Shown here: piece by piece, positions 1 through 17,436 of the stretch
Numbering within the stretch: the first letter of the stretch is position 1
Layout of the letters: every line of letters starts with the position of its first letter
NCBI GenBank assembly: GCA_046861645.1
Contig: JBHHUM010000044.1
Location: 1 to 17,436, forward strand
Reading direction: 5' to 3'
DNA: 17,436 nt
DNA from: Fidelibacterota bacterium
GTDB lineage: Bacteria; Fidelibacterota; Marinisomatia; Marinisomatales; UBA2128
Notes under the pieces: generated by a model
The model's input: the letters and a program-made list of their open reading frames with translations, nothing else
What the model was told of the DNA's origin: nothing
Database searches by the model: none
Translations under genes and position numbers: made by a program

Positions 1-41
1 CCACTTCTTTCGGGAGAGCATTTCAGTAGAGGTCTAATAAA

Positions 42-2468
42 ATGAGAAAGTGGCTGAAGATCACCCTGTTTACGATAATCATTTTGATTGTGATGACAGG
101 TTTATTTCTGAAAATGTATTTTAATTACCCCTTGCCTCCGTATGAAGGGGAACTAACCCTTACCGAGCTTAATGAGCCTGTAGAAGTTTATTTCGATGAC
201 TATGCGGTACCTCATATCTTTGCTCAGAATGAACACGACCTTTTTATTGCTGCTGGCTATCTAGTAGCCCGGGAGCGTCTTTTCCAGATGACAGTTACGG
301 CGGCAGCTACAGAAGGACGATTAGCAGAGCTGTTTGGAGAGAGTGTGATCAGCAGTGATATTTACTTGCGGACATGGGGGATCCCAAGAGTGGCTGGAAT
401 ACTGGCGGATAATATGCATCCAGAATCCAAAGAAATCAGTAAGAACTTCTGCACAGGAATAAATGCTTATATTGCTGAGGTTGGTTCCGATCTTCCTGTA
501 GAGTTCAAGCTTCTTGGGATTAAACCGATCCTTTGGCAGCCCAAACACATTACAGGTTACGCCCGCATGATGGCTCATAATCTTTCGTTTAACTGGCGGA
601 CAGAGATTCTTCTCTCAAGGTTGATGGATGGTACACTCAGTCGACGTAAGGTACGGGACCTCTGGCCGCGCTATCCGTCCGGTCAACCCCTGATTAAGCC
701 ACCGGGGAAACTTTATGGTCTTTTGGGAAAAGTAATGAGAACTGAGGATCAGAAGTTGCGCGAAATCATGCACATGGATGCCAGGCATTTGGGTTCTAAC
801 AATTTTGTCATCTCAGGAAGCAGAACCGCTACAGGAAAACCTATTCTGGGTAATGATCCCCACCTGCCCTTTTCTCAACCAGCAGTCTGGTATGAACTAC
901 ACTTATCGGGTGGCAGGTTCAATGTCAGTGGTGTAACGTTACCGGGGATGCCAGTCATTATTCTGGGGCAAAATGAAGCGGCGGCCTGGGGGTTTACCAA
1001 TCTGATGGTAGATGATATTGATTTCTACGAAGAAGAAATTTCACCGGACAGCCCCAATCTTTACCTATATGATGGAGAATACCGTCCCATGGCCGTATGG
1101 GAGGAAACCATCAAAGCTAAGGGAGGATCTGATACGGTAGTGGTTTTTCGAGAAACAGTCCACGGTCCTGTCATTTCTGACATCCATCCGCAATTAAAGA
1201 ATAGCAATAGGGTGGTCGCCATGCGCTGGATTGGACATGAAACCAACTCAGATGAGATGTATGCCGCCATGAAATTAAATCTTATGTCTGGTTGGGAGGA
1301 TTTTCTGTCAGCAGGTGAATTTTATTCATCGCCAGCACAAAATGTAGTCTATGCTGATACAGCCGGGAATATCGGTTGGAAGCCTATAGGCTGGATACCC
1401 CTCCGTGCCAGAGGTAGTGAATTAGTACCAGTAGCCGGAAGCGACCCTGATAACGATTGGCGTGGGTTTGTTACTGAAGATGAGATGCCTGTAATTTTCA
1501 ATCCGAAATCGGGACTTATCATTACTGCCAACAATAAGGTCGTGGATGAATCCTATCCCTACTATATCTCGGCTTTTTGGGAAGACCCTTCCCGAGCCAA
1601 GCGATTGTGGGAAATCCTGGACGTACTAGAACCCATCTCTTTGGAATATGCCAAAGGGGCCATGGTAGATGTTACCTCACCCTTTGCTAGAGAGGCCGCT
1701 ACTTATTTTGTAGCAGCTTTTTCGGGGGGAGTATCAGTTGAGGACAAGAACCTTCAAGAGGCAATAGAGTTGCTATCAGGTTGGGATGGAGAACATTCAC
1801 CCTCTTCCCGGGCGGCCCTGGTCTTTAATATGGCTCTGATGCGTTTATTCGAGAACCTCTTTGCTGATGAATTACAGCTGCTGGGAGATGATGCGTTTGA
1901 TAGTTGGCTTAGTTTTCCACCACTGACTTTACGGAGTACTAGATTTCTCCTGAAAAACAGTCAAGCAAGCATCTGGGATGATGTAAGTACGACGGGGATA
2001 GTAGAAGAAAGGGATGAAATCTTGCGCAAATCCCTCACGGAGGGTGTCAGAAATATTGAAAAGCAAGTCGGTCCCGATCCTAACATCTGGAATTGGAGTA
2101 GGTTGCATACCCTTACTCATCCTCATTCTATCGGCCGGAAAAGCGGGATATTAAACTGGTTGTTTGGTTTTAATGTGGGTCCCTTTCCCACTGGTGGAGC
2201 TTCCACTACAGTCAACAATGGTGAATACCGTTTGTCTGCTCCTTTTGCTCATATTAATGGACCTTCCAAGCGTCGGGCTGTTGATTTGGGAGACTTAAAC
2301 CGCACCCAAATTGTCCTTCCCACGGGCCAGTCAGGTCTTCCAAAGAGTCCTCATTACAGTGATCAAGCCGGGCTCTACCTCTCTGGTCAATATCGTACCT
2401 CACCATTTGATGAAGAAGTTATACGGAATTCCGGCTACCGCCGGTTGGTATTAAAACCTGCTGGGTAA
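42..2468 (+). CDS. Penicillin acylase family (peptidase S45) Ntn-hydrolase with N-terminal membrane anchor
   Basis: 808-aa ORF. Hydrophobic N-terminus, alpha-subunit motifs (DDYAVPHIFA, RLFQM, GRLAELFG), beta-subunit nucleophile motif G|SNNFVISGSRTATGKPILGNDPHL, and C-terminal GQSGLPKSPHYSDQ. GAGG at about 30-33 is a possible RBS. Substrate not determinable. Confidence 0.93.
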   Translation: MRKWLKITLFTIIILIVMTGLFLKMYFNYPLPPYEGELTLTELNEPVEVYFDDYAVPHIFAQNEHDLFIAAGYLVARERLFQMTVTAAATEGRLAELFGESVISSDIYLRTWGIPRVAGILADNMHPESKEISKNFCTGINAYIAEVGSDLPVEFKLLGIKPILWQPKHITGYARMMAHNLSFNWRTEILLSRLMDGTLSRRKVRDLWPRYPSGQPLIKPPGKLYGLLGKVMRTEDQKLREIMHMDARHLGSNNFVISGSRTATGKPILGNDPHLPFSQPAVWYELHLSGGRFNVSGVTLPGMPVIILGQNEAAAWGFTNLMVDDIDFYEEEISPDSPNLYLYDGEYRPMAVWEETIKAKGGSDTVVVFRETVHGPVISDIHPQLKNSNRVVAMRWIGHETNSDEMYAAMKLNLMSGWEDFLSAGEFYSSPAQNVVYADTAGNIGWKPIGWIPLRARGSELVPVAGSDPDNDWRGFVTEDEMPVIFNPKSGLIITANNKVVDESYPYYISAFWEDPSRAKRLWEILDVLEPISLEYAKGAMVDVTSPFAREAATYFVAAFSGGVSVEDKNLQEAIELLSGWDGEHSPSSRAALVFNMALMRLFENLFADELQLLGDDAFDSWLSFPPLTLRSTRFLLKNSQASIWDDVSTTGIVEERDEILRKSLTEGVRNIEKQVGPDPNIWNWSRLHTLTHPHSIGRKSGILNWLFGFNVGPFPTGGASTTVNNGEYRLSAPFAHINGPSKRRAVDLGDLNRTQIVLPTGQSGLPKSPHYSDQAGLYLSGQYRTSPFDEEVIRNSGYRRLVLKPAG

Positions 2469-2476
2469 TCTTTTCT

Positions 2477-3316
2477 GTGTTGGTCTTTTTTGTAATAGTA
2501 GCCGTCGTCACGGTTGGTGTGGTAAAACACCTTTTTTTCTGGCATCCCCTTGATACGGCTTATCTCTATACTAGAGGTCCCCTCTTTATGGGGCACCGTG
2601 GTTCGCCAGCAGTGTGTCCTGAAAATACACGACCTTCATTCACTCAAGCTGTGGATTCCGGGCTGACGGCTGTGGAGATAGATGTCCTTTCGACCCGGGA
2701 TGGTAAGATTGTCTGTTCACATAATCACGATCTTGAGCGAGAGACAAATGGGGGTGGTTATATTCACGAAATGAATTATAAGGATTTGGTGAATATCGAT
2801 GCGGGCACCAAGTTTCCTGAGTTCTCACCTACACCCATCCCTCTGCTTGAGGAGGTGATCGATGATCTGCCGGAAGAGACATTATTGAATATCGAGGTTA
2901 AATTCACAAAGCCGTTTGTGTTGCGTACAGCGGATCAGTTGGTGAAGATTATCCATAAGAAAAATCTTCGCTCGCGGGTGATGGTTTCCAGTTTTCATCC
3001 GTTTATCATTTGGCGCGTCAAATTCCTCGATAAGCGTATTCCTACGGCCTATATTTGGAGTAATCAACTGGTCCCGAAGATTTTAAGAAAACCACGGTTT
3101 ATCAATCTTGTGCATCCAGACATGCTTAATCCTGAGGCTCATCTTGTGACAGAAGACCTGTTGTATTATGTTCGTCGAAAAGGGATGCGTCTGAATGCGT
3201 GGACGGTGAACAATTATCCCGCAATGATCTGGCTCTTGAATCAGGGTGTGGATGGAATTATATCGGATTATCCTCATTTAATGCTGAAAGCAGCTAATTC
3301 AATGAAGGAGCAATAA
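2477..3316 (+). CDS. Glycerophosphodiester phosphodiesterase (GDPD) family protein with N-terminal TM segment
   Basis: 279 aa, GTG start. Motifs GHRG..PENT, EIDV, LNIEVK, SSF, AWTVN and GVDGIISDYP are typical of GDPD. Starts 8 bp after the previous stop. Confidence 0.92.
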   Translation: MLVFFVIVAVVTVGVVKHLFFWHPLDTAYLYTRGPLFMGHRGSPAVCPENTRPSFTQAVDSGLTAVEIDVLSTRDGKIVCSHNHDLERETNGGGYIHEMNYKDLVNIDAGTKFPEFSPTPIPLLEEVIDDLPEETLLNIEVKFTKPFVLRTADQLVKIIHKKNLRSRVMVSSFHPFIIWRVKFLDKRIPTAYIWSNQLVPKILRKPRFINLVHPDMLNPEAHLVTEDLLYYVRRKGMRLNAWTVNNYPAMIWLLNQGVDGIISDYPHLMLKAANSMKEQ

Positions 3317-5118
3317 TGAAACAGTTAAACCTGAAGATAACGTTACTTGCAGCTATTGTTCTGTTGACAGCCTGTGGTCCGAGAGAGGATGTGGATATTA
3401 CAGCAGATGAAGTTTTAGGTCATATCAGAGTTCTTGCTGATGACCGTTACGAGGGCCGCCGGGCGGGAGAAATGGGTGACCGTAAGGCGGCTCGCTATAT
3501 CAGTCGTCATTTTCGGTCAGTAGGATTGCAACCTTTCGATAATAACTTACATTCTTATCTTCAGCACTTCGATTTTATCAGCGGGGTTAAAGTCGGCAGA
3601 GACAATACTATCACCTACCTTGATAGGGATGGAAGTAAGGTTCGTCTGTACAACCAGAAGGATTTTGTGCCTCTGGGCTTCTCCTCCAGTAAGAGAGTCT
3701 CCGGAGAGGTTGTTTTTGCCGGATACGGAATTTCAGCGGATAGCCTTGGTTTTGATGATTACGAAGGAATAGATGTCTCCGGGAAAATTGTATTACTCCT
3801 TAGGTATTCTCCCGATGGTACTAATCCCCATGGTGATTTCAGCCGGTATTCTCCTTTGCGGTACAAGGCTACGAAAGCGCGGGATAAAGGTGCGGTAGCT
3901 GTCATGATCGCCAGCGGTCCGGCCGATGAAGAGGACGAAAATTATCTGGTGAAGAGTGGTTTTGGTCACGGGGGAGTATCTGTGGGAATCCCGGTAGTCT
4001 ATCTAACAACAAAAGTTGCCCACGATCTGGTGAATCTTGGTGGGAAGAGTCTGAAAGAGTTGCAGGAGCGCTTAAATAAACAACGGGAAGTGGTATCGTT
4101 TTCCATTCCTGCGGTGGTCCAAATTGAGACCGATATTGAAAAGGTACCGGCAAATTCTGCTAATGTTGTGGGTCTGGTGGAAGGAACAGACCCGGAGTTA
4201 AAGGAAGAATATATTGTTGTGGGAGCACACTATGATCATTTAGGTTGGGGAGGAGAAGGTTCCATGGTTAAGGATACGGTTGCCATTCACAATGGGGCTG
4301 ATGATAACGCATCAGGGACGGCTGGCGTGATCGAACTGGCGGAGTGGTTTGCTGCCAATCCTCAGCCACGTAGCTTAATCTTTGTCTCCTTTGGGGGGGA
4401 GGAATTGGGACTCCTCGGTTCAGCCGCATTTGTGGAAAAACCTCCCGTCCCCCCGGAACAGATGGTTGCCATGGTAAATATGGATATGATCGGTCGACTG
4501 GAGGGCAGGGAGATGGTTGTGGGTGGTGCCGGGACCTCCTCCATCTGGAAGGATCTGATCACTGAGAAGGCCGTGGCCTTTGACTTGGAGCCCAAGTTCG
4601 ATGATTCCGGCTTTGGTTCCAGCGATCATCAATCGTTCTATACCAAGGAAATTCCCGTCCTCTTCTTTTTCACCGGTACACACAAAGATTACCACCGTCC
4701 CAGTGACGACTGGTACTGGATCAATGCGGAAGGGGAGGAGCAGGTGTTAAAGCTGGTTCGTGAAGTGTTGGTAGATTTAGGCCACCGGTCACAGCGTCCT
4801 GATTTTGTGGAAGTTCAACAGGAGCAGTCCGGAGGTCGTCGGGGGTTTGCTGTGACACTGGGGACCATCCCTGACTATGCTGGTACCGATGTGGAAGGGA
4901 TGAGAATAACCGGTACACGGAAGGGAAGTCCGGCCGATAAAGCCGGCATGAAGAAAGGCGATGTTCTGGTGAAATTGGGTGACAACGAGATCAAGAGCAT
5001 CTACGATTATATGTACGCACTGCAAGAGGCAAAAGCTGGTGAACCCATAGAAGCAGTTGTTCTTCGCGCCGGTCAGCGTGTTACTCTGGAGGTGATTCCT
5101 GCCCGGAGGCGGGAGTAA
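3316..5118 (+). CDS. M28-family aminopeptidase lipoprotein with PA domain and C-terminal PDZ domain
   Basis: 600 aa. Lipobox LLTA-C20; PA domain (VVFAGYGI..DDYEGIDVSGKIVL); zinc-site motifs GAHYDHLG, GADDNASG, GEELGL, NMDM, SDH and DYH; PDZ (LGTIPDY..GSPADKAGMKKGDV). The start overlaps the GDPD stop (TAATG). Confidence 0.93.
   Translation: MKQLNLKITLLAAIVLLTACGPREDVDITADEVLGHIRVLADDRYEGRRAGEMGDRKAARYISRHFRSVGLQPFDNNLHSYLQHFDFISGVKVGRDNTITYLDRDGSKVRLYNQKDFVPLGFSSSKRVSGEVVFAGYGISADSLGFDDYEGIDVSGKIVLLLRYSPDGTNPHGDFSRYSPLRYKATKARDKGAVAVMIASGPADEEDENYLVKSGFGHGGVSVGIPVVYLTTKVAHDLVNLGGKSLKELQERLNKQREVVSFSIPAVVQIETDIEKVPANSANVVGLVEGTDPELKEEYIVVGAHYDHLGWGGEGSMVKDTVAIHNGADDNASGTAGVIELAEWFAANPQPRSLIFVSFGGEELGLLGSAAFVEKPPVPPEQMVAMVNMDMIGRLEGREMVVGGAGTSSIWKDLITEKAVAFDLEPKFDDSGFGSSDHQSFYTKEIPVLFFFTGTHKDYHRPSDDWYWINAEGEEQVLKLVREVLVDLGHRSQRPDFVEVQQEQSGGRRGFAVTLGTIPDYAGTDVEGMRITGTRKGSPADKAGMKKGDVLVKLGDNEIKSIYDYMYALQEAKAGEPIEAVVLRAGQRVTLEVIPARRRE
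5079..5118 (+). repeat. Left copy of 40-bp direct repeat (3' end of the M28 gene)
   Basis: TGTTACTCTGGAGGTGATTCCTGCCCGGAGGCGGGAGTAA, 38/40 identical to 9809-9848 (offset 4730 bp). Confidence 0.97.
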
Positions 5119-7126
5119 TTATCTCAGCAGTACCATCTTCCGGGTCTTATGAAATGTTTTCTTACTCTCCTGCGACCGTGCTTTGAGTGTATAGATGTAA
5201 ATCCCGGTTGAGGCCATATTGCCACTGTTATCTTTACCATCCCAGATCACACTCTTGAATCCTGCCTCCTCCCTGTTATCGAGGATTGTACGGACTTCTC
5301 TTCCAAGAATGTCGTATATCACTAAGGAGACATAGGAAGCCTCTGGCAGGTCATAGCGGATGGTGGTAGCTGGATTGAAGGGGTTGGGGAAATTCATAGT
5401 CAAAGAATATTCTTCAGGTATACCTTCTTCATAAACAGTCTGTCTCCATTGAATCCAGCTTTCCCCTCTTGCTTGAACTGTATTTGACGAACCAGACGAC
5501 TCTTGACTTCGGTTATCAACTGCCTTAACCCAGTATTTGACTATATCTTTTCCGCTCCCTGTAGAGAAATCTTCATCATGATATGATGTAATTGGACACG
5601 GAATTACAAAAGTATGAGTATCATATAGTGGTGGAGGAAATCCAGTCCAGATAGAAAGTTCCTTATATAAGTTGTATCCTGCAATATCATATTCATTGTT
5701 TGCATCCCACTGAAGCAAAGGGTAACCCACATCTGTTAAAGTTAAATTTTGAGGGGCTGCAGGAGGATAGTCTATTTCAGCAAAATATACATCGGCTCCT
5801 GTATCACTTCTATAATCAGTCCAACAAGGATAAGCAAATCCAGTTGAAGAAGTAATGCCCATATAATGGTGTGTCCACAAAGAGTTTAACGGTTCTGAAC
5901 TAATTTCAGTGACTTGTATTTTCTTCAAAAGTTTGCCCTCCATCAGTAGATCGGGCAACAAACACATCAATCAACATTGGGGTAAAATCCTGAGTCAACT
6001 CATAGTAGGATAAGTAAAGGGTACCTTCATCATCAATGGAAATCCAATTGTGGAATTGCCATCTATCGGTATTTTCTGTAGCAAACAACATAGGTGATGA
6101 CCAGTCTAAACCTCCATCTGTTGATTTGGTAAGATATATATTAACGTCCTTATTATCTTTCGCAGTGTACGTTATGTATAAATCTCCTGAAGTTGGGTCG
6201 ATCGCAAGACTTACGCTATTCCAACTTTTAATTTCCAAAGCAGAATTGTCGTCTATTGCCTCATTTGCTACGCCAAATGCAGGGTCGGTAACAGTCACTA
6301 TGTAATCCAAAGTTGTTCTATCGTTAATAATCTTAGCTAATTTGATTATACCTGACTGACCTCCGTTATCCCCCAATGTATGTCTAAGCCAACTAACAAA
6401 TACGTCACCATTGGGAGCTATAACTGGCATAGACCCTAAAACTCTTTCAAGATTATTTCGTGGAAGATCTAACGGTTCTGTTCGAGGAACTGAATAGAAA
6501 TAAGATTCACCCCCTTCAGCTGAATCAAGAGTTAATAGTGGCCCTAAGTTGCTTATTCTTTCTAAACGTCTGAATCTGATTTTACTTCCTGATTCAAAAT
6601 CAGTCCACGTAATGTGAGCAATCCGGTTGTCATAATCCACTGCCATATATGGCTTATCATCCCTGTCATCCGGATTGTCATGAATAGTTTTATAAGCCCA
6701 GTTTTGACCATAATCATCAGCTATAGCTACCTATATGTCGCCTAGATGCAAAATATCTGTTGAAGCAAAATAACAATAGTAAAAATTACCTAAGTCATCT
6801 ACTCCTGCGGATGGATCGAGACCATATATAAGATATTCATACTCCTCTCCAAGACGATTAGGAACTACATCTATATTCCAGTTTACTCCTCCATCAATTG
6901 AAAATCCATAACCTGGTTTTGAGTAGTAACCGTTAGTAAAATCATTCCAAACAGCCATAAACACGTTTGGATCTTCGGGATGAACAGCAATAGCTGTTTC
7001 ACTTTGGTCGAGCTCATTGGAGTTAACAGGATAAGTATTATGAATCTGTGGGTTAACTGAGCTGAAAGGTAGTATTACTAAACCTACAACTCCCAGAAAC
7101 GAATGAAGATGTCTGTATGTATTCAT
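5119..7126 (-). pseudogene. Disrupted secreted Asp-box (BNR/sialidase-like) beta-propeller protein with an FnIII-like domain and T9SS-CTD/FlgD-Ig-like tail (about 668 aa when repaired)
   Basis: Three ORF pieces join into one gene. 6731-7126 (signal peptide, QSETAIAV, SIDGGVNW) reads through a TAG at 6731-6733 in frame into VAIADDYGQNW..DKPYMAVD and ORF 5906-6646 (STDGGLDW, STDGGQTF). A frameshift at about 5917-5922 then leads into IQVTEISS..PPAAPQNL..YWVKAVD..NFPNPFNP..RKMVLLR. Confidence 0.88.
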
Positions 7127-7228
7127 GATGATATTCTACATTTTACTTTTGTTTATGATTATCATACTAACTATTCATATTTTCATTACTACAATTATTC
7201 TCTTTTCACTATACCAACCTGAAGCCAT

Positions 7229-9628
7229 CTACCGCACATACAAAATCTTTCTTGCTTGATTAATAGAACCTACTCCAAATGAAACGATATAGATACCTGA
7301 AGGCATCTGTTCACCTTTATCATTTAGGGTATTCCACTGTGTCTCATAGTGTCCCGGTTTAAGTTCCCTATCAAGAAGTTTGAGCACTGTTCTGCCCAAC
7401 AAATCATATATGAATAACTCAACATTGGCTCTCTCGCTAACTATGAATGGTATTCTCGTAAATCGATTGAACGGATTTGGATAGTTTTGTGAAAGATGGA
7501 ATGCATTAGGGGTCTGCTGGTCTTGAGTCTCTGATATACCTAGTGGGTACCAGCGATAAATCGCGTAACCCGGATTTCCTTTCACATAGACAATATCATC
7601 AAAAGCTGTTGCACGACTCCCTTCGATCGAAATTATGATTTCTGGCTCTGTAACATGGGATACATCAATTACATCAAGAAAAACACCTGGATACTCAGTT
7701 TTAGTTATATAAACAAATGGAGGAGCGTGTGTCATAGGCATTCTTCCTCCCCAAACACCGGGTGTAACTACACTACCAACCTCGTAGATACTGTCTGGAT
7801 GAACTATCGAGAGTATCTTAAGTCCGTGTGAATCCCCAACTTTTCCAGCCACATAAGCCCAATGTCCGCTGACCTTTATTCCTGTGGACCATCCACCAGA
7901 ATAACTTCCTACCAAAGTAGGTTGCTCTGGGACACTTATATTTATTACCCTGATGCCATTATTTTCCGGAGGATAGTCATTGTTTAGTGCCAGATATACA
8001 AGTGTATCCTGGGCGTCCAGACCGTTGACTCCCTGTATAGGATAATTACTGATCATAAGTGGATTGGTAGGTTCTCCTACATTTACCACAAAGAGTCCGG
8101 AGTCTTGATGGGATATAAAGACCAGTGTGTCTACTAGATCAATCAGAGCTCCTAAATAGGGTCGAAAATCCAAACTATCAGTATAACTAACCACTTCAGG
8201 GTTATAAGGATTTGAAATATCAAATATCCATAGTCCTCCTACACTATCTATTTCGGTTATAGTAATGGGTCCTCCCATAACATACAGGAGTGGATATTCG
8301 AGAACCATCTCCCCCAAGTGGTGTCCAACAGGTATATTGGATATTGGTTGAATATTGTAAGGATCACTAACATCCAAAATCCAGAGTCCAGATGATGCAG
8401 ATGAAGCATACAAATAGGGAAACTCTATCTCCATCTCTATCGGTGTACCGGGAACCCAGTGTACTCCGATTTCCTCTGGGTTAGAAATGTCCTCTACATC
8501 AATAGACCACAATCCTGCATGCTCAGACATAAAAACAGTCGATCCTTGCTTGCACATCCTAATTGTGGCGGATCTCCCGGCTGGTGCAGTCCACTCTAAC
8601 GAACTGACCAATTCCGGTGACGTCACATCAGATATATCGATTATGACAAACCCTGTATCAATACTATTATAAGCTGTATATAGTAAAGATCCTTCTAGGA
8701 TAAATTCTTCAGGCTCTCTATCCATGTAAAGGGCTCCAACTTGAGATGGATTTGCCGGATCTGTCAAATCATATATCCGGAATTTGGGTGAAGCCCAGCT
8801 GCCTACATACAAGAATCCATCCCCTACTTCAAGGGCATCAGTCGGATATAGGGTATAGATGTCGTTGACTTGCTGAGGATTGGAGGGATCAGATATATCA
8901 ATGATTTGAATGGACATTCCCTCCATATTCCCGATGTAGAGATAGTCCTGCCAGATAGCAGAATCCATAACCAGAGATGATCCTATATACGCAATAGCTT
9001 CTGGTGAAAAGGGATTACTTATGTCTAATATAGCTAGAGCGTAGAACCCCCCTAAGTAAGCATGCCCTTCATGAAGGATTATGTCAAAATAAGAATTTGG
9101 CCCATCCCAGAGTCCCACAATAGTTGGTTCAGAATAATTAGATAGATCTACCACTGCCAATCCTGCTCCGGAAGCAACATAGGCATACGGTTCCTTAACA
9201 GCGATTTCGAAGACAGTACCAGGTTCAATCCACACTTCCCCTATCAATGCAGGATCATTAGGATTGGACGTATCCAGAACCTGAAGGAGGTCACCGTTGC
9301 CCATCAATATGTGCTGGCTGTCAAGAACAGCTACAGCATCACAGTTTCTAACAGGCCATCTGCTAATTAACTCCAATGATGAATCGGCAAGCTGTTTGCT
9401 GATATTACTGTAGCCAGTAGGATTGTCAGCAGACATAAGGTATTCTCTAAGTTGAATAAAATCAAAGCCAGTATTTCTTTCAATTCTATCTAGGTCTTCT
9501 ATCATTCTGTGAAATGAGGCGCCATGTGGTATAATTACACTGAAAAGGGTGCTATGGTTTATGAAAAATACAAATAAAAACAGCACTGACTTAGACGATA
9601 CAATACACCTTATGATGAGATGTCTCAC
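7229..9628 (-). CDS. Secreted LVIVD-repeat beta-propeller protein with T9SS-CTD/FlgD-Ig-like tail
   Basis: 799 aa, GTG start, hydrophobic N-terminal signal. About 13 repeats of the LxIxDxSxPxxP type (LQVLDTSNP, LAVVDLSN, LAILDISNP, IQIIDISDP, LWILDVSDP, LWIFDISNP and others). C-terminus LSQNYPNPFN..IYDLLGR..SGIYIV..RKILYVR. Confidence 0.9.
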   Translation of the reverse strand: MRHLIIRCIVSSKSVLFLFVFFINHSTLFSVIIPHGASFHRMIEDLDRIERNTGFDFIQLREYLMSADNPTGYSNISKQLADSSLELISRWPVRNCDAVAVLDSQHILMGNGDLLQVLDTSNPNDPALIGEVWIEPGTVFEIAVKEPYAYVASGAGLAVVDLSNYSEPTIVGLWDGPNSYFDIILHEGHAYLGGFYALAILDISNPFSPEAIAYIGSSLVMDSAIWQDYLYIGNMEGMSIQIIDISDPSNPQQVNDIYTLYPTDALEVGDGFLYVGSWASPKFRIYDLTDPANPSQVGALYMDREPEEFILEGSLLYTAYNSIDTGFVIIDISDVTSPELVSSLEWTAPAGRSATIRMCKQGSTVFMSEHAGLWSIDVEDISNPEEIGVHWVPGTPIEMEIEFPYLYASSASSGLWILDVSDPYNIQPISNIPVGHHLGEMVLEYPLLYVMGGPITITEIDSVGGLWIFDISNPYNPEVVSYTDSLDFRPYLGALIDLVDTLVFISHQDSGLFVVNVGEPTNPLMISNYPIQGVNGLDAQDTLVYLALNNDYPPENNGIRVINISVPEQPTLVGSYSGGWSTGIKVSGHWAYVAGKVGDSHGLKILSIVHPDSIYEVGSVVTPGVWGGRMPMTHAPPFVYITKTEYPGVFLDVIDVSHVTEPEIIISIEGSRATAFDDIVYVKGNPGYAIYRWYPLGISETQDQQTPNAFHLSQNYPNPFNRFTRIPFIVSERANVELFIYDLLGRTVLKLLDRELKPGHYETQWNTLNDKGEQMPSGIYIVSFGVGSINQARKILYVR

Positions 9629-9705
9629 TAGCCTAATCTCATATCTTACAATATTCGAAAATGAACATTCATACTTTGAACTCCTAAGACTCTATTTCAC
9701 AAAAG

Positions 9706-9735
9706 AACTTACATGAATATTCACTCTCTTGTCAA
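9706..9735 (-). promoter_or_regulatory. Putative sigma70-type promoter for the islet genes
   Basis: Minus strand TTGACA (9735-9730), 18-bp spacer, TAAGTT (9711-9706), about 80 bp upstream of the GTG at 9628. The spacer contains the palindrome TGAATATTCA. Confidence 0.4.
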
Positions 9736-9808
9736 CACCTCAAAGGTCAAACGCTTGGCACACAATATATTTTCAGTAAAATAACACATAGTTTTCTAAG
9801 TTACCACT

Positions 9809-9848
9809 TGTTACTCTGGAGGTGGTTCCAGCCCGGAGGCGGGAGTAA
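9809..9848 (+). repeat. Right copy of 40-bp direct repeat (orphan 3' end of the M28 gene, VTLEVVPARRRE*)
   Basis: TGTTACTCTGGAGGTGGTTCCAGCCCGGAGGCGGGAGTAA, differing from the left copy only at 9825 (A>G) and 9830 (T>A). Confidence 0.97.
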
Positions 9849-9856
9849 AGCACTAT

Positions 9857-9884
9857 TTGCATATTTGACTTTTTCCTGTATGAT
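9857..9884 (+). promoter_or_regulatory. Possible sigma70-type promoter upstream of uvrA
   Basis: TTGCAT (9857-9862), 16-bp spacer, TATGAT (9879-9884). A weaker alternative is TTGATT-N16-TAATTT at 10085-10112. Confidence 0.3.
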
Positions 9885-10125
9885 CCTGTTTTAGGGAAAA
9901 GGTGCAGGAGTTAGTAGTTTCCTTGGACGTTAAGTGTTGACGTTCGACGTTTTCTTTCTTCATAAGTTAGTGTGAAGATTGGCTGTTTGGATTGGCGGCA
10001 AGTAAGCAATTTTCCATTACTCCATTTCTCTATTACCAGAACCCCTACCAGTATTTGAGATAAAAATATTCTGACGATTACCTTTTGATTCAACCTCCCC
10101 GTGAGATAATTTCAAGGTTGTCCTC

Positions 10126-12957
10126 ATGGTTTTAGTAAATGACAAGATAGTTGTCCGCGGCGCCCGGGAACACAACCTCAAGAACATCAATGTTGAAATT
10201 CCCCGGAACAAGTTTATTGTCATTACGGGGTTATCCGGGTCAGGCAAATCCTCCCTTGCGTTTGATACCATCTATGCAGAAGGTCAGCGCCGGTACGTAG
10301 AATCTCTTTCGGCCTACGCCCGCCAATTCCTGAGCCTTATGGAGAAGCCCGATGTGGATTACATAGAGGGACTCTCGCCGGCTATCTCCATCGAGCAGAA
10401 AGCAGCTTCCAGAAATCCCCGCTCTACAGTAGGGACGGTCACAGAAATCCATGATTACCTGCGCTTGCTGTATGCCCGGATTGGGACTCCCTACTGCTGG
10501 GAGTGCGGTGATCCTATCCAAAGGCAGACGGTACAGCAGATTGTGGATGCAATCCTGGAGTTTCCGGAAGGGACAAAGCTTCAGATTCTGGCGCCGGTGG
10601 TTCGGGGTCGAAAGGGACAGTTCAAGGAAGTATTCAAGGAAATCCAGAGGGAAGGATTTCTGCGAGTGCGAGTGGATAGGAAATTCCGAAAGATCTCTGA
10701 AAAGATCATCCTTCACAAGGACAAAAAGCACAGTATTGAGGTTGTGGTGGATCGCATTGTCCTCGATGATGAGCAAAAGGAGAGGCTGACGGAATCTGTT
10801 GAATTGGCTCTCAAGATTGGTTCGGGGCTGGTGATTGTGAATCGCGACAGGAAAGATGAGACTATCTTCAGTGAGCATTTCGCCTGCCCAAAGTGTGGTG
10901 TAAGCATGGAGGAGCTGTCTCCTCGGATGTTTTCGTTTAATTCCCCGTACGGTGCCTGCAAAACCTGCGATGGTCTCGGTTCTCATAAGGAGATCGATCC
11001 TGATCTGGTAGTGCCTGACAAGCGGAAATCCCTTGTGCAGGGAGCCATTGCTCCCCTGGGAGAGCAGCCCCGAGGCAGTTGGTACAGCGCTATCCTGAAG
11101 AGTCTGGCCAAACACTACGGATTCAACTTTACAACTCCATGGTACAAATTGCCTTCAAATGTCAGGAAAATTCTTCTCTGGGGGACTGCAGGTGAAAAAG
11201 TAATTATTCAGTATGAGTCTAACCGTTTTTCAGGGGATTATACAGGTGGTTTTGAAGGTGTGATCTATAATCTTGAACGTCGCTATCTGCAGACGCGGTC
11301 TGGTAATATACAGGAGTGGATTGAGCAGTATATGAGCATGCGTCCTTGTCCGGACTGTGATGGAGCTCGCCTGCGAAAGGAGTCCCTGTCTGTTAGAATA
11401 GGAGATATGGACATCGGAAGTATTTCCAGATTGTCTATTACTGCGGTGAATCAGTTTTTTAAATCGTTGTTGATGACGGCGACACAGAAGAAAGTGGCTA
11501 AACAGATACTGAAAGAACTGCGTGAGCGATTGCGATTTCTTCTGAATGTGGGTTTGGATTATTTAACTCTGGACCGGGGTGCCACGACCCTCTCCGGTGG
11601 TGAGGCTCAGCGAATCAGGCTCGCAACCCAGATAGGCTCTCAATTGGTGGGGGTTCTCTATATCTTGGATGAACCCTCCATAGGTTTACATCAGCGGGAT
11701 AATAAACGCTTGATAAATACTCTGTCTCGATTGCGGGATTTGGGCAATACGGTGGTGGTAGTGGAACATGATAGAGAGACGATAGAATCAGCGGATCATA
11801 TTATTGATTTGGGACCAGGTGCGGGTGATGAAGGAGGATGGATCGTCTATGAAGGCTCGCCAAATGGCGTCAATGGTTCCGGGAAATCGGTGACAGGGTT
11901 ATACCTCACGGGGAAGCGGGAAATAGCAATTCCTGCCCAAAGACGTTTGGGAACTGGGAAATTACTAACACTGGAGGGCGCTAAGGGAAATAATCTCCGG
12001 TCTATTGATATTTCTTTCCCGCTGGGAAAGTTCATTTGTGTTACGGGGGTATCTGGTTCAGGAAAGAGTACCTTGATCAATGAGACTCTCTATCCCGTAC
12101 TGGCCCGGAAATTGAATAACGCTCGTACCCACCCCTTGCCCCACGACGGTGTGGAGGGAACGGCTTATTTAGATAAGGTGATTGATATTGATCAGTCTCC
12201 TATTGGTCGGACACCTCGATCCAATCCCGCTACATATACGGGAGTCTTTACTCCTATCCGCGATCTATTTACACAACTACCTGAGTCAAAAATTCGGGGC
12301 TATAAACCGGGGCGATTCTCTTTCAACGTTAAGGGTGGTCGGTGTGAATCGTGTCAGGGTGATGGCCTGATAAAAATTGAAATGCACTTCCTACCGGATG
12401 TGTACGTACAGTGTGAGGTGTGTAAGGGGTCCCGCTACAACCGGGAAACGCTGGAGATCAGTTACAAGGGAAAAACGATTGCCGATGTGTTGAATATGAG
12501 TGTGGAAGAAGCACTGGATTTCTTCAGGAATATTCCCCAGATTAAGCGGAAATTACAGACCCTGCATGATGTGGGGTTGGGATATATCAAACTTGGACAG
12601 CAGGCAACGACACTCTCCGGAGGTGAGGCGCAACGTGTCAAGCTTTCCAGTGAACTTTCTCGCATTGGTACTGGACGAACTATCTATATTCTTGATGAGC
12701 CCACAACCGGCCTCCACTTTGAAGATGTTCGTCTGCTCCTGAACGTCCTGGGCCGACTGGTGGAGAAGGGAAATACGGTAATTGTTATCGAGCACAACCT
12801 GGATGTAATCAAGACGGCGGATTGGATTATTGACTTGGGTCCTGAGGGAGGAGACGAAGGTGGTACCATCGTTACGGAGGGGACCCCGGAACAAGTTGCT
12901 AAAGCACGTAAGTCGTACACGGGTCGATTCCTGAAAAGAATTCTTAACACGGCTTAG
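10126..12957 (+). CDS. uvrA: Excinuclease ABC subunit A
   Basis: 943 aa. [10 protein letters not shown], two Walker A motifs ([16 protein letters not shown]), two LSGGEAQR signatures, LDEP Walker B motifs, CxxC zinc fingers, and [12 protein letters not shown]. Confidence 0.99.
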
Positions 12958-12965
12958 GAAAGCGG

Positions 12966-14939
12966 GTGTCCCGGATAGATCAGCTGTGTATCAATACCCT
13001 GCGTTTTCTGGCCGTGGACATGGTTGAGAGGGCTGGTTCTGGTCACCCGGGAATGCCGCTGGGGGCGGCCCCCATGGCCCATCTCCTCTGGTCCCGCTTT
13101 CTGAAACATAATCCCCGCCATCCAGAATGGTTTAATCGGGATCGATTTATACTCTCTGCTGGACACGGTTCGGCCCTGCTCTATGCCCTCTTACATCTAC
13201 ACGGATACGATTTGTCTCTTGCAGAACTGAAGAACTTCCGCCAATGGGGGAGCAGAACACCTGGACATCCGGAGTATGGTTTGACTCCCGGTGTGGAAAG
13301 TACGACTGGACCCTTGGGACAGGGGTTTGCTATGGGAGTAGGTATGGCTGTGGCGGAAAAATTTTTAGCTGAGAAATTTAATAGACAGGGATTCAATGTG
13401 GTGGATCACTATACTTACGCTATTGTTTCTGACGGTGATCTGATGGAAGGAGTCTCATCTGAGGCAGCATCCCTGGCCGGGTTATGGGGTTTGGGAAGTC
13501 TCATCTATCTTTATGACAGCAACCGGATTTCCATTGAAGGGAGTACGGATTTATCCTTCACTGAAGATGTGCAAGGGCGGTTTCATTCTTATGGGTGGCA
13601 AGTGCTAAGGGTAGAGGACGGCACAGATCTCGATGCCATGGAAGATGCTGTTAAGGAAGCTCAGCAGGATGAGAACCACCCTTCTTTGGTATTGATCAGA
13701 ACGCACATTGGTTTTGGTAGTCCCCAGCAAGACAAGGCGTCTTCCCATGGAGCACCCCTGGGACCGGATGACGTTCTTGCGACTAAAAAGGAGCTTAACT
13801 GGCCGACAGATAAACCATTTTATATCCCTGATGAAGTCAGGAAGTTTTATGTCAACCGGCAGGAACTCCTGGCGAATGGGGAACAGGAATGGCTTTCTCA
13901 ATTCAAGACCTATGGGGAGCAATATCCTGGCTTGGCCGTACGCTTCCAGGAGGTGATGGCCGGGAAGTTACCGGAGGGGTGGAAGAAGCACCTCAAGAAT
14001 TTTACGGTAGAAGATGGACCGATAGCTACGCGTAGCGCTTCCGGATTGGTTCTCAACGGAGTATCAAAGCTGGTGGACAATTTAATGGGTGGCTCGGCTG
14101 ATCTGGCTCCCTCTAATAAAACCATACTGGACGACCGTGAAGAGTTCGGGTTGAAGGGTGCCTGGGGTCCTAACATTCACTTTGGTGTACGGGAACATGC
14201 CATGGCAGCTATCTGCAACGGCGCCGCGTTACATGGTGGAGTGCGACCTTATGCCGGGACATTTCTGGTCTTTTCTGATTATATGCGTCCGGCAATTCGT
14301 CTGGCTGCTCTGATGCAAACCCGGACGATCTTTATCTTTACTCATGATAGTATCGGTGTTGGGGAAGATGGTCCGACACACCAACCTGTAGAACAGATCA
14401 TGAACCTCCGGGCTATTCCTGGGTTGACGGTAATCCGGCCGGCAGATGCCCAGGAGACTTCTCATGCATGGCGGATTGCCCTGGAAAGTGAGGGTCCTGT
14501 GGCTCTGCTTCTTACTCGCCAGAAACTTCCAGTTTTGAATAGCTCTCCTCCCGTGGAACTATTTGCCAGAGGAGCCTATCAGGTTAGCGATAAGGGCTCG
14601 AAGCCGGATTTACTTCTACTAAGTACGGGATCGGAAGTGCACCTGGCCCTGGCGGCAAGAAAAACTCTAGAAAAGGAGGGGTTCGATGTTCGAGTGATCT
14701 CCATGCCGTCGTGGGAACTGTTTGCCAGTCAACCCGAGAACTACCAGCGTAAGTTGATGCCGACTGGTGTTCCTCGACTGGCGATCGAAGCGGGAATTAC
14801 ACAGGGATGGCAGCAATATGCAGATGATATGGTTGGGGTGGATCGCTTTGGGGCATCTGCTCCGGGGCCAGTAGCTTTTGAAAAGTTGGAATTTACCATA
14901 GAAAACATTGTGCGACGCGCCCGGATCTTGTTGAATTAA
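12966..14939 (+). CDS. tkt: Transketolase (canonical bacterial type)
   Basis: 657 aa, GTG start. Motifs [70 protein letters not shown] and FGASAPG. Confidence 0.98.
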
Positions 14940-14976
14940 AGTCATTTAATGATGTTACGGTTAAGGGAGAATTGAG

Positions 14977-17304
14977 ATGAAAACTCTGGAGGAGCTTCGT
15001 CCCTATTTTGGTTATTGGGAAAAGACCAAGGATCTTATTGATCAATGCATCGATTTGATGCTTAACTTCCGTCAGAGTGGTCATCCGGGAGGTTCCCGTT
15101 CAAAAGTACACGGCCTGGTTACAACGCTTCTCTCGGGAGTAATGCGCTGGGATATCAGGGAACCGGGGAAGCGATTTGGTGACCGGTTTGTTCTCGTTGC
15201 CGGGCATACGAATCCACTGGTTTATGCAGCCCTGGCTGTCCTGAATGAAGCGTTACGAATCAAGTACCAACAAACCGGTGATGAACGGTATCTGGTCAAT
15301 AATGCTCCTGAGCGGGCTCTATATTGGGAGGATCTGTTGACGCTCCGTCGCCGTGGTGGATTACCGGGACATGCAGAGATGTCTGGAAAAACCCTCTTTT
15401 TCAAGTTTAATACCGGTCCTTCTGGACACGGTTCACCTCCAGCGGTCGGTGAAGCCCTGGCTTTGAAGTATGCTGGTTGTGAAGAGGTGAAAGTTTTTGC
15501 TTTTGAGGGGGAAGGAGGACTCACTACTGGTGCAGCCCATGAAGCCAAGAATTCTGCTTACGGTCTGGGTTTAGGGAATCTCATCTATTTTGTTGATTGG
15601 AACGATTATGGGATAGATGATCGTGCTTTCAGCTCGGTTATCCACGGTACACCTGTGGATTGGTTCCAACCTTACGGCTGGCGAGTGGAGGGAACGGAAG
15701 AAGGAGAAAATTGGGAAGCCGTGCTAGCGACGTATCTACGTCTCTTTGACAATAGTGATGAGTACCGCCATACACCAAAAGTATTGTGGACGAAAAACCG
15801 GAAGGGCCGAGATTATGGAGTGTATGATAATAAGAGTCATGGCACCGCTCATAAAATGAATTCAGAGCTCTTCTGGGCAACCAAACAACCCTTTGCTGAA
15901 AAGTATGGTGTGGAATTTGATGGGTTTGGTGAACCGGCTCCGGCGGAATATGAAACCCAAAAGAGGCAATCCCGTCGCAACCTGGAAGTGGTTATGAGTG
16001 TGCTGCATCAGGATCAGGATATGGTGGACTATCTGGCTGAGACACTGGTGGAGCTGGGTGATGCGGTTCCCGAAGAAATACCCACCTGTCGAGTTACCAT
16101 GGCGAATCCATTAAATGATCCCGTGTTAACTAAGTATGCAAACTATCCTGAAGAGCTTTTTTTACCCCCTGGTACGAAAGCCCCCAATCGTAAGGCTTTG
16201 GCGGCATTTGGTTCGTGGCTTAATTCTTACTGCCGGGATAAGTACGGTCGCCCTCTGGTCCTTGCCGCCTCGGCCGACTTGGCCGATTCCACGAATATTT
16301 CCGGTTTTGGTAAGGGATGGGAAGAGTCGCCGGATTTCGGTTTTTATGAAAGGGAGACAAACCCGTCGGGGACAATTCTCCCTCAGCCGATAACGGAGTT
16401 CTGCAATGCCGGGATCATGGCAGGTTTGGCAACAGTTAATTTTGCCGAAAATCCGTATGCCGAATTCAACGGATTTTTAGGCGCCTGTTCCACCTATGGT
16501 TCATTTTCTTACCTCAAATACGGGCTGATGCGGCTTTTCAGTCAGGTGGCACAGGATTCGGAGCTGAAAGTAGGCCGGGTAATCTGGGTAGCGGGACATT
16601 CCGGGCCGGAGACAGCCGAGGACGCCCGCACCCACTTTGGTATTTTTGCTCCCGGTGTAACCCAGCTGTTTCCCCGTGGTGCTATTGTTAATCTCCATCC
16701 CTGGGAGTATAATGAAGTTGCACCCCTTTTAGGGGCAGCTTTAGCAACGGACGTTCCTATCATTGCTCTCCATTTGACGCGACCGCCGGTAGAAATCCCG
16801 GATAGAGTGTCGTTGGGGATGGCTTCTCATCTGGAGGCCGCCCGGGGTGCTTATGTAATTCGTCCCTACGATGATGATCGGCAGCAGGAAGGTGTTGTTA
16901 TTGTTCGGGGGACCAGCTCCACGGCAAATCTGGTAAAGTTGCTGCCGCGTATCGATCGAGAAGGACCAAATGTAAAAATAATTGCTGCTACCTCGTGGTT
17001 ACTTTTTCAGCATCAAAGTGGAGAATATCGTCGCCAAACCCTGTCACCAAGGGAGATGAACGATGCCATGATTATCACCAATGGATCACTGCTACAGATG
17101 CACAACTGGACTGCCAACAAGGTAGTGGCGGACTATTCCCTCTCCTCCGACTGGGATAACCGCTGGCGGAGTGGGGGCAGTATTGATGAGGTGGTCGCTG
17201 AAGCCCATCTCTCGAAAGAGTGGATCTGGAAGGGGATTGAACGGTTTGCGGCAGAACGGGAGGAGCGGTTGATTCGCTTACGGGGTCAGCTCCCTGAAGA
17301 TTAA
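14977..17304 (+). CDS. Divergent long transketolase-like ThDP-dependent enzyme
   Basis: 775 aa with RBS AAGGGAG. Motifs SGHPGG, DRFVLVAGH, LPGHAE, TGPSGHG, GEGG..WND, SHG, SADL, ITEF, GHSG..EDARTH and LTRP are collinear with transketolase motifs but clearly divergent. Confidence 0.88.
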   Translation: MKTLEELRPYFGYWEKTKDLIDQCIDLMLNFRQSGHPGGSRSKVHGLVTTLLSGVMRWDIREPGKRFGDRFVLVAGHTNPLVYAALAVLNEALRIKYQQTGDERYLVNNAPERALYWEDLLTLRRRGGLPGHAEMSGKTLFFKFNTGPSGHGSPPAVGEALALKYAGCEEVKVFAFEGEGGLTTGAAHEAKNSAYGLGLGNLIYFVDWNDYGIDDRAFSSVIHGTPVDWFQPYGWRVEGTEEGENWEAVLATYLRLFDNSDEYRHTPKVLWTKNRKGRDYGVYDNKSHGTAHKMNSELFWATKQPFAEKYGVEFDGFGEPAPAEYETQKRQSRRNLEVVMSVLHQDQDMVDYLAETLVELGDAVPEEIPTCRVTMANPLNDPVLTKYANYPEELFLPPGTKAPNRKALAAFGSWLNSYCRDKYGRPLVLAASADLADSTNISGFGKGWEESPDFGFYERETNPSGTILPQPITEFCNAGIMAGLATVNFAENPYAEFNGFLGACSTYGSFSYLKYGLMRLFSQVAQDSELKVGRVIWVAGHSGPETAEDARTHFGIFAPGVTQLFPRGAIVNLHPWEYNEVAPLLGAALATDVPIIALHLTRPPVEIPDRVSLGMASHLEAARGAYVIRPYDDDRQQEGVVIVRGTSSTANLVKLLPRIDREGPNVKIIAATSWLLFQHQSGEYRRQTLSPREMNDAMIITNGSLLQMHNWTANKVVADYSLSSDWDNRWRSGGSIDEVVAEAHLSKEWIWKGIERFAAEREERLIRLRGQLPED

Positions 17305-17436
17305 TATCAAAGTGGGTTTATTGATGGAATGCTGAGGGTGTTAAAGGTGAGAAGAGTATGCTGTCTTGATACAACCGAATAAGGTCGGGAAATAAATTGT
17401 TTACATAAACACTTCATCCTTTAAGTTGTTTGAGAA

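Follow-up and report, generated by a model that had tools for sequence, protein, structure and literature searches.

A strain-variable islet of T9SS-secreted protein genes bounded by a duplicated M28 peptidase gene end in an uncultured marine bacterium

Introduction

Flexible genomic islands, either additive or replacement, are known in aquatic prokaryotes. Like them, the locus described here is small and varies between strains, places genes for surface or secreted proteins at a fixed position between conserved genes, and has flanks that contain recombination tracts, but such islands are usually larger, and lie beside tRNA genes with integrases or are homologously exchanged without duplication of the target. 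Closer to our locus are CIMEs (cis-mobilizable elements) and other decayed integrative islands that consist of cargo only, for example those at the fda locus of Streptococcus thermophilus.

CIMEs are described as islands that have lost their integration and transfer genes and kept attL and attR (PMC6323972); integrase-less islands bounded by repeats that duplicate a gene 3′ end are a known kind. Our locus resembles CIMEs in its flanking direct repeats, where one copy restores the 3′ end of the protein-coding gene that was targeted, in having no integrase or transfer genes, and in the empty site present in relatives. It differs from them in that no cognate ICE, IME or integrase was found for the site in any of the data searched, and in that the repeat contains no recognisable recombinase core.

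Rhs and T6SS effector-immunity loci provide a second parallel. There, a block likewise follows the conserved part of a gene, the resident 3′ end is shifted as an orphan, no recombinase is involved and the cargo is secreted, a displacement attributed to homology-facilitated illegitimate recombination (PMC5361080). In contrast to those loci, the piece displaced in our case measures just 40 bp and hardly differs from the end that replaced it, so that no new C-terminus arises at the M28 gene. In addition, the target is a housekeeping-type peptidase and not a polymorphic toxin, and there is no array of successive orphans.

The DNA analysed (the window) comprises positions 1–17,436 of contig JBHHUM010000044.1 of a Fidelibacterota genome (GCA_046861645.1). 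To our knowledge, no integrative elements of this type have been described in this phylum, an uncultured marine lineage.

Results

Organization of the locus

The islet is located between an M28 peptidase gene and uvrA, with the following features.

3316–5118, plus strand: intact gene for an M28 peptidase of 600 residues with PA and C-terminal PDZ domains (Pfam Peptidase_M28 1e-41, PDZ_2 3e-09, PA 6.8e-07)
5079–5118, plus strand: left repeat copy, the working M28 3′ end (last 13 codons plus TAA); attL-like
5119–7126, minus strand: cargo gene 1, a pseudogene for a sialidase-like (BNR/Asp-box) β-propeller with a T9SS C-terminal domain (CTD), from a three-frame reading
7229–9628, minus strand: cargo gene 2, intact, for an LVIVD-repeat β-propeller of 799 residues with a T9SS CTD (Pfam LVIVD 6e-33, Por_Secre_tail 8.4e-06)
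9629–9808, non-coding: AT-rich right end, upstream of the LVIVD gene, with weak internal inverted repeats only and none at the boundary
9809–9848, plus strand: right repeat copy, an orphan M28 tail that is not preceded by an ORF; attR-like, or the original gene end in displaced position
9849–10125: ancestral M28-uvrA spacer, ~93% identical to the spacer of G003
10126–12957, plus strand: uvrA (Pfam)

The two repeat copies are direct, 4730 bp apart from start to start and identical at 38 of 40 positions, with 18 nt as their longest common exact run. This duplication of the M28 end, which had been claimed in a first-pass annotation of the sequence, stands. When up to 3 mismatches are allowed, the 40-mer has two matches in the window, a second match was yielded by none of 200 dinucleotide-preserving shuffles, and these two copies are the only ones in the whole 2.51-Mb genome. 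A 6-nt terminal inversion within the 40-mer was noticed by eye. The mismatches are ATT/GTT (Ile/Val) and CCT/CCA (synonymous), and both states are present in the M28 genes of relatives. Orthologs of the peptidase in three same-genus genomes have amino acid identities of 77–80%.

The right copy matches the M28 tail of G003 at 37 of 38 positions and carries the G003 allele at both variable sites. It runs on into the ancestral spacer, as the sequence following it is homologous to the sequence after the M28 stop in G003, G002 and G001; a terminator-like hairpin is located inside this spacer at 9923–9947. The repeats bound the cassette and the left copy restores the 3′ end of the target gene, as attL and attR do in a CIME. 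The earlier proposal that the target end was restored and the original one displaced agrees with the junction between the right copy and the ancestral spacer, and the identification of the orphan as the displaced original M28 end is supported.

Cargo genes

The 4,690 bp between the repeat copies have a GC content of 0.34–0.44, compared to 0.43–0.53 in the flanks, and the genes are all on the minus strand and encode T9SS CTDs (Pfam FlgD_ig / Por_Secre_tail). The first-pass description of AT-rich, opposite-strand CTD cargo was thus correct in these respects and needs amendment in one: three small ORFs (6731–7126, 5906–6646 and 5119–5970) are a single gene broken by one in-frame stop and one frameshift, and the cargo therefore consists of two genes, one of them a pseudogene. 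The pseudogene matches Pfam BNR_2 (weakly), FlgD_ig (1.5e-11) and Por_Secre_tail (2.5e-05). Its C-terminal half is typical of the lineage, with 48–64% identity to paralogs on contigs C24, C181, C116 and C68, and its CTD alone is up to 75% identical to them; for its propeller part, a search of the order's 232 other genomes gave nothing at E≤1e-15. A close relative of the LVIVD protein is absent among 40 relatives, which gave CTD or partial LVIVD matches only (about 30–48%), and its best match in GTDB species genomes has 25–29% identity. Among the accessory genes here, those encoding a CTD are the most frequent, a first look giving up to about 100 candidates per genome.

The cassette is compact, its non-coding stretches being 7127–7228 (102 bp) and 9629–9808 (180 bp, or 220 bp when the repeat is included). 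The stop codon of cargo gene 1 abuts the M28 stop codon with 0 nt between them. Such abutment is not unusual in this genome, where the gap is 0 nt in 5 of 124 convergent gene pairs and 27 of the 124 are within 5 nt of each other or overlap, and it was therefore dropped as a discriminator.

Empty sites and assembly support

The 4.7-kb block is a true insertion into an ancestral M28-uvrA arrangement. The empty site that the first-pass annotation suggested looking for was found: M28 is followed directly by uvrA in G002 (280-bp spacer) and in G024 (159-bp spacer), and in an independent metagenome study, contig record 17 of X5 (1030 nt long, at a depth of 146) passes from 5095 straight to 9826 and skips 4730. 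A JGI metagenome contig (L047) has a G002-like empty site and ends 150 nt past the M28 stop. The M28 tail of G003 is where two of its contig ends meet, with an overlap of 14 nt, and the sequence runs on into the spacer and uvrA. The cassette is absent from sister lineages, from which the precise empty site is known.

The genome, 94% complete, is a metagenome-assembled one of 184 contigs, and its source sample holds variants (two 115-nt versions of 7940–8054 in run X1), both of which could favour an assembly artefact or a chimeric contig. Such an artefact, which would have undone the first-pass reading, was not borne out. A separate assembly of runs X1 and X2 bridges both junctions on long contigs (X1 record 1, 4600–5562, and record 8, 8025–10300; X2 records 9 and 16), those of X1 being 2115 nt and 14662 nt in length. 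A second study contains a cassette variant, 94–98% identical, at a depth of about 3–11. Record 29 of X6 (9706–9845) runs from the cassette into the right copy, and the right junction therefore exists outside the source sample; in the X6 variant, 9593–9706 is replaced by 115 other letters. Since both junctions are bridged and the copies have at most 18 exact bases in common, we regard an artefact as very unlikely indeed. The X1 and X2 contigs contain neither an empty-site joint nor the back-joining joint of a circle, which is uninformative as contigs drop rare variants. Similarly, at depths as low as that of the cassette variant, X5 and X6 gave no contig at least 90% alike over the part of the window with M28, a coverage hole that proves nothing. 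The shares of words in runs X7–X14 were small, and these runs play no part in the evidence.

Ancestry of the flanks

Identity to G003 is about 75% in the left flank and 84–97% in the right flank, and identity to the X5 empty-site contig is 85% on the left versus 99% on the right. The tract from 9809 to ~11476, which consists of the right copy, the spacer and the first ~1.35 kb of uvrA, is mosaic and was recently exchanged with the G003-like lineage. Third-codon-position identity in uvrA between G000 and G003 is 82, 54, 64, 76, 98, 84, 84, 92 and 78% in the first nine 50-codon bins and 34–68% beyond them; the five other same-genus pairs have 28–74%, and G000 and G024 have 22–52%. Third-position identity of M28 to the three congeners is flat (34–68%) with no visible mosaic, and the X5 empty contig is G003-like at 13 of 21 variant letters on the M28 side. 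Tracts of recent exchange on the uvrA side end precisely at the orphan tail, which would be explained by the loss of homology to empty-site relatives beyond that point once the insertion had taken place.

Mobility functions, donors and similar loci

Pfam identified only propeller and CTD domains in the cassette ORFs and no recombinase or transposase domain in any of them, as previously noted from the sequence. Elsewhere in the genome, the tyrosine recombinases comprise two of Xer size, an integrase that a TAG interrupts, and a pair of fragments, and no serine recombinase was found in this 94% complete assembly. A helper element using the 40-bp tail was not found either. Among 233 genomes of the order the tail occurs only at M28 genes, in three genomes (the genus is thinly sampled, with four species), and it has 0 occurrences in viral contigs, so that the search for further sites yielded none. 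Different cargo between the same repeats, which had also been anticipated, was not seen, since a second copy of the locus's own M28 tail is present downstream in 0 of 26 relatives' loci.

Several known classes were rejected. A transposon or insertion sequence would not account for the locus, with no transposase, a best inverted end match of 7 nt (E 1.8) and a duplication of 40 bp. An integron gene cassette was dismissed on the lack of an imperfect hairpin at either end, as judged by an inverted-repeat search only, and the sole integron-type integrase is broken and on another contig. Diversity-generating retroelements have a nearby reverse transcriptase, mismatches at template adenines only and repeats of about 100 bp or more; here there is no reverse transcriptase domain, one mismatch is G versus A in the wrong sense, and the repeat is only 40 bp. 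A Xer/dif-type site was dismissed by eye only, on comparison with the consensus. No attC-like or core-type hairpins were found at the cassette boundaries, and Rfam gave 0 hits over the whole window at gathering thresholds.

No donor-type locus, with the cargo natively after M28, was found in 21 other genomes or in four M28-uvrA genomes. The gene after M28 in the 21 genomes, for which Pfam was run on 25 of 61 listed ORFs, is a housekeeping gene (SLT_2 in five); a CTD protein follows only in G034, on the same strand, and none of the 21 has a convergent CTD gene at this position.

Other CTD cassettes with duplicated gene ends had also been proposed, and one similar-looking locus was found, on C68 of the same genome, where CTD genes are located between a gene end and an orphan gene end. 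Its repeat (302–479 and 5309–5486, 178 nt) is unrelated in sequence to the 40-mer. The layout occurs in just 2 of the 16 repeat pairs found in the genome, the M28 locus included. The genes flanking the C68 cassette belong to paralog families, and no orthologous locus is present in G001–G003 or G024. A 202-nt pair on C34 was rejected because it covers the starts of two ORFs together with the DNA upstream of each and does not involve gene ends, and short pairs in or near CTD-coding stretches (C64 and C126, by coordinates) were judged to be paralog similarity. The M28-uvrA spacer of G001 contains the decayed remnant of a different CTD gene, not bounded by a repeat. The contigs of G003 are interrupted at precisely those two edges where a mixture of filled and empty alleles would be expected to interrupt them.

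Discussion

The first-pass annotation had named a cassette mobilised in trans, a decayed integrative element and homology-facilitated illegitimate recombination as possible origins, and all three are still live candidates. We lean, tentatively and at somewhat less than an even chance, towards a cargo-only islet without mobility genes of its own that entered by one reciprocal crossover in the last 40 bp of M28. A circular molecule of 4,730 bp, which would have carried both genes for secreted proteins, their 180-bp promoter region and the M28 tail as a 40-bp copy, would have recombined with the chromosomal M28 tail (Campbell-type integration). The product would be, in order, an intact M28 end (attL-like), the cargo, and an orphan tail (attR-like) on the old terminator and spacer. 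Both the circular intermediate and its catalyst are presumed; the latter could be a site-specific recombinase that a helper element outside this genome provided in trans, or host RecA acting on the 40-bp identity. This crossover is consistent with a 40-bp direct repeat that exists in two copies only, one of them a functional gene end, with the empty sites, with the position of the right copy on the ancestral spacer and hairpin, and with the compact, AT-rich, recombinase-free cassette. It is weakened by the lack of a helper, of alternative cargo, and of an inverted-repeat core or hairpin beyond the 6-nt inversion. Moreover, one site-specific enzyme would not explain both loci because the C68 repeat is unrelated in sequence. 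The differing ancestry of the flanks also counts against the crossover and is predicted by homology-facilitated illegitimate recombination as well.

In the latter process, which we consider possible but the less probable of the two, linear DNA from a related donor with the cargo natively after its M28 ortholog would have recombined at one end within M28. The other end would have joined illegitimately 40 bp before the recipient's stop, displacing the 3′ end and leaving the last 40 bp as an orphan; neither an element nor an att site nor a recombinase would take part. The contiguity of the orphan tail with the ancestral spacer, the resemblance of the two mismatches to coding-frame allele differences, the flanks of different ancestry and the native-like stop-to-stop abutment all agree with this, as do ComEC and DprA, which are present in the genome. 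The C68 locus agrees too, since random illegitimate joints would give orphans of variable length. Orphan 3′ ends at T6SS effector and Rhs loci have been explained along these lines as a proposal, and homologous recombination is reported to exceed the process in frequency by orders of magnitude (PMC5361080). However, the 21 other genomes contain no donor-type locus, M28 is without a visible mosaic against three congeners, any insertion ends homology at its edge and could thus explain the flank asymmetry, and ComEC and DprA are near-universal and no demonstration of competence. A double illegitimate insertion, by ligation of foreign or transposed DNA at a staggered break with ends 40 nt apart, where fill-in would duplicate the 40 bp and the mismatches would arise later or through recombination with empty-site relatives, seems unlikely to us. 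It would suit a locus with no recombinase, terminal inverted repeats or att-like structure, and since the right copy is G003-like within the exchanged tract, the mismatches could be secondary; but one break would need to lie immediately behind the stop codon, nothing speaks positively for this origin, and known transposases make target duplications much shorter than 40 bp. We give similarly little credence to an active, undescribed exchange of T9SS cargo, in which CTD-gene cassettes would move between fixed loci via short duplicated gene ends (40–180 bp) with host functions only. For the route of swapping secreted proteins at a fixed locus that had been envisaged earlier, we found weak hints only, namely the G001 remnant and the recurrence of the layout on C68, together with the G003 contig breaks. 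Set against these are the rarity of the layout among the repeat pairs, the multi-paralog flanks of C68, the lack of a bounding repeat at the G001 remnant, the sheer commonness of CTD genes as accessory genes, the decay of one cargo gene and the lack of alternative cargo at the M28 site.

The M28 islet is a real and fairly ordinary strain-variable island, one more example of a common integrase-less class. It is a clean case of change in the set of secreted proteins of an uncultured, streamlined marine lineage: its boundaries are exact, the empty site of the ancestor is known, one cargo gene is in decay and recombination tracts end at the scar. It is improbable that these streamlined marine bacteria acquire, relocate and lose T9SS-secreted protein genes in the form of small cassettes without a recombinase, which would dock via short duplicates of gene ends (40 bp at M28 and 178 bp on C68) by host recombination only. 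If they do, the orphan tail could be used again and again for docking and excision, and cassettes would land repeatedly in the M28-uvrA spacer, for which the remnant of a different CTD gene in G001 is a hint. If repeat-bounded cassettes are recurrent in this group, part of the strain-level turnover of T9SS cargo would be explained without classical mobile elements.

Organization of the locus

The genome carrying the window comprises 2.51 Mb in 184 contigs and is rated 94% complete; the window is the entire 17,436-bp contig C179. Its features are listed below.

Features of the window
42-2468: penicillin-amidase-like gene
2477-3316: GDPD
3316-5118: M28/PA/PDZ peptidase gene
5119-9628: minus-strand block
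7229-9628, minus strand: LVIVD-repeat beta-propeller with a T9SS C-terminal sorting domain (CTD), intact, 799 aa (Pfam)
10126-12957: uvrA
12966-14939: canonical transketolase
14977-17304: transketolase-like paralog, 775 aa, matching transketolase domains only weakly (E 1e-14 at best)

The pair formed by the transketolase and its 775-aa paralog is conserved in the same-genus genomes G001 and G003.

The final 40 bp of the peptidase gene (5079-5118, the left copy) is found again at 9809-9848 (the right copy) with an identity of 38/40, as the first-pass annotation had reported. This observation is confirmed, since a second match with at most 3 mismatches arose in 0 of 200 shuffles of the window and the repeat has only two copies in the whole genome. 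The GC content is 0.34-0.44 between the copies, compared to 0.43-0.53 outside. The repeat-bounded structure is not an assembly artefact, an explanation to which we attach next to no credence, because contigs assembled separately from runs X1 and X2 (the likely source sample) span both junctions of the intervening cassette and the copies share at most 18 consecutive identical bases.

Comparison with empty sites

An M28 ortholog is present in all 40 relatives, among which the order M28 then uvrA is confined to the genus and a further relative, G024. The M28-uvrA spacer measures 280 bp in the same-genus genome G002, 159 bp in G024 and 697 bp in G001. The right copy is the original gene end, still joined to its original downstream DNA, because the DNA from 9849 onward is homologous to that following the M28 stop in G001, G002 and the third congener, G003. 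A terminator-like hairpin lies within this DNA, at 9923-9947. The cassette is therefore an insertion: a 4.69-kb cargo-only block, missing from sister lineages, with a restored gene end on its left and the original end, now displaced, on its right.

An empty site is also present in run X5, from a different study, where a 1030-nt contig at a depth of 146 connects 5095 directly with 9826, leaving out exactly 4730 bp. The same study (runs X5 and X6) also has contigs that are 94-98% identical to the interior of the cassette, at a depth of about 3-11; one of these, X6 record 29, extends out of the cassette into the right copy. The X5 empty site belongs to a G003-like sister lineage, rather than being a demonstrated polymorphism within the species, because its M28 side carries the G003 letter at 13 of 21 variant positions (5-7 for G001, G002 and locus L047).

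Cargo genes

Besides the intact LVIVD propeller, the block holds three ORFs (6731-7126, 5906-6646 and 5119-5970) that form a single gene on read-through, with a signal-peptide-like start, a sialidase-like propeller with Asp-box motifs and a C-terminal half ending in a CTD. An in-frame stop and a frameshift break its reading frame, making this gene a pseudogene, and no nucleotide separates its stop codon from that of M28. With just these two genes the cassette is compact, has no room for a third, and carries the repeat in its only non-coding stretch.

Paralogs on four other contigs share 48-64% identity with the CTD-bearing half of the pseudogene, and up to 75% with the CTD alone. At E<=1e-15 the sialidase-like propeller part matched nothing in the 232 other genomes searched in the order. 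For the LVIVD propeller, no close relative was found in the 40 relatives searched, and its best match in GTDB contigs (one genome per species) is 25-29% identical. A cassette variant in run X6 has 115 unrelated letters in place of 112 nt at 9593-9706, a segment comprising the LVIVD gene's first codons and the DNA upstream of them.

Ancestry of the flanks

Identity to G003 stays at background level across the left flank, at mostly 65-88% per 100 nt, and no mosaic was seen in M28 against the three congeners. From 9809 to about 11400 the identity is 84-97%, and background identity returns beyond. Third-codon-position identity between the uvrA genes of the two genomes is 82, 54, 64, 76, 98, 84, 84, 92 and 78% in nine successive 50-codon bins from the start, and 34-68% thereafter; the five other same-genus pairs give 28-74%, and the comparison with G024 gives 22-52%. 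These values confirm that uvrA is mosaic. The mosaic tract (9809-11476), comprising the spacer and the first ~450 codons of uvrA, appears recently exchanged with a G003-like lineage; within it, codons 50-150 are down at background (54-64%). The X5 empty-site contig is 85% identical to the window on the M28 side and matches it at 317/319 positions on the uvrA side. We therefore read the uvrA side as having probably undergone recent homologous exchange, in tracts that would end at the right copy, or orphan tail, because homology to the empty-site relatives ends there.

In G003, contig C173 (L025) ends just ahead of the first variable site of the repeat, and contig C1 (L045) starts 2 nt into the right copy, at the onset of the shared TTACTC run; the two overlap by 14 nt inside the M28 tail. 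These breakpoints suggest assembly-graph behaviour at mixed alleles in the G003 sample. No cargo contig was found in the G003 bin. Contigs over the orphan tail in runs X1 and X2 carry G>T at 9818 and G>A at 9821. As both changes would be synonymous in the M28 frame, they hint at renewal of the orphan tail through recombination with functional M28 gene ends in strains that have an empty site.

Origin of the cassette

No recombinase or transposase domain (Pfam), terminal inverted repeats or Rfam family was found in the cassette, and no hairpin at either boundary. The genome encodes two Xer-sized tyrosine recombinases, on contigs C125 and C107, a 373-aa integrase with an internal TAG and two fragments; no serine recombinase was found in it. 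ComEC and DprA are both encoded.

The first-pass annotation had listed trans mobilization, a decayed integrative element and homology-facilitated illegitimate recombination (HFIR), a fair list. Single-crossover integration of a circular molecule is the standard origin of such repeats. For this reason, and because the cassette is a compact two-gene unit, we tentatively favour a model in which the 40-bp identity would have let a circular 4,730-bp molecule integrate, catalysed either by RecA or by a site-specific recombinase acting in trans, while holding it at somewhat below even chances. Under HFIR, which we consider possible but rather doubtful, the recipient's last 40 bp would have been left behind as an orphan. 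The absence of an identifiable helper, the unrelated, longer repeat at a second locus on contig C68 and the coding-like character of the two repeat mismatches lean towards HFIR, or towards RecA over a dedicated enzyme. However, no donor-type locus, with the cargo natively after M28, was found, and the process is rare according to PMC5361080, which puts it forward as the source of orphan 3' ends in T6SS and Rhs loci.

Neither flank ancestry nor the abutting stops help to choose: HFIR would likewise give the two flanks different ancestries, and directly abutting stops are common in a genome as compact as this one (0 nt between the stops in 5 of 124 convergent pairs). Insertion at a staggered break is improbable, and we regard an active, undescribed cassette system with equal scepticism.

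Recurrence and relation to known islands

A second, downstream copy of the local M28 tail was absent from all 26 loci compared in relatives, over the 286-17,949 nt of downstream DNA available. The tail pattern occurs in 3 of 233 genomes of the order, only in M28 genes, and in JGI metagenomes in one contig, a G002-like empty site; viral contigs contain none. The 697-bp G001 spacer (L023, contig C23, 5719-6415) holds a decayed plus-strand gene fragment in three frame pieces, with an internal stop, ending in a T9SS CTD. A different CTD gene has therefore once occupied this spacer, though it was not bracketed by these repeats. In G002, all that is left of the G001-type spacer is ~105 nt from its start and ~100 nt from its end.

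Screening the whole genome for direct repeats (>=28 nt, >=90% identical, 0.5-40 kb apart) gave 16 pairs, of which one besides that of the window shares its layout. On C68 (L074), a 178-nt repeat (302-479 and 5309-5486; 98.9% identical, 5007 bp apart), unrelated in sequence to the 40-bp repeat, copies a small minus-strand gene's 3' end together with the spacer downstream of it and brackets two CTD genes, of 995 aa (beta-helix and CTD) and 606 aa (with CTD). Its flanking genes belong to paralog families with no orthologous locus found in relatives, so no empty-site comparison is possible. Separately, a 202-nt repeat on C34 (L075; 5798-5999 and 12446-12647; 90% identical, 6648 bp apart) lies over the 5' ends of two minus-strand ORFs (308 and 577 aa) and the DNA upstream of them.

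Flexible genomic islands of aquatic microbes are one of the closest known kinds. Others are cis-mobilizable elements (CIMEs), as defined in PMC6323972, with other decayed integrative islands, and the HFIR-type 3'-end displacement described in PMC5361080. The cassette differs in that neither the cognate integrase or element required of a CIME nor the HFIR donor locus was found, which may reflect thin sampling (four species in the genus). For the idea in the first-pass annotation that secreted proteins are swapped by a new route there are weak hints but no support; we rate the cassette as a member of an already known kind of integrase-less island.
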